Below, piece by piece: positions 1 to 64,000 of a stretch of DNA of 64,000 nucleotides (position 1 is the stretch's first letter; each line of letters starts with the position of its first letter). The position numbers and the translations under genes were made by a program. The stretch spans positions 474,850-538,849 of the forward strand of contig JAKLEP010000001.1 of assembly GCA_022703055.1 (NCBI GenBank), given 5' to 3'. This stretch comes from Candidatus Omnitrophota bacterium (GTDB lineage Bacteria > Omnitrophota > Gorgyraeia > VGKH01). The notes below the pieces were generated by a model that was not told where the DNA came from, ran no database searches, and saw only the letters and a list, made by a program, of their open reading frames with translations.

Positions 1-258
1 GATGAGATTGCTCAAGAAGAATTTGAAAAGTTTTTGGTTGACCAAGGCGTGCCTCCAGAACAATATTATGAAGTTAGAGAGTTTTTTAAGTCATATCTTA
101 TTGATGAAGCTTTTAGAGTAGCCATAAATCAAAAAGAATTTAATAAATTCGCATCAAACCCTGTAATGATGGAAATTTTTCGTAAACTCGGACGCGAAAA
201 GATCCAAAATGTATCTGAATACATTAAAGACAATGTAATACTTAATATATTTAGTTAA
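1..258 (+). CDS. C-terminal fragment of an ORF continuing upstream of the window; possibly the R subunit of the adjacent type I R-M system
   Basis: Frame 1 is open from base 1 to TAA 256-258, which ends 2 nt before the methyltransferase start. Function is guessed from adjacency only; no catalytic motif is visible. Confidence 0.35.
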   Translation, partial: DEIAQEEFEKFLVDQGVPPEQYYEVREFFKSYLIDEAFRVAINQKEFNKFASNPVMMEIFRKLGREKIQNVSEYIKDNVILNIFS

Positions 259-260
259 AA

Positions 261-2240
261 ATGTTAAACGCAGAAACCAAACGAAAAATTGATGGCTTAC
301 GTGATACTTTAGTTGGCAAGATACCTGTGCCAACTGAGCAGGTTAAATTGATTACCCTTGGGCTTATTTACAAGTTTATGAGCGATATAGACCAGGAAAA
401 TAAAGAGCTAGGCGGCAAGTCGTTTTTTGCTGGAGAATACGAACAATACGCTTGGCATAAATTGATGGACAGGTCGCTTTCAAGCTATGAAAGGGTAGCA
501 ATATACTCGGAGGGCCTAGAAAAAATGGCTCTTAATCCTAATATCCCACAGCTTTTTAGAGATATTTTTAAAGGTGCATTTCTTCCCTTTAGGGATCCTG
601 CTACAGTAGATTTATTTTTGCGTGGCATTAACGATTTCCATTATGAACATAGCGAAGATTTAGGTGATGCCTTTGAATACCTAATTTCAATAATGGGTAC
701 ACAAGGCGAAGCAGGACAGTTTAGGACACCTCGCCATATTATTGACTTTATCGTAAAGGCCGTTGATCCACGAAAAACTGATACTGTTTTAGATCCTGCC
801 TGCGGCACAGCCGGATTCTTAATCTCTGCCTACAAACACATCCTTGAGCAAAACATGGATCCTCAATCAAAGAGGCCAGGTTCAGCTCTTACAACTGCAG
901 AAAGAAATAAATTAAGTAAAAATTTTGTTGGTTATGATATTTCTCACGATATGGTACGACTTTCTTTGGTAAATATGTACCTACATCAATTCGGAGATCC
1001 TAAAATTTACGAATACGATACGCTTACCAGCTTAGATCACTGGGAAGATAATTTCGATTGCATTTTAACCAATCCTCCTTTTATGACACCGAAGGGAGGA
1101 ATTAGACCGCACAAGAGGTTTGCTGTTAAGGCAAAGAAATCAGAAGTTTTATTTGTGGATTATGTTTTAGAGCATTTAAACAAAAGTTGTCGCGCTGGTA
1201 TCATTGTTCCTGAAGGAATAATTGAAAATGACGCTACAGCATACATCAGTTTAAGAAAAACCATGATCGATAGTAATTTTTTATATGCTATTATTTCCTT
1301 ACCCGTTGGGACATTTCAGCCGTATAGTGCAAACATAAAAACAAGTATTTTATTCTTTGACCGAATGTTGGCCGGTAGTACTAATACGTTATTGCATTTG
1401 AAAGTCGATCATGATGGGTTCGATTTAGGCAAAAATAGAAATCCTATTCAAGAAAATGACTTACCATTTATTCTTAGCGTTATAAAAAAATTTCAAAGCG
1501 ATATAGAAAGTAGACAATCGATAATAATACCTAAGCACCCCAAAGTTACTTTAATTGACAAAAATAAGATTAGAGAAAGAAATGATTATTCTTTAATGCT
1601 TAGGTATTATTTATTAAAAAAGCCTCAAAAAATTTCTGGCCAATGTGAAATGTTAGAGCTTGGCCAATTGTTCGACGTCAAAAAAGGAAGTTTACAGAGT
1701 TCTAAAAATACAGATGGCGAATACGATTTCATAACAGCATCAGAAACATGGAAAAAACATAATACCTATACACATGATTGTGAGGCTTTGCTTTTTGCAA
1801 TGGGTGCTTCAGGGTCTTTAGGAAGGACACATTATGTAAAAGGAAAATTTATTGCAAGCGATCTTTGTTTCATCTTGACTCCCAAAAAAGATTCCGATAG
1901 ACAAATTAATTTTAAGTTTTATTTCAAATATTTTACTCTACTGAGAGAAAAAGTAGTAAATGATATTGTTAAAGGTGCAGCAAAGAAAGCGATTAGTGCT
2001 AAGAATTTCAAAAAACATAAAGTACCATATCTCCCAATAGATACTCAAGAAAAAATTGTTAAAGAAATAGAGGATTTAGAGAATAAGATTAATAATGAAC
2101 AGGAAATAATAAATCGTCATTTAAATAGTATAGAAAGCTACAAAAATGACATCGAGAGGAAAATATTATCATCCTGGCAAATCGACCCCGGACCTTTTCC
2201 AGTTAAGAATGCTAGTAAGAAGATGGGTATTATAAATTAA
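261..2240 (+). CDS. hsdM: Type I R-M N6-adenine DNA methyltransferase (HsdM-like) fused to one HsdS-like target recognition domain plus helical spacer
   Basis: 659 aa. It has an HsdM-type N-terminus, GQFRTPRHII, motif I LDPACGTAGFL and motif IV TNPPF. The C-terminal ~190 aa (LELGQLFDVKKGS...ASDLCFILTPKK...IDTQEKIVKEIEDLENKI) resembles one HsdS TRD plus the conserved coiled-coil region. Confidence 0.85.
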   Translation: MLNAETKRKIDGLRDTLVGKIPVPTEQVKLITLGLIYKFMSDIDQENKELGGKSFFAGEYEQYAWHKLMDRSLSSYERVAIYSEGLEKMALNPNIPQLFRDIFKGAFLPFRDPATVDLFLRGINDFHYEHSEDLGDAFEYLISIMGTQGEAGQFRTPRHIIDFIVKAVDPRKTDTVLDPACGTAGFLISAYKHILEQNMDPQSKRPGSALTTAERNKLSKNFVGYDISHDMVRLSLVNMYLHQFGDPKIYEYDTLTSLDHWEDNFDCILTNPPFMTPKGGIRPHKRFAVKAKKSEVLFVDYVLEHLNKSCRAGIIVPEGIIENDATAYISLRKTMIDSNFLYAIISLPVGTFQPYSANIKTSILFFDRMLAGSTNTLLHLKVDHDGFDLGKNRNPIQENDLPFILSVIKKFQSDIESRQSIIIPKHPKVTLIDKNKIRERNDYSLMLRYYLLKKPQKISGQCEMLELGQLFDVKKGSLQSSKNTDGEYDFITASETWKKHNTYTHDCEALLFAMGASGSLGRTHYVKGKFIASDLCFILTPKKDSDRQINFKFYFKYFTLLREKVVNDIVKGAAKKAISAKNFKKHKVPYLPIDTQEKIVKEIEDLENKINNEQEIINRHLNSIESYKNDIERKILSSWQIDPGPFPVKNASKKMGIIN

Positions 2241-2269
2241 TTGACAATTTATATTAACTTTAATAGACT
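2241..2269 (+). promoter_or_regulatory. Candidate sigma70-type promoter for the small-ORF/PIN-PilZ pair
   Basis: TTGACA 2241-2246, 17-nt spacer, TAGACT 2264-2269, directly after the hsdM stop. Confidence 0.35.
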
Positions 2270-2290
2270 ATATTAAAAAGGGGGAGGAAA

Positions 2291-2464
2291 ATGAGTGGGG
2301 ATAGATTAGAAAAGCATAGAAAAGCAGAAAAAAGAGAAAATCCTAATGCTTTCTATGATTGGTTAAAAACTAATTGTCGTAAAGCTGTTCCTCATGAAGA
2401 GTTGAAAAGCCTGCCGGAAGAAAAGAAAAAAATCATAGAAGCAATCGTTTTAAAAAATTCTTAA
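2291..2464 (+). CDS. Small hypothetical protein (57 aa), candidate partner of the downstream PIN-PilZ protein
   Basis: ATG 2291 is preceded by GGGGGAGG (2280-2287). TAA 2462-2464 lies 3 nt before the next start. The ORF is below the ORF-track size cutoff. It translates as MSGDRLEKHRKAEKRENPNAFYDWLKTNCRKAVPHEELKSLPEEKKKIIEAIVLKNS. Confidence 0.45.
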   Translation: MSGDRLEKHRKAEKRENPNAFYDWLKTNCRKAVPHEELKSLPEEKKKIIEAIVLKNS

Positions 2465-2467
2465 TGA

Positions 2468-3331
2468 ATGATAATTGATTGCTTGCTTGATACAAATTCA
2501 ATTATAAAATTATATGTAGATATGAGGGGATCTGAAGTAGTAAGGCATCTCTACCAAAATCCTGCTGTACTTATCAATATTGCAAACACTCAAGTAGTTG
2601 AGGTTATCTCTCTTTTTTATAAGTTTAGAAGAGAAGGTGTATTTTCTAGCGATGAAGAAAGAACTAAATATGTCGATACTTTTTTAAAGGATATCTCTGA
2701 TAAAAAAATTGAAGTATATGATTTTGCAGATGAACACATTAAAGATTTTGAAGTATATGAAAAAATAACCAACATAAAACCTCCTTTTAAAAATCCAATT
2801 CGTCCTAAACAAGTTTTTATTCATAAATGGAATGCTTTTTTTAAAGAAGTAAAAGAGCCCGCAGACGGCATTGATACAATTATGCTATTAATAATGAGAG
2901 AAATGCATTTAATGACTCAAAAAGAAGCTTTTATTTTTTCTTCTGATGGACATGTTAAGAAAGTTGCTGAAGCTTTAGGTTTAAAAATTATAGACCCAGA
3001 ATCAAAGTCTTTGAGAGAATTGCCAGAAGAGTTATTGCGTTTTAGAAACAAAAGAGAAAATATTAATTTAAGAGCAATTTGTATAGATTGTGAAAGTTCA
3101 CTCCAACTAAATACATCCAGAGCAGTAAATATTTGTAAAGGTGGTTTATGCCTCGAAACAAGAAATTTATTAACAGTTGGTAAAAGATTAGATATTAGAA
3201 GACTAGAGTCTTATGATGGCTCAAAAACTATTGAAAATATTCCTTCGACTATTGTTTGGTATGATCAGCAAAAACAACAAGCAGGCTTAAAATTTCTGAA
3301 CGATTTTGATCATTCCGTTTTTCTTTCATAA
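2468..3331 (+). CDS. PIN-like nuclease domain fused to a C-terminal PilZ-like domain
   Basis: 287 aa. The PIN-type acidic residues fall in the expected contexts: D8 (LLDTN), E45 (QVVEVIS), D136 (GIDTIML) and D160 (FSSDGH). The C-terminus has RFRNKRENINLR, then 25 aa later NICKGGLCL, matching PilZ (D/N)xSxxG with S to C. The RxxxR motif is degenerate. Confidence 0.55.
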   Translation: MIIDCLLDTNSIIKLYVDMRGSEVVRHLYQNPAVLINIANTQVVEVISLFYKFRREGVFSSDEERTKYVDTFLKDISDKKIEVYDFADEHIKDFEVYEKITNIKPPFKNPIRPKQVFIHKWNAFFKEVKEPADGIDTIMLLIMREMHLMTQKEAFIFSSDGHVKKVAEALGLKIIDPESKSLRELPEELLRFRNKRENINLRAICIDCESSLQLNTSRAVNICKGGLCLETRNLLTVGKRLDIRRLESYDGSKTIENIPSTIVWYDQQKQQAGLKFLNDFDHSVFLS

Positions 3332-3368
3332 AAAAACTCAAAACAAAGAGACGGTCATATTTAATTTT

Positions 3369-3400
3369 TAGGGACGTTCCCCGAGTTGAACTTGAGGGAC
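3369..3400. repeat. Left copy of a 32-bp direct repeat bracketing the 3437-4045 gene
   Basis: TAGGGACGTTCCCCGAGTTGAACTTGAGGGAC matches 4057-4088 at 29 of 32 positions. It is followed by a small hairpin, AGGGAC-ctt-GTCCCT (3395-3409). Confidence 0.8.
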
Positions 3401-3436
3401 CTTGTCCCTATATGATTTGCGCACTAAATTTGTCAG

Positions 3437-4045
3437 ATGAAAAACATCAATATAAATATTATAAATACTGCTTGTAAGACAGGAAAATGGGATCTCGGTA
3501 ATGAAGTTTTATATTCCTTATGTAGAGAATACCCCTTTCATAAAAAAGACGGCGAAATTATTGCGAAGGTTTGGTTAATAGGAAGATCATACGCCGCTTC
3601 TATAGAACGTAGAAAAAATGCTAAGAGCAATAACGAAGAATTTTACGAATCAGAAGTTGTTCCAGCTATTAAAAATTCGAATATTGATTCCTGGCTATCC
3701 ATTACTTCTAAATTGCAAATTCCTGGAAGTGAAGAATCAGTTCTTGTTCACAAGAAACTAATGGATTTGTTTGCCTCGATATCTGGTCATAATAATAGGT
3801 CATTAGCGTCAAAGTATCTTCATTTTCACCAGCCAAAAGTATTTTTTATCTATGACAGCAGAGCAAGAAACGCCATTACAGAATATTGTCCTAAACTAAA
3901 CAAGATTGAAGATATCAATACTAAAGAATTTGATAAAGAGTATAAGGATTTTGTGAGAAAGTGCGTTTGGCTTAGGGGCCATATTAAGTCACTTTACGGA
4001 TTATCTCTTAAACCAAGAGAAATAGATAATTTCTTGTTAGGATAG
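3437..4045 (+). CDS. Hypothetical protein (202 aa), orphan gene between direct repeats
   Basis: The ORF is intact and AT-rich like the R-M islet. I cannot name a family with confidence. Motifs KVWLIGRSYAASIERR and ASKYLHFHQPKVFFIYDSRA are noted. Confidence 0.6.
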   Translation: MKNININIINTACKTGKWDLGNEVLYSLCREYPFHKKDGEIIAKVWLIGRSYAASIERRKNAKSNNEEFYESEVVPAIKNSNIDSWLSITSKLQIPGSEESVLVHKKLMDLFASISGHNNRSLASKYLHFHQPKVFFIYDSRARNAITEYCPKLNKIEDINTKEFDKEYKDFVRKCVWLRGHIKSLYGLSLKPREIDNFLLG

Positions 4046-4056
4046 AGTGATTAATC

Positions 4057-4088
4057 TAGGGACATTCCCCAAGTTGAACTTGAGGGCC
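4057..4088. repeat. Right copy of the 32-bp direct repeat
   Basis: TAGGGACATTCCCCAAGTTGAACTTGAGGGCC contains the 13-bp palindrome CAAGTTgAACTTG. It is followed by CCG-ctt-CGG plus a T-run (4090-4105). Confidence 0.8.
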
Positions 4089-4120
4089 CCCGCTTCGGAT
4101 TTTTGATGGAATTGAAAAAG

Positions 4121-4266
4121 ATCCCTCGCGCCTTTTGGCACTTCCTTCGCGTTGCTCAGGACTGTTCGAAGGACACTGAGCAAAGCGAACGTGCGGGATT
4201 CAATTCGCACTGACAACTTATGTTCACTATCGTTCCATAAGTTGTGTGCTCATTGAAGGAGAAAAA
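4121..4266 (+). promoter_or_regulatory. Conserved structured 5' leader, copy 1
   Basis: Boxes CCCTCGC (4123-4129) and CGGGATT (4194-4200) enclose a variable hairpin (4146-4189). A conserved hairpin follows, ACAACTTATG 4213-4222 / CATAAGTTGT 4236-4245, then GTGCTCATT, SD GAAGGAG and ATG 4267. Confidence 0.7.
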
Positions 4267-5013
4267 ATGAAAAAAATAGTCTATATTATTTCTGTTTTGT
4301 TGATTTTTGCAGCCGCTCAAGCGTTTGCGGAGATTCCGGGAAAAGTGCCAAGTTTGACAACATCAAAACAAAAGAGGTTGCAGAGTAGCGTTGTAAGTTC
4401 TGTCCAAGAGAAAGAGGAACACCCCGGTGTGCCGGCAGTCCCGTTTAATCTGCATGCCACTGTCCGCAGCAGTAAACAGATTGACCTTGCCTGGGGTTAT
4501 GGTAGATCAACCGAAGATGGTTTCGTGCTGGAGCGGCGTACAGAGACGGAAGGCGAGTACAAAGTCGTGGCTGCCATTTCTCAGGGAAGCCTGCGCTATG
4601 AAGATCTCCGGGTATATCCGAATACGACGTATCTGTATCGCGTCCGCGCATTTAATCGCGATGGGTACTCTGAAGCCAGTGCGGAAATTCAGGCTACTAC
4701 CCCGCCTCAGTTATTGCCATCAGCGCCGAATAACGTCAGTGCCCAGATCATCGAGGGTGTGACCAATGATGAATGTAAAGGCCCGCATGTTCTGATACAG
4801 TGGTATGATACTTCCAATAATGAAGACGGATTCAAAGTTGAACGCAAACGAGAAGGCGAGGGAGTATTTACTGAAATCGGCAGAGCCAAGAGGAATGAAA
4901 AAGCCCTGATACCGTCTGGTTGCGCGGTTTGGGGGACATCTTATTATCGCGTCAAGGCATTCAATAGCTACGGGGATTCAGAGGAATCGCCCATATGCTC
5001 TGCGGTTAGATAA
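4267..5013 (+). CDS. Secreted protein with two fibronectin type III domains
   Basis: Signal peptide MKKIVYIISVLLIFAAAQAFA. Two FN3-like units are present (...IDLAWGY...DGFVLERR...YLYRVRAFNRDGYSE and ...IQWYD...DGFKVERK...YYRVKAFNSYGDSE). I chose ATG 4267 with an SD rather than the track GTG 4246, which lies inside the conserved leader. Confidence 0.75.
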   Translation: MKKIVYIISVLLIFAAAQAFAEIPGKVPSLTTSKQKRLQSSVVSSVQEKEEHPGVPAVPFNLHATVRSSKQIDLAWGYGRSTEDGFVLERRTETEGEYKVVAAISQGSLRYEDLRVYPNTTYLYRVRAFNRDGYSEASAEIQATTPPQLLPSAPNNVSAQIIEGVTNDECKGPHVLIQWYDTSNNEDGFKVERKREGEGVFTEIGRAKRNEKALIPSGCAVWGTSYYRVKAFNSYGDSEESPICSAVR

Positions 5014-5030
5014 GGCAATCCAGGAATCCA

Positions 5031-5071
5031 GGGACGTTGCCGCCGAAAGTTAAAATCATCGGCAACGTCCC
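5031..5071. repeat. Inverted repeat of the GGGACGTTGCC family
   Basis: GGGACGTTGCCG (5031-5042) and CGGCAACGTCCC (5060-5071) form 12-bp perfect arms with a 17-nt loop. The same arm sequence recurs at 10773-10815. Confidence 0.8.
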
Positions 5072-5084
5072 CAGAAATAAATTT

Positions 5085-6338
5085 ATGACACATAAAATTA
5101 CAAATACCAATAATCATCCGCTGGACAATATTGTCCCGGAGAGGACTTTTTACGGCCTGGGGATAGCCCCGAAGATTCTTGATATCCTTGGGCATATAAA
5201 ATTCAAGGTTCCCACACCCATCCAGTTTAAGGCCATACCCCTGGCGCTTGAAGGTAAAGATGTTATCGGGATCGCCCAGACCGGGACCGGCAAGACTCAC
5301 GCCTTTGCCATTCCCATGATTCAGCGCCTGGCGCAAAGAAAAGGTGTGGGCCTGGTCTTGGCGCCTACGCGCGAATTGGCGATTCAGATCGACGAGGCTT
5401 TTATGAAAATGGCTCCTGCCTTCGGCATGAAGACAGCTTGTCTTATCGGCGGAGCTCCGATGGATGGTCAACTGCAGGCGCTGCGAAAAAATCCGCGTAT
5501 CGTTATTGCCACTCCGGGCAGGCTGATAGATCATATTGGCCGCTGGAATTTTATGCCGGATAGCGTATCGATGCTGGTGCTTGATGAAGCTGACCGCATG
5601 CTGGATATGGGATTTGCCCCGCAGATTGCACAGATCCTTAAGTTCCTTCCCAAAGACCGGCAGACCATGCTTTTTTCCGCCACTATCCCCAAGGAGATTA
5701 TGGAGATCGCCGCTAAGTATATGAAGCTTCCGGTTTCTCTTGAGGTTGCGCCTTCAGGCACGACCGTAGAGCACGTGACCCAGGAATTATTCATCGTCAA
5801 AAGAGAAGCCAAGATACGGCTTCTGGGAAAATTGCTGGCGCAATATCACGGCTCAGTCCTTTTGTTTAGCCGCACCAAGCATAATGCCCGCAATATCATG
5901 ATGGCCATACGCAAAATGGGATACAGCGCCGCAGAGATGCATTCTAACCGTTCGCTCGGACAGCGCCGCGAAGCGCTTGAGGGTTTTAAATCAGGAAGAT
6001 ACAAGGTGCTGGTGGCTACAGACATTGCATCACGGGGCATTGATGTGATCGGAATCGAGCTGGTAATTAATTATGACCTTCCGGAAGACTCGGAAAATTA
6101 TGTGCATAGGATCGGGCGCACGGCCAGGGCCGGCAGCCAGGGGCATGCGATTTCTTTTGCCACTCCTGAGCAGAGCCGCGATGTCCGGGCGATTGAGAAG
6201 CTTATCCGGCTGACGCTTACCGTCTCAAAACATCCGGATATACCTTCTGAGAAATTTGATGAATCTGCGCGGGCGAGGCCACGCAGGGATTTCAAGAGGT
6301 TTCACGGACCGAGACGGAATAAATTCCGTCCGCGTTAA
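5085..6338 (+). CDS. DEAD-box ATP-dependent RNA helicase (RhlE-like) with a basic C-terminal tail
   Basis: Q-motif region TPIQ, AQTGTGKT, PTRELA, VLDEADRMLDMGF, SAT, HRIGRTARAG, and an Arg/Lys-rich tail. The start is uncertain. I prefer ATG 5085 because the track TTG 5037 sits inside the palindrome. Confidence 0.9.
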   Translation: MTHKITNTNNHPLDNIVPERTFYGLGIAPKILDILGHIKFKVPTPIQFKAIPLALEGKDVIGIAQTGTGKTHAFAIPMIQRLAQRKGVGLVLAPTRELAIQIDEAFMKMAPAFGMKTACLIGGAPMDGQLQALRKNPRIVIATPGRLIDHIGRWNFMPDSVSMLVLDEADRMLDMGFAPQIAQILKFLPKDRQTMLFSATIPKEIMEIAAKYMKLPVSLEVAPSGTTVEHVTQELFIVKREAKIRLLGKLLAQYHGSVLLFSRTKHNARNIMMAIRKMGYSAAEMHSNRSLGQRREALEGFKSGRYKVLVATDIASRGIDVIGIELVINYDLPEDSENYVHRIGRTARAGSQGHAISFATPEQSRDVRAIEKLIRLTLTVSKHPDIPSEKFDESARARPRRDFKRFHGPRRNKFRPR

Positions 6339-6353
6339 ATTCCGGACCGGTTT

Positions 6354-6371
6354 CCCTCGCTTTGCTCGGGA
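6354..6371 (+). repeat. Minimal copy of the CCCTCGC/CTCGGGA box pair
   Basis: CCCTCGC (6354-6360), tttg, CTCGGGA (6365-6371). It is followed by hairpin GCACGC 6374-6379 / GCGTGC 6395-6400. Confidence 0.5.
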
Positions 6372-6400
6372 CTGCACGCTTAATGTAAAATAGGGCGTGC

Positions 6401-6427
6401 TTGCCAATTAAGTATTTGTGGTATAAT
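6401..6427 (+). promoter_or_regulatory. Candidate promoter with extended -10, driving leader copy 2
   Basis: TTGCCA 6401-6406, 15-nt spacer, TGgTATAAT 6419-6427. Confidence 0.45.
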
Positions 6428-6454
6428 AAGTTTTGAAGGCCCCTCGCCTTTTTA

Positions 6455-6620
6455 GGATTGAAGAGGAATTTTAGGGATAAGTAACTTAATTGATTTTTGT
6501 CCCTCGCCTAAGCACTTGTCAATTTCTCCGAAATTGACTGCGTAGGCTCGGGATTAATTCGCACTGACAACTTATGTTCGCTAGCGCTCCATAAGTTGTG
6601 TGCTCATTAAGGAGGGTGAT
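6455..6620 (+). promoter_or_regulatory. Conserved structured 5' leader, copy 2
   Basis: GGATTGAAGAGG, then GGGATAAGTAACTTAATTGATT. Boxes CCCTCGCC 6501-6508 and GGCTCGGGATT 6545-6555 enclose hairpin 6518-6538. The conserved hairpin is ACAACTTATG 6567-6576 / CATAAGTTGT 6590-6599, followed by GTGCTCATT, SD AAGGAGG and ATG 6621. Confidence 0.7.
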
Positions 6621-7436
6621 ATGAAAAAGGTTTTTGTTTTGATGATGGTGTTTTATGTCCTATCGGTTCAAGCAGCCAGCGCAGAGGATCGCTTGATGCA
6701 GAAACTGAAGACGGTAGACTGGACGAAAAAGAACCAGCCAGCCGAGCAGGCGCAAGAAAACCGGCCGGTTTCCAAAGCCCGCCAGGTGTCGAAGGCTACC
6801 GTGATCGATGTCCGCAACATAGCCGTCCCCGTCCCGCAACCGGGCGCGAACCAGGGAAACATCATTAGTTTCAAGACAGCATCCCCATCAGAGCCGGCGG
6901 CGAATTTGGTCAGTCTTGATTCATCCCAGCTTAAAGATATCTTAAGCGATTCCGGACTGCAGTTTACGCCGTCAAATCTTTATATGAGGCTAAGCCCGAA
7001 ACAGATATCCGTTTCCGGCAAAGGTTATCTTCATCCCTATAAGCCTTATATCGTCGTCCCTAGTTTCATGCTCTTTGATGAGTTCTACACGGGTAAAGAT
7101 TCCTCAGACGGGATACACGTGGTTTTGAAGGAAGCGGGGACCTATGTCCTTGATTTTCTTATCGAGATTGTAGATGGCTATCCGGTCGGACAGGTATATC
7201 CTTGTAAGGTCTTAAAAAGCCTTAGTTCAACGCTTCAAACCGTCAATATTTCTAAAGTTGACGGGCCTCAGCATATTCTCGTCGTTGTCAATTACGACGG
7301 AACCGCCTGGAGCAGTTCCCTTTCAGCTACAGGGGCCAATTTAAATCAACTATACGGCATTCATCTTGATAAACCCGAAGGAAGCTATTATGAGACCAAG
7401 TTTAAGTTTTATCAACTCGACGTCACCAAGATGTAG
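6621..7436 (+). CDS. Secreted hypothetical protein (271 aa)
   Basis: Signal peptide MKKVFVLMMVFYVLSVQAASA, a strong SD, and no recognisable domain. Confidence 0.7.
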   Translation: MKKVFVLMMVFYVLSVQAASAEDRLMQKLKTVDWTKKNQPAEQAQENRPVSKARQVSKATVIDVRNIAVPVPQPGANQGNIISFKTASPSEPAANLVSLDSSQLKDILSDSGLQFTPSNLYMRLSPKQISVSGKGYLHPYKPYIVVPSFMLFDEFYTGKDSSDGIHVVLKEAGTYVLDFLIEIVDGYPVGQVYPCKVLKSLSSTLQTVNISKVDGPQHILVVVNYDGTAWSSSLSATGANLNQLYGIHLDKPEGSYYETKFKFYQLDVTKM

Positions 7437-7471
7437 GCCCATTAGCCAGTTTAAGCCAGGGAGTTTTTAGT

Positions 7472-7619
7472 GTTGAAGAGTAATTTGGGGAATAAGTAAC
7501 TTAATTAATTGTTTTCCCTCGCCCGCCAATGCAGCAATGGCGGACTCGGGATTAATTCGGGCATACAACTTACGTCAGCTTCGCTTCCGTAAGTTGTGTT
7601 CTCATTAAGAAAGGACAAA
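7472..7619 (+). promoter_or_regulatory. Conserved structured 5' leader, copy 3
   Basis: GTTGAAGAG, then GGAATAAGTAACTTAATTAATT. Boxes CCCTCGCC 7516-7523 and CTCGGGATT 7545-7553 enclose hairpin 7523-7543. The conserved hairpin carries a compensatory change: ACAACTTACG 7565-7574 / CGTAAGTTGT 7588-7597. GTTCTCATT and ATG 7620 follow. Confidence 0.7.
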
Positions 7620-8048
7620 ATGGCAAAACTGTTTAGACGAAAACGCGCTGTAGCGCCGGTTGCGGCTGATGTGGATATCGCCGGCTTAATGGATAAGATT
7701 CAAAGCCAGCTGGATTCTCTGGAAAGAAAACTGGATACCTTGATCAGCCAATCATCCGGCCGGAGCCAAGATCGGCCTTTTAGGGGAAGATCCTTTGGCG
7801 GCCGTTCTTTTGGCCATGACAGAGGAAGGCGGGATGATCGTTCACGGGAAAGAATTCTTACCAAGGTGATTTGCGCCGAATGCGGCCAAGAATGCGAAGT
7901 CCCATTCAAGCCCACTGCAGACCGCCCGGTATACTGCAGGGAATGTTTCGCCAAGCGTAAAGGCGGCGGTGGCGGCTCTGATAGTTCCGTCCAGGAACAG
8001 GGAGATTTTAAACTAAAAACGAAATCGTTTTCGCGCCGGAGAAAATAA
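7620..8048 (+). CDS. Arg/Gly-rich zinc-ribbon protein (142 aa)
   Basis: The protein starts MAKLFRRKR and has a predicted helical segment. An RG-rich stretch RPFRGRSFGGRSFGHDRGRRDDRSRER follows. The four-Cys ribbon is CAECGQECEVPFKPTADRPVYCRECF. It is a paralog of 13496-13660. Confidence 0.7.
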   Translation: MAKLFRRKRAVAPVAADVDIAGLMDKIQSQLDSLERKLDTLISQSSGRSQDRPFRGRSFGGRSFGHDRGRRDDRSRERILTKVICAECGQECEVPFKPTADRPVYCRECFAKRKGGGGGSDSSVQEQGDFKLKTKSFSRRRK

Positions 8049-8058
8049 GAAGATTTTC

Positions 8059-8982
8059 ATGCTCACCAAGTTCCTGGAAAAATTTGCAAAATTGCTAGTG
8101 CTGTGGGTGGTTTTGGCGGCGGCAGTGGGATTTGTTTTTCCCCAGGTTTTAGTGCCGCTTAAGCCGTTCACTGATTGGCTGTTTGCATTTACCATGTTAG
8201 GTATCGGATGTTTACTTTCCGTCCAGGATTTTATGCCCATCCTTAAAAAACCTAAACTGATTCTGTTCGGCACTGCGGCGCAGTTCGTGATTATGCCTGT
8301 CTTGGCTTTTATCATCATCAAAATTTTAGGCCTGCCCGCTGCATTGGCAGTGGGATTGATCCTGGCCGCGGCAGTTCCCGATGCCATGGCAGCAGGAGTA
8401 ATGTCATATCTTGCCGAAGCCGATGTAGCATTTTCCGTGGCTTTGACTACTGCCACCACACTTGTCTCGCCGATTATCACCCCGGCATTGACCTATTTTC
8501 TGGGCCGGCAGTATATCCCGATACAATTCTGGCCGATGGTAAAAAGCATCTTGATGATGGTGATTTTTCCTTTGCTCCTTGGTTTGTGGGTGCAACATCG
8601 CTTTCATAAAATCACCACCCAAATCAAGCCGGTATTTCCCGCGTTATCCACATTGTTTATCGCATTTATCTGTGGCCTGGTCGTGGCATTAAACAAGAAT
8701 GCCATCAATAAAGTCACGGGAATAGTTTTGGTTTCCGTGGTAGCCTTGAATGTTTTCGGGTTGATTTTTGGATACCTGGCAGGCAAGGGATTCAAATTTG
8801 ATTTGGCCCAGCGCAGGACTCTGGCCATCAACGTGGGTATGCAAAACGCCGGAATGGGCGCGGTCTTGGCCATCAAGCATATTTCGCCCGAGGCAGCAAT
8901 CCCCAATGCGCTTTTTGCCACCTGGTGCATTGTCTCGGCGGCGATCCTGGCAGGAGTCTGGACGAGACATCAAATTAAATGA
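8059..8982 (+). CDS. Bile acid:sodium symporter (BASS/SBF-like) family transporter
   Basis: 307 aa polytopic membrane protein. It has a family-typical NVGMQNAGMGAVLA segment and BASS-like overall topology. Confidence 0.65.
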   Translation: MLTKFLEKFAKLLVLWVVLAAAVGFVFPQVLVPLKPFTDWLFAFTMLGIGCLLSVQDFMPILKKPKLILFGTAAQFVIMPVLAFIIIKILGLPAALAVGLILAAAVPDAMAAGVMSYLAEADVAFSVALTTATTLVSPIITPALTYFLGRQYIPIQFWPMVKSILMMVIFPLLLGLWVQHRFHKITTQIKPVFPALSTLFIAFICGLVVALNKNAINKVTGIVLVSVVALNVFGLIFGYLAGKGFKFDLAQRRTLAINVGMQNAGMGAVLAIKHISPEAAIPNALFATWCIVSAAILAGVWTRHQIK

Positions 8983-9635
8983 CACCTTATAAAAATTCTT
9001 CTTTAAAACTGGATAGGAAAACCTCAAGGCTTATTTCCGGCATAATTGTGGCTGTTTTGGTTGCGATCGCTTCTTATTTTCAGAATCAGGCCCGCCCTGT
9101 GAGTAATGCGCAGTATCAGTATCCCGAGAATAAAACCTACACCGTTACCAGAGTTTTTGACGGCGATTCGCTTGAGCTTGATGATGAAATCAAGGTCAGG
9201 CTTATCGGGATAGATGCCCCTGAGGATTTTCCCAATGTAAAATCGGCCAAGGAAAGCATGGCAACCGGCCAGGATGTCGGCACCATCGTAAAGATGGGAA
9301 GAGAAGCAAGGGACTTCGTCAAGGGCTTAGTTGAGGGCAAAAAAGTGCGTTTAGAGTTTGATAAAGATAAAAAAGATAAATACGGAAGGTTATTAGCTTA
9401 TGTTTTTATAGACACAAATTATAAATGGCGCATGACAGGCCGTGATTTTAGGGAAGATTCAGATATTGTTTATACTATTTACGGCGATGTTTGGAGTTTA
9501 TTTGTTAATGCGACGATTATCAAGCAAGGCTATGCCGAACCTTTGGATTTCGCGCCCAATGAAAAATACGCTGATTTATTCCGGAAGTTGTATCAGGAGG
9601 CAAAAGAGAAAAAGAGAGGGTTGTGGAAGCAGTAA
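8979..9635 (+). CDS. Membrane-anchored thermonuclease (staphylococcal nuclease homolog)
   Basis: N-terminal TM helix. SNase-like motifs VTRVFDGDSLEL, VRLIGIDAPE, GREARDFV, KYGRLLAYVF and QGYAE. Confidence 0.8.
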   Translation: MTPYKNSSLKLDRKTSRLISGIIVAVLVAIASYFQNQARPVSNAQYQYPENKTYTVTRVFDGDSLELDDEIKVRLIGIDAPEDFPNVKSAKESMATGQDVGTIVKMGREARDFVKGLVEGKKVRLEFDKDKKDKYGRLLAYVFIDTNYKWRMTGRDFREDSDIVYTIYGDVWSLFVNATIIKQGYAEPLDFAPNEKYADLFRKLYQEAKEKKRGLWKQ

Positions 9636-9655
9636 AAATATTCGCGGAGGTGTAA

Positions 9656-10351
9656 ATGAAGGTTTTATTTTCGGTCTTGATTTTTTTAGCAAGCGTTTCT
9701 GTGGCGAATGCGACAGAGGTTGTGGCGACCTGGGATGATGCAGCCCAGGCCCTTGCCGGTTGGCAGGGCGTAGCGGTAGGTAATTCCTTGGTTTATCACG
9801 ATACAGAAGGCAATCCCGGAGGATATATCGAAGCTTACGGTAATTTCAATTCGGGGATATCAAGCAACCAGCAGGATTTCACCGGTAATTTCTCAGAGAA
9901 AAATTATAATCGCATATTGATAGATATAAAGCCGATTATGGTGGCGGTTGCGGCCTGCAAGCCGGGAGTTTATCTGCGCTACAGCGCTTCTTTTGCCGCT
10001 TGGAAATACATTTTAAACAATTTCACCAATACCGCCGGAGCCTGGCAGCATTTTGAGGTGAATTTCAATCCTGCATGGACCGATGCAGAGGCTCAGGCCA
10101 ATGGCTGGAGCCTGGAAGAGGGGCCGGCGAAGAGCTTCGCCGAGACTATGGCGCATGTGGGTTCAGTTGCAGTTAAGATTAAATATATTTCTAATGCCGC
10201 AGCCTATATCGGTTATGATAATTTTACCTTAAAATATGTTGCGCCGCCGGCGACTAAATCGATAGGCCAGGTTTCAGGTTCAAAAACAAAACAAATAATC
10301 CCTTCTTCGGTTCTGGGCACGAAAAATACCCAGACGCAAGGGAAAAAATAG
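9656..10351 (+). CDS. Secreted hypothetical protein (possible jelly-roll/CBM-like fold)
   Basis: Signal peptide MKVLFSVLIFLASVSVANA and a GC-rich ORF. No confident family. Confidence 0.6.
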   Translation: MKVLFSVLIFLASVSVANATEVVATWDDAAQALAGWQGVAVGNSLVYHDTEGNPGGYIEAYGNFNSGISSNQQDFTGNFSEKNYNRILIDIKPIMVAVAACKPGVYLRYSASFAAWKYILNNFTNTAGAWQHFEVNFNPAWTDAEAQANGWSLEEGPAKSFAETMAHVGSVAVKIKYISNAAAYIGYDNFTLKYVAPPATKSIGQVSGSKTKQIIPSSVLGTKNTQTQGKK

Positions 10352-10362
10352 CAAAGGAAAAG

Positions 10363-10746
10363 ATGTATCAAGTAACCGTGACTGATCAAGATAATTATTG
10401 CTTCAAGGTTAAATCTAAAGATTACGCATTTGATGTGGATATGCGGGGGCAGAAGGGTATCAGCCCTCCGGATACGCTTCTTGCCAGCCTGGGAACATGC
10501 CTGGGGGTTTATATTCGTAAATATTTTGAAGGCGCAAAGATTCCAGTCCCGGGATTCGAGGTAATCGTTAGCGCCGATTTTTCGGAAGAGAAGCCGGCCT
10601 GTTTCAGGAGCGTCGATGTCTCGGTGGATTTAAAGGGCGCAAAGCTTGACCAGCGCCGTATTGATGCTATGCTATCGTTTATAAAGAATTGCCCGGTGCA
10701 TAATACCTTGAAACAGAATCCGAAAATTGATATAACTATAAAATAA
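10363..10746 (+). CDS. OsmC/Ohr family peroxiredoxin-like protein
   Basis: 127 aa with two conserved Cys contexts, LASLGTCLGVY and IKNCPVHNTL. Confidence 0.65.
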   Translation: MYQVTVTDQDNYCFKVKSKDYAFDVDMRGQKGISPPDTLLASLGTCLGVYIRKYFEGAKIPVPGFEVIVSADFSEEKPACFRSVDVSVDLKGAKLDQRRIDAMLSFIKNCPVHNTLKQNPKIDITIK

Positions 10747-10768
10747 CAGTGGTTAAGTTTGATGATTG

Positions 10769-10820
10769 TTTTCCGGGACGTTGCCCTAAATTTCAGGAAA
10801 TCGGCAACGTCCCGGAAAAA
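10769..10820. repeat. Inverted repeat of the GGGACGTTGCC family
   Basis: TTTT-CCGGGACGTTGCC (10773-10785), 17-nt loop, GGCAACGTCCCGG (10803-10815)-AAAAA. The arms are 13-bp perfect. Confidence 0.8.
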
Positions 10821-10848
10821 CTCAGATTAATAAAGAGAGGAGGATGCA

Positions 10849-11301
10849 ATGAAGACTATAGCTATCCTTTCAGTTATGTTGTTTTTTATAGTGGGTTTAT
10901 CGTTTGCTGCAAGTCCGCCATCTAACGCTCCTATGGTAATGCCTCAAAAAAGTACAAAGAGTGGCATGTCTACAGCGATGCCGGCAAATCAAGGGCAAAC
11001 TGGATTGCCTGATGCGCCCCGCGACCTGCACCTGACTGTGCGCAGTGCAACCCGTATTGACCTTTCCTGGCGTTACTATAATGTTTCCACCGAGGACGGA
11101 TTTATCATCGAGCGCAAAACAGGGGAAAATGGAGATTACAAAGTCATCTATGCCAACGACCGGACTAAACTTTTGTACGAAGACCAGAAAGTAGCTGCGA
11201 ATACAACATATTTTTACCGTGTGCGGGCGTTTAACCGCTATGGCTATACCGAGCCATGCCCAGAGGCAAAAGCCACTACTCCGACCGGTGGGCCGGATTA
11301 G
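10849..11301 (+). CDS. Secreted single-FN3-domain protein, paralog of 4267-5013
   Basis: It has a signal peptide. The FN3 unit LHLTVRSATRIDLSWRY...EDGFIIERKTGENGDYKV...TTYFYRVRAFNRYGYTE closely parallels the first FN3 of 4267-5013. Confidence 0.75.
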   Translation: MKTIAILSVMLFFIVGLSFAASPPSNAPMVMPQKSTKSGMSTAMPANQGQTGLPDAPRDLHLTVRSATRIDLSWRYYNVSTEDGFIIERKTGENGDYKVIYANDRTKLLYEDQKVAANTTYFYRVRAFNRYGYTEPCPEAKATTPTGGPD

Positions 11302-11349
11302 CTTTAAAATAATGGACAGGGCATAGCACAGGAAAACTTGGAGGAGGAT

Positions 11350-11547
11350 ATGAAGATTTCGCAGTTAATGGGGCCCTTAGGTATGGCCGCCTACATATCT
11401 TTAGCGGTTGCTTTTTTGACCGGGATTCTAAAATTCAAATTCCATGTTAAATGGATAAATATGAAATGGCACATTTGGGCGGGAATTTTGGCGATAACAT
11501 TTGCTACTTTGCATTTGGCAGTCTTCATTTATATTAATTTCTTTTAA
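11350..11547 (+). CDS. Small two-TM membrane protein with conserved His residues
   Basis: 65 aa from ATG 11350 with SD GGAGG at 11340-11344. Hydrophobic, with the sequence FHVKWINMKWHIWAGILAITFATLHLAVF. Confidence 0.5.
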   Translation: MKISQLMGPLGMAAYISLAVAFLTGILKFKFHVKWINMKWHIWAGILAITFATLHLAVFIYINFF

Positions 11548-11559
11548 AATGGAGGGAAT

Positions 11560-11913
11560 ATGAGAAGGATAATGATTTTAGCAGTTTTGTTTTTGACGGT
11601 GGCGGCTACCGGCGCCTGGGCGCATCCGCCGTCAGATATCATGATTACTTTTGATTCAAAGACAAAAATGCTCACCGCGATGATTATGCACGATGTCAAG
11701 AATCCCTTGGAGCATTACATTATTAAGGTTGATGTCGGATTAAACGGCAAAGAGATCTTAAGCCAGGCGATATCTCAGCAGGACAATAATATCAGCCAGA
11801 CTGTCAGTTATTTGATTCCCGACGCCAAATCCGGCGATACGCTATCGGTGGAGGCTTATTGTAGTATCAGTGGCAAATTGGAAAAAGAAATTACCGTAGG
11901 AGATAAAAAATAA
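11560..11913 (+). CDS. Secreted protein with weak superoxide-reductase-like (SORL) features
   Basis: Signal peptide ending AWA-HPP. EHYIIKVDV resembles the SOR EHYIxWIEL motif. EAYCSISG resembles YCNxHG, but with His replaced by Ser. The resemblance is from memory and was not searched. Confidence 0.35.
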   Translation: MRRIMILAVLFLTVAATGAWAHPPSDIMITFDSKTKMLTAMIMHDVKNPLEHYIIKVDVGLNGKEILSQAISQQDNNISQTVSYLIPDAKSGDTLSVEAYCSISGKLEKEITVGDKK

Positions 11914-11936
11914 CTAAAGCCGGTTAAGGAGAATAT

Positions 11937-12542
11937 ATGAGAATTGTGTCTTTGTTTTTTATGTTCTTGTTTGTCGGAGGAGTATTTTTTACGATTCTTA
12001 TTTATCCGATTTGGCTGCTGATCCATTGCGCGCTTTCTGAAAATCGCAGCACCAAATCCAAGGTTATCTGGATTATTTTGATGCTTTTGGCCTGGCCGTT
12101 TACCGCTATTGTCTACGGCTTGTTCGGCTCCAAAAGAAGGCTATTCCAATGGCTTTCCGGGATAATCATCGGCGTAGCCATTGCGGTGTTTATCGGTTTT
12201 TCCATCTTTATGGCAAAGATCCCGCAAATAGCAAGGCAGGAGATCTCAAACACGATAGCTGCCATTGACCGCCTGGATACAACCGGGATATCCGAGTCGG
12301 AATTAAAAGAGCTTAAACTCAATATGATGGTTCTAGGCGACGAAATGAGGATGATGTATTCAAGGTCCTCGGTGGAAAAGGTGGCTAAAGATATAAACCT
12401 GATGAAATTATTCTATATCTACATCAAAGACAATAGAATCTCTATGGACGAATATAGCGACTGGGTAGCAAAATACAAATCAAGGGAAATGCTGGATAGG
12501 AAGGCCTTGGAAAAATACATAGACGGCCTGGAAAAGAAATAA
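11937..12542 (+). CDS. Membrane protein with PLD-nuclease N-terminal-like (PLDc_N) segment
   Basis: The segment KVIWIILMLLAWPFTAIVYGLFGSKRR is typical of the PLDc_N short membrane domain. It has 3-4 TM helices and a soluble C-terminus. Confidence 0.45.
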   Translation: MRIVSLFFMFLFVGGVFFTILIYPIWLLIHCALSENRSTKSKVIWIILMLLAWPFTAIVYGLFGSKRRLFQWLSGIIIGVAIAVFIGFSIFMAKIPQIARQEISNTIAAIDRLDTTGISESELKELKLNMMVLGDEMRMMYSRSSVEKVAKDINLMKLFYIYIKDNRISMDEYSDWVAKYKSREMLDRKALEKYIDGLEKK

Positions 12543-12554
12543 TCGGAGGGTGTA

Positions 12555-12875
12555 ATGAAAAAGTTTTATATTTTTATCATTATGTTTATGATTTTTGCTT
12601 CGGCCTGTTTTGCCGACGACATCGGCTTTGTATTCGATTCGAATAAACAATACGACATTTACCTTAAGGCATACGAAAACCAGTCGCTGGTGATAAAAAA
12701 CGTCAAGATAATCAAAAGAGTTCAGATACTGGATGCGGATTTTCTAGTTATTGAGACTTCAAGCGCATCGCTGAAAGAAAACTTAGGATACATCCGCTTT
12801 GACGCCATAATCGCCGTATTAGCCAAGAATTCGGATGTGCTAAGTGCCACGGGGACTTTTAAGATAGGCCAGTAG
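12555..12875 (+). CDS. Small secreted hypothetical protein
   Basis: Signal peptide MKKFYIFIIMFMIFASACFA and SD GGAGGGTG. Confidence 0.55.
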   Translation: MKKFYIFIIMFMIFASACFADDIGFVFDSNKQYDIYLKAYENQSLVIKNVKIIKRVQILDADFLVIETSSASLKENLGYIRFDAIIAVLAKNSDVLSATGTFKIGQ

Positions 12876-12890
12876 CCGGATAAAAATAAC

Positions 12891-13406
12891 ATGTTCAGAA
12901 AGACTATTGAAGAATTAAAGAATAAAGCAATAAAATTAGGAGCCAGAGATAGTAAGGTTATTGATGTAAAGACCATCAAGACCGCGGCATGGGTGAGGTA
13001 TAAATGCGAATTTGGCTGCGATGGATTCGGGGAATGCCTTACTTGCCCGCCGTATTCGCCCACCCCTGATGCGACGCAAAAAATCTTGGATTGTTTTAAG
13101 AAGGCGATTTTCATTCATTGCCAGAGCGGCTCCCACGTAGATATCTCCCGGGTGGTATTAAAATTGGAGAAAGAGGCGTTTTTGGCCGGATATCATAAGG
13201 CTTTGGGGATGGGCGCAGGCCCATGCAGGCTTTGTAACGATTGTAATTTAAAAGGCGCCTGCCGCCATCGCGAAATGGCGCGTCCGTCAATGGAGGCCTG
13301 CGGGATAGATGTTTTTACTACCGCGCGAAACAACGGATTTAAGATTGAGACGCTTGATTCAACCAGATGTAGGGCAAATTACTTTGGTCTGGTATTGATT
13401 GCATAA
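12891..13406 (+). CDS. DUF2284-type predicted metal-binding protein
   Basis: Cys-rich pattern CEFGCDGFGECLTCPPYSP plus CRLCNDCNLKGACRH. Confidence 0.6.
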   Translation: MFRKTIEELKNKAIKLGARDSKVIDVKTIKTAAWVRYKCEFGCDGFGECLTCPPYSPTPDATQKILDCFKKAIFIHCQSGSHVDISRVVLKLEKEAFLAGYHKALGMGAGPCRLCNDCNLKGACRHREMARPSMEACGIDVFTTARNNGFKIETLDSTRCRANYFGLVLIA

Positions 13407-13495
13407 TTAAAAGATATCAGTTGTCATTTGAAAATTAAATGATATATTGTATTTGGAGATTCGCTTATGAGTCTCTAATGGGTTAGGGGGTGAAA

Positions 13496-13660
13496 ATGAC
13501 AGCATATAATGACGGCGGATTCCGTAAAGATTTCCGCCCAAGAGAAATGTTCAAGGCAGTTTGCGCAGAATGTAATCAGGAATGTGAAGTTCCATTCAAG
13601 CCGACTGAAGGCAAACCCGTTTACTGCAGGGATTGCTATAAAAAGAAAAAAGGATATTAA
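13496..13660 (+). CDS. Small zinc-ribbon protein (54 aa), paralog of the C-terminus of 7620-8048
   Basis: Not in the ORF track. ATG 13496 follows GGGGGTGA and the stop is TAA 13658-13660. The ribbon is CAECNQECEVPFKPTEGKPVYCRDCY. Confidence 0.65.
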   Translation: MTAYNDGGFRKDFRPREMFKAVCAECNQECEVPFKPTEGKPVYCRDCYKKKKGY

Positions 13661-13694
13661 GTTTAGATAGATTAATATCTAGTTTGAAGATAGG

Positions 13695-13773
13695 GGCCCC
13701 TCACCTTTTTAGAATTCAAATAGTTTTTAATTTGAGTTTTAAAGATTATTGAATAAATAAAAGGTGAGGGGCC
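13695..13773. repeat. Long-loop inverted repeat; the left arm belongs to the GGCCCCTCRCCTTTTTAG repeat
   Basis: GGCCCCTCACCTTTT (13695-13709) pairs perfectly with AAAAGGTGAGGGGCC (13759-13773). The left arm plus flank resembles 6438-6463. Confidence 0.6.
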
Positions 13774-13791
13774 TATCGATTCCTCTTTGTC

Positions 13792-14754
13792 ATGTTAAAA
13801 ATCGGCAATCTAAAATTAAAATCCCGCCTGATACTTGCTCCTATGGCAGGAGTGAGCGATTATCCTTACCGCATGATCAACCGTAAATTCGGATTTGAAC
13901 TGGCATTTACGGAAATGATTAACTGCCGTTCCTTAAGCTTTAAAAGCAAAAAGACTAAACGCATGCTTTATTTCGATTCCAACGACAAGCCTATAGGTAT
14001 CCAGTTATTGGCTGCTCATCCGGAATATTTATTGCGCGCCCTCGAAGTAATCAAGGACTATAAATTTGATATTATTGATTTTAATGCCGCCTGCCCGGTG
14101 AAAAAAGTGGTTAATAGGGGCGAGGGTGCGGCGCTCTTGAAGCATCCCAAGAAATTAAATCGTCTTCTTCGAATCATTGTCAAGGAATCAAGTGTTCCGG
14201 TTACGGTGAAACTGCGTACCGGCTGGGACGGTAAAGTTTCTGACATCAAAGAACTGGCTTCTGCCTGCGAAGATTCCGGGATTGACGCGATTTTTATCCA
14301 CGGCAGGACCAGAGAACAGGCTTACGGCGGCGATATCGATTACGAAACCATCAAGGAACTTAAGGACCACGTTAAGATTCCGGTGATTGCCAGCGGCAAT
14401 GTCCTCAATCCGCAATTGGCCAAGAAGATGTTCGATGAAACTGATTGCGATGCGGTCCTTGTGGCTCGCGGTGCTTTGGGCAACCCTTGGATATTTAAAG
14501 AGATTTCTGGGTTCCTAAAAGACGGTAGTTCCATGAAGGAACCTTCTAAAAGCGAGAGAATAGAGGCGATTAAGCGGCATTTAGATATGAATGTCGACTT
14601 TTACGGTGAGAAAAACGGCGTAAAATTATTCCGTAGGTTTCTTATCTGGTATACCAAGGGCCTGCCCAAGATACGAACTTTAAGAGAAACCATAAACCGC
14701 ATGAAGACCAAGGAGAGCATGGTTGATTTTATCGACAGGTGCTTTTATCTTTAA
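13792..14754 (+). CDS. dusB: tRNA-dihydrouridine synthase
   Basis: LAPMAGVSDYPYR, NAACPVKKV, and a TIM-barrel Dus pattern including IFIHGRT. Confidence 0.85.
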   Translation: MLKIGNLKLKSRLILAPMAGVSDYPYRMINRKFGFELAFTEMINCRSLSFKSKKTKRMLYFDSNDKPIGIQLLAAHPEYLLRALEVIKDYKFDIIDFNAACPVKKVVNRGEGAALLKHPKKLNRLLRIIVKESSVPVTVKLRTGWDGKVSDIKELASACEDSGIDAIFIHGRTREQAYGGDIDYETIKELKDHVKIPVIASGNVLNPQLAKKMFDETDCDAVLVARGALGNPWIFKEISGFLKDGSSMKEPSKSERIEAIKRHLDMNVDFYGEKNGVKLFRRFLIWYTKGLPKIRTLRETINRMKTKESMVDFIDRCFYL

Positions 14755-14812
14755 AAATCGCCTTTAGTTCTAATCCTTGACTCTTTAGGAACAAATTGAT
14801 AAGCTATTAGAG

Positions 14813-15232
14813 ATGAAAAAAGTAATCAGTCCGGAAAAAAGGATTAAGCGCGGGTTAAAAAAGAATTGGGATGCGCTTTTGATTTTTGGGGTCGTGATCC
14901 TTATCGGCGCCATTCTCTGGAAGATATTCCCCAGTATTGAAGAGAAACTTATTTACAATAAAAATATACCTGAGACACCAGAGCATGCGGTGAGTGTATC
15001 TAGCGCATCGGAGTTTGCTACCAGGAGTGATGAGGCCGCGACATTTTCCGATAAGGTAAAAGATTTTCTTGGTATCCGCAGGACAACTACAGGCAAGACC
15101 CCGGAAGCTACCCGGGAAGCTCAAAAAGAACAGGATGTAATCATTCAGGATAAAATCGATCGCATGGATGAAACCTTGCAAGATATCAAAGACAGATTGA
15201 GAGAGGACAGAGAGTTAAGGAGCATACCTTAA
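14813..15232 (+). CDS. Hypothetical single-pass membrane protein
   Basis: 139 aa with one TM helix (ALLIFGVVILIGAILW) and a charged C-terminus. Confidence 0.5.
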   Translation: MKKVISPEKRIKRGLKKNWDALLIFGVVILIGAILWKIFPSIEEKLIYNKNIPETPEHAVSVSSASEFATRSDEAATFSDKVKDFLGIRRTTTGKTPEATREAQKEQDVIIQDKIDRMDETLQDIKDRLREDRELRSIP

Positions 15233-15242
15233 GGTGATAAAA

Positions 15243-15878
15243 ATGAAGATCAGATTAATTTTGGTTCTATTATTATTTTTCCCGTTGTTTGTTTTCGCCG
15301 AGGAATTAAAACCGATTAATTTGCCTGCGCCTAATACAAAAGGCGGCAGGCCTCTGATGCAGGCTTTGAAAGAAAGAAAAAGCCAGCGCGAATTCAGCTC
15401 TAAAGAGCTGCCGATCCAAGTTCTTTCGGACTTGCTTTGGGCGGCAAATGGTATAAATCGTCCGGAAATTTCACACCACACTGCGCCGACGTCAATGAAT
15501 ATGCAGGAGATTGATATTTACGTGGTAAAATCCGACGGAGCATATCTTTATGATGCCGAGAATAACGATCTTATTCAGATTGTTTCTGGTGACATCAGGT
15601 CTCTAGCAGGAAGCCAGCCGTTCGTTAAAGATGCGCCGTTGAATCTTGTTTATGTTGCAGACCTTTCTAAAATGAGCAGAATTTCTATACAGGAGAAGGA
15701 TTTCTATTCTGCTACCGACACGGGTTTTATCAGTCAGAATGTATATCTGTTTTGCTCATCAGCCGGTTTAGCCACGGTCGTACGCGGCTGGGTTGACAAG
15801 GTAGCTTTAGCCAAAGCGTTGAAGCTGCGTCCCAATCAGAAAATTATCCTCGCCCAAACCATAGGCTATCCCAAGTAA
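15243..15878 (+). CDS. Nitroreductase family (SagB-type) protein with N-terminal signal sequence
   Basis: RKSQREFSSKELPIQVLSDLLWAANGINR. ATG 15243 follows AAGGTGA. The hydrophobic N-terminus is unusual for this family. Confidence 0.7.
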   Translation: MKIRLILVLLLFFPLFVFAEELKPINLPAPNTKGGRPLMQALKERKSQREFSSKELPIQVLSDLLWAANGINRPEISHHTAPTSMNMQEIDIYVVKSDGAYLYDAENNDLIQIVSGDIRSLAGSQPFVKDAPLNLVYVADLSKMSRISIQEKDFYSATDTGFISQNVYLFCSSAGLATVVRGWVDKVALAKALKLRPNQKIILAQTIGYPK

Positions 15879-15883
15879 CAAAT

Positions 15884-16294
15884 ATGCTGATAAAGAGAAT
15901 ATTGCTATTTTTGATATGTGCGTTGGTTCTCGGCTGCCAAAGGCAAGAAACTGCCGTACTGATAGAGATAAAAAATCTGATAGTGGAAGGCAAGACCACC
16001 GAGCAGGAAATTCTGGAGATTTTCGGAAAACCGACCAGTATAACCAGCCTGCCTCGTTTTCAGCTGGTATCCAAAGACCTGAATATCCCCGACGAGTTAA
16101 AGAGCCGCCTGATTTCTATCGAAAACAATATGCCGTCCAGGCTTAAAGGCGGCGAAATCTGGAACTACACGCAAATCAATATTCAAAAAGGCCGCGTCTT
16201 TAATACGTTGTCATCTGCTTATTTGACTGTAATATTTGATTTAGATGGCGTAGTTTCCGGATACCACTTCAAGAGCGCCAGGACCAGATATTAA
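15884..16294 (+). CDS. Putative lipoprotein
   Basis: Lipobox LVLGC near the N-terminus; no family recognised. Confidence 0.5.
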   Translation: MLIKRILLFLICALVLGCQRQETAVLIEIKNLIVEGKTTEQEILEIFGKPTSITSLPRFQLVSKDLNIPDELKSRLISIENNMPSRLKGGEIWNYTQINIQKGRVFNTLSSAYLTVIFDLDGVVSGYHFKSARTRY

Positions 16295-16320
16295 ATTTTC
16301 TTACAGTAAAAATATTTTAT

Positions 16321-17730
16321 ATGAATATACTATTTGTTACATCAGCTGCAAGTAAAGTATCTCCGTTTTTTATGCTGGAAAAGAGGCCGCCGCTGGGGTT
16401 GGGGACGCTTATTTCCATAGTCAGAAATCATGGGCATAAGGTTTTCTTTATCGACAACTTTCTTGATCCTTCCGGTTTTATCGAGGACGGTTTTATCCAG
16501 AAAAATAAAATTGATTTTGTAGCCGTTTCTGTAAATACCGTTTGCTATCGGGAAAGCTTAAAGATGCTGAAGAAGATTGATAAGTTGCGCAGGGAAAAAC
16601 TCTCTAAAGTAAAAATAATCGTCGGAGGTCCGCATACTTCGGTAGCTCCTGATTCCATCCCCGGCTTCGTGGATTACATTGTCCAGGGCGAAGGCGAAGA
16701 GGTGATTTTGGATATAATCAATGGCAACGTAAAAGAGAGGATGATAAAGAAACCCCGTCTTAAAGATTTGGATTCGCTTCCTTTTCAGCCGTGGGATATT
16801 CTTTCCAAATTAGCTTATAACTATCAGGCACCGTTTTTTGGTAAGGATACAAAGCCTGTTTTTACCATGAATACCAGCCGTGGCTGCCCCTTGAATTGCG
16901 CCTTTTGTTCGGTTGCGTCTATTTGGGGAAAAGAGTATACCTTTTTTAGCGCGCAGAGAATCATTTCGGAAATAGAATATCTAATCAAGAATTACGATGC
17001 CAAAGGAGTTTTCTTTAGAGAAGATAATTTTACATTAAATACCGCAAGGACAAGAGAATTTTGTGATGGCCTTATAAGACAAAAGATTGAGATTCCTTGG
17101 ATGTGCGAGTCAAGGGCGGATGATTTATGCGATGAAGATCTGGTTAAATTGATGAGCAGCGCCGGTTGCGCTGCTGTATATCTGGGAATCGAGAGCGGTA
17201 GCCAAAGAATCTTAGATGCACTGCATAAAGGCATTACCATTGAGCAGATAAAGAAGGCGATCGGTCTATGCAAAAAGTATGATATCAAAACTTACTGTAG
17301 CCTAATGGTGGGTTTGCCCAATGAAACTTATGAGGATTTCTTGCTCACGCGAAGATTAATGGAAGACTTAAGCCCTGATATTTACAGATTTTCTGTCTTT
17401 GCAGGAGTCCCCGGTAGCCCTCTTTATAATTCGCTGCGGGAAGATAGGTCTTATGAACATATTGATGACCTAGGTATCTTATACTTGCCGGGCTATGATG
17501 TGAAGGCAAGATTTTTTTATAGAATAAATAGCGGAAGTCTTGTAAAATATAGATTCCGGCAGAGGACAGATTACGATAAATGCCTGCTTCGGGAATTGCG
17601 CTTAGAGAGAATTGACAAGATAGTCAATTGCGCCGACAGAATAATGCCTTTTTTACCCTTATTTCTAGCAAAAGCTATAACAAAGATTAAGTTAACATTG
17701 AAAAACATTTTATTCAGGATTTTTATTTAA
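16321..17730 (+). CDS. B12-binding-domain radical SAM enzyme
   Basis: N-terminal Rossmann-like B12-binding region and the radical SAM motif GCPLNCAFCSV. Confidence 0.8.
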   Translation: MNILFVTSAASKVSPFFMLEKRPPLGLGTLISIVRNHGHKVFFIDNFLDPSGFIEDGFIQKNKIDFVAVSVNTVCYRESLKMLKKIDKLRREKLSKVKIIVGGPHTSVAPDSIPGFVDYIVQGEGEEVILDIINGNVKERMIKKPRLKDLDSLPFQPWDILSKLAYNYQAPFFGKDTKPVFTMNTSRGCPLNCAFCSVASIWGKEYTFFSAQRIISEIEYLIKNYDAKGVFFREDNFTLNTARTREFCDGLIRQKIEIPWMCESRADDLCDEDLVKLMSSAGCAAVYLGIESGSQRILDALHKGITIEQIKKAIGLCKKYDIKTYCSLMVGLPNETYEDFLLTRRLMEDLSPDIYRFSVFAGVPGSPLYNSLREDRSYEHIDDLGILYLPGYDVKARFFYRINSGSLVKYRFRQRTDYDKCLLRELRLERIDKIVNCADRIMPFLPLFLAKAITKIKLTLKNILFRIFI

Positions 17731-17756
17731 ATCTATTCATTTTGAAGAGGAGAATT

Positions 17757-18836
17757 ATGAGAAGAGCGCTTATTGTGGGCTTAATTTTATCAGCAATATT
17801 CGTATTTTATGGTTATGTGGTCCAGGCAGATTCGGTTTTAAAACTAGGTTTGTCGTTTCCGCCGATAAAAACCGAGAAGCACCGTGAGTTTACTCTTAAG
17901 CATCTCAGGAAACTGGGTATCGAACATATCAGATCAGCCGTGGCTTGGGAAAATATCGAACCGGTCAAAGGAAAATTTAAATGGGGTGGGCTTGATAAGA
18001 GATTACAATTTATGGAAGATAATAATTTATCTGTGTTGTTGACCATACAATCCAGCGGGCCTTCATGGGCTTGTAGTGGCCAGAAGAATCAAAAATCGTG
18101 TTTGTATAAAAATGAAGGTGACTTCAAGGCTTTTGTAGAGGCTTTGCTTTCCAGGTATTCTAATAAAATCGACAAAATACAATTCGGTAATGAATGGCCC
18201 AGTAAATGGTGGTATATAGGAGGCGCGGACGATTTTGTCAGGTTCAACAATATTTTGTATGATGCGGTAAAGAAATTCTCGCCTAAGACAAAGGTCGTAT
18301 TGGGTGGTATAAGCATCGGGCAGTTAAGGGGGCTGGCTGCCTGCGAAGGCAGCGTAGATTCTATCTTTGACGATGAGGGCAATGTTTACACAAAAAAAGA
18401 TTTATTGAAATATTGCCAATCGGATAAATCTTCCGAATTAAAGCAGAGGGTTGATTATGGATTAAAAATGGCTAAATATGATATCATTGATATCCATCTT
18501 TATGACGACCCGGAGAATTGGCATATTTATTATAATATTATAAAGGCCAAGTCGCCTGAGAAGCCGATTATAGTTTCGGAGTTCGGCGGGCCGAATGTGT
18601 TTGTCGAGAAGTATTCCGATGAATACCATGCGAAAAGAGTAGGTGATTATCTGGCAGCCTTACAGAATATGGGTATCGAGGAAGCGTATTATTTTAAGTT
18701 AGCGGGGGAAAAAGAGGGTATTGCCCATGCTAAATCAACTTTAATCGGCGGCACAAGTAAACTGCAGGAAAAGCCGGCTTATAATGTTTTTGCGGAGTTT
18801 AGCAGGGGCCTAAGGAATACTGAGGAGCAGAAATAG
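17757..18836 (+). CDS. Secreted TIM-barrel glycoside hydrolase (clan GH-A, GH5/cellulase-like)
   Basis: It has a signal/anchor sequence. QFGNEWP is the acid/base NE candidate and IIVSEFGGP the nucleophile candidate. The family call is approximate. Confidence 0.5.
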   Translation: MRRALIVGLILSAIFVFYGYVVQADSVLKLGLSFPPIKTEKHREFTLKHLRKLGIEHIRSAVAWENIEPVKGKFKWGGLDKRLQFMEDNNLSVLLTIQSSGPSWACSGQKNQKSCLYKNEGDFKAFVEALLSRYSNKIDKIQFGNEWPSKWWYIGGADDFVRFNNILYDAVKKFSPKTKVVLGGISIGQLRGLAACEGSVDSIFDDEGNVYTKKDLLKYCQSDKSSELKQRVDYGLKMAKYDIIDIHLYDDPENWHIYYNIIKAKSPEKPIIVSEFGGPNVFVEKYSDEYHAKRVGDYLAALQNMGIEEAYYFKLAGEKEGIAHAKSTLIGGTSKLQEKPAYNVFAEFSRGLRNTEEQK

Positions 18837-18888
18837 CAATGGCACATGGTACAAATCAGCCCTGGACTAGGGAATAAAGAATTTATAA

Positions 18889-19131
18889 ATGGCCGAAAAT
18901 AAACCTCAAGAGAAATGGTATTTTAGGAATTCGACGCTGGTAACGGCTTTTCTGATAGTCGGCCCTTTGGCGTTGCCGCTAGTTTGGCTTAATCCGCGCT
19001 TCAGTAAATCAAATAAGATAATCATCACTTTTATCGTGGCTGTCTTGACTTATTATTTGGCTAGCGCGACCATCTCATCAGTTAAGACAATCAGAGATTA
19101 TTATTGGCAGATACAACAAATGAGTTTTTAG
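18889..19131 (+). CDS. Small membrane protein
   Basis: 80 aa with two hydrophobic helices. Confidence 0.45.
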   Translation: MAENKPQEKWYFRNSTLVTAFLIVGPLALPLVWLNPRFSKSNKIIITFIVAVLTYYLASATISSVKTIRDYYWQIQQMSF

Positions 19132-19146
19132 TAAATCGCTATAGTT

Positions 19147-22062
19147 ATGAAAGATAAAATCCTGGAAAATTTAAACCCTGAACAGAGAGAAGCGATGATC
19201 CATGAGGCCGGGCCGCTTCTGATTATCGCCGGAGCAGGCACTGGCAAGACGGCGGTCATTACCCGTCGCATCGCCCATCTTATCGAGACCAAAAAAGCCA
19301 AGCCCGAGGAGATCCTGGCACTAACCTTTACTGATAAGGCAGCGCTTGAAATGCAGGAGCGCGTGGATATCTTGGTTCCTTATGGGTTTACCGACGCCTG
19401 GATTCAGACTTTTCATGCCTTCGGTGATAGGATTTTGAGGGAAAAAGCCATCGAACTAGGATTGAATCCCGATTTTAAAGTACTCACCCGTCCCGAGACC
19501 ATAGTATTTTTCCGCGAACATATTTTTGATTTCCCTTTGAACTATTACCGGCCGCTCAGCAACCCCACGAAATTTATCGAAGCGATGATAACTCTGTTTA
19601 GCCGCGCCAAAGACGAAGATATCTCGCCTGAAGAATATGTAAGTTTCGCCAAAAAATTACAAAAAGATGCTACAAGCAATCCTTCTGATTTGGCTCTTGT
19701 AGAGGAGGCAGATAAGCAACTTGAAATCGCTTTATGCTACAAAAAATACCAGGAGCTTCTGGCGGAGGAGGGAAAGGTTGATTTCGGCAATCAATTTTAT
19801 CTGACTTTGCAGTTGTTCCGAACGCGCCCCAGCGCCCTAAAATATTATCAAAATAAATTTAAATTTATTTTAGTTGATGAGTTTCAGGATACCAATTATG
19901 CCCAATTTGAGCTGGTTAAATTGCTTGCCGCATCTCATAAGAATTTAACAGTGGTTGCCGATGACGACCAGTCCATTTACAAATGGCGCGGAGCGGCAGT
20001 CAGTAACATTTTGAATTTTATTAAGATTTATCCGGAGGCGAAGAAGATCGCGCTCACCAAAAATTATCGTTCCACCCAGGCGATCTTGGATAGTGCCTAC
20101 CAGTTGATCCAGAATAATAATCCTGACCGGCTCGAGGTTGAAGCTAAAATAGATAAGCATCTTATCGGAACCCAGAAGGGCGGCAAAGAAGTCGAGCACC
20201 TGCATTTTGATAATGTTTCGTCTGAGGCCGATGAGGTAGCAAAGATTATCAAAGAAAAAGTTGAGAAGGGCCAATGCCGGTTTCAGGATTTTGCGATTTT
20301 AGTAAGGTCCAATTCCGACGCTGATCCGTTTTTGCGCGCGCTAAATATGTATAATCTTCCCTGGCGCTTCAGCGGAAACCAGGGTCTTTATTCACGTGAG
20401 GAAATCAAGCTCTGCATCACATTCTTGAAATTGATGGCAAGCTTGAACGACTCCATAAGCCTTTATTATTTGGCAAGCTCTGAAATTTATAAAATGCCGC
20501 TAGTGGATTTGACCTTGGCCATGAATTATTCCAGCCGTAGAAAACAGAGCCTTTTTAGCGTATTCCAGAATATCTCAACCATCGAAGAGTTAAAGTCGAT
20601 TTCTAAAGAATCGTTGGCGACCGTAGACAAGATTGTCGAAGATATCTTGCATTATCTTGAGATATCGCGCGCCCAGACTACTGGCAGATTGCTTTACAGG
20701 TTTCTTATCGACAGCGGGTATATCAATCGGTTGGTAAAAAATCCCAGCCTTGAGAATGAGGATAAGATTAAGAATATCGCCAGGTTCTTTGATATGGTGC
20801 GCAATTTCGAAATCGTGGCAAAAGAGGATCGGGTTATATATTTCGTAAACTACCTGGATATGCTTATTCAGGCCGGAGACGACCCGGCTATAGTCGAAGC
20901 CGACCTGGATATCCCGGCAATTAATGTCCTTACCATACATCGGGCAAAAGGGTTAGAGTTTGAGGTGGTGTTTTTGGTAAGTTTGGTTATGGGGAAATTC
21001 CCCTGGCCGCATCGCCACGAGATATTTGAATTACCTGACGAATTGATAAAAGATATCCTGCCTGCAGGAGACTTTCATATCCAGGAGGAGAGACGACTTT
21101 TTTATGTTGGTATGACTCGGGCGAAAAAAGAGCTTTATCTTACTTCTGCCCGGGATTACGGCACGGAAAAATTAAGAAAAATCAGCCGTTTCGTCTTGGA
21201 GGCTTTGGGAAAGCAAGAGGATGAGAAAATCAAGAAAACCGAAGCCCTGGAAGCAATCAAACGGCATGCGCCCAAAGCGGAGACAAAATTGGAAGGCATA
21301 GGAGTCATTCCTGAAGACCAGGTAATCAATCTAAGCCATTATCAGATAGACGATTTCCTGACTTGCCCGTTGAAATATAAATATGTGCATATCTTGCGCG
21401 TGCCGATTCTGGAGCACCATGTCGTCATCTATGGCAAGGCCATGCATGATGCTGTCCAGCGCTACAATCAGCATAAACTTCAAGGAATACCAATAAAATT
21501 AGATGAGATAATCAAGGTTTTTGAGAATTCGTTTAGGCCCGAAGGTTTTTTGAGCCAGGAGCATTACGAAAAGAGGCTTTTTGCCGGCAGGAGGGCGCTG
21601 GAGAATTTCTACCGTAAGCAGGAAGAAGAAAAGAACACTCCTACTCATGTGGAAAAAGAGTTTTCCTTTATGCTGGGTAATATACGTATTTCCGGCAGAT
21701 GGGACCGTGTTGATATAAAAGGAGAAGAGGTATCGATTATCGATTTCAAGACTTCGGAAGTCAAGGAACAGAAGGATGCCGACGAGAAAGCCAAGAAAAG
21801 CCTTCAACTTTCCATATACAGCCTCGCCTACAGGACAATTTTTGGCAAGCTTCCGGAGAATGTAAGGCTGTATTTTCTGGATTCAGGAATTATCGGTACG
21901 GCGAAGAAGACTGATAAGGATATAGATGCGGCTATTGAGAAGATCGATGTGGCAGCAAAAGGTATCCGCAGCGCGAATTTTACCGCCAAGCCCACATATT
22001 TTGCCTGCGAATTTTGTGCCTACAATCAGATTTGCCCAGCAGCGAATTTAAAAAAATATTAG
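19147..22062 (+). CDS. UvrD/PcrA-type superfamily 1 helicase fused to a C-terminal Cas4/AddB-like PD-(D/E)XK nuclease with a 4-Cys cluster
   Basis: LNPEQREA...AGAGTGKT, DEFQDTN and TIHRAKGLEF. The C-terminal part has FLTCPLKY, GRWDRVD...IIDFKT, QLSIYSLAY and CEFCAYNQIC. Confidence 0.85.
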   Translation: MKDKILENLNPEQREAMIHEAGPLLIIAGAGTGKTAVITRRIAHLIETKKAKPEEILALTFTDKAALEMQERVDILVPYGFTDAWIQTFHAFGDRILREKAIELGLNPDFKVLTRPETIVFFREHIFDFPLNYYRPLSNPTKFIEAMITLFSRAKDEDISPEEYVSFAKKLQKDATSNPSDLALVEEADKQLEIALCYKKYQELLAEEGKVDFGNQFYLTLQLFRTRPSALKYYQNKFKFILVDEFQDTNYAQFELVKLLAASHKNLTVVADDDQSIYKWRGAAVSNILNFIKIYPEAKKIALTKNYRSTQAILDSAYQLIQNNNPDRLEVEAKIDKHLIGTQKGGKEVEHLHFDNVSSEADEVAKIIKEKVEKGQCRFQDFAILVRSNSDADPFLRALNMYNLPWRFSGNQGLYSREEIKLCITFLKLMASLNDSISLYYLASSEIYKMPLVDLTLAMNYSSRRKQSLFSVFQNISTIEELKSISKESLATVDKIVEDILHYLEISRAQTTGRLLYRFLIDSGYINRLVKNPSLENEDKIKNIARFFDMVRNFEIVAKEDRVIYFVNYLDMLIQAGDDPAIVEADLDIPAINVLTIHRAKGLEFEVVFLVSLVMGKFPWPHRHEIFELPDELIKDILPAGDFHIQEERRLFYVGMTRAKKELYLTSARDYGTEKLRKISRFVLEALGKQEDEKIKKTEALEAIKRHAPKAETKLEGIGVIPEDQVINLSHYQIDDFLTCPLKYKYVHILRVPILEHHVVIYGKAMHDAVQRYNQHKLQGIPIKLDEIIKVFENSFRPEGFLSQEHYEKRLFAGRRALENFYRKQEEEKNTPTHVEKEFSFMLGNIRISGRWDRVDIKGEEVSIIDFKTSEVKEQKDADEKAKKSLQLSIYSLAYRTIFGKLPENVRLYFLDSGIIGTAKKTDKDIDAAIEKIDVAAKGIRSANFTAKPTYFACEFCAYNQICPAANLKKY

Positions 22063-22102
22063 CTTTTTTGCGTAATTATATTATAATATGTCTTTCTTTT
22101 GC

Positions 22103-22130
22103 TTGACTTGGAAGGCTAGTTGTGTATAAT
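22103..22130 (+). promoter_or_regulatory. Candidate promoter of rpsO-pnp
   Basis: TTGACT 22103-22108, 16-nt spacer, TATAAT 22125-22130. Confidence 0.55.
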
Positions 22131-22182
22131 ATACTCCTAGATAACAACAAATTTTTGCTTAACTTTTGGAGGTGAAGTAGTT

Positions 22183-22452
22183 TTGGTCTTACAGAAAGAA
22201 AAAAAGAACAAGTTGATCGGCGAGTTTAAGGTTCATTCAGGTGATACCGGTTCAGCATCGGTGCAGGTCGCGCTTTTGACCGAGAGAATAAACGCGCTTA
22301 CAGAGCATTTTAAATCCCACAAAAGAGATTTTAATTCCCGCCGCGGACTTCTGTGTATGGTAGGAAAACGCAGAAGGCTCTTAAATTATCTAAAGAAAAG
22401 CGACACTAAGAAATACGAAGAAATTCTCACCAAATTAGACCTTCGTAAATAG
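22183..22452 (+). CDS. rpsO: 30S ribosomal protein S15
   Basis: [41 protein letters not shown] start after GGAGGTG. Confidence 0.9.
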
Positions 22453-22467
22453 AGAGGTTATAAAAAT

Positions 22468-24564
22468 ATGGAAGTCCAACAGGTACAAATTGATTTTGGA
22501 AGGCAAAAGCTTATTATTGATACTGGTAAGATTGCCAAGCAGGCAAACGGAGCGGTCAGGGTTCAATATGGCGGAACAGTGGTTTTGGTCACTGCTTGTG
22601 CCAGCAAAGAGCCGAAAGAAGGCATTAATTTCTTCCCTTTGACGGTTGAATATCAGGAAAAGACCTACGCGGCCGGGAGAATACCCGGAGGATTTTTTAA
22701 GCGCGAAGGCCGTCCGTCGGAAGGCGAAATATTGGCTGCAAGGCTCATAGACAGGCCATGCAGACCGCTTTTCCCTGAGGGCATGACTAACGAAGTCCAG
22801 ATTATGGCTATGGTTTTATCGAGCGATGCCGAATATGATCCTGATATCTTAGCCTTGATTGGCGCTTCAACTGCTTTGTCAATATCAGATATACCTTTCA
22901 ACGGCCCCGTCGGCGCTTGCCGCGTGGGAATGGTTGAGGGCCAATTCATTTTAAATCCCAATTACGAAGAACGCGAAAAGGGCACTCTTGATCTGGTGGT
23001 TGCCGGTACCGAAGATAACGTGATTATGCTCGAAGGCAATGCCAAAGAGGTTGACGAGAAGACTTTGCTTTCCGCGGTTAAATTCGGCCACGATAATTTA
23101 AAGATTTCTATTAAGCTGCAAAAGGATTTGGTCAAACTTTGTGGCGAAAAGAAAATGGAAGTCGAGCTTAAAACTTACGATAAAGAGCTATTTAATAAAG
23201 TAAGGAAGCTTTCCGAAGAAAGATTCAACGCGATTTTTAAATTAGCCAAAAAAGAAGGAAGAGAAGAAGCAGTTGAGTTTTTAGGCAAAGAATTAATTAA
23301 AGAATTGGTACCTGCAGATCTTCCCGAATCGGATCGCAAGAAATCCGAAGGCGAAATAAAAACAGTTTTAGTGGAAGTTGAAAAAGAATTAGTCAGGGAA
23401 TTCACTCTTAAAAGCGATAAAAGGATTGACGGCCGCTCGCGCACCGATATCAGGCCGATAACCTGCGAAATCGGGGTCCTGCCGCGCACCCACGGTTCAA
23501 GCCTTTTTACCAGAGGCCAAACTCAGAGTTTGGCAGTCACTACTCTAGGCACGCGTAATGACGAGCAGATGATTGAAGCCTTAGAAGGTGAGACCTTCAA
23601 GACTTTTATGTTGCATTACAGTTTCCCGCCGTTTAGCGTGGGAGAAGTCGGTCCTGTAAGAGGCCCGGGAAGGCGCGAGATCGGACACGGAGCATTAGCG
23701 GAAAAAGCGCTCAAAGCAGTTATGCCGGAGAAAGATAAATTCCCTTATACCGTAAGAGTAGTCTCGGAAATCTTGGAATCCAATGGTTCTTCCAGTATGG
23801 CTTCGGTTTGCGCCGCAACTTTGTCGCTAATGGATGCAGGCGTTCCGATTAAAGAACCTGTTGCAGGAGTCGCATTAGGCTTAATCACAGAGAAGAACAA
23901 AACTCTGATTCTGACCGATATTTCAGGGTTAGAAGATCACTTCGGAGATATGGATTTCAAAATCGCCGGGACTAAAAACGGCGTAAATGTCATTCAGTTG
24001 GATCTTAAGGTCCAGGGAGTCGGCATGGATATAATTTCTCAAGGCCTGGATGATGCGAAAAAAGCAAGGATGGAAGTTTTGCAGAAAATGCTTGCAGTAA
24101 TTGCGAAACCCAAAGAGACGCTTTCCGATTTAGCCCCGCGCATCACTACCTTAATGATTAATCCGGAGAAAATCGGTGAATTAATCGGGCCGGGTGGAAA
24201 AACTATTAGAAAGATTATCCAGAATACCGGCGTGACTATTGATATCGAAGACGACGGCAGCGTCTTGATTGCTTCCACCGATGCCAAGGCAGCAGAAAAG
24301 GCTATTGAGATCGTCAAAAGCCTCACCGAAGAGGTCCAGGTAGGCAAGGTTTATACCGCCACCGTAAAACGCATTGTTCCTTTTGGAGCTTTTTGCGAAA
24401 TACTTCCTAATAAAGAAGGCCTGATTCATATTTCGGAACTCGCCAGCGAATATGTGCGTTCAGTTGAAGACGTCGTTAAACTTGGCGATAAGATCAAGGC
24501 TAAAGTTATAGGAATTGATGAATTAGGCAGGATTAATTTAAGTAAGAAACAAGCGGAAGAATGA
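22468..24564 (+). CDS. pnp: Polyribonucleotide nucleotidyltransferase (PNPase)
   Basis: 698 aa with two RNase PH domains plus KH (GPGGKTIRKI) and S1 domains. Confidence 0.95.
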   Translation: MEVQQVQIDFGRQKLIIDTGKIAKQANGAVRVQYGGTVVLVTACASKEPKEGINFFPLTVEYQEKTYAAGRIPGGFFKREGRPSEGEILAARLIDRPCRPLFPEGMTNEVQIMAMVLSSDAEYDPDILALIGASTALSISDIPFNGPVGACRVGMVEGQFILNPNYEEREKGTLDLVVAGTEDNVIMLEGNAKEVDEKTLLSAVKFGHDNLKISIKLQKDLVKLCGEKKMEVELKTYDKELFNKVRKLSEERFNAIFKLAKKEGREEAVEFLGKELIKELVPADLPESDRKKSEGEIKTVLVEVEKELVREFTLKSDKRIDGRSRTDIRPITCEIGVLPRTHGSSLFTRGQTQSLAVTTLGTRNDEQMIEALEGETFKTFMLHYSFPPFSVGEVGPVRGPGRREIGHGALAEKALKAVMPEKDKFPYTVRVVSEILESNGSSSMASVCAATLSLMDAGVPIKEPVAGVALGLITEKNKTLILTDISGLEDHFGDMDFKIAGTKNGVNVIQLDLKVQGVGMDIISQGLDDAKKARMEVLQKMLAVIAKPKETLSDLAPRITTLMINPEKIGELIGPGGKTIRKIIQNTGVTIDIEDDGSVLIASTDAKAAEKAIEIVKSLTEEVQVGKVYTATVKRIVPFGAFCEILPNKEGLIHISELASEYVRSVEDVVKLGDKIKAKVIGIDELGRINLSKKQAEE

Positions 24565-26726
24565 AACGACAACATATTAACGAAATAAAGGCAATTGTGA
24601 TTTTTGCAATTGCCTTGTTGATTTTTGCCAGCCTCATATCTTTTCATAAAGAAGACTTACCTTTTTATACTTCCCATCCCAATAATCCGCCCAAGAATCT
24701 GGTGAGAATTTTTGGAGCTTATCTTGCCGGAGGAACATTTTTCCTCATCGGCTGGAGCGGGTACATTATTGTTTTCTTGCTTTTGTATTGGAGTATTAAT
24801 AAATTCCTTTCCCGGGAGACCGGCATCAGATTCAGCAAGATATTCTTTATCGCTGTATTGTTTCTGGCTTTGAGTGCATTTTTTAGTACCTTGGGAAGCC
24901 AGGAGGCCAGCCAGAAATTCTTAAGAGGCGGAATATTAGGTTCGGTATCTTCCGATTTTCTGGTCAAGTATTGCGGGCTGGTCGGAACATATATCATACT
25001 TGCAGTATTGAGTATCCTATCCTTTATTATCACCGCTGAAGTTTTAGTTTCTCCATTTGTCTTAAGATTCTTTGATAGGTTGTCATCATTTTTTGGGAAT
25101 TTAAAAGCACCGAAGATTTCCCTGCCGCAGAGAAGAGAAAAGAAAGAGGTTCTCCTCAAGCCAAAACCAAAGGTGCTTCCGACACCTGCTCAGCCGTTGC
25201 AGGCAAAACCTATAGCTCCCCCCAAGATAGATATCAGACAGCCTAAATCGCAACCGGTGATTAAAGAAGCTGTATCTAAAGTCAAGCCGGTTGAGGAAAA
25301 AGAAAGATTTATCGGAGAATATAATTTACCTTCCTTGGATTTATTAGATAATCCGCCTCCGTTATCCACTCGTCAGATAAAAGAAGATTTGATGGAAAAT
25401 GCGCGGGTTCTAGAGGAGACCTTGAATGATTTCGGGGTAAGTGTCAGGATCGCCGATATTGAAAGAGGGCCAGTCATCACGCGCTATGAACTAGAACCAG
25501 CCCCTGGAGTTAAAGTAAATAAGATTGTTAGTTTGTCCGATGATATCGCGCTTGCGATGAAGGCTCCGACGGTAAGAATCGTTGCTCCTATCCCAGGCAA
25601 AAACCGGGTAGGGGTTGAAGTGCCAAATACCCAATCAAGCATCGTTTATCTAAAAGAAGTTTTTTCCACGGATGATTTCAGGAAATTCGGTTCGAAATTA
25701 GTCTTGGCTTTAGGCAAAGACACCGCAGGCAAGCCTTTGATTTCTGATTTAGGCGAGATGCCACATCTTTTGATTGCCGGAGCTACAGGTTCAGGAAAAA
25801 CCGTCTGCGTAAACTCGATTATTATGTCCATGCTTTATTCCGCGACTCCGCAGGAAGTGAAATTCATGATGATTGATCCCAAGATGGTGGAACTTGCTCC
25901 TTTTAACGGCTTGCCACATCTTTTATGCCCGGTAATTACCGACCATAAGAAAGTTTCCTCCGCACTTAATTGGGTGGTCAATGAGATGGAGGAGCGATAC
26001 ACTTTGTTAGCCCAGGCCGGAGTAAGAAATATTGAGGGCTATAATGACAAGAAGGAGAAATTACCATATATCGTAGTAATAATAGATGAGCTTGCTGATT
26101 TAATGGTGGTTGCAGCAGCCCAGATCGAAAATGCTATCACCAGATTGGCGCAGCTTTCCCGCGCTGTAGGTATACATTTAATTCTGGCAACTCAGCGTCC
26201 CTCGGTTGATGTCATTACCGGCGTAATCAAGGCTAACTTCCCGGCAAGAATTTCATTTAAAGTAGCATCGAAAGTTGATTCGCGCACGGTTTTGGATATG
26301 AACGGAGCCGATAAGCTTGTTGGCAAAGGCGATATGTTATTTTTGAAACCCGGAGAAGCAAAGCCGATCCGCGCCCAGGGCAGCCTTATCCAGGATAAAG
26401 AAATTGAAAGGGTCGTGGAATTTATCCGTTCCCAGCAGGAGCCGTTTTATGACGAAGATTTGATAAAGGAACAGGAAAAGAAAGCCATGCATATGGACCT
26501 GGAAAAGGATGAATTATTCGACGAAGCCGTTAAATTAATCCTCGAGTCAAACCAGGCTTCTGTTTCTGTATTGCAAAGAAGAATGAGATTGGGTTATACG
26601 AGGGCGGCGCGAATTATCGACATGATGGAGCAGGAAGGCATCGTTGGGCCTTTTCGCGGAAGCAAGCCCCGAGAAATTTTAGTAGATAAAGACGCATGGT
26701 TAGCAAAGGATAATCCCCAGAAATGA
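24561..26726 (+). CDS. ftsK: DNA translocase FtsK
   Basis: N-terminal TM helices, a Pro-rich linker, GATGSGKTVCVN, IDELADLM and a C-terminal gamma winged helix. Confidence 0.95.
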   Translation: MKRQHINEIKAIVIFAIALLIFASLISFHKEDLPFYTSHPNNPPKNLVRIFGAYLAGGTFFLIGWSGYIIVFLLLYWSINKFLSRETGIRFSKIFFIAVLFLALSAFFSTLGSQEASQKFLRGGILGSVSSDFLVKYCGLVGTYIILAVLSILSFIITAEVLVSPFVLRFFDRLSSFFGNLKAPKISLPQRREKKEVLLKPKPKVLPTPAQPLQAKPIAPPKIDIRQPKSQPVIKEAVSKVKPVEEKERFIGEYNLPSLDLLDNPPPLSTRQIKEDLMENARVLEETLNDFGVSVRIADIERGPVITRYELEPAPGVKVNKIVSLSDDIALAMKAPTVRIVAPIPGKNRVGVEVPNTQSSIVYLKEVFSTDDFRKFGSKLVLALGKDTAGKPLISDLGEMPHLLIAGATGSGKTVCVNSIIMSMLYSATPQEVKFMMIDPKMVELAPFNGLPHLLCPVITDHKKVSSALNWVVNEMEERYTLLAQAGVRNIEGYNDKKEKLPYIVVIIDELADLMVVAAAQIENAITRLAQLSRAVGIHLILATQRPSVDVITGVIKANFPARISFKVASKVDSRTVLDMNGADKLVGKGDMLFLKPGEAKPIRAQGSLIQDKEIERVVEFIRSQQEPFYDEDLIKEQEKKAMHMDLEKDELFDEAVKLILESNQASVSVLQRRMRLGYTRAARIIDMMEQEGIVGPFRGSKPREILVDKDAWLAKDNPQK

Positions 26727-27472
26727 GCGAGTCTATAGGCGCAAAATTAAGACAGGCAAGAGAAGCCAAGAATTTGACTTTGGAACAGGCTTATGCCAAG
26801 ACCAAAATCCACGTCAATATTTTACAGGCTTTGGAAGAAGATAGATTCCAGGAGCAAAGCCTGATCTATTTAAAAAGTTTCCTGAAAATCTATGCTCAGT
26901 TCTTGAAGTTGGATGTCGATGCTCTTATGCAGGAGTTTAAGGAGTTATACCAGCCAAAAGGTTCTGAAGTTGTCCGCAAAACAAATCCTAAGGCACAAGC
27001 AAAAACTAGCTCGTTTAAATTCAAGATAGACCCGAAGGTGTTTAAGATGATTGTTGTAGTCGTTGTCGCGGCGATTTTGTTGTTTATACTTATTTCTTTT
27101 ATCAAATTTGTGAAGTCAAAATTACCTGTTAGGCAACCTAAACAAGAAGAAGTGGTCAAAGAAACTATTGTTAAGCCTAAGCCTCTTTCCGAGGAGAGAA
27201 AACCTAAATTTGCCAAATTATCCATACGCGCAACCGAGAACAGTTGGCTGCAGGTTAAATTAGACGGCAAAACCATCTTTGAGGGGACATTCAAGAAGAA
27301 CTTGTCGGATAACTGGCAAGCCAAGGAAAAGATTGAACTATCCGTCGGAAATGCCGGAGCTATCCAGGCAGAGATTAACGGGCAGATTTTATCTCCTCTC
27401 GGTAAGAAGGGTGAGGTAATCAAGAATATCGTTATCACCAGAGACGGCTTCTCCCTGGGCAAAGGCCACTAA
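26723..27472 (+). CDS. rodZ: RodZ-like cytoskeleton protein (HTH, TM, DUF4115)
   Basis: N-terminal HTH IGAKLRQAREAKNLTLEQ, one TM helix, and a C-terminal WLQVKLDG...VGNAGAIQAEINGQ. Confidence 0.75.
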   Translation: MSESIGAKLRQAREAKNLTLEQAYAKTKIHVNILQALEEDRFQEQSLIYLKSFLKIYAQFLKLDVDALMQEFKELYQPKGSEVVRKTNPKAQAKTSSFKFKIDPKVFKMIVVVVVAAILLFILISFIKFVKSKLPVRQPKQEEVVKETIVKPKPLSEERKPKFAKLSIRATENSWLQVKLDGKTIFEGTFKKNLSDNWQAKEKIELSVGNAGAIQAEINGQILSPLGKKGEVIKNIVITRDGFSLGKGH

Positions 27473-27508
27473 ATCCTAAGTTTTAGGAAACAAATCTCAC
27501 CTTTTAAA

Positions 27509-28774
27509 ATGATAAAAAACGCAAAACCAAAAGTTGGTATTATCAGTTTAGGCTGCCCGCGCAATTTAGTTGATTCAGAAATCATCTTGGGAAATCTCAA
27601 AAACCAAGGCTATCAGATAAGCGATATACAAGATGCAGATATCGCCATAGTCAATACTTGCTGCTTTATCAAAGAGGCCAAAGAGGAATCAATCGAAACG
27701 ATATTGGAGCTTGCCGATTTAAAAGCTCAAGGCAGGATTAAAAAACTCATAGTTAGCGGATGCCTACCCCAGCGTTACCGAAAAGAATTAATCCCGCACT
27801 TGAAAGAAGTTGATGCATTCGTGGGAAGGTTGTCGCTAGATAACTTCCCCAAGGAGCGCTATAATCTTGTACCTAAACATTTTGCTTACCTTAAAATCTC
27901 CGAAGGATGCAATAACCATTGCAGCTATTGCGTTATTCCTAAAATAAAGGGTAAATTTAGAAGCCGGCCGATAGAGGATATCTTGAAAGAGATAAGGTTG
28001 CTCGATAAGAATAAGGTTAAAGAAATTAATATCATCGGTCAGGACATTACTTCCTACGGAATGGATATCTATAAGAAGCCTTCGCTGGCAAAACTGCTTA
28101 AGAAAATAGTTTCATCCACCAAGAATGTAAAATGGATCAGGCTGCTTTATACTTACCCTACCAATATCGATGATGAGCTCATTGAATTAATTGCAAGCAA
28201 TAAGAAAATCTGTAAATATCTGGACTTGCCGATTCAACATATCAATAACCGTATTTTGAAATTGATGAATCGCAGGATTTCTAAAGAACAGATTGTAGAT
28301 TTAATTAAAAGGTTGAGAATCAAAGTGCCTGGCATAGCGATCCGCACTTCGCTTATAGTCGGTTTTCCGTCTGAGACTGAGAAGGAATTTCAGGAGCTTT
28401 TGGATTTTGTAAGCATAACAAAATTTGAAAGGCTTGGGGTTTTTATGTACTCTCGCGAAGAAGGTACGCCGGCATATAATTTCAAAAATCAAATTCCACA
28501 AAAAGTCAAAGAAGAGCGCCTGCATAAAATTATGTCGATGCAACAGGCAATAGCCAGGGAAATAAATTCAAAGTTCTTGAACAAAGAAATATATGTTTTG
28601 ATTGATGAAATTGGCGAAGAGCCTGGTTTATTTCTGGGGCGTACCGAATCCGACGCTCCGGAAGTTGACGGCATGGTCTATGTGCATTCCAAAAACAAAG
28701 TAAAACCCGGCGACTTAGTAAAGGTGAAGATAAAAGATACCTATGAATATGATCTGGTAGGTGAAAAAATATGA
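27509..28774 (+). CDS. rimO: Ribosomal protein S12 methylthiotransferase RimO
   Basis: SLGCPRNLVDSE, radical SAM motif EGCNNHCSYCVIP, and a TRAM C-terminus. Confidence 0.9.
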   Translation: MIKNAKPKVGIISLGCPRNLVDSEIILGNLKNQGYQISDIQDADIAIVNTCCFIKEAKEESIETILELADLKAQGRIKKLIVSGCLPQRYRKELIPHLKEVDAFVGRLSLDNFPKERYNLVPKHFAYLKISEGCNNHCSYCVIPKIKGKFRSRPIEDILKEIRLLDKNKVKEINIIGQDITSYGMDIYKKPSLAKLLKKIVSSTKNVKWIRLLYTYPTNIDDELIELIASNKKICKYLDLPIQHINNRILKLMNRRISKEQIVDLIKRLRIKVPGIAIRTSLIVGFPSETEKEFQELLDFVSITKFERLGVFMYSREEGTPAYNFKNQIPQKVKEERLHKIMSMQQAIAREINSKFLNKEIYVLIDEIGEEPGLFLGRTESDAPEVDGMVYVHSKNKVKPGDLVKVKIKDTYEYDLVGEKI

Positions 28775-29346
28775 ATCTGCCCAATAAATTGACTATTCTC
28801 AGGATTGTTCTTACCTTTGTTTTTATGTTGTTTCTTTTTTCGCGGGGTCTGGTTTTTAAGATTATCGCATTAGTTGTATTTTCTCTGGCTTCATTGACCG
28901 ATTTCTACGACGGATACATCGCTAGAAAACGAAACTTGGTTACAAATTTCGGGAAAATCATGGACCCGATAGCTGATAAACTTCTTGTTTTAGGCGCTTT
29001 TCTGGCTTTCGTACAATTACATATAATCTCTGCCTGGATGGTGGTTTTGATCATAAGCCGCGAAATGATTATTACAGGCTTGAGGTTATTTGCTATGACT
29101 AAGGGTAAGTTTTTACAGGCGGAAAAGGGCGGCAAGCACAAGACGGTTTCTCAGATGGTTGCCATTTTTCTGATTTTAGGATATCTGATCTTTAAAGAAA
29201 TAATTATCCGCTATTTTAACTGGACCTATAACATTGAAGTATGGTGCCGACTTGGCATAGTCCTTACAATGTTGGTAACGGTAACCTTGACGCTTATTTC
29301 GGGTATATCGTATTTATGGAATAATAGGAGTCTATTCAATGATTAA
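28771..29346 (+). CDS. pgsA: CDP-diacylglycerol--glycerol-3-phosphate 3-phosphatidyltransferase
   Basis: CDP-alcohol phosphatidyltransferase motif DFYDGYIARK...GKIMDPIADK. Confidence 0.9.
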   Translation: MNLPNKLTILRIVLTFVFMLFLFSRGLVFKIIALVVFSLASLTDFYDGYIARKRNLVTNFGKIMDPIADKLLVLGAFLAFVQLHIISAWMVVLIISREMIITGLRLFAMTKGKFLQAEKGGKHKTVSQMVAIFLILGYLIFKEIIIRYFNWTYNIEVWCRLGIVLTMLVTVTLTLISGISYLWNNRSLFND

Positions 29347-29797
29347 GAAGATTGTTGAGTTCATTGCAACAGCGTTTTACGTAGGATACCTGCCTATATC
29401 GGGGACGATGGCAAGCCTGGTCGGCTTAGTGATTTATTTCTGTATAAATAATAATAATTATCTGTATGCGGTTGTTTTGGCAGCTACTTTGATTTTAGGG
29501 TTTCTGACAAGCGGAAGGGCGGAGGGGATTTTAAAGCAGAAAGACTCGCGTAGGATTGTTATCGATGAGGTCTCCGGGATGCTTATTTCGTTATTCTTGC
29601 TGCCCGTAAAACTGCCGGTAATAATCCTTGGTTTTTTTCTTTTCAGGGCCTTCGATACGCTCAAGCCGCCGCCTTTAGATAGATTACAAAATCTTCGCGG
29701 CAGCGCAGGCGTCATGCTTGACGATATCGTCGCCGCAATTTATACCAACCTAATTCTTCAGCTTTCCTTAAGATTGACTTCAACCATGGCTTCGTAG
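29339..29797 (+). CDS. pgpA: Phosphatidylglycerophosphatase A
   Basis: PGTMASLVG, IDEVSGM and FRAFDTLKPPP. Confidence 0.85.
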   Translation: MIKKIVEFIATAFYVGYLPISGTMASLVGLVIYFCINNNNYLYAVVLAATLILGFLTSGRAEGILKQKDSRRIVIDEVSGMLISLFLLPVKLPVIILGFFLFRAFDTLKPPPLDRLQNLRGSAGVMLDDIVAAIYTNLILQLSLRLTSTMAS

Positions 29798-30333
29798 ATA
29801 GGGCCTTTTGGGGTGAGAGTACTCTTGAAGAGAGTAATTCTGTCTGCAACAAAATTCAAATCAGATATATCCTTGTTTTTGTTAATAAGCTCGCTTAATT
29901 TGAAGCGGTTTATCGGGCTTTTTACTCTTCCCAGAGTCAAATGCGGCACAAAATCTCTTTCCTCTTTGGGGATGCCAAGTTTGGAAAGATTATTTTCTAA
30001 GTCGTTTGCGATAGATACTGAATTTTCTTTGCCTGCTTCGATTCCCACCCAAATTACTCGTGGGCTCCTGGCATTTGGAAATGCGCCTAATTCTTTTATT
30101 GCGGCAGAAAACTTATTATGATTTTTGCTTAAATCTTCGAGCATATTTTTGATTTTGGGAATCAAATCAGTTTCAATATCTCCTAGGAACTTTAAGGTTA
30201 GATGGATATTTTTAGGCTCGACCCATTTTACGTCGGAGCCGCTGGCTTTCAGTTCGTTTTGAATCTTAGCAAGGCTTTCTTGGGTTTGTTTATCGAGTTC
30301 AATGGCAATAAATGTGCGGATTTTATCGCTCAT
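29758..30333 (-). CDS. thpR: RNA 2',3'-cyclic phosphodiesterase (2H family, LigT/ThpR)
   Basis: Two HxT motifs, HLTLKFLG and HLTLGRV. Confidence 0.85.
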   Translation of the reverse strand: MSDKIRTFIAIELDKQTQESLAKIQNELKASGSDVKWVEPKNIHLTLKFLGDIETDLIPKIKNMLEDLSKNHNKFSAAIKELGAFPNARSPRVIWVGIEAGKENSVSIANDLENNLSKLGIPKEERDFVPHLTLGRVKSPINRFKLSELINKNKDISDLNFVADRITLFKSTLTPKGPIYEAMVEVNLKES

Positions 30334-30334
30334 T

Positions 30335-30808
30335 TTATTTGGCTAGAAAATCATATAGCAATTTTAACACAGCAGAGGATGCTTGTTTCTTTACTGCAAG
30401 CCGGCTGCCTTTAAAATTAAGTTTCCTGGCTACTTCATAATTTTTGGTTGCCAGTGCAATGTAGACTAGCCCGACCGGTTTTTCTTTCGTGCCGCCGCTT
30501 GGCCCAGCAATGCCGGTCACCCCTAATCCTATATCCGTTTCGCAAATTCGCCTGATGTTTCTTGCCATCATAATAGCTACTGGTTTGCTAACTGTGCCAT
30601 TTTTGGCTATTATTCGGCTAGGGATCTTCAATAGCTTGATTTTTATTGTCCTTCTATAGGCAACAATAGCGGCTTTAAAATATGTTGAAATTCCCGGGAT
30701 ATTGGTAAGTCTGTCAGATACAAGTCCGCCAGTGCATGATTCGGCGACGGAAATAGCCTTGTTTTGTTTCCTTAATAATTCTGCAACTTTTTGCTCTAAG
30801 GATTTCAT
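30335..30808 (-). CDS. pncC: CinA C-terminal domain protein / nicotinamide-nucleotide amidohydrolase
   Basis: AESCTGGL and GVTGIAGP. I chose ATG at 30808 (MKSLEQK) over the track TTG at 30856. Confidence 0.8.
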   Translation of the reverse strand: MKSLEQKVAELLRKQNKAISVAESCTGGLVSDRLTNIPGISTYFKAAIVAYRRTIKIKLLKIPSRIIAKNGTVSKPVAIMMARNIRRICETDIGLGVTGIAGPSGGTKEKPVGLVYIALATKNYEVARKLNFKGSRLAVKKQASSAVLKLLYDFLAK

Positions 30809-30889
30809 GACAATATTATATGCTAAATACTCTAGTGCTTCAATACGAAAATACAAAAAACTTCTTTACAACCTTGGGCAATCTTAGTA

Positions 30890-30909
30890 TTATTAGCATA
30901 TGCTAATAA
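30890..30909. promoter_or_regulatory. Perfect 20-bp palindrome, candidate operator upstream of the DUF134 gene
   Basis: TTATTAGCAT|ATGCTAATAA lies 3 nt upstream of SD AAGGAGG (30913-30919), in the divergent cinA/DUF134 intergenic region. Confidence 0.45.
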
Positions 30910-30924
30910 CTCAAGGAGGCGAAT

Positions 30925-31392
30925 ATGCCGAGGCCTTTTAGATTAAGGAAGGTTTGCTGCAGGCCAACCTCAAATTATTTTAAACCGAGAGGTATCCCCA
31001 TAGAGGCATTGCAGGAAGTTAATTTAACTATGGATGAGCTAGAGGCCGTGAGACTTGCTGACTTGGAAGGATTGTATCAGGAGGACGCCGCAAAGAAAAT
31101 GAATATTTCTCGTCAGACTTTCGGAAACATTATTGTTTCAGCGCATAAGAAGATAGCGGATTCATTGGTCAATAGCAGGGCATTGAAGATAGAAGGGGGT
31201 GTAGTAAAAATGATAGAGAGAAATTTTGTTTGTTATGATTGTAAACACGAATGGACTTCGCCACATGGCGCAGGGAGGCCCGATGAATGTCCCAAGTGCA
31301 AAAGTATAAATATTCATAGATCAGTAAAAGACAGGGGCTGGTCAAGACATGGAGGCCATGGCGGTGGTCACCGAGTTTGCAGGAGGGCTTAA
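30925..31392 (+). CDS. DUF134 (UPF0251) DNA-binding-like protein with C-terminal zinc ribbon and His/Gly tail
   Basis: MPRPFRLRKVCCRPTSNYFKPRGIP, an HTH-like EDAAKKMNISRQTFGNII, CYDC...CPKC, and HGGHGGGH. Confidence 0.75.
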   Translation: MPRPFRLRKVCCRPTSNYFKPRGIPIEALQEVNLTMDELEAVRLADLEGLYQEDAAKKMNISRQTFGNIIVSAHKKIADSLVNSRALKIEGGVVKMIERNFVCYDCKHEWTSPHGAGRPDECPKCKSINIHRSVKDRGWSRHGGHGGGHRVCRRA

Positions 31393-31985
31393 TGGATAAA
31401 AATATTATACATCTTCTGCAGAGATTGGTTCAGTTCAAAAAGCTCGGTTATGATATGTTAAAAGAGCGTAACTTCGCTTTGAAAAAGGCAGAGTTCAAAA
31501 AGAATAAAGATATCCTTGAAATAGGTACGGGTAGAGGTTTTATGGCGTTAACCCTTGCTAAAAAAGGTTTCAAGGTTACGACAATCGATAGTGATAGTCG
31601 TATTCAACGAATCGCACGAAGTATCCTTCGGTATTATCATCTAGAAAAGTTTGTTCGGTTTAAGACAATGGATGCCGAGCGTATTTTGTTTGATGACGAT
31701 TCGTTTGATTACGTATTGGCAGTTAATTTTATGCATCATGCAAAAAAACCTTTTATTTGTCTTAAAGAGATGGTGCGAGTAGCAAAAGAAAAGATTCTGA
31801 TAGTGGATGTGAATAAGCGAGGAGCCAAGATATTAGAAGAAATACATACCCAAGAGGGGCATCATCACGAACGCTCAAGGATAGGTTTTTTGGAAGTTAA
31901 GGATTTCTTTCGTAAAAATAAGATGGCGGTTGAGACTTTTCAGAGCAAATGTCAAACCATTATCGTGGCTAAGAAAGGATGTTGA
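31392..31985 (+). CDS. Class I SAM-dependent methyltransferase
   Basis: Motif I ILEIGTGRGFMAL. ATG 31392 overlaps the previous stop (TAATG) and follows AGGAGGG. Confidence 0.7.
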   Translation: MDKNIIHLLQRLVQFKKLGYDMLKERNFALKKAEFKKNKDILEIGTGRGFMALTLAKKGFKVTTIDSDSRIQRIARSILRYYHLEKFVRFKTMDAERILFDDDSFDYVLAVNFMHHAKKPFICLKEMVRVAKEKILIVDVNKRGAKILEEIHTQEGHHHERSRIGFLEVKDFFRKNKMAVETFQSKCQTIIVAKKGC

Positions 31986-31986
31986 T

Positions 31987-32355
31987 ATGAGGATATGTGT
32001 TCCGACTGAAACAGACGAGGGGTTAAAAGCTAAGATCAACGCTCATTTCGGCAGTGCAGCTTTTTTTACTATTTATGACTCAGATAAAGAATCGCTCGAA
32101 GTCATTAGCAACAGCAATCAGCATCATATGCATGGCATGTGTCAGCCCATGAGCGCTTTAGATAATAAAAAAATAGATATTGTTATTTGCGGAGGTATGG
32201 GTGCACGGGCAGTTATGAAACTTAACGATAGTGGCATTAAAGCCTATAAAGCCATAGCTGGGACTGTCGCCGATGTGATAAAACGGTGTAAAGCAGGTTC
32301 GCTTGAAGAGATAACCGCTGAGTCTGCTTGCGACCATAGCGATTGCCGCCAGTAA
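31987..32355 (+). CDS. NifB/NifX-family (dinitrogenase FeMo-cofactor-binding-like) domain protein
   Basis: MRICVPTETDEGLKAKINAHFGSAAFFTIYD and GGMGARA. Confidence 0.7.
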   Translation: MRICVPTETDEGLKAKINAHFGSAAFFTIYDSDKESLEVISNSNQHHMHGMCQPMSALDNKKIDIVICGGMGARAVMKLNDSGIKAYKAIAGTVADVIKRCKAGSLEEITAESACDHSDCRQ

Positions 32356-32456
32356 TCTATAGTTAAAATCGCCAAATCGTAAAAATTTACTCTCCCAAAA
32401 AAATGTCAGAAAATTAAGACCCTTCTTGATCTATAAAGCTTATTGTTCAAAAACTG

Positions 32457-32485
32457 TTGATTTTTTGATTAACGTATGTTATAAA
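32457..32485 (+). promoter_or_regulatory. Candidate promoter in the nifX-like/otsA intergenic region
   Basis: TTGATT 32457-32462, 17-nt spacer, TATAAA 32480-32485. Confidence 0.4.
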
Positions 32486-32563
32486 TAAAACAATCGTAAT
32501 TAAACCTAATGGGTCCAGAAATGAATATTTTTTTCTGGAGGTTAAAATTTTGAGATGGTCGGG

Positions 32564-32601
32564 CCGCCATCTGCTAAAAAAGCAGATGGCGGTTTTATTT
32601 T
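32564..32601 (+). terminator. Strong rho-independent terminator
   Basis: 12-bp perfect stem CCGCCATCTGCT (32564-32575) / AGCAGATGGCGG (32581-32592), loop AAAAA, then TTTTATTTT. Confidence 0.8.
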
Positions 32602-32651
32602 GAATGGGAGATGCAGCCATTTAGGAAAATGATTGCAAACTAAAGGAAGTA

Positions 32652-34889
32652 ATGAAGAGAATTCTACTATTTATTTTGCCGATTTTGATTATAGTTGCTC
32701 TGGGAGTTACTATTTCTGGAATTATGCAGGTACGTTTTACGGAAGAGAGGCTTATAGACGATCTTAAAAGAAAGGCCAAGAGCGTCGACGAGAGCCTGGA
32801 GGTATCGGCACGGTATATTCTTATAAATAATGATTTAAGATCGGCTAATCGTATCGTTGAAACTTTTCAAAAAAGAGAAAGGCTCCAAGGTTGCGTTATC
32901 TATGATAAAGAAGGGAATATTCTGGCTATTACCGAGAAGATCTCTGACTGGGCTCAAAAAGATAAGCCTTATATTCAGGAAATTCTAGCTTCAAAGAATC
33001 CTCGTGGCACGATTGAAAATTTTAAAGAATACTCTGTGTATAGCTATATTTTACCAGTTTTGGATGACGAAAGTAATGTGCTGGGGTTGGTTGAGGTTGT
33101 ATACGACACTTCCTACATGTTTATAACTTTAACGGAGCTTTGGAAAAGGACAAGTATCACTTTGATCATCTTAATATTATTAATAGCTGCTACTGCATTG
33201 TTGATTCAAAGGCAAATTTTTATTTTGCCTGTCAGAAGACTGACCGAATGGTTTGTGCATTTTCAAAAGGGGGATACCGAAAGATGGCATCCGATCAAGG
33301 AAAAGGGTGAGTTGGGCAAGCTTGCCAGTGAAGTCGAGCAGCTAGCGTTGGGCATCAGGGTCGCTCGCAAGACGATCTCCGAGGATGCGCAATTCCGCCT
33401 GCTTAAAGAAGAATCTTGGACTGAAACAAAATTGAGGGACTTGGTTAGGGCAAAACTGGGAGAAAAAGCGTTCTTTGTCGTGTCTAACAGAGAGCCTTAT
33501 ATGCATGTTATTGACGAGGCAACGGGTATACCTAAATGTATCAGGCCTGCAAGCGGCGTAGTAACGGCTATAGACCCAATTTTGCGCGCTTGCGGTGGAA
33601 CTTGGATCGCTAATGGCAGCGCCGATGCCGATAAGAAATTCGTGAACTCCAAGAATAAACTTGGCGTTCCTCCCGAGGACAATCGATATATATTGAAAAG
33701 AGTTTGGTTAACCAAAGAAGAGGAAGAGGGGTATTATTATGGATTTGCCAATGAAGGGTTATGGCCCCTGTGTCACGTTACTCACACCAGGCCTATTTTC
33801 AGAGAGTCTGACTGGCAGATTTATAAAAAAGTGAATCAGAAATTCGCAGAAAGTGTTTTGGAAGAGCTGCCTGCAGGCAACCCTTTTATTTTTATCCAGG
33901 ATTACCACTTCACCTTGCTTGCCAAAATGATTAAAGAAAGGCGCCCGGATGCTATCGTAGCTTTATTTTGGCATATCCCATGGCCGAATCCGGAAGTTTT
34001 TGGTATTTGCCCTTATCAAAAGGAGATTCTATTTGGGATGTTGTCTTGCGACTTGATAGGTTTTCATGTGCAGTACCATTGCAACAACTTTTTAGATACA
34101 GCCAATAGGTCCATAGAATGCCGGGTGGACACAGAGAAATTCAGCGTGGTAATGGCCAATAAAGAAACATTGGTGAGAGCTTTTCCGATAAGTATCAATG
34201 GCCAGACAAATGGCAGTGGTTTTCAGGCAGAGCCAGCCAGGGAAATAGAGAACTTGAAGAAAGAATTTGAGTTGCACGATAAAATAATTGCCCTTGGCGT
34301 AGACAGAATAGACTATACCAAAGGTATAGTCGAGAGGATATTAGCAATCGACAGATTCCTGGAGAAGTATCCTCAATACAAGAAAAAGTTTGTTTTTATC
34401 CAGTTAGCCGCCCCAAGCCGCACGCATATAAAGCGTTATCATGACCTTATAGGAGAGATTGACGAGTTGGTAGAAAAGAAAAACTGGAAATACCAAGACG
34501 GTAATTGGAGGCCGATAGTATATCTCAAGAAGCATTTTTCTCAAGATGAAATAAAGCCATTTTATATGCTTGCCGATATATGTATAGTCAGTTCTTTGCA
34601 TGATGGCATGAATTTGGTGGCTAAAGAATACGTTGCGTCAAAGAGAGATTTATCAGGCGCGTTGATCTTGAGCCAATTTACTGGCGCTGCGAAAGAATTA
34701 GCAGATGCAATCCAGATTAATCCGTACTCTATAGAAGAATTTGCTGATGCAATAAAGTTTACAGTGGAATTGCCTTCGGAAGACAAGAAAAAACGCATGG
34801 AAAGCATGCGCAAGGTTATTACCGAGAATAATGTCTACCGATGGGCCGGAGATATTATTACAGAACTGACCTCCCTTAGAAAAAGCTAG
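32652..34889 (+). CDS. otsA: Trehalose-6-phosphate synthase (GT20, OtsA) with an N-terminal TM, extracytoplasmic sensor, TM and HAMP-like module
   Basis: There is TM1 near aa 5-25 and a ~140-aa loop with VIYDKEGNILA. TM2 is ITLIILILLIAATALLI. The HAMP-like segment is ILPVRRLTEWF...GELGKLASEVEQLA. The GT20 core has FFVVSNREPY, GLWPLCH, FIQDYHFTLL and FWHIPWPNPE. Confidence 0.85.
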   Translation: MKRILLFILPILIIVALGVTISGIMQVRFTEERLIDDLKRKAKSVDESLEVSARYILINNDLRSANRIVETFQKRERLQGCVIYDKEGNILAITEKISDWAQKDKPYIQEILASKNPRGTIENFKEYSVYSYILPVLDDESNVLGLVEVVYDTSYMFITLTELWKRTSITLIILILLIAATALLIQRQIFILPVRRLTEWFVHFQKGDTERWHPIKEKGELGKLASEVEQLALGIRVARKTISEDAQFRLLKEESWTETKLRDLVRAKLGEKAFFVVSNREPYMHVIDEATGIPKCIRPASGVVTAIDPILRACGGTWIANGSADADKKFVNSKNKLGVPPEDNRYILKRVWLTKEEEEGYYYGFANEGLWPLCHVTHTRPIFRESDWQIYKKVNQKFAESVLEELPAGNPFIFIQDYHFTLLAKMIKERRPDAIVALFWHIPWPNPEVFGICPYQKEILFGMLSCDLIGFHVQYHCNNFLDTANRSIECRVDTEKFSVVMANKETLVRAFPISINGQTNGSGFQAEPAREIENLKKEFELHDKIIALGVDRIDYTKGIVERILAIDRFLEKYPQYKKKFVFIQLAAPSRTHIKRYHDLIGEIDELVEKKNWKYQDGNWRPIVYLKKHFSQDEIKPFYMLADICIVSSLHDGMNLVAKEYVASKRDLSGALILSQFTGAAKELADAIQINPYSIEEFADAIKFTVELPSEDKKKRMESMRKVITENNVYRWAGDIITELTSLRKS

Positions 34890-34911
34890 GATTACAAGAT
34901 GGAGTTGCCTG

Positions 34912-35706
34912 ATGGAACATTTACTTGATAGTTGGCCAAAACTGGAAGGCAATTTTAAAGACAGGGTAGTTTTTATTTTCTTTGACTACGACGGTACTTT
35001 GACGCCGATTGCGGATACTCCTGCCGAGGCGACGATATCCCAAGATGTTAAGAATTTATTAAACAAGCTCTCCGAAAATCCCGCTTTCAAATTAGCTATT
35101 ATCAGCGGGAGATCATTAAACGATATAAAAAATATTATTGGCCTTACGAATATTATTTATGTTGGTAACCATGGTTTGGAAATAGAAGGGGAAAAGATAA
35201 AATTTGAAAGCCAGGTTTCGCCGAGATTGAAATCGATTATAAAGCGTCTATATGAGAACTCGGTAAAAAAGTTTTCGAAAATTAAAGGAGTTTTAGTCGA
35301 AGATAAAGGATTGTCAATTAGCGTCCATTACCGCTTGGTAGACAAAAACGATATGCAAGAATTTATGAGGATTCTCAATGAATTAATTGAGCCTTATATT
35401 GGCCGCGGGAAAATAAAAATTAATCCTGGGAAGAAAGTTTATGATATAAAACCTCCAGCAGGCTGGGATAAAGGAAAAGTTGCATTGTGGCTATTGGCAA
35501 GAGAGCAATTTTCAAAAGGGGAAAATAAGATTTTCCCGGTTTATATCGGAGATGACGTAACTGATGAGGATGCTTTTAGGGCATTGGCCAACAAAGGCCT
35601 GACAATATTCGTGGGTGAACCTGATAAAACTGAAGCAAAGTTTTATTTAAAAGACACATCCGAAGTCGCTGAATTTATTAGACGCATTGCAGCATTAAGA
35701 GAATAA
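34912..35706 (+). CDS. otsB: Trehalose-6-phosphate phosphatase (HAD)
   Basis: FFDYDGTLTPI, ISGR and IGDDVTDEDAF. Confidence 0.85.
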   Translation: MEHLLDSWPKLEGNFKDRVVFIFFDYDGTLTPIADTPAEATISQDVKNLLNKLSENPAFKLAIISGRSLNDIKNIIGLTNIIYVGNHGLEIEGEKIKFESQVSPRLKSIIKRLYENSVKKFSKIKGVLVEDKGLSISVHYRLVDKNDMQEFMRILNELIEPYIGRGKIKINPGKKVYDIKPPAGWDKGKVALWLLAREQFSKGENKIFPVYIGDDVTDEDAFRALANKGLTIFVGEPDKTEAKFYLKDTSEVAEFIRRIAALRE

Positions 35707-35711
35707 GATAT

Positions 35712-36392
35712 ATGCCTAAATCGACAGAAGCAAAAGAGCCGTTTAAATTTTATACAAGACTGCATTTATCGGAATTGACCGGTTTAAGGGCCTCGACTTT
35801 GGGGCAGCTTTTAGACTTAATAAAAACCGTCCCGGGTTCTTGTATTTATCATCATACCCATAGATTTTTGCAACAGCATCAATACCTTTCCCCTGAACCG
35901 CCCAACGATTTTGCTTATTGGGTAGCCAATGTTCTGGGCGAAGATGAGCTCGGAGAAAGGTTGGCTAGCATTGACACAATACAATATTCAACTATACGTG
36001 CTTTAAGAGAAATAATTGTATTTACCATAGAAGATTATTTAAAGAACAATCCTTTGGCTAAGCTAAAGTTTGCCCGAGCCGGCGAAGAATTTTATTTTAT
36101 AAAATCAGCGAGTTTTATTTTACCTACAAATTATGTTGTTAATGACTTGGAAGGCTTCGTGGAAGTGGTGAAAAAAATAACAATAGACTCGATATATTTT
36201 CATATTTTTGAGTCGCGTCTTAGGCTTGAGCGGCCAACCAATGATTTTTCTAATTGGATAGAAACTTCTGTGGGAAACAAAAAATTAGCTGATGAGATTT
36301 CTAGGCTTGACCCTTATACCCATACTTTAGAAGACTTAAGAAAAACAATTATTAGGGTAATTAAAAGGAATATGCATGGCAAAAATAGATGA
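35712..36392 (+). CDS. Conserved hypothetical protein, translationally coupled to treT
   Basis: 226 aa. Its end overlaps the treT start by 17 nt. No motif recognised. Confidence 0.6.
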   Translation: MPKSTEAKEPFKFYTRLHLSELTGLRASTLGQLLDLIKTVPGSCIYHHTHRFLQQHQYLSPEPPNDFAYWVANVLGEDELGERLASIDTIQYSTIRALREIIVFTIEDYLKNNPLAKLKFARAGEEFYFIKSASFILPTNYVVNDLEGFVEVVKKITIDSIYFHIFESRLRLERPTNDFSNWIETSVGNKKLADEISRLDPYTHTLEDLRKTIIRVIKRNMHGKNR

Positions 36393-37587
36393 ATATATCC
36401 CTATCGTGGGCCAATCGACAATAGATGATTTGAAATTGCTCGCTGAGAGGCTGAAAGGTAAGGTAGTCCAGCATATCAATTCGACTTCTGTTGGTGGTGG
36501 AGTGGCAGAAATATTAAATCGCATGGTGCCGCTTTTGAGAGAGGTAGGGGTGGATACGAGATGGGATTTGATTAAAGGAGGAGAGCAGTTTTTTGAGGTA
36601 ACAAAGAAAATTCACAATGCCTTGCATGGCAGGCTTGATACGGTAAATCGGCAAGATATTGATATCTTTATGGAAACAAGCAAAAAGAATATCGAAGAGG
36701 TAAATACTTCGAGCGATATTGTTTTTATTCACGACCCTCAGCCAATCGCCTTAATAGATAAAAAGGCTACCAACAAGTGGATTTGGCGTTGTCATGTAGA
36801 CGTATCAAATCCCAGCCAGGAAGTTTGGGATTTTTTGATGGGGTTTATATCTAGGTATGATGCGGCGGTATTTTCTGCGCCTAGCTTTTCCCGAGTAATG
36901 CCCATAAGGCAATTTTTAATATCTCCTTCCATCGATCCTTTAAGCGATAAGAATAAAGATCTTTCCGACGAGACTATTAATGAAGTCTTAGAAAAATACG
37001 GGATTTTTAGGGATAAACCAATTATAACTCAGATTTCCCGTTTTGACCGGCTAAAAGATCCTATTGGTGTCATCGAGGCTTATCTTAAAGTTAAAAAATA
37101 TATCGATTGCCAACTGATTTTAGCCGGAGGTACAGCATCTGATGATCCGGAAGGCCTCCAAGTCCTAGAAGAAGTCAAAGAAAGAGCCCAACAGGATAAA
37201 GACATGCACATTCTTCTTTTACCTCAAAATGATATAGAGGTTAACGCCTTACAAAGAGCTTCCGATGTAATTGTCCAGAAATCAATCAAGGAAGGATTTG
37301 GATTAACTGTAGCTGAGGCCTTGTGGAAAGCTAAGCCTGTGGTGGCTTCGAATATCGGCGGGATACCACTGCAAATAAAGCACAGATATTCTGGTTTGCT
37401 TTGTAATTCAATTGACGGTGCAGCATTTGCGATAAAACAGCTTCTTAACAGCCAAGAGTACGCTAAGAAACTAGGAGAGAATGGCAGGGAGCACATAAAA
37501 AACAATTTTTTAGTCACTCGCCATATTAGGGATTATCTGTTGTTATTCCTTTCTCTTTATCATCAAGAAGATGTCGTTTATTTATAA
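36376..37587 (+). CDS. treT: Trehalose glycosyltransferring synthase (TreT-like GT4)
   Basis: Long collinear similarity to archaeal TreT as I recall it. Shared segments are NSTSVGGGVAEIL, FFEVTKKIHNALHG, HDPQP, WRCHVD, SIDPLSDKN, PIITQISRFDRLKDP, DDPEG and EGFGLTVAEALWK. Confidence 0.7.
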   Translation: MAKIDEYIPIVGQSTIDDLKLLAERLKGKVVQHINSTSVGGGVAEILNRMVPLLREVGVDTRWDLIKGGEQFFEVTKKIHNALHGRLDTVNRQDIDIFMETSKKNIEEVNTSSDIVFIHDPQPIALIDKKATNKWIWRCHVDVSNPSQEVWDFLMGFISRYDAAVFSAPSFSRVMPIRQFLISPSIDPLSDKNKDLSDETINEVLEKYGIFRDKPIITQISRFDRLKDPIGVIEAYLKVKKYIDCQLILAGGTASDDPEGLQVLEEVKERAQQDKDMHILLLPQNDIEVNALQRASDVIVQKSIKEGFGLTVAEALWKAKPVVASNIGGIPLQIKHRYSGLLCNSIDGAAFAIKQLLNSQEYAKKLGENGREHIKNNFLVTRHIRDYLLLFLSLYHQEDVVYL

Positions 37588-37600
37588 AAAGGCATAAATA

Positions 37601-37744
37601 ATGAAGCTTAGCGGTTGGATTTTTATGATAGTCTCCTGGACAATTATTCTTGGTATGGCGATATTTTGTTTTAGCAGAATCTTTAAAAAAGGCTTGGGTG
37701 GCGGTAATCCAAGAAAAGAGACTAGGAATTCCCGCTCACAATAG
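37601..37744 (+). CDS. Tiny membrane protein (47 aa), speculative
   Basis: MKLSGWIFMIVSWTIILGMAIFCFSRIFKKGLGGGNPRKETRNSRSQ. Below the track cutoff, with no clear SD. Confidence 0.3.
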   Translation: MKLSGWIFMIVSWTIILGMAIFCFSRIFKKGLGGGNPRKETRNSRSQ

Positions 37745-37753
37745 GAGGATGGA

Positions 37754-37858
37754 ATGGGGGCGAATACCTCTCAGATCATTTCGGTTGTTATTCTTGTTTT
37801 AGGCTTTGTAGCTTTTTTTGTATTTATGTTTATCTTAAATAAAAAATCAAGTAAATAA
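37754..37858 (+). CDS. Tiny membrane protein (34 aa), speculative
   Basis: ATG 37754 follows AGGAGG (37743-37748). Sequence MGANTSQIISVVILVLGFVAFFVFMFILNKKSSK. Confidence 0.35.
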   Translation: MGANTSQIISVVILVLGFVAFFVFMFILNKKSSK

Positions 37859-37940
37859 ATACCGCATAAGCCTTATCGCCAGGCGCATCAATCAAAAAAG
37901 TCAGAGGCTCTTTATTATTAACTGAGACTAGAAACTTAAC

Positions 37941-37968
37941 TTGACAATAATTAATATTTTGGTATATT
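37941..37968 (+). promoter_or_regulatory. Candidate promoter of the riboflavin operon
   Basis: TTGACA 37941-37946, 16-nt spacer, TATATT 37963-37968. Confidence 0.6.
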
Positions 37969-37973
37969 AATAG

Positions 37974-38098
37974 CTACCTTCGGGAGAGGGGTGAAATTCC
38001 CGACTGGTGGTAAAGTCCACGAGATTCGACCAATCGTCGGATCAGACCAAGTGTAATTCTTGGACCAATAGTCACAGTCTAGATGGGAGAAGGTAAAA
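37974..38098 (+). promoter_or_regulatory. FMN riboswitch (RFN element)
   Basis: P1 is ACCTTC...GAAGGT. Hallmark segments are GGGGTGAAATTCCCGACTGGTGGTAAAGTCCAC, GACCAAGTGTAATTCTTGGACC and AGTCTAGATGGGAGAAGG. It lies directly upstream of ribBA. Confidence 0.9.
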
Positions 38099-38119
38099 AG
38101 TAGGAGTTACCAAAGATTT

Positions 38120-38150
38120 ATCCCGGAGGTCCATTCGGGATTTTTTATTT
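38120..38150 (+). terminator. Riboswitch expression-platform terminator
   Basis: ATCCCG (38120-38125) / CGGGAT (38136-38141) followed by TTTTTTATTTT. Confidence 0.55.
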
Positions 38151-38166
38151 TCATAGAAAGGCAAAA

Positions 38167-39381
38167 ATGTCATTTAACACCATTCCAGAAATAATCGAAG
38201 ATTTGATACATGGCCGTATGGTTATAGTCATTGATGACGAAGACCGCGAGAATGAAGGGGATATTATCATGTCCGCTTCTTTTGTTAAACCGGAAGACAT
38301 CAATTTTATGGCTAAAGAGGCGCGAGGTTTGGTCTGTGTTCCCATGGAAGAGGAACGTCTTAGATTCCTGAATCTGCAGCCGATGGTTGACAAATTAGTC
38401 AAAGAACCGAAGAAAGTCAAAGATCCTTACGGAACCGCCTGGATGATGTCAGTAGATGCGGCTACCGGTATCACAACTGGGATTTCCGCTTTTGACCGTT
38501 CAAGGACGATAAAAACTCTGGTTGACCCGAAGGCAAAACCAGAAGATTTGACTAGGCCTGGCCATGTGTTTCCCCTGCAGGCAGTAAAGGGTGGAGTTTT
38601 AGTTCGTGCCGGCCACACCGAAGCCGCAGTTGATTTAATGAAATTGGCAAAGTTGTATCCTGCTGCGGTGATTTGTGAAATCATGAATGAAGATGGTTCG
38701 ATGGCAAGGACTCCGCAGCTTTTGGAATTCGCCAAAAAACACTATCTGAAAATCTGCACCATTGCTAATCTTATCGAGTATCGCAGAAAAACCGAAAAAT
38801 TGGTAAGAAGAGTTACGCAAACAGTACTTCCAACCGAATTCGGAGAATTCAATTTGATTCTTTACGAGTCGGAGATAGAGAATTTGAGTCATTTGGCCTT
38901 GGTGATGGGTGAGATTAAAAAAGACGAGTCTATTTTAGCCAGGGTTCATTCTGGTTGTTTAACTGGCGATGTTTTTGGGTCGCTTCGCTGCGATTGCGGC
39001 AGCCAACTTAAAAAGGCAATGCAGATGATTAATCGCGAAGGCAAAGGAGTAATTTTATATATGAATCAGGAAGGGCGAGGAATCGGATTAAAAAATAAGA
39101 TTTTCGCTTATAACCTTCAGGACAAAGGCATGGATACCGTTGAAGCCAATGAAGCTCTAGGATTTGCCGCGGACTTGCGCGATTATGGAATCGGCGCCCA
39201 GATTCTCGTAGATTTAGGCGTCAATAAAATCAGGCTGATGACTAATAATCCGCGTAAGATTGTTGGTTTAGAAGGTTATGGCCTTGAGGTGGTAGAACGA
39301 GTTCCGCTTAAGATTTCTCCAACTTCAAAAAATGAAAATTATCTAAAAACAAAGAAAGAAAAATTAGGACATATACTATAA
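38167..39381 (+). CDS. ribBA: Bifunctional 3,4-dihydroxy-2-butanone-4-phosphate synthase / GTP cyclohydrolase II
   Basis: [18 protein letters not shown] and CDCG...EGRGIGL. Confidence 0.95.
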
Positions 39382-39402
39382 AAGAAAGGGAGGTGTATTT
39401 CT

Positions 39403-39867
39403 ATGGCAAAGGTAATTGAAGGACAGCTGGTGGCTAAAGGCAAGAAATTCTCTATCGTCGCATCGAGGTTCAACGATTTTATCACCAAACAACTTATTGA
39501 TGGTTGCGTGGATGCGCTTATCCGTCATGGCGTCAAAGATGAAGAGATTTCTATCGCCTGGGTTCCTGGAGCTTTTGAGATGCCGACGATAGCAATGAGA
39601 TTGGCGGCAGATAAAGCTACCGATGCGGTAATCTGTTTAGGAACCATAATACGCGGCGCAACTCCACATTTTGACTACATTGCATCCGAGGTGGCAAAAG
39701 GTATCGCTCATGTTTCCCTTAAAAGTGGAAAGCCGGCGATATTCGGCGTGATAACCGCCGATACTATTGAGCAGGCAATTGAGCGTGCTGGTACAAAGGA
39801 TGGCAATAAAGGAAGAGACGCGGCGTTGAATGCCATCGAAATGGTCAATCTTATTGATAAAATATAA
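39403..39867 (+). CDS. ribH: 6,7-dimethyl-8-ribityllumazine synthase
   Basis: [20 protein letters not shown] and [13 protein letters not shown]. Confidence 0.95.
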
Positions 39868-39869
39868 GA

Positions 39870-40295
39870 ATGAGAAAAAGAACGAGAGCTCGAGAATGTG
39901 CTTTAAAGATTCTCTACGGAATTGATATTACCGGAGATTCCGCTGAGGCGTCATTGGATAATTTCTGGCAGTCGCAGGAGATAGAAGATTCGGGAGTCCA
40001 GGAGTTTGCCAACGATTTAGTCAAAGGTGTATTAGAGAATTTGGATAAAATTGATAAGGAGATTGCTAAATCCGCCGCAAACTGGCAATTGAAACGAATG
40101 GCAGTTATCGACAGGAATATCTTAAGGATCGCTACTTTTGAATTGTTATTTGCACAGGATATTCCTCCCAAGGTTTCCATTAATGAAGCGGTAGATCTTG
40201 CCAAAAGATTTGGAGATGTCGATTCGGGAAGATTCGTTAACGGCATCCTGGATAAAATAAACAAGACATTCTGCCAAGACAAGCAATCCAAATAA
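39870..40295 (+). CDS. nusB: Transcription antitermination factor NusB
   Basis: RTRARECALKILY, a DRNILRIATFEL-type helix, and INEAVDLAKRFG. Confidence 0.9.
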   Translation: MRKRTRARECALKILYGIDITGDSAEASLDNFWQSQEIEDSGVQEFANDLVKGVLENLDKIDKEIAKSAANWQLKRMAVIDRNILRIATFELLFAQDIPPKVSINEAVDLAKRFGDVDSGRFVNGILDKINKTFCQDKQSK

Positions 40296-40302
40296 CTTTA
40301 CG

Positions 40303-41130
40303 ATGAAACTTGTCGATTTACATCTACATACAGATTTCTCCGACAGCACTTTATCGCCAGCCGAATTAGTGCAGGTGGCGGTAAGCGCCGGGTTATCTGC
40401 CATTGCCATTACCGACCATGATTGCGTTGAAGGAATAGAGCCCGCCATTAAAGAAGCCAATAAATTTGACCTTGAGATTATTCCAGGAATTGAGCTTACT
40501 GCTGAAAAATACGGTAAAGAAGTTCATATCTTGGGGTATTCTATCGATTATCACGATAAAGCCTTCTTGGAAAAATTAGAAAAAATAAAAGCCATCCGCG
40601 AGAAACGTATCTTCGATATGGTGGAGAAATTAAAAGAGCTTGGCGTCGACGACATCGAAGCCCAGGATGTGTTTGATCTTTCAGGCATGGGGACGGTGGG
40701 GAGGGCGCATCTGGCTTCGCTTTTAAAAAAGAAGGGTTGGGTTTCTTCTGTCTCTGAAGCCTTTAAGAAATATATCGGCAATAATTCTCCTGCCTATGTC
40801 AGCAAATTTAATATGACACCTGAACAGGCGATTAGGACAATTTTAGATGTTGGCGGGATTCCCGTTTTTGCCCATCCACATAATCCTGGCGATGATAATT
40901 TAATATCAGAGTTTGTAGGTTATGGGCTAAAAGGGCTAGAAGTTTATTATCCCGGCTATCCCGAAAGTATAATTAAACACTATTCTAGCTTAGCGGCAAA
41001 ATACGGGTTGATTTTAACCGGTGGTTCTGATTTTCACGGAGATGTAAAAGAAGGAAGTGTTATTGGCGTGCCAAGAGTTCCTTATGAATTGGTTGAGAAG
41101 CTGAAACAGGCGAAAAATGAAAAAAGATGA
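40303..41130 (+). CDS. PHP-domain metal-dependent phosphoesterase (TrpH/YciV-like)
   Basis: VDLHLHTDFSDS, AITDHD, FAHP and GGSDFHG. Confidence 0.8.
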   Translation: MKLVDLHLHTDFSDSTLSPAELVQVAVSAGLSAIAITDHDCVEGIEPAIKEANKFDLEIIPGIELTAEKYGKEVHILGYSIDYHDKAFLEKLEKIKAIREKRIFDMVEKLKELGVDDIEAQDVFDLSGMGTVGRAHLASLLKKKGWVSSVSEAFKKYIGNNSPAYVSKFNMTPEQAIRTILDVGGIPVFAHPHNPGDDNLISEFVGYGLKGLEVYYPGYPESIIKHYSSLAAKYGLILTGGSDFHGDVKEGSVIGVPRVPYELVEKLKQAKNEKR

Positions 41131-42235
41131 ATATTTTATGGATTTGGCTTTGAAGCTAGCGCTTAAAGCCAAAGGCAAGACCAGCCCTAATCCACTAGTC
41201 GGAGCAGTTATAGTAAAAAATAATAGAATTATAGGAGAAGGTTTCCATCGTAGAGCTGGAGAGCCGCACGCTGAGATAATTGCTTTAAGAAAAGCTGGAG
41301 AGAGTTCAAGAGGTTCGACCTTGTTCGTGACTTTAGAGCCTTGTTCACATTTTGGCAGGACCCCTCCTTGTGTTGTGGAGATTATTAAAAGCAAAATTAA
41401 GAAAGTAGTAATTGGCATGCAGGATCCCAATCCGATTAATAACGGGAAATCTATCCAGATCCTGCGCAGCCAGAAAATAGAGGTAAAGGTAGGTTGCCTT
41501 GAAGAAAAACTAAGAAGAATTAATGAAGATTTTACTAAATATATTACTCAAAAGATACCTTTTGTTACTGTAAAGGTTGCCCAGAGTCTCGACGGTAAGA
41601 TCGCCGTGGCTTCAGGGGAATCAAAGTGGATTACTTCCGAGAAATCAAGAAGCATAAGCCATGATTTAAGAAAATATTATGATGCTATTTTAGTGGGGAT
41701 AAATACAGTTTTAAAAGATGACCCTTTGCTTGATTGCCCTGATAGAGAAAAAAAGTTATATAAGGTTATAGTTGATAGCGATTTGAGAATTCCGCTAAAG
41801 TCCAAAATCTTTTCTGATGCTTCACACGGTAAAATCATCATCGCTACCACTAAGGATTTTACCAAAGAAAGCAAATACGACATTTTAGCTAAAAAAGAAG
41901 TTATTTTTATCAAAACTCCCAAGAAAGATGGCAAGGTAGACTTGCGATATTTGCTCAACCAACTCGCAAGGCTCGAGATAATGAATGTTTTGGTTGAGGG
42001 CGGAGGAAAGGTTATCGGTTCCATGTTTGATGAAGGACTGGTTGATAAGTTGATGTTTTTTATCGCGCTCAAGATTATTGGAGGAAATAATTCTATTACT
42101 TCGGTCAGCGGAAAAGGCGTAAGATTTATCAATGAAGCGATTCCCATAAATGATATCCAAATAAAGAACATTGACGGCGATATATTAGTGGAGGGATATG
42201 TTCACAGGGATAATAGAAAATCTCGGCAGTGTTGA
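41117..42235 (+). CDS. ribD: Bifunctional diaminohydroxyphosphoribosylaminopyrimidine deaminase / 5-amino-6-(5-phosphoribosylamino)uracil reductase
   Basis: NPLVGAVIV, HAEIIAL and TLEPCSHFGRTPPC, plus a C-terminal reductase domain. Confidence 0.95.
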   Translation: MKKDEYFMDLALKLALKAKGKTSPNPLVGAVIVKNNRIIGEGFHRRAGEPHAEIIALRKAGESSRGSTLFVTLEPCSHFGRTPPCVVEIIKSKIKKVVIGMQDPNPINNGKSIQILRSQKIEVKVGCLEEKLRRINEDFTKYITQKIPFVTVKVAQSLDGKIAVASGESKWITSEKSRSISHDLRKYYDAILVGINTVLKDDPLLDCPDREKKLYKVIVDSDLRIPLKSKIFSDASHGKIIIATTKDFTKESKYDILAKKEVIFIKTPKKDGKVDLRYLLNQLARLEIMNVLVEGGGKVIGSMFDEGLVDKLMFFIALKIIGGNNSITSVSGKGVRFINEAIPINDIQIKNIDGDILVEGYVHRDNRKSRQC

Positions 42236-42791
42236 AAAGAAAACATTTTTTGGCGGAATGTTGCGGCTTACGATAAAACTTGCTAAGCCAGTAAATGATA
42301 TCCGCTTGGGTGAAAGCATATCAGTAAACGGGGTATGCCTTACCGTGACAAAGATCGATAAAGATTTATTAACCTTTGATATTTTAGAGGAGACAAAAGC
42401 GAAAACTAATTTAGATGATTTGAAGATAAGAGATATGGTTAACATCGAGCGCGCCCTGAAGGCTAACGATCGCTTGAGCGGTCATTTTGTCGCTGGCCAC
42501 GTTGATAATACAGGAATCATCCGAAGAAAAGAATTGAGAAACGGAAGCTACGTTTTTCATATAGCAGTTTCAAAAGAACTAATTCCTTATATCGTACCTA
42601 AGGGTTCTATCGCCGTTGACGGGATAAGCTTAACCATCGTGGAAGTAAAAGGTAATATATTTAGCGTCCATATCATACCTCATACCTACAAAAATACATC
42701 GTTATCACAGAAATCGAATTCAGATAAGGTTAATATCGAAGTCGACCAACTTTCAAAATACGCAGCAAATTTGAATAAAACTCCCAGATAA
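42198..42791 (+). CDS. ribE: Riboflavin synthase alpha chain
   Basis: MFTGIIENLG and duplicated lumazine-binding repeats (SISVNGVCLTV and SIAVDGISLTI). Confidence 0.95.
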   Translation: MFTGIIENLGSVEKKTFFGGMLRLTIKLAKPVNDIRLGESISVNGVCLTVTKIDKDLLTFDILEETKAKTNLDDLKIRDMVNIERALKANDRLSGHFVAGHVDNTGIIRRKELRNGSYVFHIAVSKELIPYIVPKGSIAVDGISLTIVEVKGNIFSVHIIPHTYKNTSLSQKSNSDKVNIEVDQLSKYAANLNKTPR

Positions 42792-42833
42792 ATTGCTTGA
42801 AATAAGGCAGATTTTAGGATATTCTCTAATATA

Positions 42834-44072
42834 ATGGATAAACGCATTGTTATTTCGGGAATCGGAGTCCTCGCCTCAAACGGCGTTGGGCGTGCGCAAT
42901 ACTGGCAGTCACTGCGCCAGGGTAAAACCGGATTCAAGGAAGTTAGCCTTTTTGATGTTTCCAATCTAAAGGTAAAGATTGCTGGCGAAATCAGCGATTT
43001 TGATGCTAAAGTTTTCTTGGGGCAGAAGGGCCTGCGTTCCCTGGATAGAAGTACCAAGCTTCTTTGTTCTGCGGGAAAACTCGCCATTGACGATGCAGCA
43101 CTCAATATTACCGAAGAAAATTCCCAGGATACAGGAGTAGTTGTCGGTACCACTTTAGGCAGCGTCTATAGTATCAGCGAATTTGACAAGACTGCGCTTC
43201 GCGAAGGCCCGCGCTTTGTAAATCCCGCCGAATTCCCCAATACCGTAATTAATTCACCCGGCAGCCAAGTCTCTATCAAATTTAATATTAAAGGTTTTAA
43301 CACTACGATTTCTACAGGTTTTACGGCGAGCCTTGATGCTATCGGCTACGCCATTGATTTTATAAATTTTGGCAGGGCAAATGTTGTTTTAGCCGGGGGA
43401 GTCGAAGAGATGTGCATTCAGACTTTCTTAGGATTTTATAAATTAGAATTCATGTCTGGCTCCAAAGACGGCAATTTGCCGATTTGTTGTCCTTTCGACA
43501 AAAGAAGAAACGGTATAATTTTTGGCGAGGGGGCGGCATTTTTAGTACTGGAGGAATTGGAGCATGCTTTATCGCGGGGTGCTAATATCTTAGTAGAGAT
43601 TACAAATTTCTCTAGCGTCTTTGATCCCTATAGGATAAACAAATATAATCCTCGGGGAGATGGAATAAAAAATGCCATGCGTTTGGCGCTAGAAGAGGCA
43701 AGGCTTAAACCACAAGATATAGATTATATCTGTGCGAATGCAAATTCGACTGTTAAAGCAGATAAGATTGAGACTGACGCGATAAAAGAAATTTTCGGAA
43801 ACCAGGCCAAAAAAATCCCTGTAAGTGCGATAAAATCTATGACTGGTGAATGCTTTAGCGTTTCTGCGGTGCTGCAGGTAGCGGCAGCGGTAGGCGCGGT
43901 TAAGGAAGGTTTTATTCCTCCGACGGTAAATTATCACGAGAAAGACCCAGAATGCGATTTGGATTATGTTCCCAACCAAGCCAGACAAAAAGAAATCAGA
44001 AATGTATTAGTCAATTCTTTCGGGCCAAGTGGCAACAATAGCTGCCTTATAATAAAGAGGTACGAGAAATGA
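42834..44072 (+). CDS. Beta-ketoacyl-ACP synthase II homolog lacking the Cys-His-His catalytic triad
   Basis: Full-length FabF-like fold. TISTGFTASLDAIG aligns to E. coli FabF IATACTSGVHNIG (Cys to Phe). ICANANSTVKADK aligns to VNAHGTSTPAGDK (His to Asn). KSMTGECFSVSA aligns to KSMTGHLLGAAG (His to Glu). Confidence 0.8.
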   Translation: MDKRIVISGIGVLASNGVGRAQYWQSLRQGKTGFKEVSLFDVSNLKVKIAGEISDFDAKVFLGQKGLRSLDRSTKLLCSAGKLAIDDAALNITEENSQDTGVVVGTTLGSVYSISEFDKTALREGPRFVNPAEFPNTVINSPGSQVSIKFNIKGFNTTISTGFTASLDAIGYAIDFINFGRANVVLAGGVEEMCIQTFLGFYKLEFMSGSKDGNLPICCPFDKRRNGIIFGEGAAFLVLEELEHALSRGANILVEITNFSSVFDPYRINKYNPRGDGIKNAMRLALEEARLKPQDIDYICANANSTVKADKIETDAIKEIFGNQAKKIPVSAIKSMTGECFSVSAVLQVAAAVGAVKEGFIPPTVNYHEKDPECDLDYVPNQARQKEIRNVLVNSFGPSGNNSCLIIKRYEK

Positions 44073-44815
44073 TCCTAAAAGGAAAAGTAGCGATAATAAC
44101 TGGAGCGACCCGAGGTATCGGTCGGGCAATTGCCTTGGAATTGGCCAAAGAAGGCGCAGACATATCTTTCAACTATTTAAAGAACGCTGAACAGGCAAAA
44201 AATCTTGTTAAAGAAATTAATTCGTTGGGCAGAAAAGCTTTTGCTGAGCAGGTCGATATCAGCGATTTTGCGAAGGTAAAAGATTTTGTCGAGAAAACAA
44301 AAAATACTTTTGGCAAGCTTGATATCTTGGTCAACAATGCAGGTATTATTATTGATAAAGCATTAATGATGATGGAAGAGCAGGATTGGAGAAAAGTTAT
44401 TGATACCGATTTAAATGGCGCGTTTAATGCAACCCGTGCCTGTATTGTGAGTTTCTTAAAACAGAAGAGCGGTCAGATTGTAAATATATCCTCGGTGAGC
44501 GGGATTATTGGTTCTTCGCGGCAGACGAATTATTCGGCATCCAAAGCTGGGATTATCGGATTTACCAAAGCTTTGGCTAAAGAGGTGGCCGAATACAATA
44601 TCAGGGTTAATGCCGTAGCTCCGGGATATATCCAGACTGATATGTTGAATTCATTAAAAGAAGAACAAAAAGAGAGCGTGAAGAAGTTTATTCCTTTAGG
44701 TAGATTCGGCAAGCCTGAAGACATCGCAAGAGTAGTTTTATTTCTTTTAAGCGATGCGTCGCAGTATATAACCGGCCAAGTCATCGCAGTTGATGGTGGC
44801 ATAGCCATGCGTTAA
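44069..44815 (+). CDS. fabG: 3-oxoacyl-ACP reductase
   Basis: TGATRGIGRAIA, NNAG and YSASKAG. Confidence 0.9.
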   Translation: MILKGKVAIITGATRGIGRAIALELAKEGADISFNYLKNAEQAKNLVKEINSLGRKAFAEQVDISDFAKVKDFVEKTKNTFGKLDILVNNAGIIIDKALMMMEEQDWRKVIDTDLNGAFNATRACIVSFLKQKSGQIVNISSVSGIIGSSRQTNYSASKAGIIGFTKALAKEVAEYNIRVNAVAPGYIQTDMLNSLKEEQKESVKKFIPLGRFGKPEDIARVVLFLLSDASQYITGQVIAVDGGIAMR

Positions 44816-44830
44816 AAAAGGAGAATATGT

Positions 44831-45268
44831 ATGAAATATATGGGAATTGAAGAGATAAAACAGATCATACCGCATCGTTATCCGTTTCTGCTGGTAGACA
44901 AAGTCATTGATTGTGTCCCTAATGAGAAACTCGTTGCGATCAAGAATGTCTCGGTAAATGAAGAATTCTTTGTCGGGCATTTTCCTCAAGAGAAGGTTAT
45001 GCCGGGAGTATTAATTGTCGAAGCCTTAGCCCAGGCCGGGGCGGTATTTTTCTATTTAAGCAAAAAAACCAAAGAAGATAAAAACTTAATTTATTATCTG
45101 GCCAAGATTGAAGCGAAATTCATGAAGCCAGTTATACCCGGCGATCAACTAAGATTGGAAGTTAAGCCGATAAAGATGCTCTCAAACGTTGGTATTTTGT
45201 CTGCCGAGGCCTATGTTGGCGATGATTTAGTCACAAAAGCTGAACTAGCTTTTAGCGTAAAGGGTTAG
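44831..45268 (+). CDS. fabZ: 3-hydroxyacyl-ACP dehydratase FabZ
   Basis: PHRYPFLLVD, FFVGHFP, and PGVLIVEALAQAG. Confidence 0.9.
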   Translation: MKYMGIEEIKQIIPHRYPFLLVDKVIDCVPNEKLVAIKNVSVNEEFFVGHFPQEKVMPGVLIVEALAQAGAVFFYLSKKTKEDKNLIYYLAKIEAKFMKPVIPGDQLRLEVKPIKMLSNVGILSAEAYVGDDLVTKAELAFSVKG

Positions 45269-45386
45269 ATTCCAATAGGTTTTAAATATAGATAAGTTAA
45301 GATTCCCGCCAAAATCGCAGTTTTTGCTATTACGAATAGATTGACTAAACCCTTCCGAAATGATAAACTATTTCGATAATATTTTA

Positions 45387-45465
45387 CGGGGAGTGGCTCA
45401 GTTTGGCTTAGAGCGCTTGGTTCGGGACCAAGAGGTCGTGGGTTCAAGTCCCACCTCCCCGACCA
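45387..45465 (+). tRNA. tRNA-Pro (anticodon CGG), CCA encoded
   Basis: Acceptor CGGGGAG/CTCCCCG. D arm GCTC-AGTTTGGCTTA-GAGC. Anticodon arm CTTGG-TTCGGGA-CCAAG with G37. T arm GTGGG-TTCAAGT-CCCAC. Discriminator A plus CCA. Confidence 0.9.
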
Positions 45466-45537
45466 TTTTGCTATTATTTGGTTTTAGGCAAAATGATCCC
45501 GAGCCATCTTGGTAGCTAATGGTAAGTGGCGAGGGGC
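45445..45537 (+). repeat. Copy A of a ~90-bp duplicated block that begins inside the tRNA-Pro T arm
   Basis: CAAGTCCCACCTCCCCGACCAT (45445-45466), then ATGATCCCGAGCCATC..GGTAGCTAATGGTAAGTGGCGAGGGGC (45493-45537). Confidence 0.85.
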
Positions 45538-45615
45538 GGTTTCCCTCGACTCAGATTAATATAAGTGGAGTCTCGGGACTTCGCCGCTAAAAAAGAGAAA
45601 AGCTAAAGCGGCTTG

Positions 45616-45703
45616 CAAGTCCCACCTCCCCGACCATCTGCCATTGGTACTTTGGCGGATGATCCCGAGCCATCAGGGTAGCTAATGGTAAGTGGCGAGG
45701 GGC
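45616..45703 (+). repeat. Copy B of the duplicated block (pseudo tRNA 3' end)
   Basis: There is a perfect 22-nt repeat of the tRNA 3' end at 45616-45637. The second conserved segment follows at 45659-45703, with 2 substitutions. Confidence 0.85.
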
Positions 45704-45711
45704 ATGATTTC

Positions 45712-45980
45712 ATGAAGAGAATCCATGTTTTTTATTCCGGAAAAGTTCAAGGCGTAGGTTTTAGATTTACCGCTGAGAATATCGCTGCAAAATTAGGGAT
45801 TACTGGCTGGGTAAAGAATATGCGCGATGGCAGAGTTGAGGTTGTCGCTGAGGGCAATCCGGAGAAATTGGAACAATTCTTTAAAGAGATTAATGCATAT
45901 TTCGCTAATTATATCAATGATTCTCAAATTAATTGGCTGGAAGCCACTGGAGAATTCAGGGATTTCGGGGTTAAATTCTA

Positions 45981-45981
<1 letters not shown>
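45712..45981 (+). CDS. acyP: Acylphosphatase
   Basis: VQGVGFRF and GWVKNMRDGRVEVVAEG. I chose ATG 45712 because the track start 45685 lies inside the repeat. Confidence 0.85.
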
Positions 45982-48715
<2,734 letters not shown>

Positions 48716-48724
48716 GAGGTTGTC

Positions 48725-49231
48725 TTGGATAAAATATTTTTGAAAAGAGCAATAGTTGTGCTGATGATTTTATCATTTTTTTCTTTAGAGGGTTGTGAGG
48801 CTTTTCGTAAGAAATTCATTAGAAAAAAACAAGTAGAGGAAGAAGCAGAAGAACAGGTTATTTTAGAGCCGCAGGTCTATCCCGATGTAGTTTATGATAA
48901 CCCCACGCTCTATAAAAATTATTATACCTTCTGTAAGGCTTGGTATGGAGATTTACTGGATTCGCTTAATCAGGAAGGAAATTACAAAAAACAATTGCAA
49001 TGCTTTAGCGAGGTAATAAAGAACTTAAGTTTGATGCGCGATTTGTTAAAGACGGAAAAACAGCAAGAGATATCTTCTTATATAGAAATGATCTCTAAAA
49101 ATAAAGAGAAGCTAATGACAGCTAGCCTTAAAGATGCCATCTTGCCACAATTGAAAAACGATCTTAGCAGTATCGAGAAAAAGATTGTCGCTAAATTTAG
49201 TTACAGTAAAATTAAAGATAATATAAAATGA
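48725..49231 (+). CDS. Putative lipoprotein
   Basis: TTG start after TAGGAGG and a lipobox-like SLEGC. Confidence 0.5.
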   Translation: MDKIFLKRAIVVLMILSFFSLEGCEAFRKKFIRKKQVEEEAEEQVILEPQVYPDVVYDNPTLYKNYYTFCKAWYGDLLDSLNQEGNYKKQLQCFSEVIKNLSLMRDLLKTEKQQEISSYIEMISKNKEKLMTASLKDAILPQLKNDLSSIEKKIVAKFSYSKIKDNIK

Positions 49232-49830
49232 TTCTGGAGACTGTTGTCGTTGGGGCTTATCAGGTGAATTGCTATATTTTAGCGGAAAAAGAAGGTTCGC
49301 AGGCAATAATTATCGATCCCGGAGAAGATTATAATAGGATCAAGAAAGTTATTGATAAACATAAATTAACTCCGAAGATAATTATTAATACTCACGGCCA
49401 TATCGACCATATCGGAGCAAATGATAAATTTGGCTTGCCGGTTTATATTCATAAAGACGATGCTGATTGTATTTCTGATTCTAAAAGAAACATGTCGGCT
49501 TTTTTAGGCTCCCCGTCGTCATTTAATTCTAAAATAAAGACATTAAATGATAAGGATAAGATAGAATTAGGGAAAATAAGCCTTGAAGTTATGCATACGC
49601 CTGGACATACCCCGGGCAGCGTCTGTCTTAAATTTGATGATACCGTATTCACAGGCGATACATTATTTTATGAAGGCATAGGAAGAACAGATTTTCCTTA
49701 CTCAGACCCCGAAAAAATGGCCCAGTCCATAAATAAGTTAATGGGCTTGCCGGACAATATCAAGATCCTCCCGGGACATGGCCAGGCTTCATCAATTGGC
49801 GAAGAGAGAAAAACGAACCCTTTTATCTAA
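49228..49830 (+). CDS. MBL-fold metallo-hydrolase (glyoxalase II-like)
   Basis: THGHIDHIG, HTPGHTPG and TGDTLF. Confidence 0.85.
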   Translation: MILETVVVGAYQVNCYILAEKEGSQAIIIDPGEDYNRIKKVIDKHKLTPKIIINTHGHIDHIGANDKFGLPVYIHKDDADCISDSKRNMSAFLGSPSSFNSKIKTLNDKDKIELGKISLEVMHTPGHTPGSVCLKFDDTVFTGDTLFYEGIGRTDFPYSDPEKMAQSINKLMGLPDNIKILPGHGQASSIGEERKTNPFI

Positions 49831-49831
49831 A

Positions 49832-50719
49832 ATGCAAGAACTATTAGAGAACTTTATTAATTATCTGTCCATCGAGCGCGGTCTGGCCAAGAATACCTTG
49901 GAATCTTACAGACGGGACTTAAATAAATACATCATTTTTATGAAGTCAAAAGGTTTTTCTGACGCTACCAGAATCGATAGGGAGCAGATTAATGCGTTTT
50001 TGTTTTCTTTGAAAGATAAAAGCCTATCGATGAATTCCATAAGCAGGAATTTAGTCGCTATAAAGATGTTCCATCGTTTTTTAGTGAGAGAAGGCCATTC
50101 CAAACAAGATCCGACAAGTTTATTAGAGTCTCCGAAGCTTTGGAAGCGCATCCCCGATGTTTTGTCATCGGATGAGGTAGAAGCGATTATCGAAGCCAGC
50201 TACCCCCGTGATTGGCAGACCATAAGAGACAGAGCGCTTTTGGAATTGATGTATGCCTCCGGAATGCGCGTCTCGGAGGTAGTAAACCTGAAAGTCTCAG
50301 ATCTGAATTTAGATATTGGATTTGTGCGCTGCCTAGGAAAGGGTCAGAAGGAAAGAATCATCCCTATCGGCAAAAGCGCCATTCTTTCAATTCGAAGATA
50401 CCTTGATAAGACCAGGCCGAAGTTAGCCAAAAAAGAAGCTACGCCATTTTTATTCTTAAGCAGGATGGGAAAAAAGATTTCCCGCCAGTCGATCTGGAAG
50501 CTGATAAAACAATACGCGCTTAAAGCTAAAATTAAGAAAGAAATAAAACCGCACACCTTAAGACATTCCTTCGCTACGCATCTTTTGGAAAGAGGCGCTG
50601 ATTTAAGGTCAGTTCAGGAAATGCTGGGTCATTCAGATATTTCAACCACTCAAGTTTATACCCATATAAATAAAGACAGATTAAAATCTATTCATCAAAA
50701 ATTTCATCCCAGGCCTTAG
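49832..50719 (+). CDS. xerD: Site-specific tyrosine recombinase XerD-like
   Basis: YLSIERGLAKNTLESYRRDL, ASGMRVSE, LRHSFATHLLERGADLRSVQEMLGHSDISTTQVYTH. Confidence 0.75.
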   Translation: MQELLENFINYLSIERGLAKNTLESYRRDLNKYIIFMKSKGFSDATRIDREQINAFLFSLKDKSLSMNSISRNLVAIKMFHRFLVREGHSKQDPTSLLESPKLWKRIPDVLSSDEVEAIIEASYPRDWQTIRDRALLELMYASGMRVSEVVNLKVSDLNLDIGFVRCLGKGQKERIIPIGKSAILSIRRYLDKTRPKLAKKEATPFLFLSRMGKKISRQSIWKLIKQYALKAKIKKEIKPHTLRHSFATHLLERGADLRSVQEMLGHSDISTTQVYTHINKDRLKSIHQKFHPRP

Positions 50720-50721
50720 AT

Positions 50722-51999
50722 ATGTTAGTAAATAATTTAGAAAATTTACCTCAGGATATTCTTAGGCTATTTAGGCAAATCGGAAAAATAGCCCAGGAAA
50801 ATAATTGTAGGGTTTATATTGTCGGAGGGATGATCAGAGACCTCTATCTGGGCAGAGAAAACTTCGATTTTGATATTGTTGTTGAAGGCGATGGCATAGC
50901 TTTAGCCAAGAAGCTCGCCGATAAATTCAAGGCTAAATTAGTCGACCATGAAAAATTTGCAACAGCAGTATTATTTGTGCCTAATGGAATCAAGATTGAT
51001 ATAGCCACGGCACGAAAAGAAACCTATGAACATCCGGGCGCGCTGCCCAATGTTGTTCCGGGAAACATAGAAGACGATCTTTCCCGCAGAGACTTTTCTA
51101 TCAATGCTATGGCCGCGTCTTTGAATCCAGAAGACTTCGGAGAGTTAATTGATTTCTTTGACGGTTTAAGTGATTTAAAAAAGAAAGAAATCAAGGTTCT
51201 TCACGATTTGAGTTTCATCGATGACCCGACGAGAATCCTAAGAGCCATCAGGTTTGAACAGAGGTTGAAGTTCAAAATAGAAGATCACTCTTTAAGATTA
51301 ATTAAAGAAGCGGTAAAACGCAAGGCATTTGATACCGTGAAGCCGCCAAGGATTTGGCATGAGTTGATCCTGATTCTCTATGAGAGAAATCCCAAGAAAT
51401 ATTTTGCTCGCATTTCACAGTTGTGCAGCCTTAAGTTTATACACCCGAGATTAAGATTTAAAAAAGATACCTTAAGGCTCTTAGAATCCGTTGAGAAGAT
51501 ACTTAACTCATATAACAGGTTATATCCGGATAACGAGCCGGTTCGCGGCTGGTTTATTTATTTTATTGCGCTAACAGATAGGCTTGGCCGCAGAGAAATT
51601 AAAGATGTGGCCGAAAAGTTTAATCTTAATAGAGAAGAGAGAGACAGCCTGTATTCTTATAAGGATACGAATAGGAATTTCTTCAGTTTTTTAAGTAAAA
51701 ACACGTTGTTGCCTAGTCAGATTTATATCTTGCTTGAAAAGTTAAGCTATGAAACAATTTTAGCTTTGAGAGCCAAAACTGTTGATAAATTGGCAAAAAA
51801 AAGAATAGATGACTTTTTGAACATTTATGATAAAGTCAAATTGAACATAACTGGAGATTATTTGAATGATTTAGGAGTAAGCTTAGATAGTAATTTTAAG
51901 AAAATCTTAGATAGGATTTTCTATGCCAAGCTTGATGGCAAGTTAAAGACCAAAGAAGAGGAGCTTCAATTAGCAAGAGAACTAGTCAAGAATCAATGA
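50722..51999 (+). CDS. tRNA nucleotidyltransferase / poly(A) polymerase family protein (CCA-adding-enzyme-like)
   Basis: VYIVGGMIRDLYLG, DFDIVVEG, RRDFSINAMA and DPTRILRAIRF. Confidence 0.75.
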   Translation: MLVNNLENLPQDILRLFRQIGKIAQENNCRVYIVGGMIRDLYLGRENFDFDIVVEGDGIALAKKLADKFKAKLVDHEKFATAVLFVPNGIKIDIATARKETYEHPGALPNVVPGNIEDDLSRRDFSINAMAASLNPEDFGELIDFFDGLSDLKKKEIKVLHDLSFIDDPTRILRAIRFEQRLKFKIEDHSLRLIKEAVKRKAFDTVKPPRIWHELILILYERNPKKYFARISQLCSLKFIHPRLRFKKDTLRLLESVEKILNSYNRLYPDNEPVRGWFIYFIALTDRLGRREIKDVAEKFNLNREERDSLYSYKDTNRNFFSFLSKNTLLPSQIYILLEKLSYETILALRAKTVDKLAKKRIDDFLNIYDKVKLNITGDYLNDLGVSLDSNFKKILDRIFYAKLDGKLKTKEEELQLARELVKNQ

Positions 52000-52277
52000 C
52001 TCTAGGACTATTACAGTTGATTATTAGAATCCCTGGTAGTAATTCGTTAAAAGAAAAACGTAGAGTTTTACACAGCTTAAGAGACAGATTGAGAGAAAAG
52101 TACAATATTTCAATAACCGAGACAGATGAACAAGATAAATGGCAGAAGGCAGTTTTGGCGATAGCCAAGGTTGAACATGAGCGCAAAATGATTGATACTG
52201 CATTCGGGAACATAGTAGATTTCATCAAGAACTCAAGCGCAGTTGAAATTATCGATTATCAGATAGAGTTATTCTAA
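51996..52277 (+). CDS. DUF503 (YlxP-like) protein
   Basis: IRIPGSNSLKEKRRVLHSLRDRLREKYNIS, in the usual position upstream of rbfA. Confidence 0.7.
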   Translation: MTLGLLQLIIRIPGSNSLKEKRRVLHSLRDRLREKYNISITETDEQDKWQKAVLAIAKVEHERKMIDTAFGNIVDFIKNSSAVEIIDYQIELF

Positions 52278-52278
52278 G

Positions 52279-52647
52279 ATGAGCAGAATAGAAAAATTAA
52301 ATCAGCAATTTAAAAGAGAGATAAGCAGCATTATCCAGAACGAGCTAAACGATCCGCGACTAGGTTTTATCACCATCAACAGGGTGGAGATTACCAAGGA
52401 TTTAAGTTATGCTAAGGTTTATTTTAGTGTTTTGGCTGACGCCAAGAAAACCCAGAGGGCAGAGAAGGGATTGCTTAGCGCCGCCGGATATATCAGAAGA
52501 TTATTATCGGATCGGATAAAAACCAGGTTGACTCCAGAGCTTATTTTTAAACTGGATAAGTCCACCGAATATAGCATCCACATAGAAGAAGAAATCGAAA
52601 GGTTGAAAAATGAATCTAGAAAAGGTAGTCAAGGCGTTAAAGAGTAA
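52279..52647 (+). CDS. rbfA: Ribosome-binding factor A
   Basis: REISSIIQNELNDPRLGFITINRVEITKDLSYAKVYFS. Confidence 0.9.
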   Translation: MSRIEKLNQQFKREISSIIQNELNDPRLGFITINRVEITKDLSYAKVYFSVLADAKKTQRAEKGLLSAAGYIRRLLSDRIKTRLTPELIFKLDKSTEYSIHIEEEIERLKNESRKGSQGVKE

Positions 52648-53566
52648 CAAGGTTTTCTTAATCAGTGCGCATACAAACCTTGAAGGCGATGCGATCTGTT
52701 CCGAGTTGTCTTTTGCAAGGCTGTTGCAAAAAATGGGCAAGAAGACCTTTATCGTGAATACAGATAAAATTCCAGAGCTTTACAATTTTCTGCCGGGAGT
52801 AAAGTCTGTTTCGAAATTCAACGGTATTTTGCCAGAATATCAAGTTTTTTGCGCCTTGGATTGCGCTGACAGAGAAAGACTAGGAAAAATCTCTGACTTT
52901 ATAGAAAGAGATAAGGGTATTATTAACATAGACCATCATAAAAGCAATGTTAATTTCGGTGATATAAATTGGGTTATGCCGTATACCTCCTCGGTATGTG
53001 AGATGATTTATTATCTGTTTAAGAAAACCCATACCAGGATAGACAAAACTTCCGCCTTATTATTGTATGTAGGGATATTGACGGATACAGGCTCATTTAA
53101 ATATAGCAATACCAGCCCCGAAACGCATAAAATTGTGGCAGAATTATTAGGAAAAGGTTTATCCGCGTTTAGGATTTATCAGCAAATCTACGAGGCAAAT
53201 CCTCTTGATGAGATGAAGATTTTATCTGACATCATTAGCAGCTTCGAAACCGATAAGAAAAAAAAGATAGCCTGGGTGGAAATTAAGGCAGACACGTTGC
53301 AGAAATTATGTTCGAGAATAGATATTGCGGATAACGTTTTTGATTTCTTAAGGTCAATAAAAGGTGTGGAGGTTACGATAATATTTAAAGAAATTAATTC
53401 CCGTGAGACTAAAGTTAATTTTAGATCTCGGGGCAAGATAGACGTCTCCAAGTTTGCCAGGATATTCGGCGGCGGAGGGCATCATAATGCCAGCGGGTGC
53501 AATATATCCAAAGGTCTCAAGGACGCAAGGCAAATTGTCCTAAAGAGATTAAAAAGGTTGGTATGA
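52610..53566 (+). CDS. nrnA: DHH/DHHA1 phosphoesterase (NrnA-like oligoribonuclease/pAp phosphatase)
   Basis: H.N.EGDA, LDCAD, NIDHH, DTGSF and GGGHHNASG. Confidence 0.8.
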   Translation: MNLEKVVKALKSNKVFLISAHTNLEGDAICSELSFARLLQKMGKKTFIVNTDKIPELYNFLPGVKSVSKFNGILPEYQVFCALDCADRERLGKISDFIERDKGIINIDHHKSNVNFGDINWVMPYTSSVCEMIYYLFKKTHTRIDKTSALLLYVGILTDTGSFKYSNTSPETHKIVAELLGKGLSAFRIYQQIYEANPLDEMKILSDIISSFETDKKKKIAWVEIKADTLQKLCSRIDIADNVFDFLRSIKGVEVTIIFKEINSRETKVNFRSRGKIDVSKFARIFGGGGHHNASGCNISKGLKDARQIVLKRLKRLV

Positions 53567-54228
53567 AAGAAGGAATTCTTATTATTGATAAGCCTCAAGG
53601 CATCACTTCCCATGATGTGGTCAACTCCGTAAGAAGAAAACTTGGTATTAAAAGAGTGGGGCATGCCGGAACTCTCGATCCCATAGCCACCGGTTTATTA
53701 ATAATCCTGGTTGGTAAGGTAACCAAGTCTTTCAATAAATTTGTAAATTTTGACAAGGAATACTTGGCGACTTTGACTCTGGGAAAACGTACTGATACCG
53801 GGGATGCCTTAGGAAATGTCGTTAAAACTGAACCTTTTGGTCACATCACTCAAGAGAAAGTCAAAGAAGTATCCAATTCGTTTGTGGGAGACATCGAGCA
53901 GATCCCGCCAATGGTTTCTGCTCTAAAATATAAGGGCAAAAGGCTTTACAGCTTAGCGAAAAAAGGCATCAGCGTGCCTCGCGAATCAAGAAAAATAAAG
54001 ATTCATTCTTTAGAAATTATAAAATTCTCTCTCCCAGACGTGGATTTGCGAATAGCCTGTTCAAAGGGGACTTATATCCGTAAGCTCGGAGAGGATATGG
54101 GCGAATTACTTGGCTGTGGAGCCCATATATCACAAATCAGAAGAACTGCTATAGGCCCTTTTAGAATAGAAGAGGCAATTAAGCTTGAAGAAGTCGATGA
54201 AAGTTTATTACGGAATTGGCCAGTTTAA
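53563..54228 (+). CDS. truB: tRNA pseudouridine(55) synthase
   Basis: GILIIDKPQGITSHDVV and VGHAGTLDPIATGLL. ATG 53563 overlaps the nrnA stop (ATGA). Confidence 0.9.
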   Translation: MKEGILIIDKPQGITSHDVVNSVRRKLGIKRVGHAGTLDPIATGLLIILVGKVTKSFNKFVNFDKEYLATLTLGKRTDTGDALGNVVKTEPFGHITQEKVKEVSNSFVGDIEQIPPMVSALKYKGKRLYSLAKKGISVPRESRKIKIHSLEIIKFSLPDVDLRIACSKGTYIRKLGEDMGELLGCGAHISQIRRTAIGPFRIEEAIKLEEVDESLLRNWPV

Positions 54229-55132
54229 AAGTAAAATTAGTAAACCTATACTAGCCATTGGAATTTTTGATGGAGTCCATTTAGGCCATCAGTATATAAT
54301 TAAGAAAATTGTCAGGGAATCTCTTCGAACAAATGGCGCTAGCGTTGTTTTAACTTTCTTTCCGCATCCCTACCATATCTTGAAACCAAAAAGATATCTA
54401 CCGCTTTTAATTTCATTGGAACATAGATTAAAGTTATTAGCAGACCTGGGAGTCGATGTTTGTATTGTACAGGATTTTACTACACAGTTTGCCGGGATTC
54501 ATAAAAATGAGTTTATAAGGGACTTTCTTTTTAGAAAATTAAAGCCTGTTGAGATTTTTGTAGGGAAAGATTTTACTTTTGGCAGGAGAAAATCTGGGAA
54601 TGTAAAACTTTTGTATAAATTAAGCGATACCTATAATTATAAAACTAGAGTAGTCTCACCGATAATTATCGACGGAAAGAGAATAAGCAGCACATTTATT
54701 CGCAAATTAATTATCAGCGGGAATCTAAAAACGGCTGCTAGATTTCTCGGTAGGCCGGTTTCGATTTTTGGAAGGATAATCAAGGGATCGCGTCGCGGAA
54801 AAATATTAGGTTTTCCCACCGCTAATATAGACTATAGGCATGAGATATTACCGCCTAGAGGAGTATATGCTGTTAGGTTAAATTTAGACAAAGAAAAACT
54901 TTTCGGAGTTGCAAATTTGGGTTTTCGCCCATCATTTGAAAAATCAAATAAAAAGAATAAGGTTGTCGCGGAGGTTTATATATTTGATTTTGATAAGAAT
55001 ATCTATGGCAGGACTGCGGAATTAGAGTTTATTAAACGAATCCGCGCGGAAAAGAAATTTAAAAACAGGCAGCATTTAATTTATCAAATAGAGCAAGACA
55101 TTAAGAAAGCTAAGCAATTCTTCAGAATATAG
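54197..55132 (+). CDS. ribF: Bifunctional riboflavin kinase / FMN adenylyltransferase
   Basis: IGIFDGVHLGHQ, plus a C-terminal kinase domain with GFPTANI and VYIFDF. Confidence 0.9.
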   Translation: MKVYYGIGQFKSKISKPILAIGIFDGVHLGHQYIIKKIVRESLRTNGASVVLTFFPHPYHILKPKRYLPLLISLEHRLKLLADLGVDVCIVQDFTTQFAGIHKNEFIRDFLFRKLKPVEIFVGKDFTFGRRKSGNVKLLYKLSDTYNYKTRVVSPIIIDGKRISSTFIRKLIISGNLKTAARFLGRPVSIFGRIIKGSRRGKILGFPTANIDYRHEILPPRGVYAVRLNLDKEKLFGVANLGFRPSFEKSNKKNKVVAEVYIFDFDKNIYGRTAELEFIKRIRAEKKFKNRQHLIYQIEQDIKKAKQFFRI

Positions 55133-55237
55133 CCTTTTTTCCCACCACAACCCACACCTTAAATCACAATATATAGTTGTATAGCTAGATTTTTTCCACT
55201 ATTTATTGTGCTACAATAAAATAAGGCAAAATTTCTC

Positions 55238-55265
55238 TTGACAAAGCCCGCACAAGTAGTAGAAT
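55238..55265 (+). promoter_or_regulatory. Candidate dcw (Pmra-like) promoter
   Basis: TTGACA 55238-55243, 16-nt spacer, TAGAAT 55260-55265. Confidence 0.6.
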
Positions 55266-55273
55266 TTGACTAT

Positions 55274-55308
55274 AAAGTGCCATAAAGTGGAGGGAAGTGG
55301 CAAAGTGT
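55274..55308 (+). promoter_or_regulatory. Array of AAGTG repeats, candidate MraZ operator
   Basis: AAGTG occurs at 55275, 55285, 55295 (exact 10-bp phasing) and 55303. The array lies just downstream of the -10 and upstream of mraZ. Confidence 0.55.
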
Positions 55309-55335
55309 CAAAACTTTTTAAACTTTTGAAAGAAT

Positions 55336-55770
55336 ATGTTTTACGGTGAATATCTCCATACATTAGATAGAAAAGGCCGCATAATCCTGCCATCAAAATT
55401 CCGTGATGCCGCAAAAGCAAATTTCGTTGAAAAATTTTATTTAACAAGAGGTCTCGATAAATGTTTATTCATGTTCGCTGAAGAAGAGTGGAAGCTTCAG
55501 GAACAGAAATTTAGAACAATGTCTTTTACTAAACAAGAATCTCGGAAATTTAACAGAATATATTTTTCCGGGGCAGTTGAAATTATCCCCGATAAACAGG
55601 GAAGAATTTTAGTCCCGCAATACCTGAAAGATTTCGCCGGAATAAGGCGAGATGTAATTATTATTGGTGTATCAAATAGAATCGAAATCTGGAGCAAGGA
55701 CTCCTGGGGGGAATTTTATAATTCATCCAAGGAATCTTTTGAGGATATAGCAGAGAAGTTGATTGAGTAG
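55336..55770 (+). CDS. mraZ: Transcriptional regulator MraZ
   Basis: MFYGEYLHTLDRKGRIILPSKFR, with a second SpoVT/AbrB-like repeat DKQGRILVPQYL. Confidence 0.95.
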   Translation: MFYGEYLHTLDRKGRIILPSKFRDAAKANFVEKFYLTRGLDKCLFMFAEEEWKLQEQKFRTMSFTKQESRKFNRIYFSGAVEIIPDKQGRILVPQYLKDFAGIRRDVIIIGVSNRIEIWSKDSWGEFYNSSKESFEDIAEKLIE

Positions 55771-55776
55771 AAAGAA

Positions 55777-56661
55777 ATGGAGCATAAGCCTGTTATGCGA
55801 GAAGAAATAGCAAACTATATGAATCTCAATCCGGGCCAAGTAGTCCTTGACTGTACGATAGGTACAGGTGGACACGCCCAGGAGATCCTCAAGAAAATTG
55901 CTCCTCAAGGGAGACTTATCGGCGTCGATAGAGATGCGGACTCCCTATCAATAGCTGACAAAAATTTAAAAGACTTTAATGGGTTTTATACTCTTGTCAA
56001 AGATGATTTTAGGCATTTGGACAGGATATTGGAGAATCTAAAAATACAAAATATAGATGGGATACTGTTTGATTTAGGTATTTCATCATTTCAGCTGGAT
56101 AATGCCAAAAGAGGATTTAGCATAAGAGAAGATGGTCCGCTGGATATGCGCATGGATAAAGACAGCTATATTTCTGCTTACGATTTAGTTAACTCTTTGT
56201 CTGAAACAGAGATTTCGGGTATATTGAAGAACTTCGGTCAAGAGAGATGGCATAACCGTATCGCACATTACCTGGTTGAAGAAAGGAATAGGGCCCCGAT
56301 TTCAACTACTAAACAACTTTCAGATCTAGTAATGAAAGCGGTAGGTTATAGATACGGCGCACAAAAGATACATCCGGCTACGCGGACTTTTCAAGCATTT
56401 CGGATTGCCGTCAATCGAGAGCTGGAGGCACTTGATATGGCCCTTGACAAGGCTGTACGATCCTTGAATAAAGGCGGCAGGATTTGTGTGATTTCTTTTC
56501 ACTCTTTGGAAGACAAGATAGTTAAGGAAAGGTTCCGTAAGTTTTCGCGAGAAGGCATCTTAACGATTATTACTAAAAAACCTTTGAGGTCTTCTGAAAG
56601 TGAAATAGCAGAAAATATTCGCTCAAGAAGCGCCCGTTTGCGGGTAGCTGAAAGGATATAG
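55777..56661 (+). CDS. rsmH: 16S rRNA (cytosine1402-N4)-methyltransferase
   Basis: HKPVM, DCTIGTGGHA, DLGISSFQLD and SFHSLEDKIVK. Confidence 0.95.
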   Translation: MEHKPVMREEIANYMNLNPGQVVLDCTIGTGGHAQEILKKIAPQGRLIGVDRDADSLSIADKNLKDFNGFYTLVKDDFRHLDRILENLKIQNIDGILFDLGISSFQLDNAKRGFSIREDGPLDMRMDKDSYISAYDLVNSLSETEISGILKNFGQERWHNRIAHYLVEERNRAPISTTKQLSDLVMKAVGYRYGAQKIHPATRTFQAFRIAVNRELEALDMALDKAVRSLNKGGRICVISFHSLEDKIVKERFRKFSREGILTIITKKPLRSSESEIAENIRSRSARLRVAERI

Positions 56662-57054
56662 ATGAGGTTAAGCAGATTCTTTGTGATACTTATATTAGTG
56701 ACAATGATCAGCCTGCTTTATGTGCAGATGCAGGTTGCCATTTTTCAGTCTGCCTATGCCGCAAGCGATAAAGAAAGCCAAGTGCGCGACTTGCTTGATA
56801 CCAAAACCGTTCTAGTGTATAATATAAACCGATTAGAGTCGGCCCAAAATATAGGCAATAAAGTACTTTGTTCCAAAACCGACCTTCAGTTTACGGCCGA
56901 AGACCAGATAGCATCTTTAAAGTTGCCGGCTCAATTGGCTAAGTCTTGGAGAGTTAATTCATCAGTACGGCAGTCCCATCCAAGATATAATTTATTTGCT
57001 TATTTATTTAATTTAGGTTCTCAGGCAGAAGCTACAGAGAGAATCAGAAAGTAA
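56662..57054 (+). CDS. ftsL: FtsL-like cell division protein (position-based)
   Basis: 130 aa with a single N-terminal TM helix, in the canonical slot between rsmH and ftsI. No sequence motif. Confidence 0.5.
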   Translation: MRLSRFFVILILVTMISLLYVQMQVAIFQSAYAASDKESQVRDLLDTKTVLVYNINRLESAQNIGNKVLCSKTDLQFTAEDQIASLKLPAQLAKSWRVNSSVRQSHPRYNLFAYLFNLGSQAEATERIRK

Positions 57055-57063
57055 TATAAAATT

Positions 57064-58779
57064 GTGTTTATTAAGAAAACCCCCAACCGCCTCAGGGCGG
57101 TTATTTCCTTTCTTTTATTAGCCCTATTTTTTTTCTCAATTAAACTAATCCTCATACAGATTTTTAGGTCTGACCATCTTCGCAAGATTGCCCAGAAGCA
57201 ACATAATTTGTTGTTGGAATTGGAGCCTGAAAGGGGCATAATCTACGACCGGCATATGAGGCCGCTTTCGACTAATCTTCCCGCGCAATCTTTATACGCC
57301 GTACCGTCTAAAATAAAAAATAAAAATGATTTGGCAGAAAAACTCGCCAGAATTACTGGCCAAAGCAAAGATTCATTTCTTGATAGATTAAACCGTAAGA
57401 AAGCTTTTATTTGGCTGGCAAGAAAATTGCCTGGCAGGCAATATGAAGAAATAAAGAAAATAAATTCAGATGGCTTGGGTTTTAGGCGCGAGACAAAAAG
57501 GTATTATCCGAATGCCCAATTAGCTTCGCAGATCATCGGCTTCGCAGGGCTGGATAATATCGGCCTCGAGGGGATTGAGCTTTCTTTCGATAAATATCTT
57601 AAAGGAAAACTTGGCTGGTGTTTGCTTCTTCGGGATGCGAAACAACGGGGGATAATGCTCGAAGAAGAATTTGTTCCTTCCCAAGATGGCAATGATATTG
57701 TTTTAACAATCGACGAAACAATCCAATTTATCGCCGAGAGAGCGCTTGACGAAACATTCAAAAAACACAATGCTAGGGGAGCGACTATCGTAGTAATTAA
57801 TCCCAAAACAGGAGAGATATTAGCCTTGGCAAACCGGCCAACGTTCGATCTTAATAATTTTGATAATTCGATAGCAGAGTCTCATAGGAATAGGGCTATA
57901 TGCGATTTCTACGAACCTGGTTCAGTATTTAAGATTGTCACCGCTTCAGCTGCTTTAGAGGAAAATAAGGTACAAGAGACAGATAAATTCTTCTGTGAGA
58001 ATGGCTCATACAAAGTCGCTAATCACATATTACATGATTATCGTCCGCATGGCACTTTGACATTTAAAGAAGTTATGATGCAATCAAGCAATATTGGCGT
58101 TACAAAAGTGGCTCAGATTCTGGGTCCAGAGCTCGTATACAAATATGCTAAGCTTTTTGGTTTCGGTTCTCTGACAGGGATAGATTTGCCCGGAGAGGTA
58201 CAAGGTCAGAATAAGCCTCCGGAAAAATGGTCCAAGACTTCTATCGGAGCTGTACCTATTGGACAAGAGGTATGCGTTACGGCAATTCAATTGGTTACCG
58301 CAATATCTGCTATAGCCAATGATGGGGTTCTGATGCGGCCTTTTGTGATTAAGCGCATACAAGATAAAAAGGGCGAGATAATTAAAGAGTTCCATCCGCA
58401 AGAAATAAGGAGAGTCATAACCGAAAAAACAGCGGCAAGAATGAAGGATATATTGGCTGCGGTAGTTGCTGAAGGAACAGGAAGGGGAGGTCAGATACCA
58501 GGATACAGAGCAGCCGGCAAAACCGGTACCGCCCAGAAAGTTGAAAATGGCGTGTATTCTCATTCGAAGTTCACGGCTACTTTTATGGGGTTTGTTCCAG
58601 TGGAAGATCCTAAACTTGCAATTGTAGTTTCTGTCGATGAGCCGCATCCTGCATATTTAGGAGGAACTGTTTCGGCGCCGGTTTTTAAGAGAGTTGCCGA
58701 GGATTCTTTGAAGTATTTGAAAAGCTTAGAAGAAATGGAATTGGTAGACTTAAATGAAAATAAAAGAGCTGCTCGATAA
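57064..58779 (+). CDS. ftsI: Peptidoglycan D,D-transpeptidase FtsI (class B PBP)
   Basis: TM anchor, dimerisation domain, SVFK (SxxK), SSN and KTGT. Confidence 0.9.
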   Translation: MFIKKTPNRLRAVISFLLLALFFFSIKLILIQIFRSDHLRKIAQKQHNLLLELEPERGIIYDRHMRPLSTNLPAQSLYAVPSKIKNKNDLAEKLARITGQSKDSFLDRLNRKKAFIWLARKLPGRQYEEIKKINSDGLGFRRETKRYYPNAQLASQIIGFAGLDNIGLEGIELSFDKYLKGKLGWCLLLRDAKQRGIMLEEEFVPSQDGNDIVLTIDETIQFIAERALDETFKKHNARGATIVVINPKTGEILALANRPTFDLNNFDNSIAESHRNRAICDFYEPGSVFKIVTASAALEENKVQETDKFFCENGSYKVANHILHDYRPHGTLTFKEVMMQSSNIGVTKVAQILGPELVYKYAKLFGFGSLTGIDLPGEVQGQNKPPEKWSKTSIGAVPIGQEVCVTAIQLVTAISAIANDGVLMRPFVIKRIQDKKGEIIKEFHPQEIRRVITEKTAARMKDILAAVVAEGTGRGGQIPGYRAAGKTGTAQKVENGVYSHSKFTATFMGFVPVEDPKLAIVVSVDEPHPAYLGGTVSAPVFKRVAEDSLKYLKSLEEMELVDLNENKRAAR

Positions 58780-60205
58780 TCTAGATAATATTCCGGATTT
58801 AGAAATTAATGAAATAAATACCGATTCAAATTTAGTTAAGCCAGGCGATATTTTTGTTGCGATCAAAGGTGCCGAGCAGGACGGTCATAAGTTCATAAAA
58901 GACGCGGTCAGAAATGGCGCAATCTGCGTGGTAAAAGAGAAAAATAGTCCTGCCCCTAAAGACTTAGACTTAAATAAAACCATTATTATCAATGTTCCCG
59001 ATACCCGCAAAGCAATTTCAGAGTTAGCGGCAAGATTCTATAGGTTTCCTTCCAAGAAATTAAAAGTAATCGGCGTAACCGGTACCAATGGCAAAACCAC
59101 AATTACCTACCTTATCAAAAGTGTTTTAGAAGAAGCCAACTTTCCTGCCGGTCTTCTTGGCACTATAGATTATGAATTCAAGAATATGACTCTTCCGTCG
59201 ATCAATACGACCCCTGGCGCACTCGAAATGCAGGCATTCTTAGCTAAGATGGAAAAGGAAAAGTTAAGGTATTGCGTCATGGAGGCGTCTTCGCATTCCT
59301 TAGAGCAGGACAGGGTTAGGGATGTTAACTTTCATATCGCTATTTTTACTAATCTTACTCAAGACCATTTGGATTACCATCATAACTTGGAGGAATATTT
59401 TGAAGCTAAAGCAAAATTATTTACAAATTTGAGTCCTAAAGCTTACGCTGTTGTGAATATTGACGATCCATATTCAACCCGGCTATTGAAAATGACTAAA
59501 GCCAAGAAAATTACTTTTGGCTTAACTAAAAGATCTCAGATAACTGCTACTAATATTAAGCTAGGAATTAAAGGAAGCGATTTTAAAGTAATTACTCCTA
59601 AAGGAAGTTTTACAATAAAAACTAAATTGATAGGTAGGCACAATATCTATAATATTCTTTCGGCGGTCGCTGTTGGTTTTATCGAGGGCATAAGATTTGA
59701 TACGATTAAAAAAGGCATCGAACGGATAGATTGTGTCGCAGGAAGGCTTGAGGCGATAGAAGAAGGCCAGAGGTTCGGAGTGTTTGTCGATTACGCCCAT
59801 ACGGAAGATGCCCTTAAAAACGTTCTGACCTCTTTAAAAGAGTTTCACAAAGGCAGGATCATCGTAGTTTTTGGCTGCGGCGGCCAACGCGACACAGGCA
59901 AGCGGCCTAAAATGGGAAAATTAGTCAGCGAGATAGCGGATTATTTTATTATTACTAATGATAATCCCAGGAAGGAAGACCCGCGTAAAATACTACGGGA
60001 TATATTAAAAGGCATAAAAACCAAGAATTACGATGTGATTTTAGATAGAGAAAAGGCTATTGAGAAAGCAATTAAGATGGCTGGAGAGAATGATACGGTT
60101 TTAATCGCTGGAAAAGGCCATGAAACCTGTCAGATATTAAAAAATAAAAGCTTAGCCTTCGACGACAGAGAAGTGACAAGAAGGATACTAAATTGTTTAA
60201 AGTAA
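58754..60205 (+). CDS. murE: UDP-N-acetylmuramoyl-L-alanyl-D-glutamate--2,6-diaminopimelate ligase
   Basis: GVTGTNGKTT, a Mur ligase middle domain, and a DNPR-type motif (NDNPRKEDP). Confidence 0.9.
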   Translation: MKIKELLDNLDNIPDLEINEINTDSNLVKPGDIFVAIKGAEQDGHKFIKDAVRNGAICVVKEKNSPAPKDLDLNKTIIINVPDTRKAISELAARFYRFPSKKLKVIGVTGTNGKTTITYLIKSVLEEANFPAGLLGTIDYEFKNMTLPSINTTPGALEMQAFLAKMEKEKLRYCVMEASSHSLEQDRVRDVNFHIAIFTNLTQDHLDYHHNLEEYFEAKAKLFTNLSPKAYAVVNIDDPYSTRLLKMTKAKKITFGLTKRSQITATNIKLGIKGSDFKVITPKGSFTIKTKLIGRHNIYNILSAVAVGFIEGIRFDTIKKGIERIDCVAGRLEAIEEGQRFGVFVDYAHTEDALKNVLTSLKEFHKGRIIVVFGCGGQRDTGKRPKMGKLVSEIADYFIITNDNPRKEDPRKILRDILKGIKTKNYDVILDREKAIEKAIKMAGENDTVLIAGKGHETCQILKNKSLAFDDREVTRRILNCLK

Positions 60206-61557
60206 AAGATATATTGGAAGCTACCGGAGGGAGGCTGCTTCAAGGCAGCTCTGGTGCTACTTTCAAAAACATTTCCACAGATACCAGAAGTATAAAGCCA
60301 AAAGAATTATTTCTTGCCATTAAAGGAGAAAACTTTAATGGCCATTCTTTTATAAAGAAAGCGATAGAAAATAAGGCTTTTGGAGTCATCATTTCCGAGC
60401 GCAGAAAAAGTTCTTTCCCTAAAGATTTCGTTGTCATTTTAGTTAATGATACTGTTAAGGCGCTTGGAGATATAGCCAATTTCCATCGCAGGAAATTCAA
60501 GATACCCGTGATTGCAGTCACAGGCAGTAACGGCAAGACTACTACTAAAGATATGATCGCGCATATCTTGGCACAAGAATATAATGTTTTATCTGCACAG
60601 GGTACGCATAATAATAACATCGGCGTTCCATCGACATTATTGCAGCTCAATAAAAAACACGAAGTAGCCGTTTTGGAACTCGGAACAAATCATAAAGGAG
60701 AGATACTTAATCTTTCTGCGATAGCTTTACCTGATATCGCTGTGTTCACTAATATCGGGCCTTCGCATTTAGAATTTTTTAGGAATACAAAAGCAGTCTT
60801 TGCAGAAAAATTCACTCTGCTGAAGAATTTAAAATTAAAAGGTGTTGTCGTTATAAATAAAGATGACTGTTTTCTTAGAAATATCGATACCGATTATAAA
60901 ATAATGTTTAAAATTCTAGGATACAGCATAAAAAATAGCTCTCAGTTTAGAGCAACGAAAATTAATTTAGGATTTGATTCTTTGGAGTTTTTGTTAAATA
61001 ATAAGACTTGGGTCCGGTTGAATACACCGGCAGAGCATAATATCTATAATGCCTTAGCGGCCATAGCTTGTACCGATGCCCTTAAGGTAGATAAAGCTGT
61101 AGCCAAACGGGCATTGGAAAGTTTTGTTTTCCCGAAATCGCGCTTCAATTTTATCAAAATAAAAGATTTTTCTTTGATAGACGATTCGTATAATTCTAAT
61201 CCGCTTTCTTTGGAAAGCGCGATCAAAGTAATGTCCCGATACAATTCCGGACGTAAGATTTTAATCTGCGGAGACATGCTGGAGCTCGGTAAGGACAGCA
61301 TAAAATTTCATTACGACTTAGGTAGAAAGCTTGGCAGCTATGGAATCGACGTATTAATTACCGTGGGGAAACTGGCCAAGTTTATGGCTAAAGGTGCCAG
61401 TAGTAAGAAAATAAGTATTTTTACTTTTGATTCAGTAGATAAGGCAGCAAATAAACTTATTGAAACAATAAACCCTCAAGACATGATTCTTATCAAGGGC
61501 TCAAGATTGTTAAGAATGGAAAGAATAGTCGAAGAGGTAAAAAAACAGTTTAGTTAG
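60193..61557 (+). CDS. murF: UDP-N-acetylmuramoyl-tripeptide--D-alanyl-D-alanine ligase
   Basis: AVTGSNGKTTTKDM, DDSYNSNP and a TTG start. Confidence 0.9.
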   Translation: MFKVKDILEATGGRLLQGSSGATFKNISTDTRSIKPKELFLAIKGENFNGHSFIKKAIENKAFGVIISERRKSSFPKDFVVILVNDTVKALGDIANFHRRKFKIPVIAVTGSNGKTTTKDMIAHILAQEYNVLSAQGTHNNNIGVPSTLLQLNKKHEVAVLELGTNHKGEILNLSAIALPDIAVFTNIGPSHLEFFRNTKAVFAEKFTLLKNLKLKGVVVINKDDCFLRNIDTDYKIMFKILGYSIKNSSQFRATKINLGFDSLEFLLNNKTWVRLNTPAEHNIYNALAAIACTDALKVDKAVAKRALESFVFPKSRFNFIKIKDFSLIDDSYNSNPLSLESAIKVMSRYNSGRKILICGDMLELGKDSIKFHYDLGRKLGSYGIDVLITVGKLAKFMAKGASSKKISIFTFDSVDKAANKLIETINPQDMILIKGSRLLRMERIVEEVKKQFS

Positions 61558-61570
61558 GAGAGTACTCGCA

Positions 61571-62659
61571 ATGTTCTATCATTTTTTGTACCCATTAAGA
61601 GATATTTTCTTTGGTTTTAACGTCCTTCATTATATTACCTTTAGGGCAGCAATGGCGGCAGTTACGGCTTTTGTCTTGTGTCTAATTCTCGGCCAAATAT
61701 TCATTCCAAAATTTGCCAGCCATAAGATTCGTGAGAAAGTTAAGAAGGAAGATAGCGATAAGCTGGATATTTTGCACGGCCATAAAGCCGGCACCCCAAC
61801 AATGGGGGGAGTTTTTATTTTATTGAGTTTGTTTATAACGGTTTTGTTATGGGCAGACCTGACAAACAAATTTATATTACTTTCTCTATTTGTCAGTCTG
61901 TATTTAGGTCTTCTTGGAGCTAAAGATGATCTTTTAAAGCAAAAAGGAAAAGTTTCTAAAGGTTTATCGGCAAAGGCAAAATTATTTTGGCAAGTTCTGT
62001 TAGGTTTGATAGTGGGGGCAGTCCTCTATCTAGACCCTAATTTTTCATTGAATCTCAGCCTTCCTTTCTTGAAAAATGTAGTAATTGATGCAGGCCTGTT
62101 TTATATTCTCTTTGCCGCTCTTGTGATTGTAGCCACGTCTAATGCGGTGAATATTACTGACGGTCTTGATGGATTAGCCATTGGCTGCATCAGCATATCC
62201 GCCTTAACCATAGCAATCTTGAGTTATATAAGCGGTAACTTGAAATTTAGCGAATATCTATTCCTACCTTACATACAAGACGCCGGAGAGCTCACTGTTT
62301 ATTGTTCAGCTATCTTTGGCGCAAGTTTAGGTTTTCTTTGGTATAATTGCCATCCGGCTGAAATATTTATGGGCGATGTGGGTTCGCTTGCACTCGGAGG
62401 TACACTTGGTGCGATCGCTATATTTATTAAAAAGGAATTTCTTTTGGTCCTTTTGGGCGGAATATTCGTTATTGAGGCGGCTTCGGTAATTTTGCAGGTT
62501 GGCTCATTTAAATTAAGAAAAAAGCGTATATTTAAAATTGCCCCGCTACACCATCATTTTCAGTTTCTGGGTTGGGATGAGTCCAAAGTTATTATAAGAT
62601 TTTGGATAATTGCCATAATTCTAGCCTTAATCACATTAGCCACGTTAAAATTAAGATAA
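61571..62659 (+). CDS. mraY: Phospho-N-acetylmuramoyl-pentapeptide transferase
   Basis: HKAGTPTMGG, NAVNITDGLDGLA and PLHHHF. Confidence 0.95.
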   Translation: MFYHFLYPLRDIFFGFNVLHYITFRAAMAAVTAFVLCLILGQIFIPKFASHKIREKVKKEDSDKLDILHGHKAGTPTMGGVFILLSLFITVLLWADLTNKFILLSLFVSLYLGLLGAKDDLLKQKGKVSKGLSAKAKLFWQVLLGLIVGAVLYLDPNFSLNLSLPFLKNVVIDAGLFYILFAALVIVATSNAVNITDGLDGLAIGCISISALTIAILSYISGNLKFSEYLFLPYIQDAGELTVYCSAIFGASLGFLWYNCHPAEIFMGDVGSLALGGTLGAIAIFIKKEFLLVLLGGIFVIEAASVILQVGSFKLRKKRIFKIAPLHHHFQFLGWDESKVIIRFWIIAIILALITLATLKLR

Positions 62660-62660
62660 G

Positions 62661-63917
62661 ATGAATTTTAAGAATAAGACTATAACCGTATTTGGGTTAG
62701 CAAGAAGCGGCCTGGATGTTGCCTTGCTTTTGTCACAGATGAAAGAGGCTTCTAAAATCAAAATTACAGACGTAAATGATAATCCCGTAATAAGGGAAAA
62801 TGCCAAGAAGCTGCCTCCGAGAATAGAGGCAGAGATAGGCAGGCACAGCGAGGATTTCATTAAAGACAGCGATATTATCGTCATAAGCCCCGGCATAAGG
62901 ACTGATTTGCCGATTTTGGAGTGGGCTAGGCAAAAAGGCATAAAGGTCATTGGAGAAATCGAGCTGGGGTTTCTATTGTGTCCTGCGCCAATTGTGGCAG
63001 TTACCGGAACAAATGGAAAGACCACGGTGACAACTTTATCCTCACAGATCCTTAAATTAACCGGCAAAAACGTACATTTATGCGGCAACATTGGCAATCC
63101 TTTTTCAAGAGAAATATTAAAGATCAAGAAAGATGATTTAGTTTGTCTTGAGGTCAGTTCATTTCAACTAGAAACTATTGAGACATTCAAACCTAATGTG
63201 GCAGTGTTTTTAAATTTGAGCAGGAATCATTTAGACCGATATAATAATATGCAAGAGTATCTTGCGGCTAAAAAGCGTATTTTTATAAATCAAGACAAGA
63301 ACGATTGGGCAGTATTAAATTATGAAGATGAATCTGTAAGAAATGTATCCAAAGCAATAAAATCGCAAATCGTATTTTTTAATACCCAAGACGATAAAAA
63401 GGAAGACCTAAATTCTAATTTTTTAGCTGCCATGGCCGTAGGGAGGATTTTTGGAGTGAAAAAAGAAAAGTGCTTGGAAGTGTTTAGGGATTTTAAAGGG
63501 ATAGAGCATCGGTTGGAGTGGGTCAGAAATGTCGATGGCATCGATTTTATAAACGATTCCAAGTCTACCACCATAGAAGCCACAATTTGGGCGCTAAACA
63601 ACATAAATAAGCCGATTATTATGATTGCCGGAGGAAGGGAAAAGGGCAGTGATTTCTCGACGATCAAGCAGCAGGTCGGCGAAAAAGTTAAAGAAATCAT
63701 TCTTATTGGAGAGGCAAAACAAAAGATAAAGAAGGCTTTAGAAGGTGCTACTATGATTTTGGAGGCGGAATCCTTGCAAGATTCTGTCAGCCTGGCCCGC
63801 AGAGACGCTAAAAGAGGAGATATAATTTTATTTTCTCCGATGTGCAAAAGTTTCGATATGTTTATTGATTTCGAAGATAGAGGAAAGAAATTTAAGGAAA
63901 TAGTTAGAAATATCTAA
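62661..63917 (+). CDS. murD: UDP-N-acetylmuramoylalanine--D-glutamate ligase
   Basis: VFGLARSG, VTGTNGKTT, HRLE and NDSKSTT. Confidence 0.9.
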   Translation: MNFKNKTITVFGLARSGLDVALLLSQMKEASKIKITDVNDNPVIRENAKKLPPRIEAEIGRHSEDFIKDSDIIVISPGIRTDLPILEWARQKGIKVIGEIELGFLLCPAPIVAVTGTNGKTTVTTLSSQILKLTGKNVHLCGNIGNPFSREILKIKKDDLVCLEVSSFQLETIETFKPNVAVFLNLSRNHLDRYNNMQEYLAAKKRIFINQDKNDWAVLNYEDESVRNVSKAIKSQIVFFNTQDDKKEDLNSNFLAAMAVGRIFGVKKEKCLEVFRDFKGIEHRLEWVRNVDGIDFINDSKSTTIEATIWALNNINKPIIMIAGGREKGSDFSTIKQQVGEKVKEIILIGEAKQKIKKALEGATMILEAESLQDSVSLARRDAKRGDIILFSPMCKSFDMFIDFEDRGKKFKEIVRNI

Positions 63918-63920
63918 GAT

Positions 63921-64000
63921 ATGATACGAGATACGCGTAAATATTTGGTTATTGTTTCTGCGATACTGATCTGCTTGGGCATAGTCATGATTTATAGCTC
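63921..64000 (+). CDS. ftsW: N-terminal fragment of an FtsW/RodA-family (SEDS) protein, running off the window
   Basis: MIRDTRKYLVIVSAILICLGIVMIYS. It sits in the canonical position after murD. Confidence 0.6.
   Translation, partial: MIRDTRKYLVIVSAILICLGIVMIYS

Follow-up and report, generated by a model that had tools for sequence, protein, structure and literature searches.

KSmut, a FabF-like pseudo-ketosynthase encoded in a 64-kb stretch of Omnitrophota DNA (the whole of which is called here the window), is likely to serve as the catalytically inactive, chain-length-factor-like half of a ketosynthase (KS) heterodimer in a type II FAS, and to belong to the orthologous group of the anammox protein amxFabFmut. 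Most likely it contributes no catalysis itself but gives shape to the acyl tunnel of an active KS whose gene lies elsewhere, and we infer that this role probably lies in primary fatty-acid synthesis and not in the synthesis of specialised lipids. The family is already known, and the existence of a crystal structure and a preprint lowers its novelty. An earlier note on this DNA had favoured the idea of a CLF-like, non-catalytic partner of a KS located elsewhere; this idea is supported by the grouping with amxFabFmut, by 75 loci in which both genes are linked, and by the split arrangement seen in the single-cell genome SAG AM-311-J20. The alternative offered in the same note, a new ligand-binding role, received no support and is not needed.

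In the mechanism that we propose, KSmut would keep the full thiolase fold; the change of Cys to Phe would prevent its acylation, and the changes of His to Asn and His to Glu would prevent the decarboxylation of malonyl-ACP. The protein would pair with an active amxFabF2-type KS, which in the lineage of the window would be encoded elsewhere, beside rpmF-plsX-fabH-fabD. A helix-loop-helix of KSmut (residues ~110-140, with F134, T137 and V138) would close and shape the tunnel that leads to the single active site of the partner, and the translationally coupled FabG together with the amxFabZ-like FabZ would then catalyse the two steps that follow in every elongation cycle.

KSmut and its neighbours in the window

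The features considered in this work are listed in Table 1. The KSmut ORF starts with ATG and its reading frame is intact; the two ketoacyl-synthase Pfam domains, PF00109 (E 8e-39) and PF02801 (E 2e-25), span the product end to end. The score of KSmut is below the cut-off of the fabF equivalog TIGR03150 (383.8, cut-off 493.75) and also below that of the fabF subfamily NF005589 (367.8, cut-off 387); proteins of this type should not carry the name of an active beta-ketoacyl-ACP synthase in annotations. The AF2 monomer model is confident (pLDDT 87.9, pTM 0.89), and its uncertainty is confined to residues 110-140. A Foldseek search of the PDB, using a library that extends to 2026-04-08 and hence does not include 9s5h, found the closest fold in B. 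subtilis FabF; the FabFs ranked first and KS chains of polyketide synthases (PKS) appeared from rank 43 onward.

Table 1. Features of the window discussed in the text
Feature	Coordinates	Strand	Remarks
ribE, riboflavin synthase	42198..42791	+	42 bp upstream of KSmut
KSmut, 412-aa FabF-like pseudo-ketosynthase	42834..44072	+	triad F163 / N(300 or 302) / E339, K334 kept
fabG, 3-oxoacyl-ACP reductase	44069..44815	+	318.1 vs TIGR01830 equivalog cut-off 297.75, above
fabZ, 3-hydroxyacyl-ACP dehydratase	44831..45268	+	catalytic His + Glu intact
tRNA-Pro(CGG)	45387..45465	+	within 416-bp gap after fabZ

The surroundings of KSmut include rib genes, fabG, fabZ, acyP and ligA, and an FMN riboswitch lies upstream, which might control KSmut as well. 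The adjacency of ribE and KSmut recurs in approximately 50 loci, termed type A, and is the hallmark of the split arrangement. As the earlier note had read, the stop codon of KSmut (TGA, 44070-44072) overlaps the start codon of fabG (ATG, 44069-44071) in the sequence ATGA. The fabG and fabZ genes coupled to KSmut are the only ones seen in the window, and the tRNA-Pro(CGG) gene marks where the KSmut-fabG-fabZ unit ends downstream. The closest solved relatives of the window FabZ are the structures of the anammox amxFabZ, with which it has in common two non-basic positions of the ACP patch, M96 and L115; in contrast, its tunnel position 69 is occupied by Ala, not Ile. This FabZ, although adjacent, carries only two of the three hallmarks of amxFabZ. 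A second KS (tblastn), an ACP (tblastn and an ACP HMM) and plsX, fabH and fabD were searched for in the 64-kb window and none was found; with E. coli FabI as query only FabG was matched in the window, and weakly. The absence of an active KS, ACP, FabD and FabI reported in the earlier note was thus reproduced by these searches. Scans for promoters and terminators in the vicinity of the operon gave counts that were no better than those of shuffled sequence.

Relationship of KSmut with the inactive subunit of the anammox ketosynthase

In the PDB, the best match of KSmut is chain C of 9s5h (E 3e-128, 50% identity, residues 3-411), followed by chain B of the same entry (E 4e-87) and by canonical FabFs (E ~1e-87, or 8e-87). 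Chain C of 9s5h / 9s5i is amxFabFmut (KustE3606 / Broful02170), the inactive subunit of the anammox heterodimer amxFabFhet (Granatino et al., 10.64898/2026.05.19.726425). KSmut is collinear with this protein over 409 residues; its identity is 50% with the B. fulgida (Bf) amxFabFmut and 34-39% with FabFs. In a neighbor-joining tree of 115 sequences, for which two FabFs were the outgroup, KSmut groups with amxFabFmut, and the active partners group with amxFabF2; each of the two clades is recovered in 100/100 bootstraps. A comparison with the KSs of Kuenenia, which covers the first 128 aa of each gene (supplement of PMC4790861), gave the same picture: in this N-terminal region KSmut is 50% identical to kuste3606 versus 31-34% to kuste2805, kuste3605 and kustd1386. 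Judged from its sequence, KSmut is a member of the amxFabFmut family that is located outside any ladderane cluster.

The anammox proteins have been studied biochemically. The amxFabF2 and amxFabFmut proteins of B. fulgida co-purify as a heterodimer and are active only as a pair, in the decarboxylation of malonyl-ACP and the formation of acetoacetyl-ACP; in vitro, only these two activities were seen and elongation was not observed (10.64898/2026.05.19.726425). [quoted passage not shown] In KSmut, the residues F134, T137 and V138 align with Phe135, Thr138 and Val139 of amxFabFmut (a uniform offset of +1) and are invariant in 37 KSmut orthologs (alignment A1); the residues that are uncertain in the AF2 model (110-140) correspond to this helix-loop-helix motif. 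By analogy, KSmut would form a heterodimer in Omnitrophota and take part in chain-length control, an extrapolation from an anammox protein of only 50% identity.

In both proteins the Cys-His-His triad is lost and the Lys is kept, and relatives of KSmut are found in operons with an amxFabF2-type KS, an ACP, an amxFabZ-like FabZ and a kuste3607-like flavoprotein. Nonetheless, several differences were found. The replacement residues are F/N/E in KSmut versus V or T, then N/E/C, in the anammox amxFabFmut; the motif of the first His is NAN in KSmut and NAY in the anammox protein, and the gate position is Pro instead of the Arg of Kuste3606. The host of amxFabFmut is an anammox bacterium, whereas that of KSmut belongs to the Omnitrophota, which are not known to make ladderanes. 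The gene for amxFabFmut is part of the ladderane cluster, in association with a B12 radical-SAM enzyme (kuste3608), a PDH-like flavoprotein, amxFabZ and amxACP, and adjoins the gene for an active KS of the amxFabF2 type. No B12 radical-SAM gene is near KSmut; FabZ is adjacent, but the 64-kb window contains neither such a KS nor an ACP. In the lineage of the window, KSmut is separated from its partner and from the ACP and is attached, with fabG, to the end of the riboflavin operon, and the partner sits in a plsX-fabH-fabD housekeeping cluster, unlike the anammox pair. The net charge of residues 109-139 and 195-205 revealed no interface asymmetry; both members of the B. fulgida pair gave -3, and the published asymmetry was not reproduced, so that this linear count carries no information on the interface. 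The ACPs of the Omnitrophota clusters show 37-47% identity to amxACP and 24-37% to the canonical Kuenenia ACP, with similar bit scores, and this comparison hence does not discriminate between the two.

Active partner, gene linkage and pathway

A two-pattern scan of species-representative genomes identified 446 relatives of KSmut. In 24 of the 80 KSmut-centred loci and in 51 of the 87 partner-centred loci, KSmut is accompanied by FabZ, an ACP and an active KS with a Cys-His-His triad, usually also by FabG; in these 75 loci, from Omnitrophota and Nitrospirota, KSmut shares its operon with FabG, ACP, an active KS of the amxFabF2 type and a FabZ resembling amxFabZ. The loci where KSmut and the active KS are linked include one in the complete genome of Ca. 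Velamenicoccus archaeovorus. In SAG AM-311-J20, a single-cell genome from the lineage of the window, ribE-KSmut-fabG-fabZ is present on JBHPFN010000010.1, with a KSmut 71% identical to the window protein, and rpmF-plsX-fabH-fabD-...-active KS is present on JBHPFN010000006.1, which proves that KSmut and the partner KS can be encoded apart in one cell. This partner-type KS (P0237) scores 441 against TIGR03150 and 428.6 against NF005589. A metagenome scan with P0237, the type A partner, for the partner KS of the genome of the window returned 80 loci, none of them from sample 3300010429, and the contig of the window was not among them; the link between the window and a partner KS is therefore indirect, by way of SAG AM-311-J20. 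Protein-database searches with partner-type queries for the partner KSs of type A genomes yielded none among the best 120 matches, and given this result, the type A partners are probably below ~60% identity to the queries used.

The genes that surround the partner bear on the pathway in which the pair would act. In 9-10 loci the partner KS takes the place of fabF within the universal yceD-rpmF-plsX-fabH-fabD cluster, and other partner-KS clusters abut fabH-plsX. At least 15 loci have, next to the partner KS, a kuste3607-like amine-oxidase/PDH gene (29-41% identity, E 1e-37 to 1e-61); a third, divergent KS (431-436 aa, triad intact) and HisKA_7TM kinases are also present near the partner, and antiSMASH labels such Omnitrophota clusters as 'ladderane'. 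All these features would fit a specialised lipid pathway like the one proposed for the anammox Cluster I, in which the pair would serve the synthesis of a polyunsaturated or modified chain with the aid of the phytoene-desaturase-like flavoprotein and the third KS. It would also fit that Ile69, which blocks the tunnel in amxFabZ, is present in 20/23 type B FabZs. We consider this reading unlikely, in view of the location of the partner in the fabF slot or next to fabH-plsX, of the fact that KSmut is coupled to the sole fabG and fabZ of the window, of the small residue (Ala) at position 69 of the window FabZ, and of the result that no ortholog of the B12 radical-SAM gene kuste3608 was found near any cluster.

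Still less probable is that KSmut acts alone, as a homodimer that binds acyl-ACP or lipids, or has a sequestering or regulatory role, with no obligate KS partner. No gene for a partner was found in the 20 kb on either side of KSmut in the window, nor over a distance of 10 kb in the ~50 type A loci; moreover, the amxFabFmut of S. brodae can crystallise as a homodimer, and the inactive subunit of the anammox heterodimer has a tunnel of its own with bound PEG (10.64898/2026.05.19.726425). Against this, amxFabFmut alone shows neither activity nor crosslinking (10.64898/2026.05.19.726425), members of the KSmut orthologous group share an operon with an active KS in the 75 loci, the partner KS is indeed encoded in a single-cell genome of type A, and the residues that are conserved in KSmut are those lining the tunnel of the partner.

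The occurrence of KSmut and its relatives outside anammox bacteria has consequences for the interpretation of the anammox system, in which amxFabFmut was presented as the first chain-length factor of a fatty-acid pathway (10.64898/2026.05.19.726425) and the gene cluster was called unique to ladderane producers, both in 10.64898/2026.05.19.726425 and in the 2023 amxFabZ paper. The core formed by a dead KS, an active KS, a FabZ variant and an ACP is common in Omnitrophota and present in some Nitrospirota, often with a phytoene-desaturase-like gene, and these four proteins are physically tied to plsX-fabH-fabD. The core proteins by themselves are thus not usable as ladderane markers; the shared core helps to explain the 'ladderane' calls of antiSMASH outside anammox bacteria, narrows down where the true ladderane-forming step is to be sought, and makes the Omnitrophota and Nitrospirota relatives non-anammox homologs for biochemical work. 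A further step, which we put forward only tentatively, is that the obligate pair of active and dead KS could be the only elongating condensing enzyme of Omnitrophota and some Nitrospirota, and the core of the anammox Cluster I a borrowed or inherited copy of a housekeeping module. If this were true, a whole phylum would depend on a KS/chain-length-factor-like heterodimer for its primary fatty-acid synthesis, and the B12 radical-SAM enzyme would be the only candidate ladderane-specific gene left in Cluster I, whose core comprises ACP, FabZ, FabF2, FabFmut and PDH.

Catalytic residues and comparison with other ketosynthases

The earlier note had claimed from a manual alignment that the three catalytic residues of FabF are replaced in KSmut and that the Lys is kept, and had asked whether the substitutions are conserved. 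In a MAFFT alignment of KSmut and 120 orthologs (121 sequences) with E. coli FabF, the position of C163 is occupied by F (F163 in KSmut) in 118/121 sequences and by Y in 3/121, that of H303 by N in 119/121, that of H340 by E (E339 in KSmut) in 117/121 and by D in 4/121, and that of K335 by Lys (K334 in KSmut) in 121/121. The claims were also borne out by HMMER alignments with the solved B. subtilis FabF and amxFabF2, which are independent of MAFFT: F is placed opposite the catalytic Cys, E opposite the second His, and Asn opposite the first His, where a 2-residue deletion allows either N300 or N302, both Asn, to fill the position. The glycine-rich C-terminus, described previously as retained, is so only in part: the motif is NSFGPSGNN in KSmut versus NSFGFGGTN, and the gate Phe400 of FabF is Pro in 120/121 KSmut orthologs.

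Canonical FabF (KAS II; TIGR03150; B. subtilis 4ls5, E. coli 1kas) has the same fold and length as KSmut (Foldseek TM 0.90), and the equivalents of Lys335, Asp311 and Glu314 are common to both proteins. In contrast, KSmut lacks the triad and the gate Phe, and falls below the equivalog and subfamily cut-offs; FabF is a homodimer, whereas KSmut is expected as a subunit of a heterodimer.

The chain-length factors (CLFs) of type II PKSs, such as ActI-ORF2 (1tqy_B) and the ishigamide Iga12, resemble KSmut in concept, since they are inactive KS paralogs that associate with an active KS, whose tunnel they line. That KSmut is itself a polyketide KS-beta, or a CLF-like subunit of the aryl-polyene type, is nonetheless highly improbable. 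In its favour, besides this general logic, are matches of the FabZ product to hot-dog Pfam families of the ApeP-like and ApeI-like kind and a match of FabG to the flexirubin FlxB model below its cut-off. However, in CLFs the Cys position is occupied by Gln, and their genes lie next to KS-alpha in a polyketide cluster; neither applies to KSmut, which has Phe (Tyr in 3 orthologs), in line with the lack of Gln noticed before. The actinorhodin CLF 1tqy_B is also far more distant from KSmut in sequence (E 2.5e-49, as compared with ~1e-87 for FabFs and 3e-128 for amxFabFmut), and the Foldseek ranking described above places the FabFs ahead of any PKS KS chain. Within 10 kb of KSmut there are no cyclase, aromatase, ApeE, ApeK or export genes, and the acyltransferase, thioesterase, methyltransferase and LolA/MMPL export genes of aryl-polyene clusters were likewise searched for within this distance and none was found.

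Purifying selection on KSmut is strong, with a dN/dS of ~0.03 against an ortholog of 91% identity. The substitutions of the triad do not represent decay, given this value and their fixation in 117-119 of the 121 sequences. A decaying pseudogene or a sequencing error, suggested solely by the loss of the triad, may be taken as already refuted by conservation, since the frame is intact over 412 aa, the identical protein is encoded on 7 independent contigs, the replacements are fixed in orthologs down to ~60% identity, and the structure model is confident.

Another divergent ketosynthase, Kuste2805 of K. stuttgartiensis, has been described as a 'non-canonical FabB' (Rattray et al. 2009, PMC2649909, Table 2). 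It has the same Phe/Asn/Glu replacement pattern as KSmut and also retains the Lys, but unlike KSmut it is encoded beside a radical-SAM gene and kuste2804. Kuste2805 was considered as the nearest relative of KSmut and discarded, because over the first 128 aa the identity is 33%, versus 50% for kuste3606.

A conserved ketosynthase without its catalytic triad

The reading frame of KSmut, the FabF-like protein that lacks the catalytic triad, was confirmed as real (see table); its product covers both ketoacyl-synthase domains and can be aligned over its whole length with solved FabFs, as the earlier note had claimed for KAS II. Residues were mapped by aligning KSmut with 120 database orthologs and with E. 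coli FabF, whose numbering is used. In agreement with the earlier reading, Cys163 is replaced by Phe, His303 by Asn and His340 by Glu, Lys335 is retained, and the same replacements appear when HMMER aligns KSmut with B. subtilis FabF or with an active ketosynthase of anammox bacteria. Owing to a 2-residue deletion, either Asn of "NAN" may replace the first His. The C-terminal glycine motif, described before as retained, is kept in part only, because the gating Phe400 of FabF is a Pro. KSmut scores under both NCBIfam FabF cut-offs. Its stop codon does overlap the fabG start (ATGA), and searches of the window for another ketosynthase (KS), ACP, plsX, fabH or fabD found none, as had been said for active KS, ACP and FabD.

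The best 120 database relatives (61-91% identity) all originate from Candidatus Omnitrophota or bear that annotation. Among these and KSmut (n = 121), the Cys position is F in 118 and Y in 3, the first His position is N in 119, the second is E in 117 and D in 4, and the Lys is invariant; this conservation speaks against both decay and sequencing error, the two doubts raised in the earlier note. The dN/dS against a 91%-identical ortholog is 0.03, and an identical protein is encoded on seven independent contigs, among them a 500-kb JGI contig in which the window lies. The loss of the triad is not decay. From 37 orthologs, AlphaFold2 gave a confident model (pLDDT 87.9, pTM 0.89), whose fold is matched best by B. 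subtilis FabF (TM 0.90); the only low-confidence stretch of this monomer model comprises residues 110-140.

Kinship with the inactive subunit of an anammox heterodimer

By far the closest solved relative of KSmut is chain C of PDB 9s5h (E 3e-128), the inactive anammox subunit amxFabFmut; the next, chain B (E 4e-87), the active subunit amxFabF2, is on a par with canonical FabFs. In Brocadia fulgida, amxFabF2 and the triad-mutated amxFabFmut, the counterparts of KustE3605 and KustE3606 in the putative ladderane "Cluster I", co-purify and form a heterodimer; each is inactive alone, and the pair decarboxylates malonyl-ACP and yields acetoacetyl-ACP (Granatino et al. 2026, bioRxiv 10.64898/2026.05.19.726425). 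According to the same preprint, Phe135, Thr138 and Val139 of amxFabFmut line the acyl tunnel of the active subunit, mutation of Phe135 and Val139 alters the chain-length preference, and a helix-loop-helix motif of amxFabFmut that is disordered when the homodimer is crystallised becomes ordered in the heterodimer. KSmut is 50% identical to amxFabFmut and has the three tunnel residues (F134, T137, V138), which are invariant across 37 orthologs; residues 110-140, the low-confidence stretch of the model, are that same motif, which is suggestive of such a pairing, though no proof of it.

A neighbour-joining tree was built from 115 sequences, with two FabFs as the only outgroup; in it the dead KSs of Omnitrophota and Nitrospirota, KSmut included, group with amxFabFmut and the active partner KSs with amxFabF2 (100/100 bootstraps each). 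The anammox sequences used in the comparisons were reconstructed out of HMMER alignments or came from truncated supplement entries. Another Kuenenia paralog, Kuste2805, has the same Phe/Asn/Glu pattern (Rattray et al., PMC2649909, Table 2); KSmut is 50% identical to kuste3606 and only 33% to kuste2805 (128 N-terminal residues, supplement of PMC4790861).

For anammox bacteria, this protein family has already been described, along with its structure and its heterodimeric nature. Both the preprint (10.64898/2026.05.19.726425) and the amxFabZ paper (PMC10139942) present the cluster as unique to producers of ladderanes, and neither mentions non-anammox homologs; that antiSMASH calls "ladderane" clusters in Omnitrophota and in other phyla was noted earlier, and fatty-acid synthesis was put forward to explain it (10.1101/2022.12.20.521206). 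What is added here is comparative: the module is widespread, split in the lineage of the window, and tied to core fab genes.

Gene order in relatives and the probable partner ketosynthase

When each species was represented by one genome, a scan gave 446 KSmut relatives, and two architectures were found in the best 80 of the 446 loci. Type A, that of the window (about 50 of the 80), reads ribE-KSmut-fabG-fabZ-acyP-(phosphoesterase)-ligA, and the surrounding 10 kb hold neither an ACP nor another KS. Type B (at least 24 of the 80, including the complete genome of Ca. Velamenicoccus archaeovorus) reads KSmut-fabG-ACP-fabZ-active KS, and several of these clusters adjoin fabH-plsX; in Nitrospirota MAGs the order is fabG-KSmut-fabZ-KS-ACP. 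The active, or partner, KS has Cys/His/His intact and is 49-58% identical to amxFabF2. Among 87 loci centred on it, KSmut is adjacent in 51, the KS directly follows plsX-fabH-fabD without KSmut in 9, in one the KS stands by itself, at least 4 kb of upstream sequence containing neither KSmut nor fabD, and 26 are too short to judge. The location of the dead subunit varies between lineages.

The decisive link between type A KSmut and the partner KS is the single-amplified genome AM-311-J20 (JBHPFN01). Its contig 10 carries a type A locus (L008) with a KSmut 71% identical to that of the window, and its contig 6 (L092) reads recG-coaD-yceD-rpmF-plsX-fabH-fabD-...-active KS (P0237), after which come a histidine kinase, a third KS and a phytoene-desaturase-like gene. 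The operon is thus split in the lineage of the window, and within the universal fab cluster the partner KS takes the usual place of fabF. Neither L008 nor L092 yielded the ACP of type A genomes, and for the window's own genome neither partner KS nor ACP was located.

In the mechanism proposed, KSmut can neither become acylated nor decarboxylate malonyl-ACP. Most likely it dimerises with an amxFabF2-type KS, a heterodimer proposed for Omnitrophota by analogy with the anammox pair; it would supply the helix-loop-helix lid and a tunnel wall to the single active site, and through these set the acyl-chain range, while FabG and FabZ, made from the same mRNA as KSmut, would process the product. The linkage of the partner KS to plsX-fabH-fabD suggests primary fatty-acid synthesis. 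That the same heterodimer serves a specialised lipid is unlikely, with the desaturase-like gene, third KS and sensor kinases beside the partner KS leaving room for it. A stand-alone binding or regulatory homodimer is less probable again, and a chain-length factor of type II PKS or aryl-polyene kind is very improbable, given Phe and not Gln at the Cys position, a far more distant sequence and no cluster context. A pseudogene is scarcely conceivable.

Some loci depart from these orders. L093, L107, L116 and L137 show plsX-fabH-fabD-fabZ-active KS on contigs that lack KSmut, and L086/L099 (JGI Ga0265297_10000079, 351 kb) carry two tandem modules on one contig, KSmut-fabG-ACP-fabZ-KS followed by KSmut-fabZ-KS-ACP-PDH-KS3. 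Small 23S_rRNA_IVP (four-helix-bundle), GIY-YIG and HTH_17 genes are recurrently inserted in or beside Omnitrophota fab loci (L087, L089-L092, between fabD and KS; also L086, L089, L091), exactly where the split arrangement misses KSmut-fabG-ACP-fabZ.

Accompanying genes and other features of the window

The FabG of the window is above the FabG equivalog cut-off. Its FabZ has the catalytic His and Glu, and its closest solved relatives are Scalindua amxFabZ (7qv0, 8ayb, 8ayc, 8ayi; E ~4e-40, versus ~2e-33 for canonical FabZs). Of the three hallmarks of amxFabZ (2023 paper, PMC10139942), both altered ACP-patch positions are present (Met96 and Leu115, canonically Lys or Arg), whereas the tunnel-blocking position 69 is Ala instead of Ile; type B FabZs have Ile there in 20 of 23.

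In at least 15 loci the partner KS has a kuste3607-like flavoprotein (29-41% identity) as its neighbour, an arrangement that parallels anammox Cluster I except for the B12 radical-SAM enzyme, kuste3608, no ortholog of which was found near any cluster examined; of the six gene types in Cluster I, all but the radical-SAM enzyme therefore recur in bacteria other than the anammox group. This flavin amine-oxidase/phytoene-desaturase-family gene (L087-L092, L028, L037, L039, L056, L075-L079, L084) is nearer kuste3607 than kuste3336 or CrtI, and is often accompanied by an NAD-dependent epimerase/3-beta-HSD-like gene, a nitroreductase and two-component-system genes. The third, divergent KS (431-436 aa, ~25-28% identical to FabF, Cys/His/His intact, with an insertion in the N-terminal half) lies downstream of the partner KS, adjoining HisKA_7TM sensor kinases and the phytoene-desaturase-like gene. 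A radical-SAM-like frame in the window, 25 kb from KSmut and probably unrelated to it, resembles kuste3608 weakly (23% over 317 aa, E 2e-20).

An FMN riboswitch precedes ribBA-ribH-nusB-PHP-ribD-ribE, in a gene run that reaches 45268, and only 42 bp separate ribE from KSmut-fabG-fabZ. Since the ribE-KSmut neighbourhood is also kept in about 50 loci, the fatty-acid elongation genes may be co-transcribed with, or read through from, the FMN-controlled riboflavin operon.

Coordinates of features in the window and of the third KS in relatives
Feature	Sequence	Position	Strand	Details
KSmut	window	42834-44072	+	412 aa
FMN riboswitch	window	37972-38098	+	Rfam RF00050, 99 bits
tRNA-Pro(CGG)	window	45387-45465	+	in 416-bp gap, fabZ to acylphosphatase gene
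Trehalose cluster	window	32652-37587	+	four genes
Radical-SAM-like ORF	window	16321-17730	+	469 aa, B12-binding-domain type, CxxxCxxC motif
Third KS	L092	12924-14234
Third KS	L086	12904-14199
Third KS	L090	15499-16800
Third KS	L016	14156-15439
Third KS	L036	14069-15337

In the trehalose cluster, the trehalose-6-phosphate synthase (745 aa) is extended at its N-terminus by a membrane/sensor-like part; the other products are a trehalose phosphatase, a DUF5752 protein and a TreT-type glycosyltransferase.
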